Translations under genes and position numbers: made by a program
Shown here: positions 1 to 64,000 of the stretch, piece after piece
How the letters are laid out: every line of letters begins with the position of its first letter
Position numbering within the stretch: the first letter of the stretch is position 1
The notes under the pieces: generated by a model
Told to the model about the DNA's origin: nothing
Databases searched by the model: none
The model's input: the letters and a program-made list of their open reading frames with translations, nothing else
Source of the DNA: a virus
Lineage: Duplodnaviria; Caudoviricetes
Reading direction: 5' to 3' (one strand)
Length of the DNA stretch: 64,000 nucleotides
Virus record (IMG/VR): IMGVR_UViG_3300037400_002350
Span: 1 to 64,000 of that record

Positions 1-48
1 AACAGACTCATAATCTGGAGGTCATAGGTTCAAGCCCTATCTGGTCCA
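1..48 (+). tRNA. 3' part of a tRNA with anticodon CAT (Ile2 or Met), truncated by the window edge
   Basis: Anticodon arm CAGA-CTCATAA-TCTG, T-arm ATAGG-TTCAAGC-CCTAT, then the 3' acceptor strand CTGGTCC and discriminator A; no encoded CCA. Confidence 0.85.
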
Positions 49-278
49 CGACGTCAGGTTTTATTCACTCTCCTGACGTTCTGAATCATATTAAGTTAAT
101 CATTTTACACGCACCACTTGTGAAAGCCGTGCGTGTTTTATTGACAGTTGTTGATAAATAACATATTAGGTTTGGTAGTTTTCCCGCAACCCTCCTTTCG
201 CGCTTTTACAGAAGAAACGATATGCGTAATATAAGCAAAAACTACCACTTTTTGTGAAAATTATCAAAATTAACACAT

Positions 279-605
279 ATGAAAAGATTCAAAAGCATAT
301 GGACATGGTTTGTAATCTCCTTGTTCTTAATGCTTGCAATCCCAATGATTGCACAAGATTACACAAAATCAAATGAGACTACATTTGTTGCAAAACAAAA
401 GTCTAAATCTTCACCAACCAAGACAGAATACACTTGGGTTGACTCTGATGGGGTATCATACCCTATCTACCTTTCGACTAAAAGTTGTTTTATCATTAAA
501 ACATCAAAAAAGTCTAAAAAGGAATATCGTAAGTATTTACCAAAAGATGTTTATCAGGAAATCACAAATGGCAGTAAAAAAACTATGGGTAGCAAGAGAT
601 CTTAG
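279..605 (+). CDS. Hypothetical exported protein with an N-terminal signal peptide
   Basis: 108-aa ORF; basic then hydrophobic N-terminus ending ...PMIA-Q, typical of a Bacteroidota signal peptide. Confidence 0.7.
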   Translation: MKRFKSIWTWFVISLFLMLAIPMIAQDYTKSNETTFVAKQKSKSSPTKTEYTWVDSDGVSYPIYLSTKSCFIIKTSKKSKKEYRKYLPKDVYQEITNGSKKTMGSKRS

Positions 606-813
606 ATTGGGTGCAATTTCAAAAACCCGCTTATATTTGTATTCTAAAAAACCTAGAAGACACAAGAAAGATGGAATCTTTTATGCACCAGCCGCATTTA
701 TAATGCCAATTTCAGAAAAACTCTTGCCTGGCGTAACATGGGAAAACTCTCCAAAAGAGTTAAAAAATGTCTTAGGGTATTCTAATAGACTACAAGCCTA
801 TGATATCTCTTGA
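568..813 (+). CDS. Small hypothetical phage protein (MAVKKLWVARD...VTWENSP)
   Basis: ATG at 568 inside track ORF 349..813; WVARD/LYLY/TWENSP pattern recalled from small Bacteroidales phage proteins. Confidence 0.6.
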   Translation: MAVKKLWVARDLRLGAISKTRLYLYSKKPRRHKKDGIFYAPAAFIMPISEKLLPGVTWENSPKELKNVLGYSNRLQAYDIS

Positions 814-1048
814 TAAAAAGTACAAAACTCGTAATGGTCATGGCGTAAAACTTAAAACAGTGACAGCAGAACCTCCTCATCCTGTTAGAGGTGTTATGTT
901 CCTAGACCATTATGAGTGTGATATGAAATGGCAATCGGACGGTACCTACGGGCCAATTCCACAATGTCCTGAGGACTATGAAATAATAGAAAGTTTTTCA
1001 TTCTCGGACTACGATTTAATTGAGATACCTCCAAGTACAGATGGATAA
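800..1048 (+). CDS. Hypothetical protein
   Basis: 82-aa ORF in a tightly packed early-gene run. Confidence 0.65.
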   Translation: MISLDKKYKTRNGHGVKLKTVTAEPPHPVRGVMFLDHYECDMKWQSDGTYGPIPQCPEDYEIIESFSFSDYDLIEIPPSTDG

Positions 1049-1084
1049 ATTCTGTACAAGTAAATAATTTTAATCAATAAAGTT

Positions 1085-1330
1085 ATGAAAAGACTAATTA
1101 ACATTTTTCACTTTGTAGCAATGAGCTCAATTTATGCTGCAGCAGCCGTGTTGTTTATAATCTTCCTTATAAGGTTGATAATAACTCTATTCACAGGCAA
1201 TGTGTTTGGTGTAGAAGACTGGCTCATCTTCTTAATAACCGCGATAATCACCACAAACACATTCTTTATCGTTAGAAGAAAAAGTGTTATGGATGTATTT
1301 GGGTTTCCGTTTGATGAAAAGTCACTATGA
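1085..1330 (+). CDS. Small membrane protein (2 predicted TM segments)
   Basis: Two long hydrophobic stretches in 81 aa. Confidence 0.7.
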   Translation: MKRLINIFHFVAMSSIYAAAAVLFIIFLIRLIITLFTGNVFGVEDWLIFLITAIITTNTFFIVRRKSVMDVFGFPFDEKSL

Positions 1331-1524
1331 ACGAAAAGAAGACATTTAACGAATACTGTGACAAAAGATGTCGTATGATATTAAAAACCAAAGACAAAAC
1401 TTCTAGTTTTGTATTGGCAAAAAACATACCGACAGCATATGCTCAGTTGTTAGAACAAAAAATTAAAAACTTCGTAAAGAAATATGGAGGAGAAACGAAC
1501 TGGAATGTCGCATACACCAGATAA
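1327..1524 (+). CDS. Hypothetical protein
   Basis: ATGA overlap with the upstream gene. Confidence 0.6.
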   Translation: MNEKKTFNEYCDKRCRMILKTKDKTSSFVLAKNIPTAYAQLLEQKIKNFVKKYGGETNWNVAYTR

Positions 1525-1732
1525 CAAAATCTATAGTGATAAATTGCGACCAGGCTGTCTTTATAGTCTGGATGGTACAACTCTTCGTGCTGTAAAAGCC
1601 GAAGATGGCATCAATCCATGTACAGGATGTATATTGGATTCATTCTTTGCATGCCCTAATATTCAACCGATTAGAAGGGCATTTAAAAGAATTAACTGTA
1701 TTGCAAGTGGTGTAATCTTTAAACACAAATGA
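1484..1732 (+). CDS. Small Cys-rich protein (CxxC...C...C); start may be ATG 1505
   Basis: CTGC...C...C pattern shared with the next two ORFs. Confidence 0.6.
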   Translation: MEEKRTGMSHTPDNKIYSDKLRPGCLYSLDGTTLRAVKAEDGINPCTGCILDSFFACPNIQPIRRAFKRINCIASGVIFKHK

Positions 1733-1733
1733 T

Positions 1734-1898
1734 ATGCCAAAGTATAAAGCAGGACAATTCATAAAAGTCCCACACGAAAAAGGGTTATATAGAGTAAAAA
1801 AAGGAGTCTGCAAAGATTGTGCACTTAATAACCGTAAATGTATTGATAGCTGTGTTTTCACGATCGGTTGGAGTAACATGATAGTAAAAGTAGAATAA
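1734..1898 (+). CDS. Small Cys-rich protein, paralog of 1900..2106 (54 aa, not in the track)
   Basis: MPKYKAGQFIKV...YRV...CKDC...C...C...IG...KVE. Confidence 0.7.
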   Translation: MPKYKAGQFIKVPHEKGLYRVKKGVCKDCALNNRKCIDSCVFTIGWSNMIVKVE

Positions 1899-1899
1899 T

Positions 1900-2106
1900 A
1901 TGGCAAAGTACAAACCAGGTCAATTTGTAAAAGTGTGCGTTCTAGGAAGATACAGAGTAAACCGAGTATCGAAGCTAGAATATCCATGTAAAACATGTGA
2001 TATAAGATGGGAATGTTGCTCTTATGGAATGCAGGGTGAACATATCCTTGGAATACCTTGTTCAATAGCTATAGGACTGCATACCAATATTAAAAAAGTA
2101 GAATAG
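1900..2106 (+). CDS. Small Cys-rich protein (TAG stop)
   Basis: MAKYKPGQFVKV...YRV...CKTC...C...C...IG...KVE. Confidence 0.7.
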   Translation: MAKYKPGQFVKVCVLGRYRVNRVSKLEYPCKTCDIRWECCSYGMQGEHILGIPCSIAIGLHTNIKKVE

Positions 2107-2131
2107 GGGAACGTCACTCCCCTATTCTTTT
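2101..2131 (+). terminator. Intrinsic terminator
   Basis: GAATAGGGGA-acgtcac-TCCCCTATTC hairpin followed by TTTT. Confidence 0.6.
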
Positions 2132-2269
2132 AACACTGTTAATGCACTACGTATATTACGTAAAAGTCCAAAGTCAGCAGATGGGCAGTGTTAGAGTTTT
2201 ATTCTTAGTTTCTCAACAAAAACAAGACCAAAACCAAATTAATTAATTTTATCAAAAAATTAAAAACAA

Positions 2270-2791
2270 ATGAAACATTTCGCGTTTATTTTGTCCCTTG
2301 TCGCAATTGTCATATCGGTAATCGCAGGGGGACTAGTGTTGCGGCATGAGTCGCAATGGGAAAAAGGGCGGATTTTGTTATCCAATGCCCAACAGGAGCA
2401 GGTAAAGGATCTTATAACTGCACACTATGACAGTATCCAAAATCCTGCATTCGAATCGATCCAACAGGTATTTGAGTTTTTCAATAGGTCTGAAACCTCA
2501 GATAACCTGATAGCTGACTTCAAAGCAATTCCAATCGACGTCATCGTCAATGTTGCTCAAGTGTGCCTCGATAAACAACCATACATTCGATTATCGGACA
2601 TAGTGAATTCATACAAAGAGCACAAAGACGTATACGACAAACTTGTATCTTCGGGCATAATCGAAGATGTGGAATCGCTAGCTGATCGACCGTGTAGTCA
2701 GGATTCATTAGCAACAGAGGCTTATTCAACGAGTATTAACGATTCAACACCAAAAGCCAATGAAAGCAATAGTAATCCTACACAACGGTGA
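2270..2791 (+). CDS. Hypothetical membrane-anchored protein
   Basis: N-terminal TM helix, 173 aa, A-rich leader. Confidence 0.7.
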   Translation: MKHFAFILSLVAIVISVIAGGLVLRHESQWEKGRILLSNAQQEQVKDLITAHYDSIQNPAFESIQQVFEFFNRSETSDNLIADFKAIPIDVIVNVAQVCLDKQPYIRLSDIVNSYKEHKDVYDKLVSSGIIEDVESLADRPCSQDSLATEAYSTSINDSTPKANESNSNPTQR

Positions 2792-3221
2792 TCAAAACCG
2801 TATAAAAGGCGCTGTTAGAGCAATAATAACGGCCATCACGCAGTTGTTAAATGCAGAACACGTCGATGTAAGCACTCTCAATGACGACGAAGTAGCAAAC
2901 CTTTTAATAAAAGGAACAAATGCTACAAAGAACGCCGAAAAGAAAGAGTTAAATCTGTCTGACATAGAGTGTGCTTGTGAGTATATCCACCATTTATATG
3001 GAGAGGACATTATACGCATGCCTTCTTCTGAAATAGAAGCAGACTTGCTGTACAAAATACTCAACATCGACAATGTGCACACCGCAAAGCTCAAACAAGC
3101 TTGCCAAACAATAGTCGAAAACAAAGCGAAAGCCAATGTATGGTTTGCAAACAAACACGCCAAAACGTTATTGCAAAATGTATATAACGTAATGGCGTTA
3201 ATACAAAGCTGTAGAAGATAA
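2760..3221 (+). CDS. Hypothetical protein
   Basis: 153-aa ORF. Confidence 0.7.
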   Translation: MKAIVILHNGDQNRIKGAVRAIITAITQLLNAEHVDVSTLNDDEVANLLIKGTNATKNAEKKELNLSDIECACEYIHHLYGEDIIRMPSSEIEADLLYKILNIDNVHTAKLKQACQTIVENKAKANVWFANKHAKTLLQNVYNVMALIQSCRR

Positions 3222-3328
3222 TGAAACCAAACCAATTTGAGGACAGAAGAAACAACAAACGTCCTCCATATCACAGAGAGCAGAATCAGAAGTACAAACT
3301 GAAAAATTATGCATCTTACTATGGTTAA
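3221..3328 (+). CDS. Small basic peptide (35 aa, MKPNQFEDRRNNKRPPYHRE...)
   Basis: TAATG coupling with the upstream stop; fills the gap between genes. Confidence 0.45.
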   Translation: MKPNQFEDRRNNKRPPYHREQNQKYKLKNYASYYG

Positions 3329-3563
3329 AGTAACAATATCTGAAGGCCGAAAGGTAATAAATACAGTTATGTATAAAAACTTTCAAGAAGCCAATGCTGC
3401 AGCTTTTGCAATGCAAAGACTATCAGTCCTTGAAACAATCAAAGTCCCTGTGGACAAAGAATGTGTAAAAGAAGGACAATTTACGTTTAAAAAGATAGCT
3501 AACCCGTACTACGGTAAAACTATCGAAGTAGTAGCAAACAAATCAAAATTTAAAAAATCATAA
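3309..3563 (+). CDS. Hypothetical protein (start may be ATG 3321)
   Basis: 84-aa ORF. Confidence 0.65.
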   Translation: MHLTMVKVTISEGRKVINTVMYKNFQEANAAAFAMQRLSVLETIKVPVDKECVKEGQFTFKKIANPYYGKTIEVVANKSKFKKS

Positions 3564-3568
3564 TCAAT

Positions 3569-4168
3569 ATGGCTAAAGACGATAAAAACACACAGGCCGT
3601 TGTCACAACCGAAGACAACATTATGGAGGAAATCCGTAACACTAATCTCGCAGAAATAGATTTAGGCGAGAAAGTCATGGAAGAAATCAAGAAGGAGAAA
3701 GATGAGCGTAAGGCTCGCGAAATCAAGCAGCGCTATTTGCGTGCTGATTACAACGAGAAGCTTGCCAAAGTCGACATGCTTCACGTTAAACGCCTCAACG
3801 ACATCACCCGTTATCAGTTGACCCAATCAGGTCGTCTGCGTCGTCTCCTCATGGGTTTCAAGGTAGACAAACTGGCTATAGAGTACAGCAGTCACCACGA
3901 GGATGACATCCTGAACATGGAATCCTGCGATAAGAAGGCTGGAACTATCACTATCACAACTAAGTCTGGTAAGAAGACTTACAAAGATGGCGATAAAGTT
4001 CCTGCAGCCATCACTGTAGTAGAGTACGACCGTGCTTTGCAGACACTCGCTGACAAGATCCGCAACATGAAGAATGAAGAGGACAAGCAGCACAGCAAAG
4101 ACATCGACGAGCTCGACAACAGCTTCGGTGACTATTATGTAAGCTCTTGGCGTTACTTCCGTTGGTAG
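3569..4168 (+). CDS. Hypothetical coiled-coil protein (TAG stop), directly upstream of the motif-array RNA
   Basis: 199 aa, charged and helical; codon usage (AAG, ATC, CGT) suggests high expression. Confidence 0.8.
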   Translation: MAKDDKNTQAVVTTEDNIMEEIRNTNLAEIDLGEKVMEEIKKEKDERKAREIKQRYLRADYNEKLAKVDMLHVKRLNDITRYQLTQSGRLRRLLMGFKVDKLAIEYSSHHEDDILNMESCDKKAGTITITTKSGKKTYKDGDKVPAAITVVEYDRALQTLADKIRNMKNEEDKQHSKDIDELDNSFGDYYVSSWRYFRW

Positions 4169-4179
4169 ACCAAGGGGCT

Positions 4180-4485
4180 ATCCAAAACAAGAGCCTTTGA
4201 GCCACGTTTTAAAGAAAAGAGAATTGCCGGATTACAGATGAAGAGAGGCTTCGCCTATGCATGACACCGGATTCTTTAAATCACCCGAATTGACGGGTGC
4301 ACCAAGAACCTTTGAGCCACGGTGCGGATACAAAGCCGACTGCACGGGCTATAATATGCAGCGATTGATCAATCAAATGCGATGTGCAGAGTCAACGAGC
4401 CTGCTATTGCACACAATCGTTATCAAGAATTGAGATACAGCTATATTTCGAGCCAAGAGCCAATAATATATCCACTGTATCATTA
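4180..4485 (+). ncRNA. Candidate protein-sponge RNA: four hairpins each presenting GARYC-N2-3-GAGCC in the loop
   Basis: Stems AAAAC/GTTTT (4184-4210), GCACC/GGTGC (4299-4325), TGTGCA/TGCACA (4383-4413) and GATACAG/CTGTATC (4434-4481) each enclose the tandem motif. Confidence 0.6.
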
Positions 4486-4623
4486 ACAACTAAAACTCAG
4501 ATTATCTTTTCAATAATACTCAGAGACAGGGGGAGAACAGCTGCTCTCTCTGTCAAAGAGTATAATTTTAAGGACATGGAGTTTAAGTATTCTTGTCTGA
4601 TCAATAAGAATATTTACAATTGA

Positions 4624-4875
4624 AGTGTGTGTGAGGTAAACTGTTTGGACGAGGGTTCGATTCCCTCCAGGTCCACGTTGGCAATGCCAGCAATTTTTGC
4701 ATAAGCCCCTTCGGGGGCAATTGGGCCTGACATGGTTTTGACAGCAGTGGAAGTAAACACATTAAGCACTTTAATATAAAATTAACTGGCAATATTAATG
4801 TCAATGACTACACCAAGCTAGCAGCTTGATGGTTCTTACTAAGATTTAAGTCACGTGCTAACTACGAAAGTGAGG
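4624..4875 (+). ncRNA. ssrA: Circularly permuted (two-piece) tmRNA; tag (A)GNINVNDYTKLAA*
   Basis: T-arm GAGGG-TTCGATT-CCCTC and 3' acceptor CAGGTCC-A (4651-4675) lie before the 5' acceptor GGGCCTG (4723-4729, G3-U70 pair); D-loop TGGTTTTGAC; tag frame 4788-4829 follows TAACT; outer ends approximate. Confidence 0.88.
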
Positions 4876-4877
4876 AT

Positions 4878-4927
4878 TGGAAGTTGTCTAATTTTGGAGG
4901 CTTGGGGTTCGAATCCCCGACTTCCAA
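4878..4927 (+). ncRNA. tRNA-like mini-element (acceptor stem + T-arm, no canonical D or anticodon arm)
   Basis: TGGAAGT/ACTTCCA 7-bp stem; T-arm TGGGG-TTCGAAT-CCCCG; 18-nt connector. Confidence 0.65.
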
Positions 4928-4940
4928 CAAATTTTAGATT

Positions 4941-5084
4941 ATGAAAGGATTCATTATATTATACAAAATTGAAGACGAAAAAGCAAAAGAGTTTGAAAAA
5001 TCTCTTAATGAAGATTCTTCCGTTATAAATTATATCGAAGATGATTTTGAAAGCGCTTCGTCTATGTTCCGTCATGAACTATAA
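4941..5084 (+). CDS. Small acidic hypothetical protein (47 aa)
   Basis: ATG..TAA ORF filling the gap, below the track length cutoff. Confidence 0.5.
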   Translation: MKGFIILYKIEDEKAKEFEKSLNEDSSVINYIEDDFESASSMFRHEL

Positions 5085-5098
5085 ACACGTAATGTGAT

Positions 5099-5527
5099 AT
5101 GAAAAATAACACTAGTTACAAAGAAATGTTACGTAATCGAATACCAATAGAGCTAGACCTCACCTTAAAATGGTGTAAATGTAAAACTCAATGGGTTAAT
5201 TACGTATATTCTGAGTTTGTTCAAATATTTTCTGATAAGAAAGAAAGAGACAAGACGATTAGATATATTTTAAAAAAGAAAATCATGCCTGATCCATATG
5301 GAACATATAAAGACAAATTTGATTTTCATGGATGTATCAATTGGGACTGGCTCGATAAAAACGACGAAGAGTATTGGAGAACAGTAGAAGAATGGTTCAA
5401 CTGGTTTGACCATTATGTTCCCTTATTGCAGACATCGGATGATATCCTAGTTCTTTTAAACTCAGAAGATATTGAACAAAAAGAAGAATTACAAAAATTT
5501 CTTATTAAAAACATATGCAAAAGTTAA
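5099..5527 (+). CDS. Hypothetical Trp-rich protein
   Basis: 142-aa ORF. Confidence 0.7.
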   Translation: MKNNTSYKEMLRNRIPIELDLTLKWCKCKTQWVNYVYSEFVQIFSDKKERDKTIRYILKKKIMPDPYGTYKDKFDFHGCINWDWLDKNDEEYWRTVEEWFNWFDHYVPLLQTSDDILVLLNSEDIEQKEELQKFLIKNICKS

Positions 5528-6006
5528 GTGTATTTTCCACACATTTGATTCAGAGATTTTTACTGCGCAAAAAAGCAGAACTACAAAGATCTCCTACTCC
5601 TGACGAAATTGATAAGTGGATAACCGAAGATACCGTAAAAGAGTTACACAAAGAATTGTGTGAATCTCATTACGATCCATATTTGGTTCTACATCCAGAC
5701 TTTCGTCAGCATTTCGATCCTACTGATCCCGATGGAACAATGTTCAATAGATGTTCATATCTAGTATGTACCGTAAAAGAATTAAGAGAGATAATAACTT
5801 GGTCAATAGATAAAGTAATTGTTAATTTTGATTCTTATACTCCAGATACATTAGGTGTTTATACCAGAATTCTTACAGATAGGTTAAACCGCCTGTATTA
5901 TAAAAAGTACATTACCAAAGAGGAAAATATCTATATGCGAGATCATTTGATCGAAAATCTTCTCGGCTTTCGAAACGATTACAAATTGTTCGAATTGCCA
6001 TTCTAG
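5515..6006 (+). CDS. Hypothetical protein ending ELPF (TAG stop)
   Basis: 163-aa ORF. Confidence 0.7.
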   Translation: MQKLSVFSTHLIQRFLLRKKAELQRSPTPDEIDKWITEDTVKELHKELCESHYDPYLVLHPDFRQHFDPTDPDGTMFNRCSYLVCTVKELREIITWSIDKVIVNFDSYTPDTLGVYTRILTDRLNRLYYKKYITKEENIYMRDHLIENLLGFRNDYKLFELPF

Positions 6007-6045
6007 CCCTGAAAACGTAATCTGGATTCGTATTCCAGCAGGGCG
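6005..6045 (+). ncRNA. tRNA-like minihelix (acceptor + T-arm)
   Basis: GCCCTG/CAGGGC stem stacked on CTGGA-TTCGTAT-TCCAG; 10-nt connector. Confidence 0.55.
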
Positions 6046-6142
6046 CTAAGCGTTTCGGTCACGCAAACAGGAGTGACACCTTAATAAACCGAACTTTCAG
6101 TAAAATTCCTTCTGAATTTAAAGAGGTATAATTTGTTTGATT

Positions 6143-6703
6143 ATGCAGAATCCTAGAATCACCCAAGAAGAAATTGGGATAATCAAAAAGGCTCAGGCTG
6201 GTGATATCACCGCCTTTAACCATATATTTAAGAAGTACAAGGGTTTTGTCGATCACGTACTATATCAGTACATAAAAGACAAAGATGAAGCAAAAGACAT
6301 GACCAATATTGTATTTCTGAAAGTATATGAGAAACTCTCGTCATTCAAAACCTATGACTCCTTTGGAGGATGGTTGAGAATTATAGCAAATCGCACTGCA
6401 ATTGATTATTTGCGTAGTTTAAAAGACAAGGAAGTAGATTTAGGCACAATCGATGTTAGGCCAACATTGGATACCTTATTCTGCAATAGGGACGATGATG
6501 TTGTAAATCATATAACCTATAAAGAATTGTTACAGGAGTTCAAAAAACTCCCAGAAACAACTCGCCGAATCTTTGAATTATTCTACGTAGAGAACTTAAC
6601 TGTAGAAGCGATTAGTGAACAGCTGAGTATCCCAACAGGAACTATAAAGTCAACGTTATCACGGACACGAAAGCGAATTAGAAAAACTTTTAAAAACGTG
6701 TAA
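6143..6703 (+). CDS. ECF-type (sigma-70 group 4) RNA polymerase sigma factor
   Basis: AQAGD..AF, region 2 (DMTNIVFLKVY...FGGWLRIIANRTAIDYLR) and region 4 HTH (LTVEAISEQLSIPTGTIKSTLSR). Confidence 0.92.
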   Translation: MQNPRITQEEIGIIKKAQAGDITAFNHIFKKYKGFVDHVLYQYIKDKDEAKDMTNIVFLKVYEKLSSFKTYDSFGGWLRIIANRTAIDYLRSLKDKEVDLGTIDVRPTLDTLFCNRDDDVVNHITYKELLQEFKKLPETTRRIFELFYVENLTVEAISEQLSIPTGTIKSTLSRTRKRIRKTFKNV

Positions 6704-6705
6704 CC

Positions 6706-7095
6706 ATGGAAATCTTACTTTGGATTGTTGTTGCATTCTTGCTAGCGTTAGCGATAGCTCGCTATAATGAAAGTAACAAAACGTTCTGGATTCTATTCAT
6801 CTCTTTGTTGATTGGAATCGCAGGAGGTTCTGTGTATAGTAAACTTACGCAGGACACCCAGAGTGAGCCTAATTCGTATGAGGGAGTATCTCCCACACAA
6901 GCGTCTCCATCGCAGTCAGACACATGTCTTTTGGCAGACTTGACGACAGGAACACCAACGTGCTATAAGCCAGAACTTGTGAGTCAGGAACATACTCCCG
7001 ACGCATACGAAGTACAGCTTACTCCAGTAAAAGGCCATGTCACGGTGGGCCTTAAACCACCAAGATTAGCATTTGAGTTTTTCAACACAAGTTGA
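6706..7095 (+). CDS. Membrane protein (2 N-terminal TM segments, low-complexity tail); possible anti-sigma by position
   Basis: Two hydrophobic helices; starts 2 nt after the sigma gene. Confidence 0.7.
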   Translation: MEILLWIVVAFLLALAIARYNESNKTFWILFISLLIGIAGGSVYSKLTQDTQSEPNSYEGVSPTQASPSQSDTCLLADLTTGTPTCYKPELVSQEHTPDAYEVQLTPVKGHVTVGLKPPRLAFEFFNTS

Positions 7096-7176
7096 CTGAC
7101 TATACCCAATAAATGCTGACAGACAATTAACGTAGTGTAACTACAAGTATTAACAATTTAAATTCACATTATCAAA

Positions 7177-8550
7177 ATGGGAAAGGAAACAAAAAAGAAT
7201 CCCCCAAAGGCTCCACAGCCAAAGGGAGAACAGAAGACGACCGTTATAGAAACAAAGACGTTTGAGAATCTGCCAAAGATGGCAGCTGAAGGTATGGATG
7301 CAAATCGTACTGCTGACACTTTGACAAACGTACGTCGTTATTTCCTTGACGATCCACAGGCTGCTGCACATCTTGGTATTACTCAGGATGCTGTAGACAA
7401 CGTTAACCGCATTGCAGCCATAGGCTGTGCAGCTCTTATGTTGCATGAAGTCGTACGCGGTAAGTCTGAATGGGCTGGTTCAATGAAACGTGCAGAACTT
7501 GCAGCAGTTCTTGAAACCGCTCCAATGCTCGGATTCACATTCGATCAGAAACTGTTACCATCTATGCAAGGTGATGCAGAAGAAATCGTAAATGTTCCAG
7601 CTAACGCTATTACAGTTAGCAAAGAGACAAAGGAGGCTATTCAGGCAGAAGCAGCAGCAGAAGAAAAGACCGTAGCTAAATCTCCAGCAGACATTAAGTC
7701 TGAGGATGAGTTGAAAGAAACTCTCTTACACTTCCTTAGTGAAGTAAAGAACGGCTACGAAAAGTTTGCAACCGTTATTCCGTTCTATCGTGCGTATCGC
7801 AAGATACAAGCAGGTGACGATAAAGAGAAACTCGATAAGATCAACGAACAGACCGACGTCGAGACTCTTCGCGAGATTACAAAGTTGGTAGGCAAGTGTC
7901 CATTTACCTTAAACGGTCAGGGACATTTCATGCTCATGCAGACTCGTTTCTACAAGAGCCCAGTTCCAGCATATTGTAATTTTCGTAACGCCTCTCGCAA
8001 TCGCAAGACAGGTGTTTACGCCATCAGCGACGAAGAATGTGCATCTTATGTACGAGTTCTTATCGAATGGGTTATCTCAACAGAGATTGCTAACCTTAAG
8101 GCTGATATTGAAGCCGCTAAGGCTAACATAAAAGCTTTGTCTAAGGACAAGAAAGCCAACGAGAAAGCAATCGAAGCTGAGAACGAAAAGATCCAGAAAA
8201 AAGAAGAAACTATCAAGCAGTATGAGGGTGAGGTTATGAACATTCTCAATAACCCATCTGCAGATTTTGCTGAAAACATCGTAAAACTGAAACGTGAGAA
8301 GGATCAGAATATGACTCGCGCTTGGGGTGTAATAGTAAACAGCTATGTTGACTATAACTTCAAGGAAGTCAACCAGGAAGATCTCGACCACAATGTTCAG
8401 CAGTGGGCTGGTATAATCACCAATTATTTCCGTCCAGTATCTGAACAGCTCAGCAACTACAGTGTTGCCAACATCATCTCGCCTCGTCCAATTTCTGAAA
8501 AGAAAGAGGAGACTGCTAACAAAGAAACACAGGAAGAGCCAAAAAAATAA
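7177..8550 (+). CDS. Hypothetical 457-aa protein with a C-terminal coiled coil
   Basis: Long ORF with biased codon usage and a strong A-rich leader. Confidence 0.85.
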   Translation: MGKETKKNPPKAPQPKGEQKTTVIETKTFENLPKMAAEGMDANRTADTLTNVRRYFLDDPQAAAHLGITQDAVDNVNRIAAIGCAALMLHEVVRGKSEWAGSMKRAELAAVLETAPMLGFTFDQKLLPSMQGDAEEIVNVPANAITVSKETKEAIQAEAAAEEKTVAKSPADIKSEDELKETLLHFLSEVKNGYEKFATVIPFYRAYRKIQAGDDKEKLDKINEQTDVETLREITKLVGKCPFTLNGQGHFMLMQTRFYKSPVPAYCNFRNASRNRKTGVYAISDEECASYVRVLIEWVISTEIANLKADIEAAKANIKALSKDKKANEKAIEAENEKIQKKEETIKQYEGEVMNILNNPSADFAENIVKLKREKDQNMTRAWGVIVNSYVDYNFKEVNQEDLDHNVQQWAGIITNYFRPVSEQLSNYSVANIISPRPISEKKEETANKETQEEPKK

Positions 8551-8611
8551 GTGCTACCATTAAGAAATGTTTGCACTTAATTGGTAGCATCTTCCATAAA
8601 AAGCAAACACC

Positions 8612-9031
8612 ATGAAGAAATTCAGTAACATCATAGGATGCTTATTGTTCCTTGTAATAGGTGTGGGTATATCTCTGATTACCCTATCGCCACCTAAAAC
8701 GGGATACAAGACGTTGAGTGCTGCCAATACGACTCCAAGTCTAATTGGTTTTCAACAGTTTCCTTTCACCATTGGCAACGATGTGAAAGAAAAGGAGCAG
8801 GTTGTTATTCATGATACTATATATCGTGATAGCATAAAGTATGAACTTAAACGTACTCCTTATGTAGTTGTAGTTGCACCAAAGCCAAAACCTGCTGACA
8901 CTGTCACAACAGATACTAGCGTCCTTCCAAAAGAGGCTAGTCCTGATACGACTTTACATAAAGTAAAGATTCCAGTATTAGTTTCTATTAATGACAGCAT
9001 AGTCTATGCAGACTCTGTGAAAGTGAAATGA
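8612..9031 (+). CDS. Membrane-anchored hypothetical protein
   Basis: N-terminal TM helix; repeated DT/DS-hydrophobic motifs. Confidence 0.75.
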   Translation: MKKFSNIIGCLLFLVIGVGISLITLSPPKTGYKTLSAANTTPSLIGFQQFPFTIGNDVKEKEQVVIHDTIYRDSIKYELKRTPYVVVVAPKPKPADTVTTDTSVLPKEASPDTTLHKVKIPVLVSINDSIVYADSVKVK

Positions 9032-9037
9032 CAATGA

Positions 9038-9975
9038 AGAGGTCTCATTAGCCTCAGATTCTGTCAACACTTTATAATTTACTTGACCTGAGAATATGTA
9101 TACTCTCACTGAGAGAAGAAGCACAAATGCGGTGCGCAAAAGGTAGGGTGGAAGACATTAGAGTGTGAAAAGCTCTATTGTATAGGGGAAAGCGTCGCAA
9201 TAAACCCCTTTCTGGTCTGTGAGAACCGTCTGGTGACAGTAGTCAAGAGAAGACGCGTAAATCTCAAGATGAGTAAAACTATTGCCGTATCGGACACACT
9301 GGTTGATTGTGTATAAAACCAGCATAACGTAACACGAGTCGAAACATGCTTGGCCGAGACCAAGAGAAGTCCGCTGTATGCAGATACATATCTAAGGCAC
9401 AGCATCCGAAACAAGCGTGATACACATTACAATGTCCACATCATAGTGTTCTAGGAGGTCCAAACTCCGATATGAAGGTGATAACCGTATTAGACCATAA
9501 GAAACTACTTATGGAATGTATCGTAAATATGTTGCCTATGTAAGTCCAGTCCAGTGCAAATCTGGTGCCTCTCGTTGCCACGCGTAGGGGATCTAGTTGG
9601 TAAAACGGCTGATATAATATGGAATACTGTACAGCTTTGGTCGTTAGAGCAGTATAAATAAGACAAATGACCGGATGGAGGATGCAGCTCCATATGCGAC
9701 GAGAGACCGCGTACAAAGTCTGACGTGAACAGGGAATTCTTTGGACAAGAGGAACCTGATAGATTAAGAAATGCTTAGTCTATATATTAGTGTGTGAGCT
9801 ACTAAAAGCCTATTTCATAATATTTTTTGGTAAACTGTATTGACCAGCACATTCCAGTGTTGTAAATCTCTCAGTTTTCCAGTGCAGCATGAAAATAGTA
9901 TGTAAGATGTATGTTTCAACTATACTCCATTTGCATTAGTCAAATCTGATGATGTTGTTCATATAAGCACTGCAT
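9038..9975 (+). ncRNA. Candidate large structured ncRNA (domain 1)
   Basis: No credible CDS; long-range helix ACTGAGAGA(9108-9116)/TCTCTCAGT(9867-9875); CTCTCGTTGC/GCGACGAGAG; many hairpins with GNRA-like loops; boundaries approximate. Confidence 0.6.
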
Positions 9976-10019
9976 ATAAATATAATGTGAAACAAAACCA
10001 AACAAATCATTAATTTAGA

Positions 10020-10880
10020 ATGTCCCCCGATAGGGCCCCCTTTCGTTGTATGAAAGAACTGAGGTCGGGAAGTTCGAGTGCCAACCGTAACTGTGAAAAA
10101 ATTAGATAGAATAGGTAGTTTAGGGTATGTAGCAGCAACTACATAAAACGGCGAGCCTATAGAATCGTATACATTTAACTGATGGGCAGCTTACCGTAGC
10201 CATTAAACGCAGTGCAAAAGCGTATGCAGGTATATTACTATCCCCTGTCTCGGGATGTGTGATAAGCAAGGTAGGTGGGTGACAAGGAGCGATGTATGGG
10301 TTGAATTCCCCAGTGTTCGTGCACTATAAACAAGGACGGAAGTAAATCCTAGAGTCAGAACAACCGTAGGGTCTATGATGAGTTCTGGAGCTCTGAGACC
10401 GTTCGATAATGAAACGTTGTGTAGTTACGTCGATATGTAGAAAAATACACTGAGCACGGTAGTGTTACTGTTAGGCTCATAAAATAATCAGAAGCGCACC
10501 AGGAGAAATATATCAGAATCAAACACAGGAAAATACAGATACGATATACGTCCACATCCGTGGACTTTCTCCAAAGACATATTGGTTGTATTTTGGAGAT
10601 CTCTCAACTAGTGAACCCTCCGCGAATCCTGAATCATCAGAGCGCTTAGTGGAGGTCTCCGAGATATTTTTTGAGTAAAACAAATAATTGCTCAGTTCTA
10701 GCACTTGAGTGTGCATTTTGGCATTCAAAGCTTTGTCAAACGGCTTGCTTATGGGCACAGATGACCATATCGCTTGGTCCCCGTCATGTTTAATCCTGAC
10801 TGCTATAATTCGCGTATGCGTTGCGACTAGGTGTCAATATGACTATGTATAGTCGAAAGCGTGGCAATGAAGCCAACCAA
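10020..10880 (+). ncRNA. Candidate large structured ncRNA (domain 2)
   Basis: Long-range GAGTGCCAA(10076-84)/TTGGCATTC(~10718-26) and CGTAACTGTG(10086-95)/TGTAGTTACG(10420-29); more than 10 local hairpins; boundaries approximate. Confidence 0.55.
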
Positions 10881-11005
10881 ATAAAGAACAATAGAACGAA
10901 GAGCAAAATATAAAATTTTTTAAAAAGGCAAAGTGTGGGCCAATCACACATATTACAATAATTTTTCGTTGGTCACATCAACGACGATATCAAAAAGGAA
11001 AAATT

Positions 11006-11623
11006 ATGGGAAAAGTATCAAAACCAACAATCGAAAATAACCGCAAAGTCTTTATGCTTGCTGGTGGATTGCTTGGTACAAGTATCTACAAAGTAGAAGC
11101 TCGCTCATGCGATGCAGGTTGGGAAAACAAGAACCTGAAGTTCAAAACCGAAAAGACTGGGGATTTGTTCCTCAACCGCGAAATCAAGCGTTGTGTCATG
11201 AAAGACTTCAACGTAGTGACAGTAGAAGCAGATGAGACGTCTGGTGACGGCTATGTTTCTCCAAACGCTAAGCTCGTTCTCGACGACGAGTCAACAATCA
11301 CGCTGCCTATCGCAGGCGATTTGTCTTCAATCGGTAAGGTTGAGGAAGACGCTATGCTGAAGGCTTTACGTGGCGACAAGAACATTTTCTTCGACAACGC
11401 AAAGAAGACACACGAAGAATGTAAAGCACGCAACGATGCGAACATCCGCTACGTTGAGGCACTTATGGAAGAGCTCAAGGGCATCAAGCAGTCTTTGATC
11501 ACTGCTAATGTCAACAACGAGAAACTCGTGAAGAAGTACGAGGAAGAGCTCGTAAAGAGCGCTGCTCTTGTTCCAGACCCAAACGAGAAGATTCACGTGC
11601 ATGTGGAAATCCCACAGGACTAA
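11006..11623 (+). CDS. Hypothetical protein
   Basis: 205-aa ORF, biased codon usage. Confidence 0.8.
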   Translation: MGKVSKPTIENNRKVFMLAGGLLGTSIYKVEARSCDAGWENKNLKFKTEKTGDLFLNREIKRCVMKDFNVVTVEADETSGDGYVSPNAKLVLDDESTITLPIAGDLSSIGKVEEDAMLKALRGDKNIFFDNAKKTHEECKARNDANIRYVEALMEELKGIKQSLITANVNNEKLVKKYEEELVKSAALVPDPNEKIHVHVEIPQD

Positions 11624-11634
11624 TCTAGGCATTT

Positions 11635-12216
11635 ATGAGTACGCAATTAATCTCTAGCACAGCAAAGTGCTATATTCAAGTGCTACTCTCAGACCCTCGA
11701 ATTGCAGAACGCGTATTTGAGAACCACGAAGACAAGGAAAAGTACAAGATTTGTACTGTCAATGACACTGGTACAGTTATCATGGGCAAGACACGTTTTC
11801 GCTGGTGGAACAATCTGATTAAATGTCAAGATAAGATACAGTTTATCGACTTCGCTCTTCGGGTATGGAGCGCTTTAGTAGATCTTTCTAAGGGCCTCAA
11901 CAAAGAGGCCGTTTTGAAAGGTCTGTCCCAGGAGATTATCGAACAGTCTGTTCGTGATCGCAAATATGAAGATGTCGTAAATCGTTTGTTCGATTGTTGG
12001 CGCTTCGTTGCACAGGATAGTTCTGGTTTCCAGAAACCTGCGGTTATCAAAGATATTCCACAGGAGCATCACGTGCATGTAGCGCAACCAGTTGGACACA
12101 ACATAATATTACACATCAACGGTAACGAAAAAATTATACCTATCGTAGATAGTGTTGGTGACCCAATACATCTCGGGCTTAAGGTCGGCTTCACAGGAGT
12201 AGACCAAATTTGGTAG
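11635..12216 (+). CDS. Hypothetical protein (TAG stop)
   Basis: 193-aa ORF; shares an HVHV motif with the C-terminus of the upstream protein. Confidence 0.8.
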   Translation: MSTQLISSTAKCYIQVLLSDPRIAERVFENHEDKEKYKICTVNDTGTVIMGKTRFRWWNNLIKCQDKIQFIDFALRVWSALVDLSKGLNKEAVLKGLSQEIIEQSVRDRKYEDVVNRLFDCWRFVAQDSSGFQKPAVIKDIPQEHHVHVAQPVGHNIILHINGNEKIIPIVDSVGDPIHLGLKVGFTGVDQIW

Positions 12217-12349
12217 TTATTCGTAGAATTTACTATCATCATTTTAGGTATAATAATCTCTCATACGTCATTGCGGAGTGATATCGGCAGTGATGACTAG
12301 GTAAGTGATCCTCGAATTCAATCAAGTTTAACACTTAATCAATAACCAT

Positions 12350-12901
12350 ATGAAGAAGAGTAAAACAATAACGTTGAATTCAGGAACTATAATTAGTATT
12401 CGTAAATCTTTGGACATTGAGATTACGAAGGCTTGGAACACAATCAAGCATGAGAATATCATGTCCACTAAAGAAATAAAAGAGGGTCTTGGTTCTGGAA
12501 AAGATCTCAAGGCCCTTTACAACAGTATCCTACAGATGCAGCAGAAGCGTATTAAAATTAAGGGAATGCTTTTTGCATTGAACACTGGTTCTACAAACTT
12601 CGATTTTAAGGAGTTTTCTAAAACCAACAATTATACGATTTTTGCAGCATGTGAAGTAAAGGAGACTATTGCCCATTTGAAGGCCATTCCAACGCTCAAC
12701 CCCGTTCTTAAAGCGAAGAAAGGTGCATCAGGGACCGGTAAAAAGGAACTGTTTGCATCTAGTGCAAAGATTGCATCGCTCTTGAAGGAGCTACAGCTCA
12801 AGGCCAACAAATATGATGCAGAGCTAGAGAAATTCAACAATGAAACCAGCTTGACGTTCACAGACGACTCTGGTGAGTTTGATAAGTATCTGACTGCATA
12901 A
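12350..12901 (+). CDS. Hypothetical helical protein
   Basis: 183-aa ORF. Confidence 0.8.
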   Translation: MKKSKTITLNSGTIISIRKSLDIEITKAWNTIKHENIMSTKEIKEGLGSGKDLKALYNSILQMQQKRIKIKGMLFALNTGSTNFDFKEFSKTNNYTIFAACEVKETIAHLKAIPTLNPVLKAKKGASGTGKKELFASSAKIASLLKELQLKANKYDAELEKFNNETSLTFTDDSGEFDKYLTA

Positions 12902-12908
12902 AATCACA

Positions 12909-12976
12909 TGCTCGTTCATATTATAGATGACTGACTATCGTAGATATTTCAGGGCTATTCGTTTAGCCACGAGCAA
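12909..12976 (+). ncRNA. tRNA-like element with an aberrant interior
   Basis: Perfect TGCTCGT/ACGAGCA acceptor stem + A; T-arm GGCTA-TTCGTT-TAGCC (6-nt loop); interior TCAT/ATGA and CTGA/TCAG stems. Confidence 0.55.
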
Positions 12977-13020
12977 CTAATATTTTCCTGTACAATATTA
13001 ACAATTAAAACATTATCAAA

Positions 13021-13860
13021 ATGAAAACAAATAACGAAACTAAAGTCGAGAAAGCAAAAACTTTCAACAAAGCAAGAAACGACCGTAAGCACCACATAAA
13101 AATCGAACATAATTTACAGTTCGAAGAATTACAGAAAGAATGGGACGGATTCTCAGTAGAAGAGAAAAACGTGCTGCGTTACAAACGTAAATGGCAGAAG
13201 TTCCTTCGTTGGAAAACACGTAACAAGCGTCATTTTAGCAGAAAGAACCCATCTGGAGTTCCTGCACTTGACAAATCCTATAACCTGTATGTATCATACG
13301 ACAAAAGGTTAGCTTTCCAAGTAAAGAATGCACTGAAAGATGCAAAAATCGAAACTTGGTTCAAGTCCCCAAACATTGTCACCGACATCTATCTTTACAT
13401 AAAAGGCGTAAACAAAGAAACGGTTGAGAAGTTTAAAGAATGGTTTGCTAACGTAACCTGTACGGCAAATAATAAGACTTATGTAGTTCATATACAAGCC
13501 ACTGTCGCAAAAGTCCTCATAGAGAAGAAAGCTCACAAGGACAAGAAGCCTACAAACAATACGCCAGAGTGTAAGCTCCGTGCTAAAGTTGTACGCAAGT
13601 TGAAGAACCTGCGATACTTCGACATTCTAGAATCTCTAGAGAAAGGCCAAATGTCTTTGAAGGACGCTGCAACATGGGCAATGGGTAAGAACCACAAACG
13701 GAATCTCGAATCTAAGAAGTCTAAAAAATTGCCACGCAAGCTCAAGAAATTGGCTAAGCAGTCCAAACCATCACCCGTAGGGAAAAAGCCCGTCAGCGTG
13801 GCTAAAAAGGGCCAAAACAAGGCTAATTTGAAGTCTAACAAAGAAAAGAAAGCAGCTTAA
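13021..13860 (+). CDS. Highly basic hypothetical protein (possible nucleic-acid binding)
   Basis: Lys/Arg-rich, 279 aa, ends KKAA. Confidence 0.8.
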   Translation: MKTNNETKVEKAKTFNKARNDRKHHIKIEHNLQFEELQKEWDGFSVEEKNVLRYKRKWQKFLRWKTRNKRHFSRKNPSGVPALDKSYNLYVSYDKRLAFQVKNALKDAKIETWFKSPNIVTDIYLYIKGVNKETVEKFKEWFANVTCTANNKTYVVHIQATVAKVLIEKKAHKDKKPTNNTPECKLRAKVVRKLKNLRYFDILESLEKGQMSLKDAATWAMGKNHKRNLESKKSKKLPRKLKKLAKQSKPSPVGKKPVSVAKKGQNKANLKSNKEKKAA

Positions 13861-13862
13861 TT

Positions 13863-14624
13863 ATGAAACGTAGAAAACAGCCAAAAAAGTACTATCTTGC
13901 GAAGGCTATTACTACGCAATTTGCTGATAAAAATCATCAAAAACAGCTGCGCAAGGTAGACAATGCACCTGTCGTTTATAGCGATGGAGGTGGTAAGAAA
14001 CAAGGTGAACCAGCACCACAGTGGTATCAGGATATGAAGAAAGCTCGTATAGATTATCTAAACACGCACTTCAGTAAACGAAAGAAGAACCGTCCGTGGT
14101 ACATGCTAACAATAGGTAAATGTTGGAACTATGAAGAGCGCAAGTTGTCTTGGGGAACAGAAACAAAAAAGTGGAAAGTTCCTTCAGAAATTGCAACTCT
14201 GAACAACAAATTTACCGTTACTAAGGCAATAGAACAATTGCTGATAGAACATAAAATGAATCGTTGGGATAAACGCCACCCAAGACCATGTGAGGACGAC
14301 GATTTGTTTAAAGAAGAATTCCTCAATAAGTGGCAATACGAACGACAAGCGTTTGAGTATGCAATAAAAAAGCAGCTTGAGCCACTTGTCATAAAGGGTC
14401 GCTTCAAGAAAGAAGGCGACTCTTTTGTTGAAATACCGTTACGCACTATAAAAGATACCCGTAACCCGAACATCGAATTTTCTTGTGAAAAACCAAGTAA
14501 GATTAAGTCACAACTATCTAAGATAGTAGATTTATATAAAGACGATGCTTCATTTGTTGCAGGTAAAGTGTATAAAGGTGAAGAACTAGTGTTGTGTATT
14601 CCTGCATTGAATACGGCAGCATAA
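13863..14624 (+). CDS. Basic hypothetical protein
   Basis: 253 aa, ends NTAA. Confidence 0.8.
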   Translation: MKRRKQPKKYYLAKAITTQFADKNHQKQLRKVDNAPVVYSDGGGKKQGEPAPQWYQDMKKARIDYLNTHFSKRKKNRPWYMLTIGKCWNYEERKLSWGTETKKWKVPSEIATLNNKFTVTKAIEQLLIEHKMNRWDKRHPRPCEDDDLFKEEFLNKWQYERQAFEYAIKKQLEPLVIKGRFKKEGDSFVEIPLRTIKDTRNPNIEFSCEKPSKIKSQLSKIVDLYKDDASFVAGKVYKGEELVLCIPALNTAA

Positions 14625-14686
14625 CCGGAAGACTGAGTGACGTAGTCACAGATATGTCCAGGGGGTTCGCGACCCCCTCCGGATCA
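14623..14686 (+). ncRNA. tRNA-like element upstream of the DNA polymerase gene
   Basis: CCGGA/TCCGG stem on T-arm GGGGG-TTCGCGA-CCCCC; interior GTGAC-GTA-GTCAC hairpin. Confidence 0.5.
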
Positions 14687-14697
14687 ATTTTTATTTA

Positions 14698-14710
14698 GAG
14701 TCTATGAACC
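14698..14710 (+). promoter_or_regulatory. GAGTC-TAT-GAACC motif abutting the polymerase ATG
   Basis: Same tandem motif as the loops at 4.2-4.5 kb and upstream of 18598 and 20353. Confidence 0.55.
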
Positions 14711-16588
14711 ATGAAAATAAAAAATACACCTGTTGTAGTTTACGACATTGAGGTGTTTCCAAATGTGTTTCATTGCACCTGTAAAGATACAGAAACAAAT
14801 GAGTTCAAATACTTTGAAATATCGGTTCGCAAGAATCAACTCAAAGAGTTAAAAGATTACTTCTTAGACAAGACTCATATGTTTTGTGGTTATAACAACC
14901 ATCACTATGATGATGTTGTTATAAACTACATTATAGATTACTATGACGTAATGCTTAACAAACATTATCTAGACATATGTAAATCTATATATAATCTTTC
15001 AGATGCTATTATAAAAGCACAAGAAGGTGATACCAAAAAGTTTAATAGATGGAAGTACGCCAACTTCTTTTATTCTATGGACATTCTCACCATGATGTTT
15101 AGTTCTAAACTAAGGGTTGGATTGAAAGCAATGCAAATGACCATGCGTTATCACAACGTACAAGAATACGACGGTGATTTTACACAATGGTTACCCAAAG
15201 AGGAAATAGACAAAATGAAAGAATATAACATAAACGACGTAGAATCTACTGCCGTTTTGTTAGAAAAGAAAAAGAAAGATATTGACGTTCGATTATTTAT
15301 TGAACAAGAATATGGTATTGATGCGCTTTCAATGGATAGTGTGAAGTTCGGAACAGAAATTCTTGCAAAAGAATACTGTAAACGAACAGGAATAAGCAAA
15401 TGGGAATTAAAACAAATGCGTTCCCCACAAGACACTATTGCATTGAAAGATGTTATCTTACCAATAATAGACTATAAAGACCCGATATTAAAAGCCGTTC
15501 TTAAAGATATGAAGAGCAGTGTAGTATCTTCGTTAGAACGCAAAGGCTATGAGAAGAAGTTTGTTCTCTCAGATGTTTGTTATTCTGTTGGAGTTGGGGG
15601 AATCCATTCCATAAATAGTCCAGAAATATACAAACCCAAACCCGACGAATACATTGGTCATAGCGATGTGACTTCAATGTACCCATCTTTCATTGTGCAG
15701 TATAAGTGGGGCCCACAGCATCTCGGTTTGGTATTTTGGGAAATATACAAAGATATTTATTATCAACGTATAGAAGCCAAACATAGTGGACAGAAAAATA
15801 AGAATCAGGCTCTTAAATTGACTCTTAATTCTGTTTCAGGAAAAATGCAAGAAGAAACAAGTTGGATGTACGATCCGTTAAATGTCTTTAAAATACGCAT
15901 CAATGGACAATTGGTGCTATTAATGTTAGTGGATCGTTTATTAGAGTTAGGTTGTAAGATTGTACAAGTTAACACTGATGGTGTCTATTATATTGCTAAA
16001 AAGACCGTTCGTGATAGAGTTCAGGAGGCTATTCACGATATCGAGCAATTAACCAAACTTGAATTTGAAAGCGATAACTATGAAGCGTTTTATCAGTACG
16101 CAGTCAACGATTATTTCGGGGTTGTTGAGGGTTATTCACAATCGCATGACCCAGAACTGATACAAAAGGTAGGTTCGTTCCGTGATGAAACAGAAGCGGG
16201 AAAAGGATTAACACCAGTCATAATCCCAAAAGCCGTAATGAACTACTTTTTAACAAATGAACCTGTTGAAAACTACATAAAAAGACAAACAAACATTTAT
16301 GATTTTCTTATGGGCCAACGTGTCGATAAGAAATTCAAAGTACGACATGGCGATAAGTATGTACAACATCTAAATCGCTATTACGCAAGCACTAACGATT
16401 ACTATCTATTTAAAGTAGATGATACCGGAAAAGAAACAAACATGCTAACAAAATCCGGAGTAACTATTTTGAATAAAGTAACCGACCCTACAACTGAAAA
16501 CAAACGTGTCAACTATCAATATTACATAGGCGAAGCTTATGCGATGATTGAAAAATTGAGAAACGTCCAGTTGTCATTATTTCAATAA
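14711..16588 (+). CDS. DNA polymerase, family B (crAss-type), with a 3'-5' exonuclease domain
   Basis: ExoI YDIE, ExoII GYNNHHYD, ExoIII YNINDV; motif A DVTSMYP, motif B KLTLNSVSG, motif C NTDG. Confidence 0.93.
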   Translation: MKIKNTPVVVYDIEVFPNVFHCTCKDTETNEFKYFEISVRKNQLKELKDYFLDKTHMFCGYNNHHYDDVVINYIIDYYDVMLNKHYLDICKSIYNLSDAIIKAQEGDTKKFNRWKYANFFYSMDILTMMFSSKLRVGLKAMQMTMRYHNVQEYDGDFTQWLPKEEIDKMKEYNINDVESTAVLLEKKKKDIDVRLFIEQEYGIDALSMDSVKFGTEILAKEYCKRTGISKWELKQMRSPQDTIALKDVILPIIDYKDPILKAVLKDMKSSVVSSLERKGYEKKFVLSDVCYSVGVGGIHSINSPEIYKPKPDEYIGHSDVTSMYPSFIVQYKWGPQHLGLVFWEIYKDIYYQRIEAKHSGQKNKNQALKLTLNSVSGKMQEETSWMYDPLNVFKIRINGQLVLLMLVDRLLELGCKIVQVNTDGVYYIAKKTVRDRVQEAIHDIEQLTKLEFESDNYEAFYQYAVNDYFGVVEGYSQSHDPELIQKVGSFRDETEAGKGLTPVIIPKAVMNYFLTNEPVENYIKRQTNIYDFLMGQRVDKKFKVRHGDKYVQHLNRYYASTNDYYLFKVDDTGKETNMLTKSGVTILNKVTDPTTENKRVNYQYYIGEAYAMIEKLRNVQLSLFQ

Positions 16589-16615
16589 CACTTGTTAACC
16601 TAAGAGTATAAGAGT

Positions 16616-17179
16616 ATGATCATTGAAGTAAATACCAAGCTCATGGATTTACCAGAGCAAATAAATTCAAATCAACTGTTATTCTTAAGTATGGTATTGG
16701 ATAAGAATCAAAAATCTAATCAACACGTCCGCAAAATTGTCAGCCTAATAAGCGACGACGAGATATCATACTTAACCGATCAGGGACTTATAACCTCGAT
16801 GGAGAGAGGGAATTCAATTACATATCAACCTACAGAGAAATTGCTCAATTTCATTAAACCTGAGAAAGAGTATTTTGATTTATTTTACGATATGTACCCA
16901 AGCTATGTAATCAGACCTGATGGCACTAAAGCATATTTGCGTACCAACGTAAATAAGTGCCGTCATTTGTTTAACACTTACATTGGTAATAGTGATGCTA
17001 TGGCAGAACACCTCATTAGCTGTCTTGATAAAGAGATACAGCGAAAGATGAACCAAGGTAAGATCGGTTACATGAAGACTATGTGGAGATGGTTAGTAGA
17101 CCATCAATGGGAAGAAACTGAGGCAGAGATGCAAGAATCCACTATAAACGCTAACAACTATGGAACAGAGTTACTATAA
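16616..17179 (+). CDS. Putative replication protein (wHTH, initiator- or helicase-loader-like)
   Basis: Lies between polymerase and helicase; FDLFYDMYP and ...TMWRWL...WE patterns resemble phage replication proteins. Confidence 0.55.
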   Translation: MIIEVNTKLMDLPEQINSNQLLFLSMVLDKNQKSNQHVRKIVSLISDDEISYLTDQGLITSMERGNSITYQPTEKLLNFIKPEKEYFDLFYDMYPSYVIRPDGTKAYLRTNVNKCRHLFNTYIGNSDAMAEHLISCLDKEIQRKMNQGKIGYMKTMWRWLVDHQWEETEAEMQESTINANNYGTELL

Positions 17180-18083
17180 AGTAAGATCGATGCGAGAAGT
17201 CGCAAAAGAGACTGTTTCGTATATTGAAGGCCGAAGAAGTGGTAACATCGTGTCACTAAAGACTCGATGGAAAAAACTTAACAAACAGTGTATGGGAGGT
17301 ATTGAACCAAATACCGTTATGACCATAGCTGGCATCTCTGGAAGTGGAAAGAGTTCAATGGTTAATCTAATTCAATCCGACATTATTGATTTGAATCCCA
17401 ACGAAGATATAATTGTTTTATCGTTCTCACTAGAGATGGTTGGATTTAGGCAGGTTGGAAGGATGTTATCTAATAAACTTAGAAAAACAACTTCTGACCT
17501 GTATAGTTCAGAAACGAACCTCGACGACGATACTTTTAAGAAAGTCGTTCTTGTTTCCAATCAGCTAAAGGAGTATCCCATCTATTTCGTAGATGATCCT
17601 ACAACTCCCATGCAGGTAAAACAAATCATTGATGATTTCTATGACAAGTACGTAAAAAATACCTCTAAGCATTTTGTAATTGTCTACGATCATGCTCTCT
17701 TAACTAAACAGATAGGTAGTACGATCGAGACTATTAGCGAACTTGAACGCGTATTCATACAAGCTAAGAAGAGACCCTTAACATCAGTTATACAGATTGC
17801 TCAGATGAATAGAAACATTGAATCTTCGGAACGTATTAATAATCCGATGTCACACTATCCTATGAGAAGTGACATCTCATCATCTGATGCAATTTTTCAA
17901 GCCAGTGATTACGTCTTTGTAATACACAGGCCTGAGATATTGAACATACAAGAATATGGTCCGGATCATTTACCTACCATAAACAAAATCTATCTACACA
18001 TCTTAAAGAATCGAGATGCTGGAAAACCATGTATTTTAGAATTCGAAAACGACCTAATGTATAACAATATTGTAGAAAGATGA
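17160..18083 (+). CDS. DnaB-like replicative helicase
   Basis: Walker A GISGSGKS, FSLEM, VIVYDH, AQMNR, KNRD motifs. Confidence 0.92.
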   Translation: MEQSYYKVRSMREVAKETVSYIEGRRSGNIVSLKTRWKKLNKQCMGGIEPNTVMTIAGISGSGKSSMVNLIQSDIIDLNPNEDIIVLSFSLEMVGFRQVGRMLSNKLRKTTSDLYSSETNLDDDTFKKVVLVSNQLKEYPIYFVDDPTTPMQVKQIIDDFYDKYVKNTSKHFVIVYDHALLTKQIGSTIETISELERVFIQAKKRPLTSVIQIAQMNRNIESSERINNPMSHYPMRSDISSSDAIFQASDYVFVIHRPEILNIQEYGPDHLPTINKIYLHILKNRDAGKPCILEFENDLMYNNIVER

Positions 18084-18119
18084 TGAATCTTGTATAACAT
18101 TTTAATTAGGCTGAAATTT

Positions 18120-18572
18120 ATGAAACACTTCACTTTTGATATTAACAATAACAACACTAGTAAGAATATTTGTTTTGACGATTGTACCTTTTGCAATAAG
18201 CCAAACTATTCTAAGATTCTCGATAGTATTATTGCTACTAATATAATAAAGAGCAACAAGTATCTCGGTGATTATTTCACTACTAGTAAGTCAGAAACTA
18301 AGTGTGACTTCTGTCCATTGTTCAATTGTCCTCTGAAGAAGAAGGCTAAGAGCTATCTTTTCGATCTCCATAACGGAAAGAAAATTATTCTGGGCAAGAA
18401 GTATTTGTATGGAGATACCATTATCATCTTCTACGACGATGAGATTCAGATCGGTACGAAGACCTATTCGTATAATGATTTCGATGACATCGCATTCCTT
18501 AACGCTATTGAGGAGCCTAAGAAGAAGATTATTATTGATATCTACATCAACAAGACAACATCGTTGTTTTAA
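18120..18572 (+). CDS. Hypothetical Cys-containing protein
   Basis: ATG 18120 inside the track ORF; CxxC pairs. Confidence 0.7.
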   Translation: MKHFTFDINNNNTSKNICFDDCTFCNKPNYSKILDSIIATNIIKSNKYLGDYFTTSKSETKCDFCPLFNCPLKKKAKSYLFDLHNGKKIILGKKYLYGDTIIIFYDDEIQIGTKTYSYNDFDDIAFLNAIEEPKKKIIIDIYINKTTSLF

Positions 18573-18584
18573 TTAACATTTAAA

Positions 18585-18597
18585 GAGTCATAGAACC
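18585..18597 (+). promoter_or_regulatory. GAGTC-ATA-GAACC motif abutting the AAA ATPase ATG
   Basis: Tandem motif with the same spacing as the polymerase site. Confidence 0.55.
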
Positions 18598-19341
18598 ATG
18601 TTAGTATTACCTACTGAAAAAGTTCCCGCAACTTCTACAAATCCACAATATCTTGTTCTCTACGGACTGCCAAAAGCAGGAAAGACTAGTGCTGTCGCAC
18701 AGTTAGAGAGCAATCTTATTATAGACCTCGAAGGCGGATCTAAGTTCATTGATGCACTTGCTGTACAAGCTCGTACAATCAACGATCTAGGAGAAATTGC
18801 GCAAGCCATTAGAGCTAAGAACGCAGAAGTGGGACATAATTTTTATAAACACATAACTATCGATAATGCGACTCGATTGGAAGATATATGTATGAGTTAT
18901 GCTTGTACATTGTATCGTCAAACCGAACTAGGTAAAAACTGGAAAGGTACAGACGTTACTACACTTGCTCGTGGAGCAGGTTATAAGTATCTTCGAGACG
19001 CTGTCAAGAAAGTCATCGACATGTTTAAAGACTTGTGTGATGAATTTATCCTAATAGGCCATGTCAAAGATAGCATCACAGACAAAGATGGAGAAGAAGT
19101 TAATGCCAAAGAAATCGACCTCGTTGGAAAACTGGGAAAGATTGTATGCGGGATGGCAGATGCCGTCGGATATGTATATCGAAAAGATAATGAAACCCAT
19201 ATTAGCTTTAAGTCTGGAGGAGATGGGACAATTATGGAAGCTCGTGCACGGCATATCGCTGGGCAAGACATCATCATTGCTACCGGAAATCCAGACGGCT
19301 CCATAACAACCTATTGGGATCGTGTTTATAAACCTGAATAA
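18598..19341 (+). CDS. AAA_24/Sak4-like ATPase (putative recombinase)
   Basis: YGLPKAGKT, IDLEGG, ITID and LIGH motifs; adjacent to SSB. Confidence 0.85.
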   Translation: MLVLPTEKVPATSTNPQYLVLYGLPKAGKTSAVAQLESNLIIDLEGGSKFIDALAVQARTINDLGEIAQAIRAKNAEVGHNFYKHITIDNATRLEDICMSYACTLYRQTELGKNWKGTDVTTLARGAGYKYLRDAVKKVIDMFKDLCDEFILIGHVKDSITDKDGEEVNAKEIDLVGKLGKIVCGMADAVGYVYRKDNETHISFKSGGDGTIMEARARHIAGQDIIIATGNPDGSITTYWDRVYKPE

Positions 19342-19367
19342 GAACTATAAGTCAGAAAGGAAAAATT

Positions 19368-19973
19368 ATGTATAGTACAAAAACAGCAACAGTAAACGAT
19401 CAGGAGTTTGTAAGCTCCTATATGCCAGTTGGTATCAACGAAAACGTAACACTGAAAGAAGTAAACGTTAACAAGTCACCTCAAGGACGTGATTTCCTTG
19501 AGATAGTGTTTGAAAACGACAAAGGACAAACCGCAACGGTAACAGAGTGGAAGAATGAGAAGAACATGTGGATTAAAACTGATGAAGATTTGCAACATCG
19601 CGATGATCAACAGTTTGGTCGCATACTTCAAATTATCGATGCTGTAAATGGCAGTCACCCTGATTTCGAAGGTACATCTTTTGCAGAGATGATAAACTGG
19701 GTAAAATCAGTTTTGATTCCAAACAAAGTAGCGTTGCGTCTTAAAGTTGTTTATGACAAGCGTGGTTATACAAAAGTAAGTACGCTTGGTATTTTCATTG
19801 AACCAATGGGTGTCACTGAATCTAAAGTTAAGCTTTGGAAGAACGATCTTCTTGAGCGACCAGTTGTAGCTGATAACGAAGCTGCAGATCCGCTTACTTC
19901 TACACCAGTAGAAAGTACTCCGGTAACAGATTTTAGTGACGTAAATCCAGGTGCTGACGACCTACCATTTTGA
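19368..19973 (+). CDS. Putative single-stranded DNA-binding protein
   Basis: Beta-rich N-terminus; acidic tail ending DDLPF. Confidence 0.7.
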   Translation: MYSTKTATVNDQEFVSSYMPVGINENVTLKEVNVNKSPQGRDFLEIVFENDKGQTATVTEWKNEKNMWIKTDEDLQHRDDQQFGRILQIIDAVNGSHPDFEGTSFAEMINWVKSVLIPNKVALRLKVVYDKRGYTKVSTLGIFIEPMGVTESKVKLWKNDLLERPVVADNEAADPLTSTPVESTPVTDFSDVNPGADDLPF

Positions 19974-20065
19974 AAGAAAAATTTGCGTGCAAATTTGCAA
20001 GCAAGTTGGAATTTCGAACAATAAACGGTCAGTGGTGGAGGCTAACGTCCTGTTAGCCCCAAACC

Positions 20066-20153
20066 GGTGTGTACGGTATAGACATAAAATTAATGCTTTC
20101 TATTTGCCATAACAATATAGTCTATAGGGGGTTCGACTCCCTCACACACCACA
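20066..20153 (+). ncRNA. tRNA-like element (acceptor + T-arm + one long arm)
   Basis: GGTGTGT/ACACACC + ACA; T-arm GGGGG-TTCGACT-CCCTC; TATAGAC/GTCTATA helix replaces the D and anticodon arms. Confidence 0.7.
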
Positions 20154-20240
20154 ATCGTCGTGAGACGATGCTCTGATTAATTCAGGCATATTTCTTTGTT
20201 TTTGTTTTAAACAGTGTGGGGAAAGCGTTCCCCACTTTAT

Positions 20241-20332
20241 GGGCATGTAAGACCGGCCGAGTACCCTAGAGGGAAAGCATTTGACGTCTGAGGCGGTGGC
20301 TTACAGTGAGTTCGAGTCTCATCATGTCCACA
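20241..20332 (+). ncRNA. tRNA-like element with alanine identity (G3-U70)
   Basis: GGGCATG/CATGTCC + ACA; T-arm GTGAG-TTCGAGT-CTCAT; interior TAAG..ACCG/CGGT..CTTA helix. Confidence 0.7.
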
Positions 20333-20340
20333 ATACAAAA

Positions 20341-20352
20341 GAGCTTAGAGCC
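20341..20352 (+). promoter_or_regulatory. GAGCT-TA-GAGCC motif abutting the primase ATG
   Basis: Variant of the tandem motif. Confidence 0.5.
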
Positions 20353-21321
20353 ATGTATAGTACGAAAACTGCAATCACAATGAGTCTTAGAGACTTGTTG
20401 GAAAAAGTTAGTGACTATGACATTTATTCTTATTGTTTGGGAAATTTCAAAGTTGGCAAATTGATGAATAGTCCATTAAGGACTACTGACCAAATTCCAT
20501 CATTCGCTATTTTCAAAGGTTCCAATGGTGGTCTTTTCTTTAAAGACCACGGAACCGGAGAAGGCGGAAATGCTATAAAGTTCCTAAAATTGTATAAGAA
20601 CATACAAACCAAAGATGCATTAGAACAAGAGCTGTTACGCATCGTCCGAAAAATGGGTCCGATGGGCGGTAAGGCAATAGCTACAGCCGTAAAAACGGTG
20701 GATTCAGGGCTAACAGATATTGGTATAGTGCGTCAACCATTTACAGAAGTAGACAAGAAATATTGGAAACAATTCCACATATCAATCGAAACGTTGAAGA
20801 AATTCAATGTGTTTAGCATTAAATACTTTCTTTGTAATAGAGTCGTCAGAGGAACCTACAAGGAAGATAGTCCTATGTATGCATATAAGGTGTATGAGAA
20901 ATTTAAGATTTATCGTCCACTCGCTTCCAAGTATACTAAATGGCGTACCAATCTGACAAATCGGGACGTACAGGGGCTAGCCGAACTCCCACAGGAAGGT
21001 GGAAATCTCTTAATCATAACAAAATCTTTGAAAGACGTTATGTGTCTTTATGAGATGGGGTTTAGTGCTATAGCTGCTTCAAGTGAAACTACATTTATCC
21101 CTGAGGATATTATAGAAGACCTAAAAAGTAGATGGAAAAAGATTGTTATAATATACGATCGAGATAAAACTGGTGTAAAAACCGCTCGTGAATATAGTAA
21201 ACAATTTGGGTTTGATGCCGTATTCGTTAACAAGCGTTACCACGCAAAAGACATATCCGATGCTGTTAAAGCAAACGGGTTTACAGAAATAAAAAATTGG
21301 TTAATAACAGAACTAAAATAA
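20353..21321 (+). CDS. DNA primase (DnaG/TOPRIM type); true start ATG 20353
   Basis: SPLR...PSF, FKDHG.G..GN, IITKSLKDVM, YDRDKTG and KDISD motifs; the track's 5' extension runs through the tRNA-like element. Confidence 0.9.
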   Translation: MYSTKTAITMSLRDLLEKVSDYDIYSYCLGNFKVGKLMNSPLRTTDQIPSFAIFKGSNGGLFFKDHGTGEGGNAIKFLKLYKNIQTKDALEQELLRIVRKMGPMGGKAIATAVKTVDSGLTDIGIVRQPFTEVDKKYWKQFHISIETLKKFNVFSIKYFLCNRVVRGTYKEDSPMYAYKVYEKFKIYRPLASKYTKWRTNLTNRDVQGLAELPQEGGNLLIITKSLKDVMCLYEMGFSAIAASSETTFIPEDIIEDLKSRWKKIVIIYDRDKTGVKTAREYSKQFGFDAVFVNKRYHAKDISDAVKANGFTEIKNWLITELK

Positions 21322-21327
21322 GAGACT

Positions 21328-21621
21328 ATGATCCTAACAATTGTTATTACGACGTTGCTTGGACTCTTGGTTGGAGCAGCAGCTTTTGTGGCGGGTTGTG
21401 TCTATTGGGACATTAATTACGCCGGAGATTACGAAAACGTTTGCGTCACAGACAGTGCAAAGAAGTTATTACAACGTAAAAACTCTAATTTAACTGTCGG
21501 TACGAGTACTAGAAATCACAACAATTTAATATTTTGGGTGCACAATCACGGTAAGTCTGCAAAAGATGAACCATTAATTATTTACAACCCAGATGAACCG
21601 ACGATAGAAATACTCGGATGA
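21328..21621 (+). CDS. Small membrane-anchored protein
   Basis: N-terminal TM helix. Confidence 0.65.
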   Translation: MILTIVITTLLGLLVGAAAFVAGCVYWDINYAGDYENVCVTDSAKKLLQRKNSNLTVGTSTRNHNNLIFWVHNHGKSAKDEPLIIYNPDEPTIEILG

Positions 21622-21622
21622 T

Positions 21623-22009
21623 GTGAACAGAACCAACAAACAAAGAGTAAAAAATGCGACAAGTGTCGATAAGTATGGAATCCATTTTAGGAGTAAACTC
21701 GAACTCTATACTTATGAAGCTTTTAAAGAAGCAGGGATACCTGTGAAATATGAGCCAAAGCATTACACTCTTTTGCCGAAGTTCGAGTATTTAGGCGAAA
21801 AAATAAGACCTATCACATATCTGCCAGATTTCATAGGTAATGGATTCATGGTAGAATGTAAAGGTCTTATAGGGGACTCGTTTCCCCTACGCTTTAAACT
21901 GTTTAAGTATTACTTACATAAACATAGAAGTAAAATGAAGTGTTATATTGTAAGGAATCACAAACAGGTTGACGAAATGATTGAAGAACTTAAAAGCCAA
22001 AAATCATGA
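21623..22009 (+). CDS. T7 endonuclease I / DUF1064-like PD-(D/E)xK nuclease (putative resolvase)
   Basis: FRSKLE, YEP, TYLPDF and VECKG motifs. Confidence 0.8.
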   Translation: MNRTNKQRVKNATSVDKYGIHFRSKLELYTYEAFKEAGIPVKYEPKHYTLLPKFEYLGEKIRPITYLPDFIGNGFMVECKGLIGDSFPLRFKLFKYYLHKHRSKMKCYIVRNHKQVDEMIEELKSQKS

Positions 22010-22779
22010 GTGAATTTGTAAAAGCGGGTAGTAGGATATTAACTAGACCAACCGGTATCGAATATACACTATCAGCAGGAACAACATACCAACTAAAATG
22101 GGATGATTGGAATGCTGTGGCGTATTTGGAACTAGGAAATAATCTAACACTGCCAGAAAATTATTACAGTAGTAAAGCTGATAATGCGTTTGTAGATCGA
22201 GTATTGAATTATTTTAATACTACAGAAAAACATACTACAGGCGTAATGTTAAAAGGATTGAAAGGTGCAGGAAAGAGTGTATGTGCTAAGAAAATAGCAC
22301 TAGATTCTAATCTACCTATCATAGTAGTAGATCCAATGTTTCCAGCACGTCGTTTAAACGAATTCTTTAGTAAATTTGAGCAACCAGTATGTGTGTTGTT
22401 TGATGAATTAGAGAAGAATGAGCGATGTTGGAAAACAGATGATTTGCTTACATTCCTTGATGGTATATCTGCTACTTGTAAAAAACTAGTAGTCTTCACA
22501 TGTAACAGTGATGAAGAGTGCTGTGACTTCATAAAAGACCGTTGTTCACGTGTACGTTATAGTCGTACTTTCAATGCAATGAGTGAAGACGCAGTATTTG
22601 GTCTTTGTAATAGAGAATTAGACGATGAAGGCGAAGCTCGTGCAGCTTGTGCGTTCATACTGAATACATTTAAAACGATATCGTTTGATAATGTGTTATC
22701 GTTCCTTGAAGAAGTAAAACTCGATGAAGGTTCTACATATGAAGAGTTGATTGAGGATTTAAACATCTACAAGAAATGA
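22006..22779 (+). CDS. AAA+ ATPase
   Basis: GLKGAGKS, VLFDELEK, FLDG, FTCN, DRCSR. Confidence 0.88.
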   Translation: MSEFVKAGSRILTRPTGIEYTLSAGTTYQLKWDDWNAVAYLELGNNLTLPENYYSSKADNAFVDRVLNYFNTTEKHTTGVMLKGLKGAGKSVCAKKIALDSNLPIIVVDPMFPARRLNEFFSKFEQPVCVLFDELEKNERCWKTDDLLTFLDGISATCKKLVVFTCNSDEECCDFIKDRCSRVRYSRTFNAMSEDAVFGLCNRELDDEGEARAACAFILNTFKTISFDNVLSFLEEVKLDEGSTYEELIEDLNIYKK

Positions 22780-22949
22780 AAATAAGCGAACTAATTGAAC
22801 GTTTAGAACACATTCGAGATTATGAAGGTAACTTGGATGTTTATATGTGGGACGATGGAATAGCTAAGATGCCAAATCAAGTTGTAAAACGAGAAACGGT
22901 AAATAGCAATAAAAAAGGTTGTTTTATTGAACGTTTTATTGATCTATGA
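22776..22949 (+). CDS. Small hypothetical protein (57 aa, MKISELIERLE...)
   Basis: ATGA-coupled on both sides. Confidence 0.6.
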   Translation: MKISELIERLEHIRDYEGNLDVYMWDDGIAKMPNQVVKRETVNSNKKGCFIERFIDL

Positions 22950-23977
22950 TGGACTTATCTATACCCTATTACGAAGACAAAACAAGAATCTCGAATTCTA
23001 ACATAGGTTGGTTCCTGAATAAGGGGCCAGCCTATTTGCATAAGATGCTAACAGAAGATGTTCCTGAAGAAAAATCGCAAGCGTTAGAGCGTGGAACGAT
23101 GATTCATGAATATATTCTGCAGCCAGAAGAGTTCCAAAAAGACTATGTAGTCTGGGACAAAGGTAGACCTACTTCTGCACAGCAGGAGAAGTTCTGTCAG
23201 GCATTAGCATCAAGTATTGAAATTGAGCCAAATAGAGCCATTCTGAGCGCATATAAAGAAGCGTATAGTACGAAGGGAAAGACAGAAGAAAATATGCTCT
23301 CAGAGGGGCTAAAAATAGCCTCTACGCTAAAGGATTACATAGACTTCCTGAAAGAAAATGACGAAAGGATTATGATTAGTCCTTGGGATTACCAAATGTT
23401 GAAAAAAATTAGGAATAATATCGAAGCACATAAATTAGGACCAAAAATAGTATGGCCTGACGGATGGCATTCCCCATATTCCTATGATCCTACTGCCGAA
23501 AAAGAATTCGGTAGCCTTCCTATTGAACATTATCACGAATTCCATATAAATTGGGAATCGTTTAATGGTGTAAAATGTAAGTCATTATTAGATGGTTTGA
23601 CCATAGACTTTAAAAACAAAACTGCCATTATATATGATTTGAAAACTACAGCCAAGCTGTGGCATTTCGAAGATAGTATGGAAACCTTTGACTATTGCAG
23701 ACAATTGGCATACTATACAATGGCAGTAAAATGGTATTTAAAGTTTGAATTAGGTCAAGATTACAACGAATGGTCTTTTGAATACTATATCATTGGAATC
23801 GACACAACAGGTTCTAATGAAATAAGAGTATTTGGAATAAAATCGGAAGATGTAAAATCTCGTAATGATACAATAGATGCAGCATTAGATGCTATAAAAT
23901 GGCATCAAATAAACAACAAATGGGATCACAGTAGAGCCTATTATGAAGGTGATGGCTCAGAAACGCTTAACCTATGA
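22946..23977 (+). CDS. PD-(D/E)xK exonuclease (RecE/ExoVIII-like)
   Basis: ISNS, GTMIH, KSLLD, YDLKTT, YCRQLAYY. Confidence 0.85.
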   Translation: MMDLSIPYYEDKTRISNSNIGWFLNKGPAYLHKMLTEDVPEEKSQALERGTMIHEYILQPEEFQKDYVVWDKGRPTSAQQEKFCQALASSIEIEPNRAILSAYKEAYSTKGKTEENMLSEGLKIASTLKDYIDFLKENDERIMISPWDYQMLKKIRNNIEAHKLGPKIVWPDGWHSPYSYDPTAEKEFGSLPIEHYHEFHINWESFNGVKCKSLLDGLTIDFKNKTAIIYDLKTTAKLWHFEDSMETFDYCRQLAYYTMAVKWYLKFELGQDYNEWSFEYYIIGIDTTGSNEIRVFGIKSEDVKSRNDTIDAALDAIKWHQINNKWDHSRAYYEGDGSETLNL

Positions 23978-24468
23978 GTACGTCGTTAAAATTATTAATA
24001 CCTTTAGCAATAGATCCAACCCCATTGCAATTGTTGTCAAAAGAAGCCGGCTTCATAGATGCATACACGCACGACTTAAATAAGCCGTTCCTAGAAAACA
24101 AAATCTTCCTAATGTACGAAGCGGATTTCAACACAACAGAAAAAGCAGAAAGATTTGAATTCTTTTGCAGATTGAACATCCCATTCTACACATACAAAAT
24201 AGGAGGTAAAAAAAGACTAGTTTACTATTTTGACATAAAAACAAAAAGTATAATGAACCCAAAGGCATCATCTGTTTGTACAATATATCATGATGACGAA
24301 CGACATAAAATAATATCGTTTTGGGAGAACAAAGATAAAGACGTAAACGAATATATGTACGAACAGAAAAAACCAGTATTCTATGAAGAAAACATAATAC
24401 CAATAGAGGATTATGACGAAAATCAACATTACAAAGGGTTGACAATAAAAAAAGCGGCCACTCTCTAA
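23974..24468 (+). CDS. Hypothetical protein
   Basis: 164-aa ORF, last gene of the + block. Confidence 0.7.
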   Translation: MSTSLKLLIPLAIDPTPLQLLSKEAGFIDAYTHDLNKPFLENKIFLMYEADFNTTEKAERFEFFCRLNIPFYTYKIGGKKRLVYYFDIKTKSIMNPKASSVCTIYHDDERHKIISFWENKDKDVNEYMYEQKKPVFYEENIIPIEDYDENQHYKGLTIKKAATL

Positions 24469-24494
24469 TGAGAGTGACTGCTTTTCTTTTTTTT
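24449..24494. terminator. Bidirectional terminator between the convergent blocks
   Basis: A-tract, GCGGCCACTCTC-taat-GAGAGTGACTGC hairpin, T-tract. Confidence 0.8.
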
Positions 24495-24521
24495 GACCTA
24501 AACCCACAAATACGCACTTTA

Positions 24522-27500
24522 TTATAAGTATGGGTTTTTAAGTTTTCTTTTATTGGATTTAGGTTTGTTATCAGTTTTCTTATCCTTTTCGTCTTTGTCT
24601 AAGTCTTTATTGTACAGATATATACCAACTTCACGTAACCATTGTCTAAACATAGGAGTAGGTATAAGATCTGCATACCACTTTCTGACATTGTCTTGGC
24701 TGACAATATTCCAGTTTTTGCGCATATTTAAATTGTAATCAAGGAAGTCAATATCTTGCATCCACTCTGGTGAATTTTCGGAATTTGAAATACCTTGTAG
24801 TATTAACAATGCGGGCAGCGTGTCTATGTTTAACATGGCCATTGCTTTAGTTATGTCTCGCATACTTCTTTTTTCACCTTTGAACGAGCCATTGGCCAAA
24901 ACTTCATCTGTAGTTTCGTCTTCAATCGTATCGGAAAGTGCAGTAGATAATCTGCCAACAACATTCATAATATACTTGAAATCGTCAAGCATTACGACGC
25001 CGACGGTTAACGATTTGATAAGATCAGAAACAGAAGACAAAAATGCGAAAGTTCCCATCTGTGGGAATCGTTCAGAAACCGAAGACAACAGCGCCATATA
25101 CACAAGAGATTTAAGAATTTTAACAGGGTTGTCGTCTTCATTATCATCGTCACGATACATAGTCATGGCCATTGCTGTAAGAGCAATTGTCAATATCATG
25201 AAATCGGTAACAGCTGCGGCATTTCTAAGCTGATAATATTCACGTTGGCCCATTTTACCCTTGCTAATGTACTTCATTTTTGTGTTACCTGTAAGGTTTA
25301 TTTGTCCAACAATTGACATCATTGATACATATTCCTAACCATTTGCAATAATTGCAGAAAGAAGATTTCTATGTAACCCATAATCAACAGTACCGGTTGC
25401 AAAATTGAATTGTCCGTAATAATCTTTATCGGAAACACCTTTATCTACAATAGCTAGCTGTGTGTCTATTATATTATTAAACGTTTTTGGTGCAACTCCT
25501 GTAGTACCCTGATCTTCATAATTATGGAAATCAACACCTTGTTTATAAAACTCACTGGCTTGTGAAACCATCCATCCTCTAAACGACATAATTACAGCAC
25601 CAACATAGTTTCTAGCAAGTTCGTTTTTGTCTTCTTTATCGAGCATACCGTTTGTTGTTTGAACTAGCTGTTTAATAGTTGTTCTAACTTGAGTTTCGAG
25701 AACCCTAGACCTAGCCAACGGCTCTAATTGTTCAACGTCTCCTTTTTTTATCGTCATCTTGTCAGCTATTGCTATAGAGCTCATTGGGCGAATCAAATCC
25801 AAAAGACTGTGGTCTTTTGCAGTGTTCTTTAACGTTACGTTTTCTCCAATGCGTTCGTCAAAATATGTAAACTCGTCTACTAATTCTGCCGCACCGGTCT
25901 TTTTGTTTTGTCTATAACACATTCGCAAAGTTTGATTTTTTGCGTCATTCCATTTATTATAACCCTGCTCTACATTACCATATGCGTATTCTGCTTGGTT
26001 TTCTGTCATGAATTCGTATTTATTTGTCAATGGGCTATATATCAATCGGTATGCATCAAATACGGCTCCGGTGAGTATTTCTTTTATTTTGTAATCTACA
26101 AATTCGAATTCCAAATTTGCAGTACGGTTTAGAAATCTCCTAAGAGCCCATTTATTCTGTTTTTCAAAACGTTCATGGATAGTATTATTTATACCGAGCA
26201 TCTACATTAACGCCTGTTCCAAGTTACCTGGTCTGCTTCTATTGAATCCTGAAAGTTCACCAAACAATGAAAACTATTTGTTTCGTTTATCATATATGAT
26301 GTTTCCTATTGCATGTACAATATTCTAAGTTAATATAATTTTAGTATTATACGCAGCAGTAAGTAAGTTACAAAAAGAATCCCAACCATTTTTTAATACA
26401 GAGTTCCAGTTGTGTGACATAAGACGTTTGTGCAAAGCAGACCTGAACAATTTACTTAATTTAACCATCTTTGCTTCTGCTTGTGTTATTCGACCTCCTT
26501 CTCCACTACCAGTTAATTCTCTACCATATAATGCACGGTCCATTTCGTTTTTAAGCAATTGTGCTTGATGCTTTGACCCTGCGTCAGACGCTATTGCGAA
26601 TTTACCAGAAAGCTGAAAATGTAATGCCTGCATAACAGGTTCCATCTTCATTCTGTATTTGTACCTCAAAGACTCTTCGTACGAATCTATTACGGAGCTG
26701 ACAAGATCTGTATTTATAAGATTTGGATTTTCGAGTTTGGATATAAATCTATGCGGAATGCTGTTCACTACTGTACCGTCTGCAGTAACATGAATATCGT
26801 TGTTTAATTCTACATCTTTCGCTTTGAATTTATACATATCTGTAAGAGAATACGATATAGCGTCACCAAGCGTTCTTAACCAACTACCTTTAGTTATGAA
26901 AACTCTACCAAACATGTCACTTTTAGATGCTTCCATTTGTGGCATTTGGAACCGGTTTCTTCTAGTCATACCTTTGTAGTTGTCCCAAATCATATCGTTC
27001 AACTACAATAAGTTTTTATAAAACTCGTCCTTCTTTAATTCTTCCCATTCTGCCCTATTATCATAATCTGGGTGTAGCTTGTTAACCTGATAATAACTGT
27101 CAGACGTCGTATCAAAATCTTTATCTGTTACAGAAAGTTGCGATTGTGCATACATCCATATAGGCTTTGTTTCATACAAATCTTCAAGTTTAAGCTTTTT
27201 CTCATTTAAAAATGATTTTTTAACATCTACATAGCTAAGAAGTTTTGCAAAGTTTTTGTTCAAGCTGTTTGCTTTTGAATACTTTATATCTGAACTACGT
27301 AATATATTGTCGTCCAATAACGGTTTTAACCGCTTGTTATAAAAATCTCCACTTTCGACAAGCTTCAACTCACCAGTTTCTTCATCTCTTTTGTATTCAA
27401 ACAAAGGGACCTGCTTATATTCCATTGCCTTTTCCCAAGGAATTTTACCAGTTTTGTCGTATACAATTTTGTCAAGCTGTGGCAATTTTGGATCTCCATT

Positions 27501-30500
27501 TTCTAGATCCTCTATCAATTTATCAAGATGTGTTAAATCTCGCCAAACTTTTCTAACTGTCTACAGATTTGTATACACTCCATTTTGCTAACTCCAATCT
27601 CCCAACAAAGTAAGATCTGGAATTCCGCGAGGTGTGTTTTGAGACAGATATGATTTGACAGCTCTTCGGACTTGTAACAAGCTTAAATATTCTACGACCC
27701 TAGGATCCGATGTGTCATATACGATTTTATCACGTTGTGTAAATTTCTCTAGCACTTCATGCTTTAATCCTTCTGTTTGTGAAAACCTCAAAAAGTCGTT
27801 ATATTCTTTCTATAAAATATTTGCCGCATCGTCGTTATTACTATCTCGTAGCTTCTAAATTCTGTCCAAATACCATTGTTTTACTGCATCATGTACTTCG
27901 TAAGTTGGTTGTACATTTTGGTCATAATAACTACGTTTCTTTTCTTCCCAGAGAGCAAAACGCTATATTAAACGTAAACCTTGATTATCTTTATTTGTTT
28001 CTTTATATTTCGGCTTGACTTCTAATATGTTTGTCATATTATCATCAAACCTTATATAATATGGACTTGATAATCGTTTTTTGTATTCCAACAGCAATTT
28101 TAGTTGTATTTGTCTTTCAGGAGAAAGTTTAGATGGAATAGGTACTGATACAGTTTTCCCATTTATTTCTAAATCTTGTTTACAATCTTTATACAGTTCA
28201 TTAAGTCGTGCATTTGTGTCAGCTAATATTCTCGTACCTTCTCTACCTAAAATCGTAGTTTTATCTATATAATATCTATACGTGTAACGTCTATGAACTC
28301 TCGGCACAGCGTCTTTTGTTAAAACAAACGTTCCATCTTTGTCCTCTGTGGCTCCAGCCATCCATAACGTAAGAAGAATATTATAGGCTTGCCATTTATC
28401 CAACTGCCCACTCTTTCCCACATTACACACATCATATTCATGTGTTCCTGTTTCGTCTTTATATTTGCATTTGTAAACGGTTTCGTCACCATCCATCCAC
28501 ACATATGCACCATCATTGTCCCCACGTTTTCCAGGAAGCCTTTCTATCTTATATTTTTCAGTTAGTTTTTTGGTTATCTTTTGATAATCCTGGTCATACT
28601 AACCCTACTTAGTGTCACTTTTAAAGTATGCAGAAAAAGTACCATCTGCGTTTCGTTCTGCATATTTGTTCATAGGGTTAAAAAACGACCTACTCCAAAA
28701 ACTTCTTTGTTGTACTCTAAGACTTTCTATTAATGCACCCGCTTTACCAGCCTCATCCATACACAATGTTTCTATTTCTGCTAATCTTTGATGTGCAGCA
28801 CGTATTACTGGAGAGTTACTAGTTCTAGCAGAGTATATGTACTTATCAAATATACCAAGATGTCCGTTTTCTATTTGATTTTTAAACCATTTTTGCATAT
28901 TACTTCTAAGCCTTTCGTACTATTCTGGGTTTATTGATTTTTTTGCAGTCTCTTTTAAAAACTCATCATTGTATTTTTCTGTATACAAATCGAGCATTTG
29001 ATCAAACTCGTTTTTTGCTACGTCTATTTCTTTCTATACTATTGCCAGTAATTGATGATTTAGCGAGTCTCCAGATGGATCGAATTTGTCAAACATGTAT
29101 GCTATACTTTTTATACCCCTGTTAACAGTTTCTGTATAAGCACCAAGAACATCCACTTTCATCCTCATCAATTGTCCAATGTTTACTTGATCCAATTTAC
29201 CAGCATTTAACAAATCTTTAGAGTCGTATATTAGTTTTTTGGTTTTTACAAGATCGTGTTGTGCAGCACGTATATACTACACTAAAAATCTACGTATATA
29301 TTCACGTTCGTTTTCACCAGATTGTTGTTTTTCGTTGATAGCCTCTTCACATAATGTTTTCAGCGTGTCCAATTGTTCTAGTTGGTCTTTAGTAGTACTA
29401 CCAAGAGCAGCACGAGATTCTGCAGAAACTTTCTAACTTTTTATACTTTTTAAAAGTCCGTGTAATATCATATCTACAGAGTCTCCACGTAGTTCAAATA
29501 GTGTAGATCCTAACAGACCATCTTTAGACATACTAAGATCCTGATTTACCGCGAACGCCATCATAATCTCTCTAACGGTTTTATGATATTCGTTACTGGT
29601 CTATATGCTAGACATCCATCTCCAACGCAATTTATCAACACTAGTATTGATCAGATATTGAACACCTATGGACGACAATGCAGCCAATAGTAATCCCATT
29701 TGTGGAAACGCAACATTTAAAGCAACTGTTCCGGCAACAGCGACAGTACTGTATGGAACTGCTTCCAAAGCTTTCCACACTTTGCTTGCATTTTTAGCAA
29801 GATCCCAGCCTTTAGGTCTAACAAAACCCCTTACAAACTGTGTAAGTATCATTCCTAGATTTTGAAAAAAATTGTGGAATGCCCAAACAATTCTATCGCT
29901 TTTTGTTGTGAATTTATACTAGGAGTCAAACTGATAAAAAGCGCGATCAAACTCCTTCTTCAATTCCTAAACAGCCTCATTTATACTAGCATCAGTATAT
30001 ATTCCGTTTTCGTTTTTCTTCAGCAGTCCAGTGTACTCCAAAGCTTTAACAAACAGATCAGATTTCCTATATATATCTATCCATGTGTCAAAAGCCTGTT
30101 TTGTCATCATCCTATCACTTCCACCGCGCAACATATTCTTTATCATGTCCATTATAACTGGACCCATATACGGATCTTTTGCACGTGTTTTCATAGTGTT
30201 GATGAGCATACAGCGCCATTCACAAATTTCGTATGGCGTTATCTATGGGATGTTTTTTGTAGCATCGTTGCTCACCTATTTCCACCAGGCTTTTTTTTCT
30301 GCGTCTGTTGGTTTTTTGATAGGGTTTGTTACAGTGCCAGACTCATTAAATTGTAACCCCCAAACATTAGCAAGACGCTTACATGTAGAGTTTACGAGTT
30401 CATCAAGTTTGTCTTCATTATACTGTCTAGTAAGGTCACGTCTTTTTATTATTTTTTCTACTTCCGATAAAAGAGGTTCTCCATCTTTTTCACGTCGTTC

Positions 30501-31103
30501 GTTTTCTTTACGTTCATATTCCTACATTTGTTTTCCAACGACGATGTCGCGGTCTTTGCTTATTGTCATAGCTAGTCCGTTTTCATCAAATCCAGGATGG
30601 TGAGAATCAATCTCTTTATCGCTGAATATTTGGCTATATAAACAATCTTGGAACCATAAGTTTATTCTACGTAATTCTGATGAACTTATATTCGGAAGAA
30701 GTTGTTTTATATGATTATCAAAATCTGTTTTTAATGAACCACCATCATACAACTGTTTTAAAGATTCAAAAGTTGGTTCTGGTTTTCCTTCTTCTTCCCA
30801 ATAACCATATTGCTGCTTAAACTCATCAGTATATATATAACTTTTAGCAACCGCAGCTTCATTATCGTTACCGTATATTTCTTTTAACGCCATGTACAAA
30901 TCCGAAGGATTGCCATCTGGGTCTTTCTCTGGCGGATTATGCATGTTGTGTGCCAACATATGAAACGCAAACGGTCTATATAATTCCACCAAAGAATCGT
31001 CTGTTACATTTTTTCCTTTTTCGACGTCATACCGTGTGGCCAGCTTTTGAGAAAGCTGATCCACACGATGCTCGTCTTCTTTTTTGTCTAAAAAACAAGT
31101 CAT
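24522..31103 (-). CDS. Large virion ejection protein, ~2,193 aa (TAG=Gln)
   Basis: Ten track fragments share one frame; the junctions inspected are TAG; starts MTCF, ends TAA; follows the RNAP gene as in crAss-like phages. Confidence 0.8.
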
Positions 31104-31116
31104 ATGTCATTAGTTT

Positions 31117-34100
31117 TTATTGTCCATCACAGTCATCTTTTTCTTCTTTACCTTGTTTTGCACGTTTAACTAGATCTACTGCAATTTTAATATTATTAGT
31201 AAGTTCACCTGTCTAATCGCCATCTACAAAAATAGTTCTCGTGTCAGAAGCGACAAGTACCTGAAAATCACGATCTGCAATATTTGAAAATATTGTTTTT
31301 GCTATTATTTCAGAATCACTATTATTCGAGTTAACGCCGTTAAAGAATTTCATATCAGCTAACTGATTTAATATTTTAGATATGGCCCTCTAAACAGCAT
31401 TTCTTCTAACGTCTTCTGTAGTCAGATCTACTTGCGCACTACCAACGGAACTTACTTTCTGCCATATCGGGAGAACAACGTTGTCTTCTACAGTGTGTTC
31501 ACCCCATCTAGCAAATTGACCAGTTTCCGGTGATACATACTTATAAAGGTTTTTCAAAAGATGTTCGCCACCTTTGGTGGTTTTGTTATATATAGAAACT
31601 TTTCCGTCAATTGGCACTAATTTTAGTATAGCTTGCATTAATGCTGTTTTTTGTGCATCTGTAAGCGGTACTTCTGCATATTTAGTATTGTCTTCCATTA
31701 CTGGATGATACGTTTTAAAATGTATAGAGTACTCTTTATTATACACATCATTTCCGGTTTTTATCTTTTCATCCAGATCCAATCTAGCATTAATTTCAAA
31801 GAATCCTTTTGTTTTGCTATGAGGCAAAGAAACAGTTATAGTAGGATTATAAAAATTCAACGTCTGTTTCTATCCAGAATCGTCTTCGTATTCTATAGAA
31901 GAATGTTTTTTGTAGAATTCTAGATGTATTGTTTCATCGTTTTGCGAATTTAACAACCGTGCCCTTTCTATATTTTCCTTCAGCTATTCGCCAAAGGCTG
32001 ACGATTCTCCAAAAGCCTGTACGAACGCAGTAGCATTTGCAATAGGCGTGTATACGCCATTTGTCAATTCTCCTAAACGTAACCATTTAGATTCGTAAGA
32101 AAGATTGTATCCGCTCTTCTGGTGTATTTGTCTACTATATTCATCTACGCCTTCATATTCGTTGTTAGAATTGACTAAATCCTGCAACATCTTCTGCATT
32201 CTACCTTCTCCTTCAAAGTATGGAATGATTACTTGTTCACCTATTGTAGCCCAATTTGATAACATAAAATTAAGAAGTTCACCAGGAGTAAGATAAGCAT
32301 AATTCTACAGATAACTTTCACGAATATTCCCTAACTTTGCATAATCGTTTTCAAAAACTCTTGCAAAATAGTAGTTTACGGTCGGTGTAGAACCTATTCC
32401 CATACTATATATGTGCTATCCTTCGGAATACACACCACCACTGGTCTTTATCAACGTATATACAGGATATTGTACTTCATGACCATCACTAGTTTTTCTT
32501 GTAGCAAGATTGAAAAATTTATACAATGCATATGCTCCTTCTCCAGTACCACTTTGTGGTATTTTGAAATATTTCGGATAATACTGCTCATCGAAGAACA
32601 ACGAATCGTTATAATTATGAATCGCTCCAACTAATGGTGAAATCTTGACCAATCCTTCTGGATAAAGCAATCTTGAATATTCGTCAAACGTTAATTGTCT
32701 CACAATATTGTCATTGCTGATAAAAGAAGAAGCCATTTCGTCCAATTCTGCATCAGTAAATACTATTGCAGAATCATCCTGTAGTTTATTGATCAAATTA
32801 CGCGTATAATCGGCAAACGTTTCTACATCACTGTATTTTAACGCATCGCATTCTCCAGTTATCCAACTGTATGGAAGGTATTTAAACAGGTCATAACCAG
32901 TACCATTCGCTGCAGAAGTCATAAATGCATATACAACAAGTTGTTCTGCAAATTCTGAAAGTTCTGGGTCGTTTAATAACTGTTCCCACGCCAATTGCAT
33001 ATCAGGAGTTTTAATAGAGTTATCAACTATGTTTTGAGCTTTTATGAATTGGGCATTTGTCCAATCGTCAAGCGCCAATTTAACCTGATCGTCAGCATCT
33101 ACGCTCTCTATTGATTTTTTACTGATTATGGATAAAGGATCTGCAACAGTGTGCGGTACAAGATTATTCAACAGGTAATTATTACACCTACCATTTGAAT
33201 CTCTTACGCTCCAATACTTAGAACTATTGACATTTGCAAGTTCGTTCTAAATAGACTGAAGCTGTTCAAATATAGATGGCGTTAAATTGTCACCAAGTAA
33301 CAATGCTCTTGGGTTGATACCTCTACGTTCACAATAACAGCCTAATCCATCAAAGAAATAACTAGATCTCAATTTAGCAATTATCATGTCGGACACATCG
33401 GACATAAACCCTTCATCTCTTCTAGGCGAATTTAAATATTCGACAACACTATTTAAAGTTTTTCTAAAACCAGGTGTTGCTTCCAATACCTGTGTTGACA
33501 AAAATTTAGTAGTAGTATTTATTGCCAATTCTGTTTTGTGCTAAATAAAACTACTTTCTAACATTTTATCTACATTTTTAAATGCGTCACTAGCTTTCAG
33601 TTTAAACATTTTATCGAGGTACGCCTATTGCTGCGAGACTGTTTTTCCGTGTTTTTTAGTATCAATCTTAGTGTACTGTACCAAATCCGAAAGAGACCTT
33701 GCTTTTTCCTACAACTATAGGTTTGCTATTGCAACAAGAGCTTGTAGATCTTCATACTGTATTTTTTGTGCTAACCCTATATCATAATATTTGCCGATCA
33801 GCATCTGTTCATCTGTAGTAGCAAATAGTTTGAGTACGTTAACACTACCGATATTGTTCATCATATTTCTTATAGCCGTAGACATATTAACGCCATATCG
33901 ACCTTCGAAATAGGTGCCATATTGTTCACGTGCACTTACAATGGTACGTATTTTTGAAGCGTCTGCAAGTTTGTGTTCGATGTTTAGTTTGTTGTATTCC
34001 TAAATACGAGATCTGAGATATTCCGTTATAAACGCATTTATTTTATCGTTTGTTCTACGATATTTTGGAATTCCTTCTTTTTGGTTGTAAACACCAGCAG

Positions 34101-37100
34101 CTTCATCGTAAGCACTATATATGTCTTCCATGATCGGTTGTGTAAGGAAATACAAAGTGTCTTTTCCAAAACCGGTACGAACAAGTAATGCCGTAAGATT
34201 GTAGCTGTATTCGTTAATACCCAAATAAGTAACAATTGGGTCCTTAACACCATCCACATGGATAGTGATAAGTCCAGAAATCCACGACGAAATTGAATAA
34301 CCGTTTTTGTCGGTACGTTCATGCAAACTGAGCAGATTTAAGTCTTTTAAGATACCTTCGCTATCTGCAAATTCTACATCGTATAACAACGTAAACACAT
34401 AGTTATTGTTATTTAATGCGAACGGTCCGATACCTTGTTTGAATGTAGAAAACTAACGTTTTGCTCTAACTGCTGTTCTCAACGCAGTGTGATCAAAAGG
34501 CATTGGTTTTTGTGCACCGTGTTTAAACCTAATCTCGTCTGCCACTTCCGAAAACATATTCTTGTCAACATCAATAGAACCCTGTAACTGCAACATGTTT
34601 TTATCATTTGTTGTCAACAATGCTATTTGTAAATCCAAAAGTCTGTTACAGTAGTATTCTTTAGCGTTGGTATTTGAATCAAATTGTTTAGTCAAATGTG
34701 AATAATTCCACAGTTTTTCTAATTCAATAAGAGGTTTTGAAAGTTGATTAACTCGCTCATTGTCTCCATTTTCTTCTGCTTCTTTGTATTCTTTACGCAA
34801 ATCTTCTTCTGTCTAATATTTACCATCTTCGAAAGTAGAGAGAATTTCATCCATTTTCGATTTTATGTCTTCTGGCAAACGAGAATTATAGAAAAACGTG
34901 CTCAAAAAGAATTTATCGATATCGAAGTCAGAACCTGTGATTGCTGTGATATCGTTTGGCATTATTATGGTGTCTCGAACAGCGACTACCACATCTACGC
35001 ACCTCATTGCGTGTATTGATGATGGTGCCTGTGTTGGTATACGATAACCAATAATGTTAGTTCTTGCATTATGCCACCACTTTCCATCGACCAATTTGCA
35101 TTCTTCAGGTGGAAATCCTACGTCTGTGCCTTCTTCCCGTATATCACTTTCTTTTATAAAACCACTAATTATACCGTTTTTTATCAACCACGCCTTTTTT
35201 GCCTCATGTGTCTGGTTTTTAAGACGAGGTGGAAAAAGATAATTAAAGAAGTCAATAGACAGTACAACATCCATAGATCCTATTTCATTCACAGCCTCCA
35301 ATTGAGCACCATGGTACAGTGTATAACCCCATTCTTTTTGCTTAAATTTAGCGCCAAGCGCTGCACTCATAGTACCTTCCATAGCCCAAGCAGGTCGCTG
35401 ATAAAAAGCCTATCCTGGAGTATTTACGTCGATAATATCCTTATTTATATCAGATACCACAATACTTTGAATCCATTCTGTGCTAGGTAAAGCAGCAAGC
35501 GGTAATTTTATTCTTTTTTTACCGTCTTTGAGTTCTTCTACACTGAGATATTTTCGTAGTTGGTCATTCGCACCACGATCTTCAATTTGCTTACTTAAGA
35601 TTTTTAAGAATTTTTCTACATCTAACTCACCTTTTTTGTAAAATTTCTAATCGTGTTTGAGTTTTCCAGCGTCTGCGATCTTTTTGTAACAGTCCATTAT
35701 TTCGTCACGAATGTCTGTCGCGTCTAACTCTTTTCCATCTACCGTATATTTTTGTCCAGCATGTAACAACAACATTACAACCTTCTGATACTGTGAACCA
35801 AGAGTCATTTCGACGTTGTCCTTTGGATCAGTATTGAACTGTTTTCTAAGTTGTTTTAATGACTGTTTATATGTAGTAAACTTAAACTTATCATAAGAGC
35901 CTGGATCTTCATCCCACTGTTTAAACGTGTTACTGTTACAGTCTACTGCACCCTTTTTTCTAACTCTACCACCAACTTTTATTCCAGAGTTCGTTTTTAA
36001 CACGTCAACTTTCTCTTCTTTCATTTTTTGAATGACTGCTTTCATATGGCCAGTAGCCATAGAATCAAATACTATAAAATACGCAGTTTTATCAAAATAT
36101 TGTTCGTTTCTAATATAATCTTTTCCTTTATATTTACAACGTACAGGACGTGTTCCAAATGCAGTATATTTTTGTGTGCCAATCATGGCATTATATATGA
36201 TATTATAAGCCTCTGTAGCATTCATTCCAATACCACGAATTTGCTATTCGGTTATAGGCTTTTTTTCATAATCACCAAGACTTCTTAATATCTAAAATGC
36301 CTCCGCTATCTCATCGTCCCACTTACCTATAGCACGCAACAGCATTTCATAAAACTTGTCACTTATGAATGTGGCACCGTCTGTAGTATTAACGTTCTCC
36401 AATGCAGAAACATTCTGTTGTGCATTTTTCTGTATAGATTGTATAAGACCGTTTACATTCCTTTCTATCTGTTGTTCTATTTCTTCGAGTCGATCCGATT
36501 TATAACCAGCATCCAAATATAATTTGTACTATTGGTCTTTATATAATTTCTTTAACTCTTTTTCTAGTTTTTCGACATCTCCTCCAAACGAATTTATTTT
36601 ATCGACAATTGCCTATACTTCAACAGCATAACGTTTTTGATTATCTACAGTAATTGGTACAGATTTGCCATCAACTGTATGCATGGCATACATTTGTTGC
36701 GCAACTCTTTTGCGCAGATCTTGTATATAAGCATCTTTTTTGAATGGTTCAAAAATCCCTGCCTATAATTTAGTATCGGTCATTTCAGCGCAAGTATACC
36801 AGATATCTGGAAATATGTCGAGTATATTATGAGAACCAGTTGACACAAGACCTCCGAGTCGTTTGAAATAGTCATCAGTTGTATTTACCAAATCTCCATC
36901 TCTGTCAAATTTCCAAGCATAGTAACACAGATTTCCTGAGAACATTCTCAAAAATTCTTGATGTGACATTTGTGATTTTGCAACCATGTCAGCAACATAC
37001 ATTATCGTAGCATCAGAATCAAGCTGTGCGTCATCTTCTTTGACGGATACTGCATTATAAATCTACCAAGGTGCTGGATCTTCAGAATCGCTGTCAATCT

Positions 37101-40100
37101 TTATTGTTCTTTTATCTGGTTGTTTGTCAAGTTCGTTTCTAGCATCTATAACCTTTTTGAGTCTTCTTACCTTTTTTATATCCAAACCGTTGTTTTTAAC
37201 AATCATAGTATCCTTATCTAAGGACAGTAATCGTATACTATCTAGATACTCTAGTTCTTTTTGCAACTGATAAGAAAGCAATCGATTCATCAGCTCACGT
37301 TTTCTTTCTAAAGATTGACTAAAAAACAGTTCGTTTGCTTTATTCAGATTTTCTTGTTCAACAGCCCCGATTATGTTAATAGTGTCGTCATTACCTTTTA
37401 TATTTACAAAACTAACAAAGTTACCGTCATCATCGATTATGCCGGTGAAAGTAGAAAGCATTGCGCCCTGTATAAGCCCCTCTTTTTTAAACTATTTGTC
37501 TACACTTTCAATGTAAGCACTATCAAAATTGTTAATCAACTCTGAGTCGTGTTTTCCGTTTTTAAAATAATCCTTATAATGCTATAACTGATAAACAGCG
37601 GAATCGTATTCACATTGTGCGTATTGTATAAACTAGTCAATAACAGAATCGTCAAACTTATAATTCAGCTTCAACAATTTTTCTTCAGGTGTAGCAGTGA
37701 TACGATGCGTTCCAAGTTTTAGTTGATCTATTAATTTTAAAATCGCTTTCTGGTTTCTATCGTGAGTGTCAACACTATCGTCTACCGCCCAATCTATGCC
37801 GAATGCACCAAATTCACTTGGCATGTGAACAGCACCCCATGTGGTTTTATCTGAATTTGGTTCCATTATGATGTCGTTATGTGCTAAAAGTCCAAATTTT
37901 GTAACAACGTCATCTTGTTCTGAGAACTCTAGATATTCCACACCTCTACTACCGCGTTCGTCTGTTTTGAGTCCTGGTACAGGGTTGAACTTTATCTGAT
38001 CAAAACGACTTTTTAATTCAATCCAAGCCTTATATACTTCATTTGCACGCTCAGCCTCTGTCTGATTTGTACGCCTTGTATCAATAGCCCTTTTATACTT
38101 ATCGATAGAAGACTTAAGATACGATAATGCCCTAGAACCAGAAAAAGACTTTCCTGTTTTTGTCCTATAATAAGGGTCTGCTAACAAATTATCGAGGGTG
38201 TCAGAATTAAGATCTTTCAAATCGTCCAAGATATCTGTTATTGGGTTATGCTCGCTCATAGCATATACTCGTTTTCCCTATATAGTCAAATACGATAACT
38301 GAATTTCTGCAGACGATCTTCTGAATTTGGCCGTAGCTAATGTATCTAGCATTGAGTTATAGTTAGTCTTATCTCCTTTTTGGTATGACCATATATTACG
38401 ATAACTGGAATATTGGAAAGTGCTTCTACCGTCTCCAACTGAATTTATGATACTGCCAACTTTTTTTCGGATCGTTGTTAGACCGATACCTTGCCGTCCA
38501 GAAAAGAACGACTTCACTGCTGATGTGTCAACACTTCCATAAACGTCTTGCAGATAAAAGTCAATATCTTCAACTTCAATGGTTATTCCAAGTGCGTTTA
38601 ATGCCCCAATAAGAGCTTTTTTAAGTGCTTGTAATTGAACATGGTCGTTTACATCAATATCGTCAAATTTCCACTACTTTTTTTCATATACTGGGTTTCC
38701 ATTTTCGTATAATATATCCAATTTACCGCCATTGTCCTTATTCTTATATGTTTTCAATAGCTTTTCTGTAAGAACGAAGGTTTCCCATCCTTTCTTTACG
38801 TCAGAACTAGGAGAAAACAATTTTAAGATTGCAGAAAGTACAGTATGAACATCTTTTAGTTTTTTTAGCTAGCTGTCAGTAACATACAAATCTCCGTTTT
38901 GTTTACGACCAATAACGTCTAATTTACCAGAGTTGAACGCAGATGACCATTGTTTCTTTATATCGCGGACTTGATACTCCATACTGGCTTCCATAATTCT
39001 GACTGCACCAAAATATTCAGAATCCTTGCGTGTCTGGTAACTTTGTGCAACATACGGTACGTTTTTTGCCAAACATACACTTTGTGCAATGTCTACAGCC
39101 AGTCCTGCAGCATTGTTATCTTTTATGGCACCAAGTCGCTGGTCATCTCTTAAGTAGTTTTCACCGAAGGCCTTTTTCAACATCTTCTCGTAGTTTTCCC
39201 AAACTTTAACGAACCTCTAATCGACCTAACTTAACAATTTTAGCCTATCTCGTAGTTGTACAATAGTTCTACAATCGTGCACTTTATTAAGTACCATCGC
39301 CCATGCTTCTTTGAAGTCCATATACTACGGAAGTCCAGCTTCATTTGTTTTTTGAACACTTGCTATACGAACCTGACCTTCTGGGGTAATATACGATTCT
39401 GGGCGCATATCAGGTATTCTAGCAAAGAAAAACTTGACACGTGCAGATGCCCTAACTATTGGTTCAAACTCATTAGATTGTGCGTCGTATGTACGGTATT
39501 CTATCGGAGATGCTGCAATGCGTACTTCTTCACCAAGCTCATCAGCTACAACTGGCTCTTGTTCTTGTACTTTTTGAATTTGGCTATGTTTTCCTTTTTT
39601 GGTAAATTTTGTTTCTAACTTTTTCTGTTGTGCACTAAACTCTCCAAGCTTGCGGAGAATGTCGTCCAATACACGCTCAAGATTGTCGTTTACTTTTACA
39701 ACCTTCTTGTCCTTTACACCTAATCCAAGTGCTTCTGACAACTTCTGTCGTGCTTCTTTTGTGTATCTACCATCTCTAAGAATACCATTGCTACCAATAA
39801 ACAATTTAGAACGCCTTATCATATCTGCAGTAAGGTGTATATTTTTTAAATCTTTACCGGTTGGGTCAAGAACTTGATCATACTGAGGATAAAACTATGG
39901 GTCTAATAGCTGTGAAACAATTGTCTACAATACAGCTTGATATTCGTTGTTATTTTTGATGTATTCAAAGTTAATTCCGTTTGCACTAAATGTAGAATAC
40001 AAAACGCCGTCGGTATTTTTTGTGAGTTCACGCCACCTTTGTCTTGCTTCTTCTGTTATTTTTGCATTAGCATATTTTCCAGCAGCTGCATTTTTATACA

Positions 40101-43100
40101 ACTTATACAAACCGTAACTTCCGATTTTGGTGAAAAAGTCATACCAATGTTTTAAATTCTGCAAAACATCCTTGCTAAACACTCCACGCCAACTAATAGT
40201 CGGTCTGTTTTCTACAAACCACCAGAATTCGTTTGCTGCTTTTTCAGTGATTTCTTTGTCTGTCAGAGACTGTCCGAATTTTCTACGATACCTTTTGTAT
40301 GCGTTTTTACGAGTCTTTTCGTCTACTAAGAACTCCAAAATCCTATGAAAACATTCGTGCCATTCTGTACCATTTTTGGCTAATCTAGAATATCTAAACA
40401 TGTCTTCTCCGCATTCAGCAACAGCAACTCCGTTTGCCAAAAACTTTAAAACTTCGTCTTGAAATTTCACAGTAACGTCTCCACATAATTGCAGCGTTCT
40501 TTGTCTAACCTGTTCTTCGTCTATCGTACCATCAGCATCTTGCAGGCTGACAATACTATTCAATACCGGTTGTGTGCTTTCTGGAATAGGATCCTCTCCA
40601 GGGCGTTCGTTATTTTGTTCTTTGTCAAACTATTCAAACGCGCTATCAAACTCATCAACATCTTTATCTACAACAGTCTGTTCAATCTCTTCTGGTGTTT
40701 GTTCTTCGTCCAAAAAGTCATCAGATTCTACAAAAGATATAAGAGGCGCATGCAGCCCCTAAAAACTAGTAAGTAAGAATTTGTTTTTAATCAGCCACGC
40801 AACTCCACTAATATCCTCATCGGTCTCGTCTATCTTGATTCCGGTATCTCCAAATGTCAATGGGCCACGATCTTCAACAGAGTCTAATTTCATAAACTCT
40901 TCGTCGATGTTCACCTTTACTCCATTGTTGACCAAATGATCTATAAAATAATCCATTCCGGTTTTACCATCGGCATCTTTATAGTTAAAATCAAATGGCA
41001 CCTCGTTGATTAATTTACCACTATCGACAGCACCTTTTATTTTTCCTCGTAAGAATACAGTAGACCCCTTTGTATACACGTGCAACAAAGTTTTCCCTTT
41101 TTTGCTTACGTTTTCGCCATATGGTATAAAATACTCTATGATCTCTTTTACACTTATGTCAGTGTCTTTATATTTTGCATCTTCTCCGTCCTGGATTATC
41201 TATTTTAACAAAGACGCTACAAACGTAGCTGTTTTTTTATTAAATGTAGCAGATTCCAAGTTTATAGGGATTATATTTTCTTGAGAACGTTCAAAGTCTT
41301 TTGTTTCATCGCGTACGACTTTGTGTAACAGTACAACACCACCAGCCATTGGCGCAGATTTTTTGTTGTTGCCTGTATACTAATACAGCGTTTTACGTCC
41401 TCCATCTGCACCTTGTGGTGTCTATACAACAACTCTTGCTATTCCGTTTTTTGATGCAACGACTCTTGTAATACCTATATCGTATCCAAACGAGTTGTAT
41501 TTCAAATCATGGATATCTAATAACCCAGTAAGGTTTGTTATTTTTTCTTGAGTAAGTGGTTCTGGGTTTTCAGATACTATAAAGTCACCAAACGAACGTT
41601 TTATTCTCTTATTGTTTATTTTAACACGTTCTCCATCCTTTATTTTGTCGTTCAACATTTGCCGCAATTTGTTTGCAGCTTCTGTGAACTTTTCACCTTT
41701 CTTTTTACTTCCAGATTGTCCAAACCACACGTTTATAGGAGTAAATACAAGAGTTTCTCCGTTTACATCATATTCAACAACTACTTCAAATTGTGGTCCT
41801 TCCTTTTTAGAAGACTCCTTGCGTTGAATAAAAAATCTGGCGTCAGACAAGAATGCGTAATCACTTGTAAATTCGTTTAACTTATGAACGATTCCAGATT
41901 TAGAAGTTGCTGTAGAATTTCTGATGGTATCTTTTCTATCTTTCCAAGGTCCATCTTCACTACCGTACGAAAGACCTGTAACTCTGTAAGCGTTAACGTC
42001 TTGTTCGTCTGCGATATCAGCGTCGATCTAAAGCTATACTGAATTTACAGCATTCATTATAGTATCGTGGAAATATTTGTTTTGATTTTCATCAGGAATA
42101 AAATCATACAATTGATTTGCATAATACAGTATAGCTTGGTTGTCTTTATACTATTCTTGTTTTAGCGCCCATTCTGCAACAATCATCGAGTTTACAGTCT
42201 GCTTTATGAGATCTGTTAAACCACTATCTAATTCTTGATCATTTGTCAATGTTGGCCAAACCATCATAAGATCCCCGCTTACTGTTTTTTTATAATAAGG
42301 GAATGCGGCAGCTATTAACTCATCTATCTAACTCTTTAAAAACTCAACTGGATTAAATACGGCAAGACCATGTGCACGTTGCAATGTCTGTATTGCATTA
42401 TCTAACTTTTGTTCAAACTCTTTTTTGTAGTTTATTTCCTCTTCAGCACGCTCTAAACAAATATTAAACTCTGCCTCTACTCTTGCGTAATTTATCCCAC
42501 GTTTATTTCTATTAAATTGGTTTGCAAGATCTATAAATTCTTTTATTTTTTGTTTAGCAGATTCTGAAAGATCGCCGTTGTCTAAATACACTTTCAACCG
42601 CTCTCTCCATACACGAACCTACTGCTTGACTCTTTCTGTCGCTGAGTTCGCGACAAGACTTCGAACCTTTGTCAAAAAGGAGTCTTGCACCCATGCACGA
42701 AGCGGATTTTTATCATCATCTATTTTTTCTACATCCACATCTTCTAAAATTGGCTATCCGTCGTGCATAAACAAAGTCTTTTTGGCCTATTCTTCGTTTA
42801 TGAAAATGTGAGTATTTGCTTCATCTTTAGAATACTGGATTTCCGAAAACTGTAAATATGCACCAGACGGAGTGATTCCGTTTTGAACTAATAGTGCTTT
42901 ATAGTAAGCCTGTTGTTCTGCATACTACTGTACCTACAACCCAAGATCTGAATCATACCGTTTTATATACAAATCATTTGTAATTTCTGTACCCGTTCCT
43001 ATTAACTTCGGCTCTTCATAATCGAAATAGTGATATGGTGCACCATCTCTTGTGTCGCCATTGTATGTTTTAAAATCTATTATTTGAACATGCCCGTCTT

Positions 43101-46100
43101 TATCTAAAGCCAGACAGTCAGGCTCTCCTGCTATAAGTTCTGTTTTGTCGTTAATAGAAAAATAGCCATACAAAATATGAGGAGTTGTACATAATCTCCA
43201 ACCTATACTTTTATAATAAGCTTTAACGTCTTTTAATCCTGGATGATGTATTACAGAACCATCTACTTCTTCATCCCAACCCTCGATTATTATGTTAAAC
43301 GCGTCCTTACTTATAAAATTGCTTATATGAGCATCTTTTCCGAAATAATAAACAGTTAGGTTTTCGTCGTCATAAGAAATGTTGTCTGTAGAATCATCTA
43401 AATAAGCCCTCTTTATAGTGTCATATAGTTGTCCAGCAATAACCGATGGACCAGCACTATCAGAAAGTATGTGTGCAAGAGCTGTTATAACTTCATCTAA
43501 ATCCTCTGGGAACTTTTCTAGGTATTCTTTGTACTTGTCTAATTTCAGACTATCGATTTTGCCATCTATAAATCGTTGTCTTGCTATTTTGTTGTCATAA
43601 TGGTCGTTTGCCAATTCGTATACAACGTCTTTTGCTGTTTTAAATAAGTTATCAAATACATATCTAGTCCCTTCTACAACAACTGCATCCTATAACCTGC
43701 TATAATTTTTCTAAAACGCTTCATCTTCAGAGTCTTTCTATTTTATCGGCTTTAATACGTCGTGTACTCGTTTTGCTAAACGCCACCTCGTTTTACCACC
43801 TTCGTTTATTTCTATTATGTGATGGTATCCAGTAGTTGCAATACGAATATTTTTATATTCTTCAACAAACTCCTTCAACTGGTCAAATGACATGCTGTCG
43901 CCATATTGTATCAGTTTGGTTCGTGATTTTCGTGCTTTAGGTTTTTTATCCTATTTTACAGCTGGCTCTTCTTTGACTTCATTTTCTACAGGTTGTGGAT
44001 TCGGATTCTATTCTACTGGTTGCGGATTCTGCACCTACGGTTCGACTTTTATCGGCTGCTCTGATACCTCTTGTTTTTCGTTTTGCGCTGCTCCTTCGTT
44101 TTGTACTGCTTTGTCAGCTTCATCTGGTTCGTCCGCGTCATCTTCCAAAACGTCCATCTGATTTTCCTCTTGTTCAACAACACCCTCTTGAAGACGTTTC
44201 TAATATTCAGCTTCTTCTGCATCCCACTCTTTGTACATCTCTACTAATTTGGCAGCATCCTGCTCAAACATATTAGTGATGTTCTGTGCATTACCTTGTT
44301 GTATTTTATCAAGAAGTTTATTTAAACTTTCTATATTTTCCGCACTGTATATCTCAGTTCCACTACCATCTTCGTTTTGAATACTGTAAACAATACTGCC
44401 ACCAGGTCTTACATCTAATATCGTAATGTTTTTGTCGCCAAGAGGTCTCTGCTCGCCAGTTACAGGTTGCTGAAATTCTGCTAAATATTTGTTTCTGAAG
44501 TCTCTTTCTTTGCGCAGTTCACTATTATAAGCATCTGTTACAAACGACTATGTTGGTATTGTGTCACCAATTTTCCAACCTTTTAGGTCTTTGTGTGTAA
44601 CCAGTTGATACATTCCCGCACCATCAGAAACTAATATTTTAGCGTCTTTGTCTTTTTTGGATAATATCGTTTCATCATATTCGATATCAGATTGGTTTAC
44701 TTGAGTTTTGATGTCACCGTCTATCCAAAAGATGTTACGGTCTTCCAATCCTTCAGCACCTTGCACCTATTTTGTTAAAACTCGAATGTCTTTTGTGTTG
44801 ACATTTTCCAGGCCCTTTACTCTTTCTGCGACTTTTTTTGCACGATCTTCCGACAGCATATTTAGTGCGTCGTCTATTGCTTCTAGCCCACTAGTCGCAT
44901 TATGATAAGCAGTAAACCCGTTTAACAACTATTCTATTTGTGCTTGTTTGTCTTGATTTGAATCGACTTTTACTAGAATTTCTTCATTTTGTATAGCCTT
45001 CAAAACGTTTAATATGTTACTACCGTATTTTTGGCTATAAATTGCAGCAACTCCTAATTTTCGATCTTCTTCGCTGCCTAATAGCTGGTTCACGTCTTCT
45101 GCTATCATTCTTTGCACTGTCCCAATCGTCTGTAACTGTTTATAAGAAGGAGTAGCATAACCAGCCTTTCTTGCTGCATTTTGTATATAATGCGCTTTTT
45201 CGCCAACTGCTTTTTTAACTATTGTTTCACCGTATACAGCGCCTCGTAATTCAACAAGGCGTTTAAAGTATTCCATCAAAGCGTCTTCCTTAGAGACGTT
45301 CTTCCACGCTTCTCTGTTTTTTACGGTATCGTACACATTTTCAAAAAAGGTCTTTATTCTTTCTGGTGACGTTCTGTCTTTTCCGAACCCGTATTGTCCT
45401 TGTAGGGCCATAAGAGTGTCGACCATATATTCAGGATCTGCAAAGAGTAACGCTTTTTGTATTTCTGTTGCATTTTTTTCTCCGTACGCATGTCTCAAAT
45501 TGGCCACAGCATTATCGTAGCGCAATTGATTACGAGCTGCAATTCCAACGCCTATTGAACTGAGAAGTGCGGTAGACGCAGCTATACCACCCCAAATGTC
45601 AAGAGACTGGCTTTTTACGTCATTCCACAAATCTCCCCACTGCTCTCCTTTTTGCAAATTGAACAAATGTTGTAACAATATAGCATAATATTCTTCGGAA
45701 ACTTCTCCGAAGAATCCGTGAAACTGTCCAGCCTTTAAAACGTGACTATTGAACACTCTATCGATTCTGGGTATATATTCTGAAAGTTTAGAGGCTGCAA
45801 GAAGGGTATTATTTTCCAAGATTCCGTTCTGTAAATAGTTTTTGGCAGCATTTATATTGTTATTTACAAGGTTTCTTTTATACCCAAATTCAACGTTTCT
45901 TAAAAACTTTCCAAGACCTGGTAAACGTTTTGACAAGGCATGTATTCCTCTTCCGATCCCCCATTCTCCCATCATTTCTGAGAAGTTTTCAATGAAATTT
46001 AATCCTTCAGTTTTCCAAAACGCACCCGCTGAACTCATTCTATCATTAAACTTCTCGGGTTGGATGTTTCCAAACACATCTTGGCTATACTATAAATTTC

Positions 46101-48057
46101 CTGCACGGTATTCGTTGATATCTTGTGCTGTATTTCTAAGACCGGCTGTATTGGTCAACAATGCAGCATATAGTGCATCACCAGTCAAAGTAGTCAAAAA
46201 ATCACGAGTCTTTGCAAGGAACGGACTTTTGCCAAACTTTGCCAAGTTCTTCATTGCTGCATTTTCTAAGACCTTAGAAGTGCTTTTTGCTAGCCCTTTT
46301 GCTGCAGTCTTCGTACCCTTTAAAATTGCGGTATGAGCCCCTCTTGTTGCTACAAAATCTGCCATAAACCGTATAGACTCTGCTGTTATCTGCCCCCAAC
46401 GGTATGCGGTACTATCTCTCAATATTTTACCCCATTGTGAATCTGCAATATTTTCCAAGGCTAGCGCTTGTAGTAATGTGTTTTCACCATCCGTAATTGG
46501 TTTTCCAGATTCCAATTTATCTGCGACATTTAGCACCCTTCTCGAATCTATAATATCAGGAAGCCCTGTCCACAAATTAAGGGTCCTAGAAAGCAATTCT
46601 TCAATACTATTATTATTAAATGCTGTCGCCAATCCTTCCCAAACAGCTCTACCAAATGTCAGAATACCGCCACTACTATTCTCATTATCGCGCAATACAG
46701 CATCTGACAAGGCTTTGTATCGCAACGCTTTGTCTATATAGCGAATAGCGGAATCATATTTACCAACAGCCTCTTCGTGTTGTGTACGAGAAGCTTCTCC
46801 ATAATTTGTGTATTTTAGATATTGAGAAAAAGATTTATCGGGTTTGTAGTTAGTTTTTTCCAGATCTTTCAGTATTTCAAGTTCTGCTTTTTTCTACATA
46901 AGGTACTCTTTACTCAACTCTACAGGAGTCATTGCCAAACCTTGTGCAATATTAGACAATTGATCAAATTGCGACTTTTTAACAACCATGTTGGCGTTGA
47001 ATTGATCTACGAATTCTTCATCGTCCAATAACAATTTCCCATTTTTAGTAAATGCGGCGATTGCGGCCGGTTGTAAATCTTTTGGCAAATCTGTAATCTT
47101 TTTTGGGAGCATCTACTTCGTTTCCAAGTAGTCCTACAGTTCCATAAAGCGTTTACCTAATTCCAGCTATTTGTTATTCTATATAGAATAATCCAAAAGT
47201 TTGTTATGATAATCCTATGTACCCAACCTTTTCGTTGCAATCGCAACATTAAAAGCCGTGTTCGTTTTGAACTTTTGATCCAAATACGCATCGGATTGCT
47301 TTATCGTATTGGCAAGTTGTCCACTAAAAATGTTATTGGTGTTAGTAAGATCTCGCAATGTCTATAAATAGCGGTCGCGCTTTTTTAAAACTTGCTAAAG
47401 GTTATCATTAGCTTTTTCAACAGCAGTTTCATATGCCGGTAAATTTGCAGCTGACATCGATGCCATTGGCCCAGTTCCGTATGATTTAGTTCTTTGAAAA
47501 TCATACTCGGCAATTGCGGCATCTCTTTGCTATTCTGCTTTACGTATTTCGTCAGAAAACAATAATTCTGCTTGAACTCTTGCACGATTATCAAAAAACT
47601 CATTCTGTTCTTCTTCAGAATAAAACGTAGTAGGCCAAACTTTTACTGGTTGACTGCCGGCTTCTGGAATTTCGAGAGGTTGCCACTATTTTTCTGTATT
47701 GGGTGCCTGTTTTGCCAAGTTCCACTTGTCTTCAATATCAGATTTTGGTAACTGTGGATTCTCTTTTTTTGGTTTTTGTGATTGTGGTTTATATTCATAA
47801 GAACTAGTGGTTTGGCCACTTTCCTAAGCAGCTGCTCTCTATCTACCTGTTTCCTTTTTTTCTTCTGCGTCTTTTTCGGCATCTCCCTTTGCTTTAGCGG
47901 CAGCTTGCTGTTGTTTTTCATATTCTGCAACCGCTTCTTCATACTCCCGCTATTTCTATTTTACGTAAGCTGTACGATAAGCTTCTTCTCTATCTGTAGC
48001 AACTTCGCTATAAAGATTATACGGGTTTTTTCTAAGTGGTCTTATAGGCTTTCTCAT
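31117..48057 (-). CDS. Giant virion RNA polymerase polyprotein, ~5,646 aa (TAG=Gln)
   Basis: 24 track fragments in one frame; the large gaps read by hand contain TAG but no TAA/TGA; GYRIPTQ and GSDFDIDK catalytic motifs (~34.9-35.05 kb), HECFH, and PD...IIDFKT. Confidence 0.88.
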
Positions 48058-48059
48058 AA

Positions 48060-49757
48060 TTATTCTATAACGTTTGTTACTGTCACACCTTTACTGTTGC
48101 CCATTATCTTACCAGAAACGGTTTTATCTTGGGCGTTCATGTATGTGGACCATTTAGCAGATGGTACTTTTTGTCCACTGGTGGGCTCTATTTTATATTC
48201 TCCGCATTTTAATATAAACTTTACAGTGGTATTTTTTGTGTCATCCGAACTTAGCCAACCGTGTTTTACAATTTTTGTTACTGGGATTTCATATTCTGTA
48301 TAAACACCCTATACGCCGCCACCTTCCCAAATAGCAGCTGATCTATTTGTCGATTTCGGATCGCCAGAAAGTTTGTATGTTACGCCGTTGTACTAAATGC
48401 CCTTCTCGCTGTCCGTATTTGTTATAATCCTTCTCAATACTTCGTTTGGAAGATCTTCGCGAACAACTAAGTTTTGATGCCCAGACGACATATCTACAGA
48501 ATTTTTTGAATATATTTTGGACTTCAATTTACTCCAATCCACAACATCGTCCTCTCCTTTTGTATCGCTGAGTACTGCATTTGGTAATGCACTAACGTCT
48601 TCTGCTGCTAAAATATCGAATACGTGTTTGGTTCCAGTTAGATTGCGGTTTGCATTCCGTATAGCGATATTTTGAGCATCCTTCTCTGTTACTAGAAGAT
48701 TGGTGCCATCTGCTTTAGTGACATAATATACAGCGTTGCCAGACTCTTGGTCTATACCACGATTAATGCCAGATAACTTTTCAATTATTCCGCCACTTGC
48801 TTGATCTATTGCCACATAATGGCTGTATTGTGCATTTATTTTCTTACCGTTTCCGTTACCATCTGAACCCTGTTCTAAAGTGTGATAATAATGCTGTAAC
48901 GCCTGTCTTTTTCTATCCTTTAGTATCTCATTAGCTGTAGAATGGTCGTCCTTAGCGTATGGATCAGCTTCTCTTTCGACGTGTTGTATCCTACGATTCT
49001 TAGCCATTATTTCGTTCTAAAAAGCATTAAATGCCTATTCTGGAGTAGTACCTGGCGGTAATGTATTAGCAAACTGTTGAAAATGGAATTGACCCAGTGG
49101 ACTACCCATATAATCAGCCATATTTTGATCCAGTATAGGTCTCATAGCATCGTCATTTATACCGATAAGGTTATATCTACCATCAGGCGTCGAACCAAGA
49201 TAACTATCTTTCATGCCTTCAAACCAAGGAGCTGTATACTCTGTCATGTCTTCATATGGCGTAGCACTTCTCGTTTTCCAAGGATTAATATTCCCGTTAC
49301 TATCTACAAGCTGATATCCGCCTGGATACATCTAGTTAAGAATGAAATCTTGGAAAGCTGGGTTATATTTGCCCTACTCTTGAAGTTTTCCAACACTGTC
49401 CAGGTACTTATTATAGTCTTCACTAGCAGCTTGTACTTGTTTTAGTTTGCCAAGTGGTACACTGTTCATCATATTGCGAATGGCAGCTCTACCTTCTGGT
49501 GACTTAAACAGATCTATTCCTTGTGATGAAGCCTGTGCGATAAGATCCTGTGCTGGTTTTATTGTATTGTTGTACCAATACTCATTGGCTCCTGGTAGAC
49601 TACTATAGAAATCCTGATACTGCTTCATGAAATCCTTGTACTCATCCAAGCCTTCTTTATATTGTTCTCTGACCCCTTCAATATACATCTTCATGAGGTC
49701 AGTGCTATAGATGTCCATTGTAGGCATCTATACTGGTTCTTCATATCCTAGTATCAT
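48060..49757 (-). CDS. Putative ejection/cargo protein, ~565 aa (TAG=Gln)
   Basis: Three fragments in one frame; ATG 49757, TAA 48060; synteny. Confidence 0.75.
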
Positions 49758-49769
49758 ATTTAAATTTAA

Positions 49770-51659
49770 TTACTTTCCTAAATTCATCCAGTAGTAAACA
49801 TTAGCGAGATCGTTATCTGCTTTTGGGTTGAATACTAAAGTCTACGGAATAGCGCGTATCGGTGTAGTATAATTGTTCTTTATAGGCTGAATAACTTGCT
49901 GTTTCTTATCATCTTTTATCCCAGCCAATATCTTTGCGATTTCTGCTCTAGTTTGCTGGTCATATAGACCAATAGTTCTATCAGTCCAGTAGTTATTTAA
50001 CCAGTTTCCAAAAGCCGTATTGATGCCTTTAAGTTTAGTTTGCCATCCTGTTTCTATACCTTTAAGCTGTCTTGCAACAGCGTTTGCAATACCCTTATTG
50101 TACTCTGTCTGACCAGCCATTCTACGCTGTGCATCAGCTTCTCCAGTTTCTAATGCTGTCTTAGCTGCATTAGCTGTGTATTGATTATTTATCTATTGGG
50201 CTTGTGAATTAATATCTGCAAGATGATAGGCAAGATCTGAAGTATACTGATTACGTAGGGCCTGTCGCATTCCTGGAGATATGCTAGCGTTATTTAGATT
50301 GTATATCTATTGTTTATTTAATCTGTACAAATTTCTATACAGATTGTACGGAGAATAATGAAGTGCATCTAATTTAGCCTATGCTGCGACAGCGTTGTTA
50401 TTTATAGTAGCTGGGTTGTTTGCAGCAGGTGGTTGAGTTTTATAATAATTCTCCTGTTTCTACCCAGTAGCCCATTCCATGATACCTGGTATCATACTGA
50501 GTAGTCCCATATATCTGCCTCGATCAAATCTTCCTATTTTCATATTCGCGTTTTTTCCTTTTAAATCTATGTCTTGTTCCCACAACAACTATGTAAGTAA
50601 GTTGTTTTTATCAGGTTTTGGCAATGTAGGATCGTGTACTATTTTACTAGCATCTGTCATGTACATCCTTCCTGTACGTTTATTTTTTATTCTACCAAAA
50701 ACTCCATCATTTTCTCCAACAGATGTCAATATGTTATCTGCGTGCATTGGCGTTGCTGGCGTTACTGGAAAATATTCAAAATTGGTGACATTACCTTCAC
50801 CGTCAGTATTGACTTTTGTTTCCCCTCCGCTAAGATATGCAGGACTGAGTCCTTCGTCAGCATGAGTAGCGTAGAAGTCCCCCATAAGGCCCTTAGAGCT
50901 TGCTACAGCCTCATTCTGGGTGTTAGCTGCATTACTGGCAATACGCCAATTTTGAAGTCGTCTACGCTGTTCTTTTACCTCATCGTTGTTCCACCCAAGC
51001 AACGAACCAAGACCTCCTACGAGAGCTCCTATACCAGCACCTATAAGGTTTCCTGCTCCAGGGAAGAATGAGCCGATTGTAGCTCCAACTCCCGCTCCTG
51101 TGCCTATGGCATTAGTAGTAAGATTCATATTCTCACCGAACTCTCGTGCTCTAGCAGCTTTCATTATGTTGTTACTATCTACATTACCAACATTTTCATA
51201 TGCCACTCCATTTCGGTATTCGGTGTTCCTAGATGCAAGCATGTCGAGATCATTGCCACCAAGACCGTCAAAAGAACCTTTTGTGTTTATCGCGTCATAC
51301 AACTGCATTGCGCTAGGTATTGTAGCAACTGCATTAAGCCCAGCTGCAGTACCTTTTGCTGCAAGACTTTCAGCATTTCCAAATGCACCATCTTTGAGCT
51401 GTTTGCCAATATCTACTATTCCTTTAGCTTGTGTTGCAAGTTGTGCACCAGAATTAACTATTTGTGCAGTGTTGGCCTATCTCTATCCAGATACCATCTA
51501 TGATAGGTTTTGCCCAGGCTAGCTAACAAAAGGTGAAGGTATACTATTGCTAGCGCTTTGATAACCTCTATTTATAGGTGTAGTACCCAGATCATGTCTT
51601 GGTAAGTTGTTTATTAATTTATTACGTCTAACCATAGACGCTTTATCAAATCCTTTCAT
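49770..51659 (-). CDS. Putative cargo/ejection protein with Gly-rich TM segments, ~629 aa (TAG=Gln)
   Basis: GTGAGVGATIGSFFPGAGNLIGAGIGALVGGLG segment; gap 50120-50589 contains only TAG; follows the muzzle gene. Confidence 0.75.
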
Positions 51660-54600
51660 TAGCTGTAAGATTGTCTAAATTTAGTTATTATATGTGAGAT
51701 TGCAAAGTCCTATTTAGGAGTAGCATCTGTGATCTTTACTGTCATCCATTTACCACGCATACGAAGTTGTGGTGTAACTTTGTAGTTTGGATCTTCTCCA
51801 GACTCTCTTGGAATGGTATAACATATGTTATGCTCTCTATCTGTTACTCTTCCTAGTGGTAATTGTTGGTTGTCTAGTAACCAACCTAATGAAACGTTGC
51901 TTGTTCCAGCATTTGCGTCTGTTTTGAATTCAAGCTGTTGTGTGTATGGAGTACTCCAATTTTTAGCTGCTACAACAATCTTTTGGTTGTCAAACACCTT
52001 CGTTTGTGACGGACTATTGTTTACTGCAAATTGTAAAACTGTAGGCGATAATAACTCACCACCATTAGTAGTCAAGTAATTAAACTATCTATATTTTATA
52101 GTTTTGTTTAACCCATACAAAACGTTGTTAAAATACAACATCTTATCGTACGGTCTACTGTATATTGCAGTAGCTATATTGTACTTTGTGTTAAATATTA
52201 ACTGGTTGTCACCAAAACATTTACATAATAATTCGGAGTTCTACAAGTCATAATCAATTTCAGGTACATCTGTCGTTATGTTCTTGTTTATCAGGTTTTG
52301 TACATTCAACATCTCACCGTAATTAGTAACTCCGTTTTGTGTATTAGCTACAACAGCTTTGTTTAAGATGTCTATCCAGAATAATCCGTTTTCTGTATTA
52401 ATAGCAGAATAATCTTCTAGACGCATACCATACTTAGTGCTAAGATAGTCTGTACGCTATAGCACACCACCTTGACCGAGTTGGATAGTATTGCTGTTAT
52501 TGTCTGTAATAAGGGATCTTTCATTTACACTTAATTTACCAAACGCTCTATTTTGCCAGAAGAATATGGTATCGTTTGCAGAAAGTAGATTTGTTACTTC
52601 CCCATATCTAGTATCTGCATCTATATAGTCTACAGGTTTAAAGATGTTCCAACTATCTATCTGTTCTCCGTTGTCTTTATGCTATGAATAACAAATTCTC
52701 TGTGGGAATTGGTTAGTTCTAGATTCCAATGGTTGTGCAGTATATACAGAAACACTAGTGTTATTGTCTGAGTATATCTAATTATACTAATGTAGTGGTC
52801 TGTCTTGAGTTGTCACATTCGTAATAGACCCAGGTTCCAACTGTAGATTCTTATTCTATGTATTACGATAATTCATACCGTAATCAAAATAAGTATTTAC
52901 TGTAGATTCCATAGGTGCTCTACATATGTATTGGTTTGATATGATGTTGTCATTCAATGACTTAAAATCGTATGCTTTAAACATTGTGACAAACTCACAC
53001 ATCGTTGTATACGCATCTCCATCAAATACTATCGCTTTTCCAACACGTGGCTGGTTTTCATTAACGGTTTGTGGCAATGCGTGATAGTTTCCAAACCCAT
53101 AATACGGAGTATACAATTTCTGATCGTCAGTATACTCACTAAAAGAATTATTTATAATGTTGACAACAATAGCAGTTGGGAAATATCTAACCGGAGAATC
53201 CTCCGATTCTAGCGTATATGAAAAACTACTTCCGTTTCCACTAAGCTCAGCTAAAAAACATATAGGGCCTGGCCCTATTGGAGCATGTACTATAGGATTC
53301 TTTGGATGCTATTCGGTATTATTAGTTGGATTGAAATTTGTTTTAAAATCGTAATGAACCGCATCATTATAAACCCTGAGTCCCGCTTTGGCTTCATCAC
53401 TACTTATATCTGCAAACCGAACATCGCTCTTTGCCTCTTCTGCACTTATTGGCAAATCGTATAATCCATTACAAACCCAATTTACATACTCGTATTGGCC
53501 GATAGACGTATTATATGTTTTGTACTACTTTACACCGTTTACAATCCTGGAATCACTAGAGTTTGTATCGATTTGCGAGAATCCAGAATACCACAATGCG
53601 TTTTTGACATCCTTTATACGCTTTATCTAAATTGTAGGAACGTCGGCTTCTAGCTCATAAAGCTGTGTATAATCAAAAACGCCACAGGTTGTTGGCTTGT
53701 CTTTATAGTTTTGTGTTGGTATATGTTCCGGAAATAACTAAATTGGATCAGCATTTGTACTCGTTGTGTCAGAATAAAATACTGCATTCGCCGTATGATA
53801 TACGGGTGACATACTCAACGTACTGTTTGACAACACGTTTAGTATATCTTGACGTCTAAATAATATTTCTGGTGAAAAGACCTATACCAAGTCCTAAGTA
53901 TGCTGTGTTTGTGCAACTCTTATTACAGAATTAGTATCTGAAACATACAGTCGTGTGTTTTCTTCGTTCACCGCGTCCTATATGTCCTATATAACGCCTG
54001 GTAGACCAGGATGCAAATCCTCGTCCTATATTGCATTGAAAACAACAGTTGCAAAATCTGTCGGTGTAGTAGATATTATCGGGGTGTACGAACTGTTGAT
54101 TACAGAATTAATTTGATTTGTAAACCCGACCATGTCAGATTCATTTAACAAACTGAGTGGCTTTACTAGAAAATCAGCTGTTGTGGCACTATACAAAATT
54201 ATGTCTGACAAGACCTAATCCGCATCATTTTCACTAACACTATTGTGCAATTCTGTGTTTGCCGTATTTAAAATATACTAAGGATAAGCTGGTGTATATT
54301 TGTTGTCTCCCAATGGTTCACTAACAGGTCTAGATAATATTGACGTTAACAACATCTTAGAAGTTGCTGGAGTTTTTTCACACCTTACTATCTCATATCC
54401 TATAATGTCAGTATAAGTGTTCGGTATTGTTACTGTAGCGTGGATACCTATAGGTAGCGCAAACAACGTGTTTGTAGAGTTGTCGTAATACCAAGATGGT
54501 ATTATTTTTTCAGTCGGTATCGTCACTTCTTGTTGACATATAACGTCACTATGAGTACCGTCTTTTTTATACAATACCAACCCATAAAGGTATGTTTCAC

Positions 54601-56164
54601 CGCGCTTTAACGACCTACACATACTAGACACAAACATGTCATCGTAACTGCCGCAGTTGTTTATATCTATACCACACGACTATAAATAATCCTATATACC
54701 AAACCCTGTAACATTGTCAGAAAAGTTATTTAACGGATTTGTTCTTATATCGTTTATGACCTGATCTATTGTAGATACCACGTGATATACATTATCAATG
54801 GTGTGATTTACTGATTCGTTGACAGTAGTTGTCAATTCTGCAATGAATTGTGCAATCTATTCGGCATTCGTGTCCTCTTGTTGATTTGGATTAGTATTGT
54901 TTCCATCTCCTCCATGCCAGTTGTCTACTGTTGGTACAGTCAACGAAAAATTCTCTTGAATATGGTTAGTGCCTGGAGAATTATTGCTGCTTGGAGGGTT
55001 GTATGAAAATATTGGTCTGTATATATTATCAATTTGGTTTTCTGATTCTACAACAATATTGCTAATAGCAACATCCAACTATAACGATATGTCGTTTCCT
55101 ACAGTGAACACTGTGTCATCTTTCACATTTGCAGCAAACATATATCCTTGGTTCTGTTCTATAACCTTTGGTATCAATGTTTGAGTATTTAATGCTGCAA
55201 ATTCATCTAGACTTAACTCCTATAACGCATCCTCTCCGGTATCAACTATGTCGAATGCGTTACCAGGTTTGAGCATTACGTCTTTAACAATACTTATTTC
55301 TGGAACTTGTCCTGCAACAACATAAGAAACACGTATCAGCTACAAATGATCAAACATGTCATGTATTTGGTCATTCAACGGTATTGACAATGACATACCT
55401 ATTGTTGTAGTGGTGTTTTCTGCGTTTCCTTGTTCTGTATCTCTGTTGCTGTTGATTATTTGTATCTTGTTTGTAAGCGGAGCAAGCTTGCTAAATATAC
55501 CATACCTTTTGTAGAATCTGTAAGTATACTGTACTTGCTGTGTTTTTAACTTACCAGAAATAGTACCGTTGATTATTGCTTTGTCAGAAGGAAAGTATTT
55601 GCCGGACACTAAATCGTCATCTGTATAATTTGGGTTTGTCCCACCTTCCACAAACAATTGCATTATACCGTGGTATCCGTCAGCTATATATAACTTGATT
55701 ATGCCCTCCTGTTCTTTGTTTAAGACTATGGAAAACTTATCCTTATCTGTAGTACTCTTGCTTTCATATAGTATACTAGGTGTTAACCAATTGCCGTCTT
55801 TAACGACCTTATATACTTTCCATTTACGCGCTACTGATTCTACAGCAGGGTCTTCTATATATCTTACTATGACTACACCGATATTTCCAATTGATCCTGT
55901 TGCAAGAATTCTGTCGACGTTTCCCAAAGTTATAAGTGGCGTTTCCTCACCTATGATTATAGGTGTCACCAACCCCTCTTTACTATTCGGATCGATATTT
56001 GGTCTAGCATTGTCATTTGCGAGTAATACGTTGCTCGATATACGGATGTTCTAACCGAAGATGTATTGACCTTCAGCAACAGCATCTAACGCTGTATCCG
56101 TATTCATACCTTTGTTGAAGGTGTTTATTTGATAATTCTGTCCATCGTTTCGATTAGTATCCAT
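51659..56164 (-). CDS. Tail muzzle/stabilization protein, ~1,501 aa (TAG=Gln)
   Basis: Seven fragments in one frame; N-terminal NTFNKGMNTD, SLKRGETY.YG and C-terminal RMRGKW motifs typical of crAss muzzle proteins. Confidence 0.8.
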
Positions 56165-56996
56165 AATAATAATCATTTAATATTGTTTCTCTACTACTTT
56201 GATTTTCAAAGTTAGTGAGCCTTGAATCGTATTCTGGAACTAGTTTGTTCCAATCGTTTCGTATAGCTTCCATGTCATCTGCAGTAGGCATCATAGCTTC
56301 AGCATATGCTTGATTTCTATAGAAGTTCCATTGCTGTTGCATGTAGCTGTACAACGTATAGCCTGTATTAACGCCTTTCCTTACATTGCCGCCAAGCTCA
56401 CCGCTAAGCAGTTTAGGGAAATTGAGCTTCATAACTACATACCAGTATACAGCTTCTTGGTATGAAGTAGTATCAGGTATCAGAGGATATCCTCTTTCGT
56501 CAGTAGCTATTGTTTTATATGCAAGCTTTACAAATCCTGTAGGTCTATTTACTACTAACCAACCAGGCTTTATGAAATACTTTACTTCGCCCTTGTCTTC
56601 ATACAATGCTTTGACTTTGGGATCCTATAAAGTATAGAACTATGACTATGATGTTATGATCTTATGTCCTTCAGGTTGATGGTGGTGAAACGGAGGTCTC
56701 CGCTTTGGTTCTTTAAACACACCAGTATTCTTATTCATCAGTTTAAATCCACCTTTAGGAGACTCTGAATAAGCAGCTCCATCTAGCACCTATAGACCAT
56801 CTGGAAGTGGAATTTGATGATCCTATACTTCAAATACGGCCTCTTTACTGATATACTACATAGGAGCACCAATCTTGTCTACGGCTTCAAAGATCCATTC
56901 ACGTATGTCTGTAGTACGCTATGCTACTTCTGAAGAATCTAAATCAGCCATAATTTTAGCAATGACTGATTCACACTTTGTATAATTGTATATCAT
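56154..56996 (-). CDS. Tail ring protein, ~280 aa (TAG=Gln)
   Basis: MIYNYTKCESVIAKIMADL...EWIFEAVDKIG; G.PLIPD...EAVYWY; position before the muzzle gene. Confidence 0.75.
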
Positions 56997-57429
56997 TTAT
57001 TTCTAAATAATCTTGTTTATTGAATATCAACTAAGCCAAATACCGTTTATTTTCTCTAACCAAACACAACTAATACCTATATCTATCAGGAAAGGTCTAG
57101 GGGATCCTAGACCAGTGCATTCGATATTTAAACATGTTTGAGTGTTCGTTGAGGTGATATATCGTTTTTCCTAGTTCTTTGCTCGCCTTATAATCTACAG
57201 ACAATGAAGAACTGTCAAATGATTTTGGTTTATATTTGCCTATCTAAATAAACCCTAAGCCAAAGGGCATTTTAAAGCCCTCAGAGCGATTTAAGACGTG
57301 ATCTAGAATAACATTACACATTTCATCTAATATGCGAATGTAGAGGCTGTATGGCACGTCTATGGCTAAATTACGATACATATCACTAAACGTGTACGCT
57401 TTTTTATTTTTCTTGATCTTGTGGTCCAT
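56971..57429 (-). CDS. IHF/HU-like protein of the crAss structural module, ~152 aa (TAG=Gln)
   Basis: FKMPFGLGFI*IGK...VDYKASKELGKTIYHLNEHS...RENKRYLA; TGA at 56971. Confidence 0.7.
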
Positions 57430-58156
57430 TTGGTTTTACACTAGCTAACGTTGAGTTATTGCTATCATCGCTAGGTCTATTAAGCATGAACGCCAATTCA
57501 TTCTTCAATATCCTTTCTTTAATTCCTGGGACCATCCATGCTGGAATCTTAATATTGTTTTCATCCAGGTCATTATCGTCGTCATCACCATCTCCTCCGT
57601 CCTCTTCGTCTTCTTTTTCGTATAGACCTAGTACATAAACATATTGGAGGATCCCTTGATCTTGTAAACCTTGTACATATACATGCTTATCTGTAGGCAT
57701 GTAGTATGCAGTAAGCTCCCCAAATGTATACTTACGATTATTGTGGTAATGTCTACGAATATGGTTCATTAATTGTATATTCTCCCCGTCAGCATCATGT
57801 ACAGCTAAGATACTAGATCTCGCGTCGTCCATCAAACCTTCGAAAGTGTCTCTAGTTCTTCTAGTATAACTAAAAGACCCATCGCGTAGTTCTACTGGTT
57901 CTAGCTCATGTTCTGTTTCTTTTACGTAGAAATAATCCTCATCTAGCGCATCTAACAACGCTTGTAAAGACATCTACTTCAGCTGTTTTATCTAAGCTTT
58001 TAACGCATCTTTACGTTCTTTCCACAGCTGTCTACGATAAGCACGAACCCATAAACCAATCTACGCTCTAGATAGGTCTTCACTTTCGCTTATGTTGTTG
58101 TTTCTAACAAGGAGAAGTATATCGTCTATTATTTCTTGTAGAGTAATATACTTCAT
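57404..58156 (-). CDS. Tail ring protein, ~250 aa (TAG=Gln)
   Basis: MKYITLQEIIDDILLLVRNNNISESEDLSR...; C-terminal IPAWMVPGIKE...PSDDSNN. Confidence 0.75.
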
Positions 58157-58157
58157 T

Positions 58158-58808
58158 TTATTTTGCTTCTATGACTCTTACATCAGATGTCTTTAGTAGG
58201 TCGTTAGTATTTACTATGTCATACTTATATCTGTCAACCTTCTTAAAGTCCCAAGTAAAGAGTCGCTTTATAAATGATTTCTTGTTTTTATACTCTCTAG
58301 TATGATATACGAATAAGTACTACTCATTCTTTACATCTAGACCTACACTAACAGTGTCTTTACCTATAGTGTAGTATACAGTAGTAAGGTCATTATATTT
58401 GATACTATCGCTATATGTAGTATCTTTAACTAATATCTCACCTCCTACCTCCTTACTAGCTATAACGTTGATAACCTAGGTTTGAGTTGCAGCGGTTGCA
58501 ACTTGTTTAGGTTTTATTTTATTTTCTCGCATTACGCTGTCCATTTTGCGTAATATTGAATCGTTTGACTGCTGTAGTTCTTCCATGTCTAGCTTTAAAA
58601 CATTTAAAGCCTGCTAGGAATTGGTAAACAACCCCTAGTAGGCTTCAACATTATTCTGAGCTAATTCTAAGCTCTCTGAGAGCTTTTTATTCTCTTTATG
58701 TAAGTTTATACACCAAAAGCATAAAAATGCAATAGCGAGCGCGAAAACAGCCTTTAAAACGATCTTATAGTGGTTCTTAAACCACATCAGTATCGTCATC
58801 AATTCCAT
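58158..58808 (-). CDS. Putative spanin (Rz-like), ~216 aa, 4 internal TAG
   Basis: N-terminal TM, coiled coil, beta-rich C-terminus; follows holin and endolysin; missing from the track because of the TAGs. Confidence 0.6.
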
Positions 58809-59028
58809 TGGTCTTTTTTACAAAAGTTTTCAATTCACTTACTCTATCGTTTACGTACATGGTAGTTCCGAATACACCAGCAGCAAATACTAATACTTCA
58901 CCGACATATCCGAGAATTCCGCTGGTAAGATCGCCAGTCTAAAAGTATTGAACAAACGCTAAAGTAATACCACTCAATGCAGCAATCACTGCTGTAGCAT
59001 ACTGAGTCTTATTTCTCCAATCTTTCAT
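58777..59028 (-). CDS. Putative holin, 83 aa, 2 TM segments, 1 internal TAG
   Basis: MKDWRNKTQYATAVIAALSGITLAFVQYF*TGDLTSGILGYVGEVLVFAAGVFG...; charged C-terminus. Confidence 0.65.
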
Positions 59029-59031
59029 GGC

Positions 59032-59496
59032 TTATTCTATTGTTATAGTTATACTCTCACCTCTATCGCTAGCGTGTTTCATCAACTCATAAAGCGTTAT
59101 AAATACCTCTTTACTGTTGGTCAAACCGCCTTTAACCTTATTATGGCCTACCAAGATACAGCCTGCTGACTGTGTTGCTTTAGTGCCTACATGAATCAGT
59201 ATACCGTCATAACCTGGCACATTAAGCACTCTTGGCACTTTACCACCACATACATCTCTATAAAACTGTTTCTGATTGAACTTAGGACTGACAGCATCCA
59301 TGGCAACTTTGTATTTGCCAGTAGGAATAGCAGTCTGAGAATAAATCTTGATCTTCTTAATCTCATCAAGACTCATAGTAGACTTAAGCCCTCTGTCTTT
59401 ATCTTCACAAGTGTTACAGAACCAAACTCCGTTAACGTAAAGATTCCCTATCGTGTAAGTGTCCTTTTTCCAGGCGCGTTCCAATTTTAGTTCCAT
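59032..59496 (-). CDS. DUF5675-family (L,D-peptidase-like) putative endolysin
   Basis: TIGNLYVNG..FC.T.ED, TAIPTGKY, GILIH.G...SAGCILVG. Confidence 0.8.
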   Translation of the reverse strand: MELKLERAWKKDTYTIGNLYVNGVWFCNTCEDKDRGLKSTMSLDEIKKIKIYSQTAIPTGKYKVAMDAVSPKFNQKQFYRDVCGGKVPRVLNVPGYDGILIHVGTKATQSAGCILVGHNKVKGGLTNSKEVFITLYELMKHASDRGESITITIE

Positions 59497-59498
59497 AC

Positions 59499-60278
59499 TC
59501 AATCTCCTTCATACCAGTCAACCAGTTCAGAGATGTTAAGCGTAACATCATCGTCACTGTTTGCCAAATCAAACAATACTTCTGTTCCATTATCACCTCT
59601 GTTCAACACTGCACTCTCCAGATACCTGTCATTTCCATCATATTCTATAGGCTGATCCGGATCATCTGGTATGATAGTACTATCACCATTGATCTCTATA
59701 TCTGAAATACCACTGGGGAAACCAGTAGCAGTTGGAGTTAATGTTACAATAGACTCATAACTAACAGAAACTACTCGAATATTATTGAAGTGGTAATTAC
59801 TGTCATACAGTCTAGCATTGATTACCAAATCGTATTCACCAGCTTTCTTCTGTAATACTGCTGGGAAATATATCTCTACTGTAGATCTGTCTGCAGTATA
59901 GTAGACTGCAGCTTTTACCACATCTGGTCCAGTTTGTAAGAATCTATGGTTCTTAGCAAATGGAGCAACTCCAAAACCTGCGTATACGGGTGCACAAGTG
60001 CCAACTGGCCTTGTGTTATACCCGTAAATACCAGGATTGTTCAAGCAACATATTGTAGATCTCAGATTGTTTACACAAGGTTCAATAGGATATCTACGTA
60101 GGAACTTGAAATGCTTTTTGTTTTCTTCAGCCTTTATACGTAAATCTTTATGTATGAAATAAGCATCAACGGATTGGATATTAACTGTATGTGATTGATC
60201 TTCTCCAACAAGTCTAACGTTTATTTTAACGTCAGACTTTAGCATTGCAGTTATCTTATTCTCCGTCTGCATAGTCAA
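59499..60278 (-). CDS. Hypothetical structural protein
   Basis: 259-aa ORF without TAG; ends WYEGD. Confidence 0.7.
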   Translation of the reverse strand: MTMQTENKITAMLKSDVKINVRLVGEDQSHTVNIQSVDAYFIHKDLRIKAEENKKHFKFLRRYPIEPCVNNLRSTICCLNNPGIYGYNTRPVGTCAPVYAGFGVAPFAKNHRFLQTGPDVVKAAVYYTADRSTVEIYFPAVLQKKAGEYDLVINARLYDSNYHFNNIRVVSVSYESIVTLTPTATGFPSGISDIEINGDSTIIPDDPDQPIEYDGNDRYLESAVLNRGDNGTEVLFDLANSDDDVTLNISELVDWYEGD

Positions 60279-60283
60279 TCAGT

Positions 60284-61459
60284 TTACGCGCTAAAGTCCT
60301 CAGTTTCAGCATCAGCTGGTTGATAAGCAGGGCCAGTATAAACAGGCTTTTCAACTGCGCCAGCAAATGCAGCAAGAATTGCATCAATTGTGTTAGTGCT
60401 ACCGAAGTTGCCCAAGAAATACAACTCTACAGTCTGCTTAGTCTTACGCATCAGATCATCTGCAGTGTGATACATGTTCTCGAATTCGAGAGTTACCGCA
60501 TTGTAGTTCTCGGCGATATTGACGTTCATAGCAGGTTGTACAATTGGCCAAGTGCCTTCACCATGGTTCAGGATGCCCATGTAACCAAGAGCAGCCTGCT
60601 CACGATCACGTACAAGCTTACCAGAAGCAGCATACTGGAATCCAGGAGTCTTAGTGATGATCAAACCCTGTGGGAAGTTCTTGTTCAAAGCAGCCCATCC
60701 TTCAGCTGCAGGATCAGTCCAATAAATGTTAGCGTTGAAGCGAACCTTATCAAAACGGTTGAGGCTTTCTGCACTGTTATCGTCGTCATAAGGCATTGCT
60801 GTCAAAATAACAGCGTTGGCTCCACTCTCAGAACCAGAAGCTGTAGCAGCAATTGTGTCTGGGTCTCCAGCATTTGAACCAGCAGAAGCAGTACCAAGAG
60901 ATGCTATAACACGAGCGCGTTTTACTTGCTTGTTAATAAGGTTTACAATGCCTTTAACAATCGAGTTAACTGTGTCACCTGCAACTGTTACGTACTCATA
61001 GCTCTCAGTCCACTTGCGATAACGAGTTGGAAGATCTTTGAAAGTAAGACGTACGATAATACGCTTTCCACCTTCAGCCCACTTGTTAGTAACTGTAGAA
61101 GGGATACTTCTGAAGTTAAGACTAACAGAATCCTCAGTTACAACAGCAGATGTTTTGCTCAACTTAGAGAACTTCTTTATATCATCACGATTGATGATGT
61201 TAGACCAGCGAATAACTGGTACTGTGCTGCTAACCTTTGTCTGAGGGTTAACAAAGTGTGAAGTTTCACCAGTAAACATACCAACCTTGATACGCTTAAC
61301 CGTTGCATCCATTCCTTCAGCAGTGCTTATTATAGCGTTAGTATCAGCGTTTATTACAACGTACTTTCCATTGTCAGCACCGTTTGTATTAGTAAGAGCG
61401 CTTGCTACATTAGTACCGCTAACGTTGCTTACAAGCACTGTATTTACATATGTAATCAT
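60284..61459 (-). CDS. Putative auxiliary capsid / abundant structural protein
   Basis: 391 aa, no TAG, strongly biased codons; position after the ring genes matches the crAss auxiliary capsid gene. Confidence 0.65.
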   Translation of the reverse strand: MITYVNTVLVSNVSGTNVASALTNTNGADNGKYVVINADTNAIISTAEGMDATVKRIKVGMFTGETSHFVNPQTKVSSTVPVIRWSNIINRDDIKKFSKLSKTSAVVTEDSVSLNFRSIPSTVTNKWAEGGKRIIVRLTFKDLPTRYRKWTESYEYVTVAGDTVNSIVKGIVNLINKQVKRARVIASLGTASAGSNAGDPDTIAATASGSESGANAVILTAMPYDDDNSAESLNRFDKVRFNANIYWTDPAAEGWAALNKNFPQGLIITKTPGFQYAASGKLVRDREQAALGYMGILNHGEGTWPIVQPAMNVNIAENYNAVTLEFENMYHTADDLMRKTKQTVELYFLGNFGSTNTIDAILAAFAGAVEKPVYTGPAYQPADAETEDFSA

Positions 61460-61538
61460 AATTTCTTAAATTTTTTCTACTCCCCCTATACACAAGGCTA
61501 GACCTAACTAGCTGGGGTTTCCACGTTAAAATTTATTT

Positions 61539-62231
61539 TTATTCTTGAGTGAGTACCTCTTGAGTAAGAGACTTATAACGCTCTTCACTCTGGTTTTCCA
61601 GATACATCTGAGCTGCCATTTTAATAATCTCATACATAGTTGTATCTTGGAAATCAGGGTACTCTTGATCATATTGATCTCCAAGAACTATTTCAGCTGG
61701 TTTACGAATGTATCCCAGTGTATACTTCTCAATCTGATAGTTTTTATCAGTAAGTAGAGAGCATCCATTAGAGTTTCTCACACGTAATGGTCTTGCTCTG
61801 TGATTCTTATAATGAAAGTCTGTAAGACTATTATTCACGCGATACATAAAACTATCACGAGTACATTCAAACACACAAGTGTTCATCTTATGTCCACCGT
61901 CATTGTCGCTTATTATCACATCTTCATTTAGTACAAACATGAACTATTGTGGATATTCATATTCATAACTATTGTAAGATGGGTTTGCATCGTCTGTGCT
62001 AACCGGAGTCAGATCTTCTGTTACAAACAAGTTAATCAAATCTGATCTACGTTTCTCTGTTTCTTCTACTCCAGTGTGATGAACAAAGTCACCATTGAAT
62101 CTAAGCTTTATGAATTTGTGTACACCTTGATTCAACCAGAACAATGAATCGTCTATAGCAGGCTTCCCAATAACGTCGTCAAGTTTATTTATTTCGCGTT
62201 CAAAGTTTGCTACTATTTCTATGTTCGTCAT
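61539..62231 (-). CDS. Tail ring protein, ~230 aa (one TAG at 61944)
   Basis: Two in-frame fragments; FWLN, EETEKRRSDL, YIRKP, EIIKMAAQMYLE. Confidence 0.75.
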
Positions 62232-62968
62232 TGTTCATCTTCTTTTTGTCTACGCTTCTGTTCTTTTTGTGCTGCTTCTTTTTCTGCATCCAATTGCCCT
62301 TTAGCATAAGTTAAATAAAGCTGTACTGCAGTTTCTACTAGTTGTTCGAAGCATACGTATGGCATCTCACACGGGGTTTCTGTAAACAGACTCATGTTCT
62401 TTGGAAGTCTGTAATAATACAAAACAACATGAAATATAGTAGTATACTTATCACAGATCAAATGGAGCTTGTTTTCGTCTATAACCGCAATCGGTCTACG
62501 AAGAATAATGCCTTCATCAAAATATTCATTCACATAACGAGAGAAGTCTTCGTGTCTAAGAAACAAGTTCTATACTCGTTTGTTACTCTGATGTGGAGTT
62601 ATTGTAGAAAGAATTTCACTATTTGATCTTATGTATGCGAAATAATCGTCAGGTAAGTTATAATATAAACTGTTGTTTTTATTATCGTTGCTACTTTCAT
62701 ATTCGTCAGTAGTACTAGTACTGTCATCCAACTGTGCACGAGTTATGAGCATGCCTAATACACTACTTATGTATTTGGACTATTCTGTGCCAGAAGGAGT
62801 GGTAATAGCCTGCGCATACAACTGATTAAATAGTTGACGCTGTGCTTCGTTAAGATAAGCGTAAATTGTTTCAGTATCTAGTTTTCGATTCACCTCAAAT
62901 TGAGGATCAAGTGCCTAGAGCCGTCTTTCGAACTCTATGCCTAATTTTCTGGTTTCGAGTAGTGTCAT
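62228..62968 (-). CDS. Tail ring protein, ~246 aa (TAG=Gln)
   Basis: MTLLETRKLGIEFERR...YAYLNEAQ...LPDDY...YYRLP...CEMP; paralogous to its neighbours. Confidence 0.75.
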
Positions 62969-63759
62969 GATTCAAGTGCTCTAGTTTGTTCTTTCATTTG
63001 TAAACGAGGAGATTCGACGGTCTCTAATGCCATCACTATCGCAAGGTTGATAAGCTCTTCTGCCATGCTGTCATTAAGCTCAAACTCGTATTGAACGTTT
63101 TGTCCGTTTACCACGTGTCCATGAAACGCATCGCTATCGTCCTCCAAAATAAAAGGTTGAGGACGTTTAACATACGTAATTATAACACCTCCGTGATATG
63201 CGTCATACGGATATTTCTTTCCGAAATCGACATCTGTTTGCGGATCAATATAACCTGTAAACGGGTCTGTCGCTACTAATAAGTGGTTTCCTTCGAGACA
63301 TCCGACAGGGGTTTTTATCCACGGGATGTTAGAAGAAGATGCAACAAAGTTATCAAATTGAGCGTGATTTACAAGCCTGATCGGATCCTTTGTTATACGT
63401 TTGCCCGCTCCTACACGATCGTCGATCTCTGTGTATATCTTCGCGTTTACGAAATACAGATAATCTGGTATTGATAATTCGTATGGCGTGACATTGCTAA
63501 CCTGGGTGTTATAATCTATATCACCAGGTATAGGTTCTGTAGTTTTAATCAACGGTCTCAGATCTTCAATAGCTTTGATGTCTATTTCGAATGGAGCACG
63601 TCTAGGATTATTACCTGTGAGCTTTTGTGCAATAAGAGCAAGATAAGCTTTATCAAGAATCGTACCTATCTCGTATACAGTTAGCGACGGATATGACGAA
63701 GTAATATTCTGCTTGTCATATTCGATTAAAAATTTAGTGTATATATCACTATACGTCAT
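62965..63759 (-). CDS. Tail ring protein
   Basis: FLIEYDK, IEDLRPL, TYVKRP, ELINLAIVMALE..ESPR; paralogous ring-protein pattern. Confidence 0.75.
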   Translation of the reverse strand: MTYSDIYTKFLIEYDKQNITSSYPSLTVYEIGTILDKAYLALIAQKLTGNNPRRAPFEIDIKAIEDLRPLIKTTEPIPGDIDYNTQVSNVTPYELSIPDYLYFVNAKIYTEIDDRVGAGKRITKDPIRLVNHAQFDNFVASSSNIPWIKTPVGCLEGNHLLVATDPFTGYIDPQTDVDFGKKYPYDAYHGGVIITYVKRPQPFILEDDSDAFHGHVVNGQNVQYEFELNDSMAEELINLAIVMALETVESPRLQMKEQTRALES

Positions 63760-63775
63760 ATGTCGTTATGTTTTA

Positions 63776-64000
63776 TTACTTATTTTCTACTTGATTGATG
63801 ATAGAAAGCTTGAGATCTTGGTTCTTCTTAGCATCCAGATAAGCAATTGCGTCTGCAAGCGAATCAGCGAACATCTCAGTACCATAATAATACTGTGTGC
63901 GTTCTTTACGGATCACACCCTTAGCAATAGCTTCTTCCAACAAGAATTCAGTTTCCTTAGACTTGTTGTCTACCCATTTCTCAAAGAATTCCTTAGGATT
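63776..64000 (-). CDS. 3' end of a conserved crAss capsid-module protein (partial)
   Basis: ...NPKEFFEKWVDNKSKETEFLLEEAIAKGVIRK...AIAYLDAKKNQDLKLSIINQVENK*. Confidence 0.7.
   Translation of the reverse strand, partial: NPKEFFEKWVDNKSKETEFLLEEAIAKGVIRKERTQYYYGTEMFADSLADAIAYLDAKKNQDLKLSIINQVENK

Follow-up and report, generated by a model that had tools for sequence, protein, structure and literature searches.

The question raised by positions 4180-4485 of this viral DNA is why one short tandem motif recurs in the loops of four intergenic hairpins and again on the start codons of replication genes, and what might read it there. The window, which is the whole stretch of 64,000 nucleotides analysed, is the left 64 kb of the 100,968-bp genome of a crAss-like phage with direct terminal repeats. 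The phage was found in ruminant gut samples and its nearest named relatives are members of the subfamily Oafivirinae of the Suoliviridae (cr273_1, cr7_1, cr124_1 and Bohxovirus). The crAss-like phages are among the most abundant viruses of the mammalian gut and, to our knowledge, almost nothing is known of their post-transcriptional gene regulation. Early and replication genes occupy the + strand from 0 to 24.5 kb (Table 1). The 4180-4485 region sits inside an ORF-free gap of 930 nt (4169-5098), the 3′ part of which is filled by a tmRNA.

A preliminary description had placed one motif copy in each of four hairpin loops, three further copies at position -1 of the ATG codons of the DNA polymerase, a Sak4-like ATPase and the primase, and a degenerate copy at 16604-16615. 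On rechecking of the coordinates, the four loop motifs and the three start-codon copies were recovered exactly (Table 1). The degenerate copy is also present and its position is kept in relatives. The consensus of the motif is two direct pentamers, A-GARYC-N2-3-GARYC-A, with an A directly 3′ of the motif in approximately three quarters of copies. Copies of the cluster are nearer to this consensus than those of the mRNAs. The stems were said to be of unrelated sequence, and they differ completely both between copies and between genomes. A scan of all 100,968 bp for the pattern first proposed gave seven forward matches and none in reverse, against one and two matches for the reversed-pattern control on the same genome. 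Enrichment was assessed in 12 non-redundant Crassvirales / Suoliviridae / Oafivirinae genomes, with ORFs of at least 100 aa. The strict motif matched 77 times on the gene strand and twice on the other strand in this set, and 12 strict copies abut a first ATG, where 0.23 would be expected. As had been proposed, the motif is presented in loops and is common to the intergenic cluster and the replication-gene starts. It is also strand-specific and conserved across the subfamily.

Table 1. Motif copies, hairpins and genes of the early region, in window coordinates.
Feature	Position	Strand	Description
199-aa gene	3569..4168	+	Stop ~16 nt before hairpin 1; syntenic across the subfamily
Motif hairpin 1	4184..4210	+	Stem AAAAC/GTTTT, loop AA-GAGCCTTTGAGCC-AC; motif GAGCC-TTT-GAGCC at 4191-4203
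Motif-free conserved hairpin	4282..4299	+	Stem CACCC/GGGTG, loop GAATTGAC (GAATTAAC in relatives)
Motif hairpin 2	4299..4325	+	Stem GCACC/GGTGC, loop AA-GAACCTTTGAGCC-AC; motif GAACC-TTT-GAGCC at 4306-4318
Motif-free conserved hairpin	4335..4349	+	GCCG-ACTGCA-CGGGC
Motif hairpin 3	4378..4413	+	Motif GAGTCAACGAGCC (GAGTC-AAC-GAGCC) at 4389-4401; MFE -13.1 kcal/mol
Motif hairpin 4	4434..4481	+	Motif GAGCCAAGAGCC (GAGCC-AA-GAGCC) at 4450-4461; z = -3.0
Circularly permuted (two-piece) tmRNA	4586..4920	+	ARAGORN; tag GNINVNDYTKLAA*; immediately 3′ of the cluster
Sigma-factor-like gene	6143-6703	+	ATG 6143; ECF-like span 6137-6703; phrog_1740
Motif copy GAATCCTAGAATC	6148..6160	+	2 nt after the ATG of the sigma-factor-like gene (6143)
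Motif copy GAGTCTATGAACC (GAGTC-TAT-GAACC)	14698..14710	+	Abuts the DNA polymerase ATG; enclosed by TTTTATTT/AAATAAAA
DNA polymerase	ATG 14711	+	
Degenerate motif copy AAGAGTATAAGAGT	16602..16615	+	Abuts the ATG of the 187-aa gene; GTATATAAG in Burzaovirus
187-aa gene	ATG 16616	+	Precedes the DnaB-like helicase
DnaB-like helicase	17160	+	
Motif copy GAGTCATAGAACC (GAGTC-ATA-GAACC)	18585..18597	+	Abuts the Sak4-like ATPase ATG
Sak4-like ATPase	ATG 18598	+	
Motif copy GAACTATAAGTC	19342..19353	+	14 nt upstream of the ATG of the 201-aa gene
201-aa gene	ATG 19368	+	
Motif copy GAGCTTAGAGCC (GAGCT-TA-GAGCC)	20341..20352	+	Abuts the DnaG-like primase ATG; stem ATACA/TGTAT
DnaG-like primase	ATG 20353	+	

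The same motif overlaps translation-initiation regions, including the ATG codons of several replication genes. Some sites have their last nucleotide at -1 to -3 relative to the ATG, others overlap the ATG or start 2 nt past it, and all these positions are covered by a ribosome footprint. The start codon often lies inside the loop or in the 3′ strand of the stem. The start of the DNA polymerase was read in 14 related genomes, and 12 of them carry the motif there. It stands at an offset of 0-2 from the ATG in all ten IMG/VR genomes, with polymerases that are down to ~60% identical. Covariation links the polymerase stems to the first codons of the gene (TTTTATTT/AAATAAAA, TATTA/TAATA, GTATA/TATAC and ATTAAC/GTTAAT) and the hairpin therefore spans the start codon. 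At the Sak4-like ATPase, the stem TAACAT/ATGTTA includes the ATG in its 3′ strand, and most relatives have the motif or a close variant at this start. Most relatives also carry it at the start of the primase. The 187-aa gene has the motif on its own start in every lineage, as a degenerate copy that is conserved. The motif upstream of the 201-aa gene includes an ACTATA complementary to codons 2-3 (TATAGT), and counterparts of this gene in relatives have a copy 10-14 nt upstream. The polymerase, the Sak4-like ATPase and the primase had been named as the regulon. All three are borne out and the set is wider, as it also takes in the site after the sigma-factor ATG and the genes at 16616 and 19368. 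Membership varies by lineage; the DNA polymerase of cr124_1, for instance, lacks a site. Within the replication module, the motif marks nearly all genes that are initiated independently, and most other early genes are without it. The flanks of the start-codon copies give a mean best stem of 4.38 bp, against 3.59 bp when permuted, a value reached in 3 of 2000 permutations.

The motif sites of the polymerase and the primase are found ~8-14 nt after tRNA-like elements, located within the 60 nt that precede 14698 and 20341. Relatives have either a genuine tRNA or a mimic in these places. This suggests a tRNA-style punctuation of the early transcripts and, since the sites follow the tRNA-like elements, an operator at these genes would be the 5′-terminal structure of the processed mRNA.

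Two minor features of these genes may be recorded. The 201-aa protein (19368-19390) and the primase (20353-20375) share the same first seven residues, MYSTKTA. These starts have nearly the same nucleotides (ATGTATAGTACAAAAAC...) in all relatives, and their TATAGT complements the ACTATA core upstream, which suggests an RNA-level constraint or an alternative pairing. A perfect GAGTCATAGAACC followed by AGTC occurs ~255 nt inside the DNA polymerase ORF of two relatives (G002 and G003) and of Bohxovirus; motif copies within the polymerase ORF are located at 14985-14997 of locus L010 and 14690-14702 of locus L011.

The cluster itself is a conserved multi-hairpin structured RNA and not a plain operator array. 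The motif stems are short (4-9 bp) and the hairpins are not thermodynamically significant singly, with z-scores from -3.0 to +0.9, because of loops of ~17 nt. Taken together, the flanks of the cluster copies pair with a mean best stem of 4.09 bp, against 2.84 bp when permuted, and none of 2000 permutations reached this value. Hairpin 4 has an outer stem GATACAG/CTGTATC and an inner stem TATATT/AATATA. Hairpin 2, with its AAGAGCCUUUGAGCCAC loop, is the best-conserved motif copy, and the motif-free hairpin at 4282..4299 stacks directly on it. In relatives, the space between motif hairpins is likewise taken by a hairpin with a GAATTAAC loop and a CCG-N6-CGG hairpin. Changes on both sides were seen at all five pairs of the 4282..4299 stem (91% of alignment cells paired) and at all five pairs of the 4335..4349 stem (79% paired). 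Over the 13-genome alignment, the two motif-free hairpins were 85% paired against 56% in shuffles, and their covariation score of 0.786 (0.256 when shuffled) was reached by none of 500 shuffles. Sliding of the partners lowered the score to 0.07-0.18, and all ten real pairs change both sides. The single-stranded blocks TATAATATG, GATCAAA and TATCAAGAA are also conserved within the cluster. Conserved blocks run unbroken, via a hairpin with a CTGATCA loop, into the T-arm of the tmRNA in every genome, cr124_1 included.

The tmRNA that follows is of the permuted type. It has a tRNA-like domain in permuted order together with a tag reading frame, and it is matched by Rfam RF04321 with 72.1 bits at 4625-4829 (gathering score 47). 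The order of cluster, then permuted tmRNA, was the same in all relatives checked. The adjacency of the tmRNA, the covarying motif-free hairpins and the unbroken conservation together make it more likely that 4180-4485 is the leader or 5′ arm of the phage tmRNA, judged from the comparison of sequences. The earlier proposal of a discrete sponge RNA of ~300 nt is less likely for a region that lies directly 5′ of the tmRNA, has additional covarying hairpins without a motif and shares unbroken conserved blocks with the tmRNA. It may be that the cluster serves the tmRNA only as an element of its architecture. Permuted tmRNAs are described as having idiosyncratic protruding 5′ and 3′ regions that are not modelled by RF04321 (PMC11915505). 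Within 4100-5100, Rfam searches at gathering and permissive thresholds returned the tmRNA and sub-threshold noise only, with no family for the element. A tRNA-like element (acceptor stem and T-arm) at 4878-4927 ends the coding piece of the tmRNA.

Transcription of the cluster region is hinted at by RNA libraries. A 320-nt contig from a rumen RNA library matches 4172-4488. A contig from another study bridges the 3569-4168 gene and the cluster, running from the upstream gene through the cluster and stopping at the CCA end of the acceptor piece. Identical contigs in runs X11 and X12 were counted as one observation. This evidence amounts to a hint because assembled contigs give neither RNA ends nor levels and may arise from DNA carry-over. 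The borders of the cluster with the upstream gene and with the tmRNA were free of promoter-like and terminator-like signals. The 3569-4168 gene is therefore probably co-transcribed with the cluster.

The arrangement is kept well beyond this genome. When the 17-nt loop of hairpins 1 and 2 served as the query, four related viral genomes came up (G001-G004, in which the loop of hairpin 1 recurs), each with several motif copies nearby, and further relatives were gathered by a DNA polymerase search. Loop-presented repeats at the orthologous locus, which had been put forward as a check, were found in all ten IMG/VR genomes, where the copies are spaced ~83-100 nt apart (roughly 100, 83 and 87). Across 15 genomes, the cluster has two to five copies in hairpin loops of ~17 nt, and in relatives it is placed 170-470 nt upstream of the permuted tmRNA. 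Neither cluster nor motif was found in cr115_1, the one genome of the Uncouvirinae that was searched.

Burzaovirus (RefSeq cr7_1 and cr124_1) departs from the common form in a concerted manner. The half-site GTATC replaces GARYC there, both in the cluster and at the mRNA starts. The cluster unit is composed of stem, AA, half-site, TTY, half-site, AC and stem, and it is repeated four times upstream of the tmRNA. The pattern GTATC-N2-4-GTATC occurs seven times on the gene strand of cr124_1, never on the other strand and never in controls; in cr124_1 and cr7_1, the sites by strand number seven against 0-1. Of the seven sites in cr124_1, four are in the cluster, one is at the ATG of the Sak4/RecA-like gene, one begins 2 nt after the sigma-factor ATG and one lies ~105 nt upstream of gp68. 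Position 2 alone distinguishes GUAUC from the common GAAUC, and this change is present in 14 of 14 half-sites. At the sigma-factor start of Burzaovirus (GTATCAGCGTATC), a change of codons N-P to Y-Q yields a perfect GTATC site, and in G000 and G001 the codons AGA-ATC at this start give GAATC-CTA-GAATC. AAGYC and variants with a 2-nt spacer are likewise common to the cluster and the gene starts in G008 and G009. The concerted change of half-sites in cluster and mRNAs argues for one shared, sequence-specific, trans-acting reader, and is what the common binder proposed in the preliminary description would predict. The start codon of the sigma factor is TTG in several relatives, and the motif is present at this start in some lineages only.

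The reader is most likely a protein, since neither the tmRNA nor the 2-kb non-coding region yielded a complementary RNA partner. No tandem complement occurs on the gene strand, other than at tRNA 5′ ends, and the tmRNA region and 2-kb non-coding gap of cr124_1 contain no GATAC. The 3569-4168 protein, which had been suggested as the binder, is not favoured by its AlphaFold model, a long helical hairpin with a small beta tip (pLDDT 84, pTM 0.73). This model matches no RNA-binding fold and has no PDB match at E <= 0.001. The protein has only five close homologues and no usable Atlas match, and a protein-based search for the locus gave no relatives. The preliminary description is thus supported in part, for the motif element and for a probable shared binder, and not for a discrete sponge or for this protein as the binder. 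Among ~30 early ORFs, Pfam and PHROGs detected neither an RNA-binding domain nor a CsrA domain, and a search for SmpB found nothing. RegA (Pfam PF01818) had no match in the genome, a result that is uninformative as control genomes were likewise without signal. PDB sequence searches with three conserved small proteins were empty, and the comparison of protein identity between Burzaovirus and other lineages singled out no candidate. The candidates for the reader are two very basic early proteins of 279 aa (pI 10.2) and 253 aa (pI 9.7), together with the conserved 187-aa protein.

The preferred reading, held tentatively and at slightly below an even chance, is that of a translational operator system whose factor is titrated by the high-consensus copies in the leader or 5′ arm of the tmRNA. 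The RNA operator would consist of two direct pentamers in the ~17-nt loop of a weak hairpin, in the GUAUC form in Burzaovirus. A single trans-acting factor would recognise it by sequence. This factor is most likely an RNA-binding protein, encoded by the phage, that works as a dimer or by means of tandem domains. The predicted operators are on or near the start codons of the DNA polymerase, the 187-aa gene, the Sak4-like ATPase, the 201-aa gene and the primase, and of the sigma factor in some lineages. As the ATG is often inside the loop or in the 3′ stem strand, binding of both half-sites would stabilise the weak hairpin and control ribosome access, thereby gating initiation; the simplest form of this would be repression. 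The same factor would also be bound, in competition with the mRNAs, by the four near-consensus copies in the leader or 5′ arm of the tmRNA, and the abundance of the tmRNA-linked RNA would set the amount that is free for the replication mRNAs. That the cluster copies are nearer to consensus is as expected for decoys. A more specific form is possible, though rather doubtful: the 5′ arm of a two-piece tmRNA would double as a multivalent decoy for a lineage-specific translational regulator of the replication genes, and in one genus this regulator would have been re-tuned, from A to U at position 2 of the half-site, along with all of its sites. We infer both the sign of the regulation and the titration, and an activating or ribosome-recruiting role would fit equally well in several respects.

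Such a positive role is the first alternative to be weighed. Bacteroidota lack Shine-Dalgarno initiation, and the motif might recruit ribosomes to the short-leader, tRNA-punctuated replication mRNAs in a host without this pairing. The reader would then be a ribosome-associated factor or a ribosomal component, and the tmRNA copies would help the tmRNA to engage ribosomes. The nearly fixed spacing of 0-3 nt to the ATG agrees with this, as does the presence of the motif on almost every non-overlapping gene start of the replication module. The sites follow tRNA-like elements, so that leaders are only ~25 nt, and both the mRNA starts and the tmRNA must meet the ribosome. However, the copy of the sigma factor lies after the ATG, the start codon is often paired in the stem and most other early genes have no motif. 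The switch from A to U at position 2 of the half-site in one genus is also hard to square with a conserved ribosomal reader. This role is considered unlikely.

A determinant of RNA processing or stability is a less probable explanation, with only a small chance of being correct. The motif would be an endoribonuclease mark, or a protective protein-bound hairpin at the 5′ end. In either role it would influence where the pre-tmRNA and the processed replication mRNAs have their ends, and also their half-lives. The sites do stand at the predicted 5′ ends of mRNAs freed by tRNA-like processing, the cluster is within a precursor that needs cleavage into two tmRNA pieces, and the A that so often follows the motif would be in keeping with a mark of this kind. 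The 320-nt contig is a weak hint in the same direction, although contigs cannot define RNA ends. A cut at the sigma-factor site would destroy the reading frame, and it is left unexplained why the motif keeps so closely to the ATG and not to the 3′ end of the tRNA-like element.

Sites acting at the DNA level are improbable. The cluster would be an origin whose repeats serve a replication initiator or regulator as iterons or operators, or offer hairpin sites to a primase or initiator on displaced ssDNA, and the gene-start copies would be autoregulatory operators. The direct repeats are indeed clustered four times at intervals of ~85-100 bp inside the replication region, and GAGTC contains GTC, the kind of trinucleotide that is read by DnaG-type primases, as known from T7 gp4. 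Against this, the copies show a strand bias of 77 to 2 and a significant enclosure in hairpins, neither of which is expected of iterons that work as duplex sites, independently of strand and of flanking hairpins. The strand bias, the covarying flanks, the setting among covarying RNA helices contiguous with an RNA gene, and positions locked to the ATG and not to a promoter, for which there is no room after the tRNA-like elements, together disfavour this explanation. A promoter element was rejected, as sites end at -1 of the ATG or lie after it. The Bacteroidota promoter pair TTTG...TAnnTTTG was absent from the first 25 kb, and nothing convincing was found in 3000-5400. The middle promoters of phi14:2 have been reported as sigma-70-like, with early transcripts that are without a common upstream motif (bioRxiv 10.1101/2020.03.07.982082).

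By analogy, the operator system proposed here would resemble known operator-plus-decoy circuits in kind. In the Csr/Rsm system, CsrB competes for CsrA. The likeness to CsrB and RsmZ is in the presentation of several copies of a short motif in the loops of one structured RNA, in the position of the motif over the initiation regions of target mRNAs, and in sponge copies that are nearer to consensus than target copies. In contrast, the motif here is a tandem GARYC/GUAUC, where that of Csr/Rsm is A(N)GGA, and no protein resembling CsrA is apparent. The array stands directly before a tmRNA, or is fused to it, and is probably not an independent small RNA, and the whole system is phage-encoded.

Factor-gated initiation has parallels in the MS2 and PP7 operators, T4 gp43 and the T4 RegA regulon. 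The RegA regulon is likewise a phage circuit, in which one RNA-binding protein acts on the start-codon regions of several replication mRNAs. RegA sites are unstructured and AU-rich, however, T4 is without a decoy array, and no RegA homologue was detected here by the search whose controls gave no signal either. The autoregulation of T4 gp43 is similar in its hairpin operator. The coat-protein operators of MS2, Q-beta and PP7 share a weak hairpin with the start codon and recognition of a specific loop sequence, presumably by a dimer. They differ in having a single operator per genome with a loop of 4-6 nt, whereas here there are many operators and a clustered array, with loops of ~17 nt that hold two half-sites. 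Lambda N/boxB is not matched, as boxB is a 5-bp stem with a GNRA-like pentaloop near operon starts, and the present sites are ~17-nt loops on start codons.

The tmRNA is comparable to the permuted tmRNAs of Alphaproteobacteria, Betaproteobacteria and Cyanobacteria (RF04321), in which the T-arm and the CCA-side acceptor strand precede the 5′ acceptor strand and the tag frame. It differs from them in a conserved 5′ region of ~450 nt with four loop motifs that recur on mRNA starts, and no tmRNA with such a motif-bearing 5′ region was found described. Literature on crAss-like phages and Crassvirales with tmRNA likewise gave no description of the element. Together with the lack of an Rfam family, this agrees with the initial view that the system is not a described one. 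New features are the motif, its occurrence on a tmRNA of a phage, and a specificity that has switched in one lineage.

The locus offers a conserved RNA element with a clear set of targets, namely the polymerase, the primase, Sak4, helicase-associated genes and sometimes the sigma factor. The GARYC and GUAUC specificity classes are a natural experiment and a direct route to the reader. For the link to a phage tmRNA, no described precedent was found. If the proposed operator system is correct, it would give a handle on translation control in Bacteroidota and show that the variable arms of permuted tmRNAs can take on a new function. In the more specific form, an RNA known only for ribosome rescue would also time the expression of replication genes.

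Some further observations concern the remainder of the window. From 24500 to 64000, late genes on the minus strand are split into many short ORFs under genetic code 11, as is expected from stop-codon reassignment. The relative G002 has a tRNA with anticodon TTA beside its early region (L010 2672-2745). Between + strand genes, 9032-11005 is an ORF-free, GC-richer stretch of ~2 kb that has no Rfam match and includes the conserved block CCCTCCGCGAATCCTGAATCATCAGAG. Its position is kept in G002 (L010 ~9510-11700) and in cr124_1 (L045 16165-18326), and it is probably a large structured non-coding RNA. At 10960-11005, a conserved hairpin (ATCGTTGG...CAACGAT) followed by ATCAAAAAGGA precedes a 205-aa gene in all relatives. 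In Burzaovirus, a GTATC motif is located ~105 nt upstream of the counterpart of this gene.

Follow-up and report, generated by a model that had tools for sequence, protein, structure and literature searches.

The first 5 kb of a gut crAss-like phage record raises the question of whether a transfer-messenger RNA (tmRNA) gene is encoded there with its two halves in exchanged order, and, if so, where such a gene came from and what it does for the phage. The window, the whole 64,000-nt stretch analysed here, covers positions 1–64,000 of a virus record of 100,968 bp (IMGVR_UViG_3300037400_002350) that has direct terminal repeats, and its replication genes show ~70% identity to those of RefSeq crAss-like phages of the Suoliviridae subfamily Oafivirinae, including cr131_1, cr272_1, cr7_1 and cr124_1. 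An earlier note made from the letters alone had described a phage-encoded circularly permuted tmRNA at 4624–4875, and two independent detectors, the ones that note had proposed, bear this out. ARAGORN in tmRNA mode calls a "tmRNA*, permuted" at 4586–4920 with the 3' tRNA domain ahead of the 5' tRNA domain and the tag GNINVNDYTKLAA*, and the Rfam model RF04321 (tmRNA_permuted), a merged model of two-piece tmRNAs (PMC11915505), matches 4625–4829 with the acceptor piece ahead of the coding piece at 72.1 bits (E 6.7e-12) against a gathering cut-off of 47 bits. The permutation is seen directly with an HMM trained on 57 one-piece tmRNAs of Bacteroidales, which matches the window in exchanged order, model positions 360–394 aligning at 4641–4676 and 1–125 at 4723–4830, and HMMs of the phage family itself score 88.9 bits on the coding piece and 67.7 bits on the acceptor piece. 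The locus is a real, reduced, two-piece (permuted) tmRNA gene; its identity, its architecture and the selection on both RNA pairing and peptide described below are established here, and from these features the gene is very probably a working one.

All parts of the gene lie on the + strand. The acceptor piece (4624–4675), delimited by the ARAGORN 3' tRNA domain, the Rfam alignment, covariation and cofolding, opens with the 5' strands of the helix 2 segments termed P2c (4624–4627) and P2b (4628–4632), followed by an internal loop (4633–4640), the 5' strand of P2a (4641–4647) and the trinucleotide GAC (4648–4650). The T-arm GAGGG/TTCGATT/CCCTC (4651–4667), defined by sequence and the Rfam alignment, leads into the 3' acceptor strand CAGGTCC (4668–4674) and the discriminator A4675, with the CCA not encoded in the DNA. 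A 47-nt spacer (4676–4722), predicted to be excised and composed of the 3' trailer of the acceptor piece and the 5' leader of the coding piece, separates the two halves. The coding piece starts with the 5' acceptor strand GGGCCTG (4723–4729) and the D-loop analogue ACATGGTTTTGA (4730–4741), and continues through the 3' strand of P2a (CAGCAG, 4742–4747), an internal loop (4748–4756), the 3' strand of P2b (4757–4761), an invariant UUAAG bulge between P2b and P2c (4762–4766) and the 3' strand of P2c (4767–4770). A single-stranded A/U-rich linker with UAACU at its end (4771–4787) takes the place of pseudoknot 1 and connects to the tag frame (4788–4829).

The acceptor stem has 7 bp, GGGCCTG/CAGGTCC, with the G3·U70 pair and the discriminator A expected of a tmRNA, and the T-arm with its GTTCGANN-type loop and the D-loop analogue with its GG are both present. 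Nearly all elements of the earlier description are located where it had placed them, including the T-arm, both acceptor strands, the 47-nt spacer, G3·U70, helix 2 and the tag after TAACT. Helix 2 forms as claimed by pairing of CAGCAG (4742–4747) with upstream sequence, here CTGTTTG (4641–4647), but the actual helix is longer than described and is accompanied by two additional inter-piece helices, 4628–4632/4757–4761 and 4624–4627/4767–4770. When the two predicted pieces are folded together with RNAcofold, the acceptor stem, the T-arm and helix 2 all form. Since each of the three helix 2 segments pairs sequence preceding the T-arm with sequence that follows the 5' acceptor strand, the RNA must work as two paired pieces or as a likewise-folded precursor.

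Comparison with at least 23 distinct close relatives, collected from IMG/VR pattern scans, RefSeq records and family HMMs and aligned on invariant landmarks before pairs were counted, shows each of these helices to be maintained. The T stem is paired in 115 of 115 cells with several pair types, P2a in 154 of 155 with two to five standard pair types per position, P2b in 115 of 115 with one position exchanging A-U for G-C, and P2c in 91 of 92 with two covarying positions. Taken together the three inter-piece segments are paired in 360 of 362 cells with numerous compensatory changes, and a control in which the 3' strands are shifted by one or two bases lowers the pairing from 99% to 21–56%. G3·U70 is unchanged in 23/23 relatives with pairs 4–7 of the acceptor stem varying in a compensated manner (GGGCCTG/CAGGTCC, GGGCGTG/CACGTCC, GGGCCAT/ATGGTCC, GGGCGAT/ATCGTCC and GGGGCGT/ACGCTCC), evidence that is limited by the use of 7/7 pairing as the criterion for locating this stem in the relatives. 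Four relatives have non-canonical T-loops, in which the loop motif is lost together with the GG of the D-loop analogue.

The tag frame has no start codon of its own and is entered at a GGC (Gly) resume codon at 4788 following TAACT; as called by ARAGORN it encodes GNINVNDYTKLAA and closes at a TGA stop codon (4827–4829). Both the tag and the Gly GGC codon after UAACU fit the style of Bacteroidales tmRNAs, in agreement with the Bacteroidota-style tag recognised at first reading. The tripeptide D-Y-T is invariant in 23/23 relatives with varying codons (GAC/GAT, TAC/TAT and ACC/ACT/ACA/ACG), and its constancy despite these synonymous changes points to selection acting at the peptide level. The frames of the 23 relatives end in TAA (16) or TGA (7) and never in TAG. 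Tags of the close relatives are of the types [G/D]NVNNIVDYT[N/H/C]VA, GNYNVVDYTHVA and GN.N..DYTGL[Q/K]EAA, and those of other subfamilies are GNNFVTDYTAIGA, GNNFVTDYTQLAVA, GNFYVTDYTRIAA and GNTSYIMNYSRIAA. The window tag is the only one among those listed with the canonical LAA ending, many of its relatives ending in VA, EAA or GA compared with ALAA in the host, and the fate of products after tagging may differ for tags of these three endings.

In its minimum-energy structure the spacer forms two stable hairpins, one of them UUCG-capped; the third of the three mini-hairpins originally proposed is absent from this fold. Spacers of the relatives range from 17 to 176 nt with unconserved sequence, and contain a 53-amino acid open reading frame in the relative L245 and a tRNA-His gene in cr114_1. 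That an open reading frame or a tRNA gene can be accommodated suggests that each half is processed as a tRNA-like unit of its own.

Departures from known tmRNAs are found around the tag. Pseudoknot 1 supports tagging in the E. coli tmRNA. In 23/23 relatives the stretch from P2c to the resume codon consists of 15–19 A/U-rich nt, which is too short to leave room for pseudoknot 1, and none is found there; the RF04321 model, which covers the tRNA-like domain only, expects a hairpin after helix 2 that is likewise unmatched in the window. A search by eye for base pairs that might stand in for pseudoknot 1 by joining the linker with the sequence after the tag gave no consistent covariation. Downstream, the distance from the stop codon to a tRNA-like element is only ~48 nt, and the set of pseudoknots 2–4 is not found in this interval. 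A pseudoknot-like element does lie within it (4854–4874), with S1 formed by CGTG (4854–4857) and TACG (4863–4866) and S2 by CTAAC (4858–4862) and GTGAG (4870–4874). Nineteen relatives have G-C at the variable pair of S1 and two have A-U, compared with C-G in the window. S2 is 5–7 bp long, covaries across widely varying sequence and carries one A·G mismatch in the window; the window copy by itself is thermodynamically not significant (z = +0.3), the assignment resting on covariation. In a difference from the usual Oafivirinae, the window has a version, CGUG-CUAAC-UACG-AAA-GUGAG, that is also found in cr50_1 and cr10_1 of the Boorivirinae. The proposal that pseudoknots 2–4 had been lost is thus correct in that no full set is present downstream but overlooked both the small element that remains at 4854–4874 and the absence of pseudoknot 1. 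As judged from the alignment, the RNA has lost pseudoknot 1 and keeps a single small predicted pseudoknot downstream.

Directly beyond this region is an anticodon-less tRNA-like element composed of an acceptor stem and a T-arm (4878–4927, from sequence and fold), whose slot is occupied in the relatives by full tRNAs or tRNA-like elements. An RNase P cut at the 5' end of this element most likely determines where the coding piece ends on its 3' side. On this model the mature RNA would be ~210 nt, comprising the acceptor piece (~4624–4675 plus CCA) and the coding piece (4723 to ~4877).

The gene is widely but unevenly distributed, occurring in three of the four Suoliviridae subfamilies tested. 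RF04321 matches every Oafivirinae genome examined (cr272_1, Bohxovirus, Dulem virus 42, cr130_1, cr124_1, cr131_1 and cr7_1) and two complete IMG/VR Oafivirinae genomes, as well as cr50_1 of the Boorivirinae and cr115_1 of the Uncouvirinae, to which ARAGORN adds cr10_1 (Boorivirinae) and cr114_1 (Uncouvirinae). ARAGORN also calls a permuted tmRNA in the cultured Chryseobacterium phage MA9V-3 (PV245944.1), for which the host is known. No RF04321 match occurs in the three Loutivirinae genomes searched (cr56_1, cr109_1 and cr113_1), which indicates the tmRNA is dispensable for such phages. Several matches (cr131_1, cr272_1, Dulem virus 42, cr115_1, L250 and L245) score 35–42 bits, below the cut-off, and the Bohxovirus gene is missed by ARAGORN and found by Rfam only; annotation pipelines therefore under-call this gene. 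RefSeq nevertheless labels a "transfer-messenger RNA, SsrA" in ~10 crAss-like genomes, among them cr131_1, cr124_1, cr7_1, cr272_1 and cr273_1 (Oafivirinae), cr50_1 and cr10_1 (Boorivirinae), and cr114_1, cr60_1 and cr125_1. These Suoliviridae tmRNAs are homologous to that of the window, sharing the early-region slot upstream of a sigma-factor gene, with neighbouring small open reading frames, and the permuted order, helix 2 layout, DYT core and 3' tRNA or tRNA-like element; the window differs in its LAA-ended tag, unique among those listed, and its short 47-nt spacer. Two-piece tmRNAs of phages have also been published, phage Melnitz (marine, OM43) being a carrier and the same study counting 53 two-piece forms in genomes of phages (PMC9004378), and the novelty implied at first reading was on both counts overstated. 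A literature search on crAss-like phages and tmRNA returned no paper describing the permutation or architecture, and tmRNA goes unmentioned in Yutin et al. 2021, the principal comparative analysis of these phages. The gene is therefore catalogued by automated annotation, with its unusual build and likely separate origin undescribed in searchable papers.

Two-piece tmRNAs are a textbook example of a rare gene permutation and are recognised in three cellular lineages. Bacteroidota tmRNAs are normally one-piece, as the earlier note had stated: this holds for 62 of the 62 Bacteroidota loci sampled here, and a 2025 tmRNA database, which includes 79 bacteriophage sequences, lists 24,380 standard and 48 permuted forms for this phylum (PMC11915505). 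Compared with the beta, cyano and alpha two-piece tmRNAs (RF01850, RF01851 and RF01849) the window shows the same gene order and predicted processing into two paired pieces, but has no pseudoknot 1, a Gly rather than an Ala resume codon and a mature length of ~210 nt. With the Bacteroidales one-piece tmRNA it shares the D-loop analogue UGGUUUUGA, the T-arm flank GUUUGGACGAGGGUUCGA, a Gly resume codon in the UAACUGGC context that is common to the window and the 57 host tmRNAs, and an N-rich tag with a Tyr followed by an Ala-rich end. The host gene differs in being unpermuted and ~395 nt long and in encoding 9-amino acid tags ending in ALAA (GENNYALAA, GNNNFALAA); its length presumably leaves room for the usual pseudoknot set that is absent from the phage RNA. 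Bohxovirus and cr10_1 have the exact host acceptor stem GGGGCUG/CAGCUCC, and cr50_1, cr114_1, cr115_1 and the relative L255 have the host-type G4-C69 pair.

The models of the older permuted lineages fit poorly. On the window beta_tmRNA (RF01850) scores 46.2 bits against a cut-off of 84 and cyano_tmRNA (RF01851) 39.5 bits against 70, and alpha_tmRNA (RF01849, cut-off 50) has no match at the locus and 4-bit noise elsewhere, in a search whose loose first filter could miss a weak match. Among ten relatives beta_tmRNA gives 25–46 bits in nine, with no match at E ≤ 0.001 for L003, L247 and L346, and the matches of the window family to this model are confined to the universal tRNA-like domain. The permuted tmRNAs of aquatic phages in IMG/VR with ANDExFALAA tags, by comparison, score 100–158 bits on beta_tmRNA among the matches listed and keep pseudoknot 1. 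These RNAs, like that of Melnitz, resemble the window in being phage-encoded, permuted and located in the early region, but match cellular alpha or beta lineages (PMC9004378), and the bacterial hosts of Melnitz-type phages are reported to have two-piece tmRNAs of their own (PMC9004378).

Profile scores separate the possible sources less clearly. With nhmmer the window scores 27.6 + 11.4 bits on the Bacteroidales panel, 29.1 on the phage permuted panel and 34.1 + 12.9 on the phage standard panel, all three panels being motif-biased, and position weights for the resume region give 11.2 bits for the host compared with 4.9 for the beta type, with a diffuse A-rich phage matrix reaching 14.5 bits. 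The likeness in the resume context could also be convergence forced by the host SmpB and ribosome. The earlier suggestion of an independent permutation in a phage is accordingly upheld in part: it gains from the failed alpha, beta and cyano cut-offs and from the host-type acceptor stems of the relatives, and is left without help from the profile scores, which do not separate the sources. Weighing these sequence comparisons, an independent, host-derived permutation is the favoured reading and a fairly probable one. The fuller scenario, in which a fourth, independent permutation arose within the phage lineage from a Bacteroidales one-piece gene that was then trimmed to ~210 nt without pseudoknot 1, is put forward tentatively. 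If it holds and the RNA is active, pseudoknot 1 would be dispensable in a natural tagging tmRNA, and the phage-specific DYT tag could steer stalled products away from the fate of host-tagged ones.

The strongest alternative, a considerably less likely one, is descent from a lineage that was already permuted, such as the beta type of the aquatic phages, with the resume context and tag adapted later to Bacteroidota. Circular permutation is rare, which favours a single origin, and the overlapping HMM scores (27.6 + 11.4 bits for the host panel and 29–34 bits for the phage panels) are compatible with it. The best of the older lineage models is beta_tmRNA, at 25–46 bits, yet these scores are far under 84 and arise from the tRNA-like domain only. 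The aquatic-phage beta-type tmRNAs have the same acceptor stem as the window, GGGCCUG/CAGGUCC; the common C4-G69 pair was, however, imposed by the search pattern, and it appears to be derived within the Oafivirinae, with Bohxovirus, L255, cr10_1, cr50_1, cr114_1 and cr115_1 keeping GGGG/CUCC. The Gly resume codon, UAACUGGC and UGGUUUUGA are moreover Bacteroidales features and not those of the beta type (GUAAAUGCAAAC, UUUCGAC), and a Bacteroides tmRNA query against 50,697 phage records matches mainly crAss-like phage tmRNAs. The permuted form of this gene thus probably has a separate origin as judged from sequence, and the lineage, which sits in highly abundant human and animal gut phages with one-piece hosts, offers a fresh and datable case of permutation.

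A mode of action can be proposed from the parts of the gene. A single precursor would be made by the phage and cut by host tRNA-processing enzymes, RNase P acting ahead of G4723 and ahead of the tRNA-like element at ~4878, with an endonuclease or exonuclease trimming 3' of A4675 and the CCA-adding enzyme supplying CCA. The products would be an acceptor piece of ~55 nt and a coding piece of ~155 nt, held together by the 7-bp acceptor stem and the three helix 2 segments. Charging with alanine by the host AlaRS is expected via G3·U70 and A73. No SmpB gene is found in the 100,968-bp phage genome, and host SmpB is therefore required by the tmRNA; together with EF-Tu it would bring the RNA to ribosomes stalled on broken mRNAs. 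Resumption at GGC would then add (A)GNINVNDYTKLAA, freeing the ribosome and marking the product, and tagged products would end in AGNINVNDYTKLAA. The likely benefit, on the most economical reading, is an added capacity for ribosome rescue with a phage-specific tag in the infected Bacteroidales cell, and the RNA would be a natural minimal form of a tagging tmRNA that lacks pseudoknot 1.

It is unlikely, although conceivable, that the RNA instead competes with or re-programmes host trans-translation, either by diverting ribosomes to a tag that escapes or redirects proteolysis or by titrating SmpB. The phage tags, at 12–15 amino acids compared with 9 in the host, carry the phage-specific DYT core and in many cases have VA, EAA or GA in place of the terminal ALAA, and a precedent exists in the tmRNA without a coding sequence of mycobacteriophage DS6A, reported to titrate SmpB in work that PMC11915505 cites. 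The window tag itself nevertheless ends in the canonical LAA, and the purifying selection on the tag frame argues for real tagging while being silent on the fate of the tagged products.

Added rescue capacity is also to be preferred over a specific link to stop-codon recoding, in which the tmRNA would rescue ribosomes reading through or stalled at UAG once the suppressor tRNA appears. The earlier note was correct about the code switch on which this improbable explanation is based: TAG is recoded in the late genes, in-frame TAG being abundant in the minus-strand genes past ~24 kb, including 72 in one 5,657-codon frame, and ARAGORN finds a tRNA with anticodon CTA in the phage genome. Tag frames of the family never end in TAG, and the Oafivirinae examined have both the tmRNA and tRNA(CTA), with the exception of Bohxovirus, where no tRNA(CTA) is called and the code is ambiguous. 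Host tags, however, avoid TAG as well, those listed ending in TAA or TGA, and the two traits dissociate in both directions. The phage cr50_1 has the standard code and no suppressor tRNA yet carries the tmRNA (60.3 bits), its open reading frame content being 21,621 amino acids under code 11 compared with 22,283 with TAG read as sense and its longest frame 4,775 amino acids, whereas in the Loutivirinae phages cr56_1 and cr109_1 TAG is recoded with the help of tRNA(CTA) and the tmRNA is absent. The proposed connection is therefore not borne out; ties to recoding appear to be absent, and these phages seem to invest in ribosome rescue independently of it.

A decaying relic, or a set of tRNA-like processing signals without tagging function, might be read from the aberrant T-loops of some relatives, the absence of pseudoknot 1 and the loss of the gene in Loutivirinae, but is effectively ruled out by the extensive compensatory covariation in every helix, by a tag frame intact in 23/23 aligned relatives (with called tags in six further ones) and by conservation of the peptide across three subfamilies.

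Two further elements precede the gene. A hairpin directly upstream (4588–4612, fold z-score −3.9) has the stem TATTCTT/AAGAATA and a loop with CTGATCA, and in the relatives the stem varies with compensation while the loop TGATCA is kept. It is followed by the motif TTTACAA (4613–4619), identified by alignment 4–9 nt ahead of where pairing in the acceptor piece begins. When the window is aligned with cr124_1, cr131_1 and cr7_1, ATTTACAA is the same in all four sequences, and in the 17-sequence alignment TTTACAA is kept in most clade-A rows with several clade-B rows deviating; its position and conservation make it a possible promoter or 5'-end determinant.

In the family relative L245 the acceptor and coding pieces of the tmRNA are separated by a spacer of 176 nt that encloses an ORF of 53 amino acids (L245:3955-4116, minus strand of the locus), and the 5' acceptor strand begins directly after the stop codon of this ORF. 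The ORF is homologous to the window's 47-amino acid ORF at 4941-5084, just 3' of the tRNA-like element, the two sharing 41.5% identity (E 1.5e-11). The spacers of other phages are also occupied: a complete tRNA-His gene is placed between the two tmRNA pieces of cr114_1 (L419:943-1015), and one more T-arm-like element lies inside the spacers of cr50_1 and cr10_1 (L399/L418). The two tmRNA halves seem to act as separate tRNA-like processing units inside a tRNA cluster.

Non-canonical T-loops occur in four family relatives, L245, L249, L252 and L254 (AGACATA, GTCGCA, GGCAGAG and AGGCATA). The GG of the D-loop analogue is lost in the same four loci, with TGT, TGC or TAG present in place of TGG, which suggests that the tRNA elbow has been rewired in a coordinated way. 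The tag frames of all four are intact, and no tmRNA was called in any of them by ARAGORN.

Directly 5' of the tmRNA, the window and most of its close relatives contain a hairpin with a covarying stem and a conserved CTGATCA loop, followed by a TTTACAA motif (window 4588-4619). The Bacteroides -7 promoter consensus is TAnnTTTG, and comparison of window 4588-4619 with this consensus gave no match. Promoter, terminator and processing signal are all possible roles for the hairpin and motif.

Permuted tmRNAs are also found in other phages. ARAGORN identifies one, which resumes on a Gly codon and encodes the tag GNVIDINKYVAKLEVAA, in Chryseobacterium phage MA9V-3 (PV245944.1; L417:848-1206), a cultured lytic phage infecting Chryseobacterium indologenes, whose published description gives only 'tmRNA, SsrA' for this gene and also names a ClpX-like gene (PMC13120357). 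MA9V-3 could serve as an experimental system for two-piece tmRNAs in phages of Bacteroidota. Among the matches listed (L124-L241), more than 50 IMG/VR contigs have a permuted tmRNA whose tag is of the ANDExFALAA type; in some of them the tag is very long, reaching 31 amino acids at most, and these long tags have the segment TFDFSAMSFTGNTV in common. All nine ANDExFALAA-type loci scanned with Rfam lie above the RF04321 (tmRNA_permuted) cut-off; the best model for eight is the betaproteobacterial RF01850 (100-158 bits), and the ninth, L130, matches alpha_tmRNA instead.

Owing to the direct terminal repeats of the 100,968-bp record, the tRNA-Met (CAT) gene that is cut by the start of the window (1-48) is present in full at the other end of the record (100816-100890). 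A tRNA with the anticodon CTA is encoded outside the window on the minus strand (91355-91428 of the record). For the most part TAA, TAG and TGA all serve as stops in the early genes of the plus strand, and in-frame TAG is common in the late-gene frames (window 24522-58177, minus strand), with 22 in a frame of 2,194 codons and 72 in one of 5,657 codons.

Follow-up and report, generated by a model that had tools for sequence, protein, structure and literature searches.

Several large structured RNAs offer points of comparison for the locus described here. OLE is a large structured RNA that is encoded beside membrane-protein genes and forms a membrane-bound particle with their products; it measures ~600 nt and is bacterial (Bacillota), not phage-borne. 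Phages and prophages carry GOLLD and ROOL, large pseudoknotted non-coding RNAs with several domains, of unknown function and without a known protein partner. Both form RNA-only multimers, as seen by cryo-EM (PMC12286853). Among the Crassvirales, the long intergenic regions of phage phi14:2 (g004–g006) are transcribed in the gene direction, early, persistently, and above most genes (bioRxiv 10.1101/2020.03.07.982082). In the genome of this Cellulophaga phage (NC_021806.1), a CDS-free stretch of ~1.7 kb at 2904–4602, which corresponds to its highly transcribed long ncRNAs, lies a few kb upstream of the PolB/DNA polymerase module. phi14:2 belongs to Steigviridae, and the structure and conservation of its ncRNAs are undescribed.

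The element examined in this work occupies positions 9032 to 11005 (+ strand) of a 64,000-nt stretch of the virus record IMGVR_UViG_3300037400_002350, hereafter the window. The complete record, 100,968 bp (~101 kb) with direct terminal repeats, is the genome of a crAss-like phage, in which the element is single-copy and fixed in position. We conclude that it represents a new phage RNA family, very large and structured, of the "large ornate phage RNA" type. Like GOLLD and ROOL, it is multi-domain and pseudoknotted; it is, however, ~2 to 3 times longer, matches neither in sequence or structure, and forms a fixed syntenic core of one lytic phage family, whereas GOLLD and ROOL are patchy accessory elements. 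Unlike them, it does not stand beside a tRNA array in the window. Its upstream neighbours encode membrane-anchored proteins, as in the case of OLE, although the element is ~2 kb long and phage-borne, and no homology to OapA/B/C was found among the neighbouring proteins. With phi14:2 it shares a Crassvirales genome and a CDS-free stretch a few kb upstream of a DNA polymerase module. The phi14:2 stretch was rejected as a homologue; R1, a covariance model built in this analysis that covers the 5' core only, gave at best 6.1 bits within 2904–4602. In size class, number of helices, pseudoknot-type tertiary pairings, A-rich conserved joining regions, and invariant single-stranded loops, the element resembles group II introns and RNase P RNA, but unlike these it has no Rfam match, no exon junctions, a single copy, and a fixed position.

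The initial annotation, made from the sequence of 9038–9975, had proposed a domain of a large structured ncRNA outside any known family, and a cmscan against Rfam 15 bears this out. No match was obtained in the element region at the gathering score, and lowering the threshold to E ≤ 10 for 8800–11200 yielded noise only, namely snoRNA-type matches below the gathering score; nine diverse relatives gave no match inside the element at the gathering score. The covariance models of GOLLD (RF01998) and ROOL (RF03087) were matched neither in the window, nor in 8800–11200 (E ≤ 10), nor in the nine relatives. The OLE model (RF01071) was likewise unmatched. The group I and group II intron models (RF00028, RF00029, clan CL00102) found nothing at E ≤ 10, and neither RNase P RNA, tmRNA, nor rRNA models matched in the element, the only tmRNA match of the window lying elsewhere (4625–4829). 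Since the region and the nine relatives are devoid of Rfam matches, GOLLD, ROOL, OLE, group I/II introns, RNase P, and tmRNA are excluded as families. We found no published description of the element in the open-access literature searched, which included Yutin 2021, a 2023 Crassvirales review, and the 2025 phage group II intron paper.

Coding content and distribution of the element

The flagged segment, 9038–9975, is the 5' half of a gap of ~1.97 kb (9032–11005) without a + strand ORF of at least 60 aa. The gap begins after the stop at 9031 of a gene for a 139-aa membrane-anchored protein and ends before the ATG at 11006 of a gene for a 205-aa protein; all neighbouring genes are on the + strand. 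Reading TAG as Gln, TGA as Trp, or TAA as Gln opened no long frame. The longest + strand ORF of the element itself, 47 aa, does not exceed the length expected from shuffled sequence (66 ± 18 aa), and across the element and 21 relatives the longest + strand ORFs measure 40–101 aa at unrelated positions, with no conserved ORF among them. The absence of coding noted from the sequence was therefore confirmed and extended beyond the flagged half. The accompanying impression of a higher GC content than in spacers carries little weight, as the GC content of 0.42–0.44 is inside the range of the flanking coding sequence. Small "hypothetical protein" CDSs are annotated within the element in public records, at 2319–2480 in cr125_1, 3964–4149 in cr10_1, and 5215–5721 in relative L002, with many in L003. 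These look like annotation artefacts, and the cr125_1 and cr10_1 examples overlap the match to the conserved RNA core.

A blastn search against phage records returned partial matches confined to the Crassvirales, family Suoliviridae. In each matched record the match is held by a gap of ~1.85–2.4 kb without a credible CDS, flanked by a protein of ~130–150 aa with an N-terminal membrane anchor and then by one of ~190–205 aa. Both flanking ORFs are intact in every relative, each being an independent gene that keeps its own start and stop codons. The element is present in all five subfamilies of the Suoliviridae (Oafivirinae, Loutivirinae, Bearivirinae, Uncouvirinae, and Boorivirinae), and its conserved blocks are always found together, their order unchanged and their total length nearly constant at 2.0–2.4 kb. 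When IMG/VR was scanned with the most conserved 18-mer as an exact pattern, at least 107 contigs were found, mostly of 95–105 kb. R1 scored 51–121 bits for the 5' core in 93 of 100 IMG/VR loci found via the motif of the invariant loop described below, and it also picks up the Boorivirinae and Uncouvirinae copies. In all true homologues this loop motif sits 190–300 nt downstream of the upstream ORF, within a gap of 2.0–2.3 kb.

Candidates from outside the family did not hold. In crAss001, R1 gave 18.9 bits in a 235-nt spacer lacking the invariant loop; in the Intestiviridae genome cr271_1 the R1 match falls inside a helicase gene, and both were rejected. A search of a further Intestiviridae genome, cr107_1, with R1 returned nothing, and a related-locus search with the 205-aa neighbour protein found no relatives. 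Scanning bacterial and MAG assemblies for the motif gave mostly chance matches (~280 expected by our own estimate). The only true copy there is in JAJWOH010000001.1, a crAss-like contig of 101,563 bp scoring 94.8 bits with R1. This full-length contig is binned with a Segatella copri MAG, a weak hint at S. copri as host. We know of no cultured Suoliviridae isolate.

Conservation was assessed in a G-INS-i alignment of 22 representatives, whose pairwise nucleotide identity over the element is 40–92% (mean 52%), with invariant blocks. Nucleotide conservation is higher in the element than in the flanking coding sequence, and the flanking proteins of the relatives are only 14–35% identical to those encoded in the window. 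Two stretches are poorly conserved, 9726–10015 and 10430–10690.

Covariation and architecture of the element

The base pairs of the element co-vary strongly, in agreement with a conserved folded RNA. For domain 1, the RNAalifold consensus structure, counted on an alignment built by the tool itself, was compared with controls in which the partners were slid by 1–3 columns and with 500 shuffles. In this structure 85.0% of the cells are paired (35–44% in the slid controls), 279 cells are changed on both sides (48–75), and the covariation score is 0.392 (≤0.097); none of the 500 shuffles reached the observed value in any of the five measures. The 5' core, in a model-based alignment of 57 distinct sequences, is 86.5% paired vs 32–48%, with a covariation score of 0.72 vs ≤0.14. 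Domain 2, beyond 10000, was evaluated with our own script and behaves alike, being 86.3% paired (34–45% in slid controls) with 200 cells changed on both sides (19–43).

Of the properties generally looked for in a conserved structured RNA, compensatory changes thus exceed the controls, the slid values being 2 to 7 times lower, whereas thermodynamic stability does not exceed that of dinucleotide shuffles. The folding energy of 9038–9975 has z = −1.24, four sub-domains have z = −1.05, −0.47, −0.65, and +0.86, and one sub-domain folds better on the − strand (z = −2.48). Folding energy had been put forward at the outset as a test that could refute the proposal, and by that measure alone the proposal would fail; covariation, likewise named there, is the stronger test compared with single-sequence folding energy, and the element passes it.

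The fold proposed initially fared less well than the proposal itself. All eight of its helices can be located in the window, at the places given or close to them, but only three are conserved and co-varying. CTGGTT/AACCAG is 71–79% paired, CCATAAG/CTTATGG coincides with a conserved co-varying helix of domain 1, and ATACTG/CAGTAT coincides with stem 1 of pseudoknot B (below). The other five are at background. Among them is the 9-bp helix 9108–9116/9867–9875, which was thought to close ~750 nt and is 43% paired in 22 relatives; CTCTCGTTGC/GCGACGAGAG, ATAGATTAAG/CTTAGTCTAT, GCTGT/ACAGC, and CAGTGC/GCACTG are 25–47% paired. Most details of the initial fold are hence wrong, while its central claim of a structured ncRNA is supported by synteny, covariation, and the absence of an Rfam match.

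The first conserved feature of the element (all positions on the + strand) is a 5' hairpin at 9039–9055, in which a GAGG/CCUC stem carries a conserved 9-nt loop, UCUCAUUAG. The stem varies among relatives (GAGG/CCUC, GGG/CCC, UAGG/CCUA, and GGAAAGGG/CCCUUUCC), and a hairpin of this form is missing from Loutivirinae and Bearivirinae. Many Oafivirinae relatives carry, ~40–60 nt 5' of this hairpin, a shared motif resembling AAGCTTTGCGCTTAG (alignment columns 75–95; L002, L004, L022, L028, L050, L085, L091, and L110) that is missing from the window and might act as a promoter or in processing. Next, at 9081–9149, a conserved strand, ACUUGAYCNGAGAAUAUGU, accompanies the helix 9086–9089/9146–9149, which is 97.7% paired with four of four pairs changing on both sides. 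This helix surrounds a small co-varying hairpin, 9100–9106/9111–9117, that is 86% paired.

The following segment, 9134–9262, was described with a hand-built model of three hairpins (H1–H3) and a pseudoknot. H1 (9155–9163/9173–9181) has a conserved UGAAAA loop, and every one of its pairs changes on both sides, with up to 5 pair types. H2 (9185–9208), with a GGGG/CCCC stem, co-varies and is 82–90% paired. H3 (9214–9219/9237–9243), all six stem pairs of which co-vary, closes a 17-nt loop at 9220–9236, TGAGAACCGTCTGGTGA / UGAGAACCGUCUGGUGA, in which only two positions vary among the sequences of all subfamilies sampled. In pseudoknot A, GCGU of the H2 loop (9192–9195) pairs with ACGC (9253–9256). 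These positions are 98.8% paired in the alignment to the hand-built model, with the second pair occurring as CG, GC, AU, or UA. In the 57 distinct sequences, aligned with a model that did not contain this pseudoknot, they are 98.2% paired, and the middle pair is CG in 36, GC in 9, UA in 5, and AU in 4. Candidate long-range pairings of the invariant loop with 9041–9048 and 9628–9635 vary on one side only.

Further along domain 1, the CUGGUU/AACCAG hairpin at 9299–9322 shows up to 6 pair types per position. A run of co-varying hairpins follows at 9441–9567, comprising 9441–9444/9478–9481 around 9453–9457/9465–9470, then 9495–9501/9508–9514, and 9549–9553/9563–9567; these are 85–94% paired, and most pairs change on both sides. 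One more hairpin in this run, 9515–9520/9528–9533 (88% paired, 2–5 pair types), comes from the RNAalifold consensus only and is outside the structure counted for the domain 1 statistics. Two H-type pseudoknots lie within 9596–9726. In pseudoknot B (9624–9672), the stem 9624–9630/9649–9655 crosses 9639–9644/9667–9672; stem 1 has a core that is paired throughout (100%), and stem 2, at 88% pairing, has three pairs that change on both sides. Pseudoknot C (9695–9721) has the stem 9695–9698/9708–9711 crossing 9704–9707/9718–9721 and is 95% paired, one of its pairs being AU in 7, CG in 3, GU in 3, UA in 1, and UG in 1. Between the two stands a GGAG/CUCC hairpin (9677–9691) with the loop consensus NUGGGCAG, all six pairs of which change on both sides. 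These data support at least three pseudoknots in the element. The domain is followed by an A-rich variable linker (9726–10015; conservation 0.24–0.47) with lineage-specific hairpins, which includes the non-conserved helices of the initial fold.

A second conserved core, domain 2, extends over 10020–10430. Its consensus structure includes the helices 10027–10031/10064–10068, 10040–10044/10052–10056, 10239–10244/10252–10257, and 10365–10373/10397–10405, together with a T-loop-like GGG-UUGAAUU-CCC at 10297–10312. A third conserved patch (10695–10790) contains the hairpins 10701–10704/10711–10714 and 10763–10767/10775–10779, which are 90–98% paired with three to four pair types. The 3' module, 10960–11005, consists of an outer stem (10960–10967/10998–11005) and an inner hairpin (10967–10971/10979–10983), and both co-vary in all groups. 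The two stems share nucleotides, surround the A-rich leader UCAAAAAGG, and end one base before the ATG at 11006. The module is a putative operator or switch acting on translation of the 205-aa gene, and it is the sole part of the element for which a function in cis can be argued.

Taken together, the element is non-coding, is conserved in place, in length, and in patches of sequence, and has many co-varying helices and at least three pseudoknots around an invariant 17-nt loop.

Strand, signals, and neighbouring genes

The + strand is the likely RNA strand. It is favoured by the orientation of the neighbouring genes, by conserved unpaired columns that are A-rich (A 133, U 63, G 30, and C 18), by an excess of G-U in the hand-curated helices (G-U 59 vs A-C 20, with some selection bias), and by a 3' module abutting a + strand start codon. 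Structure alone leaves the strand unfixed, as helices predicted on both strands have 88 G-U and 79 A-C and thus carry no strand signal; the argument from G-U pairs in the initial annotation does not settle the matter. No + strand terminator was found in the element, and no promoter was identified there. A sigma-70-like site is present at 9958–9986, and such sites number 5, below the 7.3 expected from shuffles.

The DNA polymerase module is found a few kb downstream of the element. The block of co-oriented genes that contains the element also includes, at 6137–7095, a gene for an ECF-type sigma factor (Pfam Sigma70_r2 and Sigma70_r4_2) and, behind it, one for a small protein that weakly matches the transmembrane domain family DUF4131. 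Apart from the ECF sigma factor, Pfam and PHROGs assigned no family to the neighbouring proteins, and a PDB profile search of these proteins found nothing. An AlphaFold2 model of the 205-aa protein (pLDDT 77) had no Foldseek match, and an ESM Atlas search with a neighbouring 457-aa protein gave no usable match.

The window encodes other RNAs as well. At 4586–4920 is a phage-encoded circularly permuted (two-piece) tmRNA (Rfam RF04321, 72.1 bits, matched over 4625–4829), for which ARAGORN gives the tag peptide GNINVNDYTKLAA*; relatives L050 and L013 also have this tmRNA family. At positions 1–48, the window start truncates a tRNA gene, of which the 3' part remains (RF00005, 32.2 bits).

Possible function and alternative explanations

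Our preferred reading, to which we assign a probability of roughly 0.6, is that 9038–9975 is the 5' domain of a ~1.95-kb, very large structured ncRNA locus, a core syntenic feature of the Suoliviridae that is read on the + strand and acts mainly in trans. The RNA would be transcribed within or beside an early/middle transcription unit that holds the ECF sigma factor gene, membrane-protein genes, and, downstream, replication genes. Once folded, it may act during infection mainly in trans, as a scaffold or a catalytic core, with the invariant single-stranded loop as a possible point of contact with a conserved partner. A separate switch, acting in cis at the translation start of the next gene, could be formed by the final 45 nt.

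That last feature is also what an alternative builds on, in which the locus is no free-standing RNA but a very long modular 5' leader, a cis-acting UTR for stability, processing, or translation of the transcript from the 205-aa gene onward. The co-varying double stem around an A-rich translation start region would suit such a leader, as would the lack of a + strand terminator between the element and the 205-aa gene in a series of genes all on one strand. We consider it unlikely, however, because 2 kb with at least three pseudoknots and loops invariant family-wide would serve a protein only 14–35% identical among relatives, the conserved cores lie 600–1900 nt from the start codon, and such size and complexity are far beyond any known bacterial or phage leader. 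It is also possible to see the locus as a tight string of independent smaller structured RNAs, comprising the 5' core, domain 2, the third patch, and the 3' operator. Conservation is indeed patchy, being weak at 9726–10015 and 10430–10690, and there is the sigma-70-like site at 9958–9986. No co-varying helix linking the blocks was found; a naive stack scan for inter-domain helices gave 66 antiparallel hits vs 57 parallel (null) hits, no better than the null. Yet all five subfamilies have every block, in one order and at near-constant total length, variable expansion segments are common in large RNAs, and sigma-70-like sites are fewer than in shuffles, which makes a string of separate RNAs improbable in our view.

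Two further explanations fit the data poorly. A DNA-level element, either a replication origin or a packaging site with hairpins acting in DNA, would be in keeping with the nearness of the DNA polymerase module, a few kb downstream. Covariation in pseudoknots and in dozens of compensatory helices is, in contrast, the signature of a folded single strand; moreover, origins have repeats and AT-rich unwinding elements, whereas no iterons were seen in the alignments and the cumulative GC skew passes straight through the region. A role in DNA is thus very improbable. Even less credible is a self-splicing intron of group I or II that is degenerate or lacks an ORF, or some other known ribozyme. Crassvirales are reportedly rich in introns, and the size of the element would fit a group II intron, but no Rfam intron, RNase P, or ribozyme model matched at E ≤ 10, nor in nine relatives at the gathering score. 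The completeness of the flanking genes in every relative and the single site occupied family-wide, unlike that of a mobile intron, also argue against it.

Beyond the preferred reading of a mainly trans-acting RNA locus, a bolder version can be entertained tentatively, although we regard it as rather doubtful. Here the whole 1.95 kb would be one RNA, the largest structured phage ncRNA known, and a machine on which every Suoliviridae infection depends, working as a ribozyme or as an assembly of RNA alone or of RNA and protein, with the loop UGAGAACCGUCUGGUGA as its active or docking site. As pure speculation, the invariant loop may dock a component of the host translation machinery, as it contains UGGU, complementary to the 3'-ACCA end of tRNA.

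The Suoliviridae are among the commonest human and animal gut phages, and the element could serve as a sequence marker for the family. If it is one RNA of ~2 kb, it would be two to three times as large as GOLLD or ROOL and, ribosomal RNA and introns aside, no structured RNA class of unknown function would be larger. That 2% of a tightly packed phage genome is kept protein-free and pseudoknotted family-wide points to an important RNA-based function in these phages.

Follow-up and report, generated by a model that had tools for sequence, protein, structure and literature searches.

The 64-kb stretch of DNA analysed here (the window) is the first part of a complete virus record of 100,968 bp. As shown in Table 1, two groups of genes on the + strand enclose a gap (9032-11005) in which the ORF check of the window found no reading frame of 100 aa or more. 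The DNA of this gap matched crAss-like phages only, mostly annotated Oafivirinae, and the DNA polymerase showed 68% identity to that of cr131_1; from these two results we infer that the window phage, a complete crAss-like phage, belongs to the Suoliviridae and probably to the Oafivirinae. Outside the gap, Rfam found only a permuted tmRNA and a partial tRNA in the window. The tmRNA (4586-4920) is circularly permuted and carries a tag peptide according to ARAGORN and Rfam, and it is also present in the Boorivirinae locus L055. The - strand genes from ~24 kb to 93 kb of the genome were broken into short ORFs under table 11, and a close relative (L200) needs TAG=Gln. TAG recoding is known for Suoliviridae and is probable in the window phage.

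Table 1. Features of the RNA locus and its flanking genes, in window coordinates.
Position	Strand	Feature	Support
6137..9031	+	Upstream cassette: ECF sigma factor, 129 aa protein, 457 aa helical protein, 139 aa protein	
9040..9975	+	Domain 1: separate covarying structured RNA module, found with domain 2 wherever the locus is complete	
9975..10014	+	A-rich linker; AACATGTTTAAC in many homologs, degenerate in the window	
10015..10870	+	Domain 2 (homologs: 802-996 nt) of the large structured RNA	Limits deduced from conservation
10018..10074	+	5' module: conserved internal-loop strand of G-U-C-C type (10022-25), short closing helix, helix 10026-31/10064-69, hairpin 10040-43/10053-56 with UUGUA loop	Covariation 10029/10066, 10043/10053
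10077..10331	+	Core kept across subfamilies	Cross-subfamily 24-pair alignment
10364..10416	+	Conserved module: helices 10370-73/10397-400 and 10380-83/10390-93 between conserved single strands	
10420..10695	+	Variable periphery with exchangeable, lineage-specific hairpins	
10701..10783	+	3' module: hairpin 10701-04/10711-14, self-complementary hexamer 10728-33, helix 10752-55/10780-83, hairpin 10763-67/10775-79 with conserved 7-nt loop	
10963..11005	+	Probable leader of the downstream gene: conserved hairpin and purine tract	
11006..12216	+	Downstream cassette: 205 aa protein (beta domain and long helix), 193 aa protein	

The annotated genomes showed a fixed gene order around the gap, namely ECF sigma factor, ~125 aa, ~460-570 aa, ~135 aa, a gap of 1.9-2.5 kb, ~200 aa and ~185 aa, and this order was common to all five of the five Suoliviridae subfamilies (Oafivirinae, Boorivirinae, Loutivirinae, Bearivirinae and Uncouvirinae). 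The cassette is still kept where the 457-aa flanking protein falls to 25-33% identity inside one subfamily. Pattern and protein scans gave well over 100 RNA loci, and the downstream protein family comprised 267 clusters at 50% identity; three records of Steigviridae or Intestiviridae (crAss001, cr128_1 and one crAssphage record) yielded no member of this family. The scan of bacterial genomes gave six true matches, all on short or phage-sized contigs inside metagenome bins, and in the metagenome pattern scan 75 of the 76 matches were due to chance. Three RNA-carrying contigs of 98-100 kb (L312, L316 and L326), binned as Bacilli or Sphaerochaeta MAGs, are probably misbinned crAss-like phages.

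The flanking proteins were modelled confidently (mean pLDDT 85 and 79). Structure comparison of the models of the 205-aa and 457-aa proteins returned no meaningful fold match and recognised no RNA-binding fold, and the flanking proteins were blank in Pfam, PHROGs, PDB sequences and Atlas too. In reference genomes the RNA locus is unannotated or filled by spurious ORFs. Hypothetical ORFs annotated inside it number up to eleven per genome; those at L004:3976-5984 (Dulem virus 42), L002:4215-4721, L006:2979-3461 and L193:4888-5325 are non-conserved and probably spurious.

An alignment of 40 non-redundant Oafivirinae-type copies of domain 2, with a mean identity of 55%, was built by sequence alone. 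The top covarying columns stacked into helices (10763-67/10775-79, 10701-04/10711-14, 10126-29/10142-45, 10040-43/10053-56 and 10370-73/10397-400), with further stacked covarying helices at 10029-31/10064-66, 10091-93/10311-13, 10753-55/10780-82 and 10077-81/10321-25. As a null, independent columns were simulated on the tree (our own parsimony-based procedure, 12 replicates) for 35 sequences with both domains. The null maximum was ~27; scores above 25 were reached by 27 pairs where 0.25 were expected, and scores above 30 by 10 pairs where none were expected, and 18 of the former and 9 of the latter were at least 75% complementary. Covariation exceeded this null in domain 1 and domain 2 alike, and four pairs of domain 2 exceeded its maximum (10704/10711, 10767/10775, 10043/10053 and 10179/10287).

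The structure also holds across subfamilies. In a core alignment of 24 sequences, 24 pairs were 95.9% paired against 19-63% in slid controls and 15 of them had two-sided changes, figures that are inflated by the structure having been chosen on that alignment. The helix that closes the core switches by subfamily: AGTGC/GCACT (Oafivirinae), ACTGC/GCAGT (Loutivirinae) and AAGC/GCTT (Boorivirinae). The supported helices held 185 G-U pairs against 43 A-C, and the + strand RNA is therefore the constrained molecule. A coding role was rejected because the indels ignore the reading frame: their lengths left a remainder of 1, 2 or 0 on division by three in 791, 478 and 393 cases, with no preference for multiples of three. 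The median longest stop-free frame was 92 codons.

Domain 2 almost certainly has a conserved secondary structure under selection. As judged by comparison of sequences, it is a + strand non-coding RNA module of ~850 nt that folds independently, and a core feature of the Suoliviridae. Examined for the marks of large ornate RNAs, it was found to be longer than 500 nt, multi-branched, covariation-supported and non-coding. The proposal of the initial annotation that a large ornate RNA domain lies here is thus backed by family-wide conservation, compensatory changes, strand asymmetry and the lack of a coding signal, and the multi-branched region that it described coincides with conserved structure at ~10015-10870. 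Conservation as DNA only, without compensatory changes, which it had put forward as the opposing case, is not what the homologs showed.

The 5' module contains a motif retained in Louti-, Boori-, Beari- and Uncouvirinae. The core is built of helices 10077-81/10321-25, 10089-93/10311-15 and 10169-74/10292-97 and an arm at 10179-92/10273-87, with a conserved internal loop between the first two helices; its loops include a GCAA hairpin (10126-45), the loop CUGUCUC (10244-51) and a T-loop hairpin (10298-10310), which had already been drawn from the window and is supported across homologs. Motifs flanking the conserved module downstream of the core are present in Louti- and Boorivirinae too. For the invariant unpaired loops, no partner was found within the RNA. 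A small hairpin with a CATTA loop was observed at 9041-9053, at the 5' end of domain 1, where nearly all Oafivirinae have it. It also occurs near the 3' end of domain 2 in many Oafivirinae (L002, L012, L046 and L071) and elsewhere in other subfamilies, within domain 2 in L044, L055, L190 and L191, and is possibly a mobile tertiary, protein-binding or processing module.

The long-range architecture proposed earlier is wrong. Across the 40 homologs the pairing 10076-84/10718-26 was 74% paired with no covariation, its inner pairs break, and it competes with the supported helix 10077-81/10321-25; 10086-95/10420-29 was 48% paired, again with no covariation. Single-sequence folding of the window gave an MFE z of -1.48, which is not significant, and the window had 51 helices of at least 9 bp against 34-50 in shuffles; because of this z and the similar helix numbers in shuffles, the helices named from the window can be drawn in it but are no evidence. 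GACCA/TGGTC was 95% paired with compensatory changes in five of five pairs. TATGTAG/CTACATA kept its outer four pairs and only these, and compensation in GTCCAC/GTGGAC was limited to close relatives. CAGAAC/GTTCTG (45%), which clashes with the covarying helix 10380-83/10390-93, TGAGTAA (37%), GACTA (41%) and TGAGC (58%) did not keep their register in the 40 homologs, and the TCTCCAAA hairpin is lineage-specific with no conserved register. The non-conserved hairpins sit in the variable periphery, where one lineage has different hairpins in exchange for those of another.

Wherever sufficient flank was present, domain 2 had domain 1 immediately upstream. Domain 1 contains a nearly invariant 17-nt loop (9220-9236) whose closing stem covaries freely and which is common to several subfamilies; this loop is probably a key functional site. 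The two domains showed no homology, and cross-domain covariation gave no significant complementary pair, only a weak one at 9722/10618 (E ~15), by a method that is blind to invariant pairings; the domains therefore fold separately. The linker before domain 2 had been described as A-rich and unstructured. It is A-rich at ~9985-10015, but featureless it is not, since many homologs carry a conserved motif there. This motif, AACATGTTTAAC, stands just 5' of domain 2 in five records from four subfamilies, as a single copy per genome, and also in six regions of Boorivirinae, and it is degenerate in Loutivirinae and several others as well as in the window. It is a candidate promoter, processing site or protein site. 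A scan for sigma-70 promoters and terminators stayed at chance level, with no + strand terminator predicted in the region. Our judgement leans slightly towards two mature RNAs, and a single RNA of 1.85 kb has in our view just under an even chance.

A search of Rfam with gathering and E-value thresholds gave no credible hit in the gap of the window, even with E as high as 10, and no match in the gap of any homolog locus scanned. GOLLD (RF02032) gave no match in the Rfam scans and none at E<=10 in five phage genomes, a search in which the controls themselves gave sub-threshold matches only; ROOL (RF03087) gave none in cmscan and none in five whole genomes, where its model had no positive control. 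A search of the freely accessible literature, including a keyword search of crAss papers, found no description of the locus. The viral screen of Fremin 2023 reports candidates of 29-151 nt, among which fragments of the locus could be hidden. The giant structured RNA locus of the Suoliviridae is real and apparently undescribed.

The locus belongs with the large ornate RNAs, and its tandem two-module form and fixed protein cassette are what is unusual about it. GOLLD and ROOL, whose function is unknown, are likewise large ornate RNAs of phages that combine a conserved core with variable regions, and GOLLD can exceed 800 nt (bioRxiv 10.1101/2024.12.08.627333). Unlike them, typically near tRNA islands, the present RNA is found in one phage family with a fixed protein cassette, and always in tandem with a second, unrelated module of ~930 nt, ~1.85 kb in all. 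OLE resembles it in being large and ornate and in lying near genes whose products are predicted to be membrane-anchored; OLE has a palindromic kissing loop between molecules, for which domain 2 offers a candidate at 10728-33. It differs in that the Suoliviridae locus has no Rfam match, and OLE is encoded on the chromosome of Bacillota. In bacteria and phages, few known non-coding RNAs exceed 500 nt, and what the ornate ones do is a long-standing question. Here two unrelated giant modules, together about twice the length of GOLLD, are kept at one locus in all five Suoliviridae subfamilies, with fixed protein genes as candidate partners.

The best explanation that we can offer, held tentatively and at somewhat less than an even chance, is that domain 2 acts as a self-assembling scaffold RNA like GOLLD and ROOL, with domain 1 and the cassette proteins. 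The RNA would be transcribed along with the sigma-factor cassette during infection, T-loop and GNRA contacts would lock a rigid core while the periphery stays exchangeable, and domain 2 could oligomerise through a symmetric loop-loop contact at the hexamer 10728-33, as in OLE, GOLLD and ROOL; the scaffold would probably work together with domain 1 and the co-inherited cassette proteins. In the 40-homolog alignment 24 sequences have AAGCTT as the hexamer, 5 have AGCGCT and 1 has AGTACT, while most of the remaining ones show shorter or wobble forms; it is among the best conserved palindromic sites and is the one that changes between different full palindromes. Switching of this kind has served to recognise bridges between molecules in OLE and GOLLD, and GOLLD, ROOL and OLE form RNA-only oligomers through kissing loops (bioRxiv 10.1101/2024.12.08.627333). 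The switching at 10728-33 may thus be read as moderate evidence of an intermolecular contact, coming from few independent events, one of them with a one-base register shift, at a site not clearly conserved beyond Oafivirinae. The scaffold reading is further supported by parallels to GOLLD and ROOL in size, in the location in phages and in the pairing of a conserved core with a variable region that resembles a linker. The missing RNA-binding fold in the two flanking proteins tested counts against it, as does the fact that the function of GOLLD and ROOL is itself unknown. A bolder version, which we regard as rather unlikely, is that domains 1 and 2 form one ~1.85 kb RNA or an obligate two-RNA particle and assemble with the cassette proteins into a new kind of phage-encoded RNP machine, which might catalyse reactions on tRNA-like substrates and would be a core feature of a whole family of abundant gut phages.

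Next in standing, yet unlikely, is a regulatory role, in which the RNA would be a decoy sequestering a host machine (ribosome, RNA polymerase, sigma factor or defence protein) or a giant cis leader of the downstream genes. Its fixed place behind the ECF sigma factor and directly ahead of the conserved leader hairpin would suit this role, as would invariant loops left free of an internal partner. No target was identified, however, and Rfam gave no 6S-like or riboswitch match; as for a leader, two kilobases of multi-domain structure far exceeds the known cis leaders.

A still less likely reading is that domain 2 is a highly diverged RNase P-like RNA, which would bind the tRNA elbow and process phage tRNAs, the permuted tmRNA or tRNA-like elements. 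Four short motifs (a GAAGUCC-type strand; an AGUGC helix strand followed by CAAC; a UGRAA loop; and GCAC..UAAAC) follow what we take to be the order of the conserved regions of bacterial RNase P, which is a lead only, and T-loops are presumably common to both. The genome has a permuted tmRNA, and in several Louti-, Beari- and Boorivirinae a bulged-U partner of the first motif lies ~400-425 nt downstream. Against this, the models RF00010 and RF00011 found no match at E<=10 in five phage genomes, while the positive controls were detected. No conserved P4 pseudoknot was found: the window has no strict P4-like partner, none is consistently placed in Oafivirinae, and the candidates elsewhere lack strict homology. 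The topology differs from that of RNase P as well, since a local helix closes the internal loop that holds the motif, and domain 2 is twice the size.

A self-splicing intron, or a ribozyme descended from an intron, is a very improbable reading of the region. Like group II introns it is large and has a few short words, its 5' end and a GUAG..UGAGAAG stretch resembling what are presumably group II words, and an HNH gene lies near the locus in cr53_1. But no group I or II Rfam match was obtained at E<=5-10 in the window and seven homolog loci, no domain V was recognised, and no gene is interrupted; the RNA is always intergenic and present in every complete cassette seen, unlike a mobile intron. 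In cr53_1 (L197:4579-6390) the gene 3' of the RNA has roughly double its normal length and the HNH endonuclease gene comes next, which suggests an insertion.

A role as DNA, such as a replication origin or packaging site, is hardly credible: the region is non-coding and conserved and has a palindromic linker motif, but the excess of G-U over A-C on the + strand and the RNA-type GNRA and T-loops speak against it, and the GC skew turns at ~24 kb and 93 kb, away from the RNA locus. The cumulative GC skew minimum at ~93 kb lies near a 770-bp ORF-free gap (93257-94028), which is a better origin candidate than the RNA locus. Elsewhere in Suoliviridae genomes, the DNA polymerase gene of cr118_1 (L405:11001-13288) is split in two by a gap of ~370 bp, possibly an intron, and RAGATH-22 and RAGATH-20 were found at L055:224-389 and L049:13704-13805, respectively.
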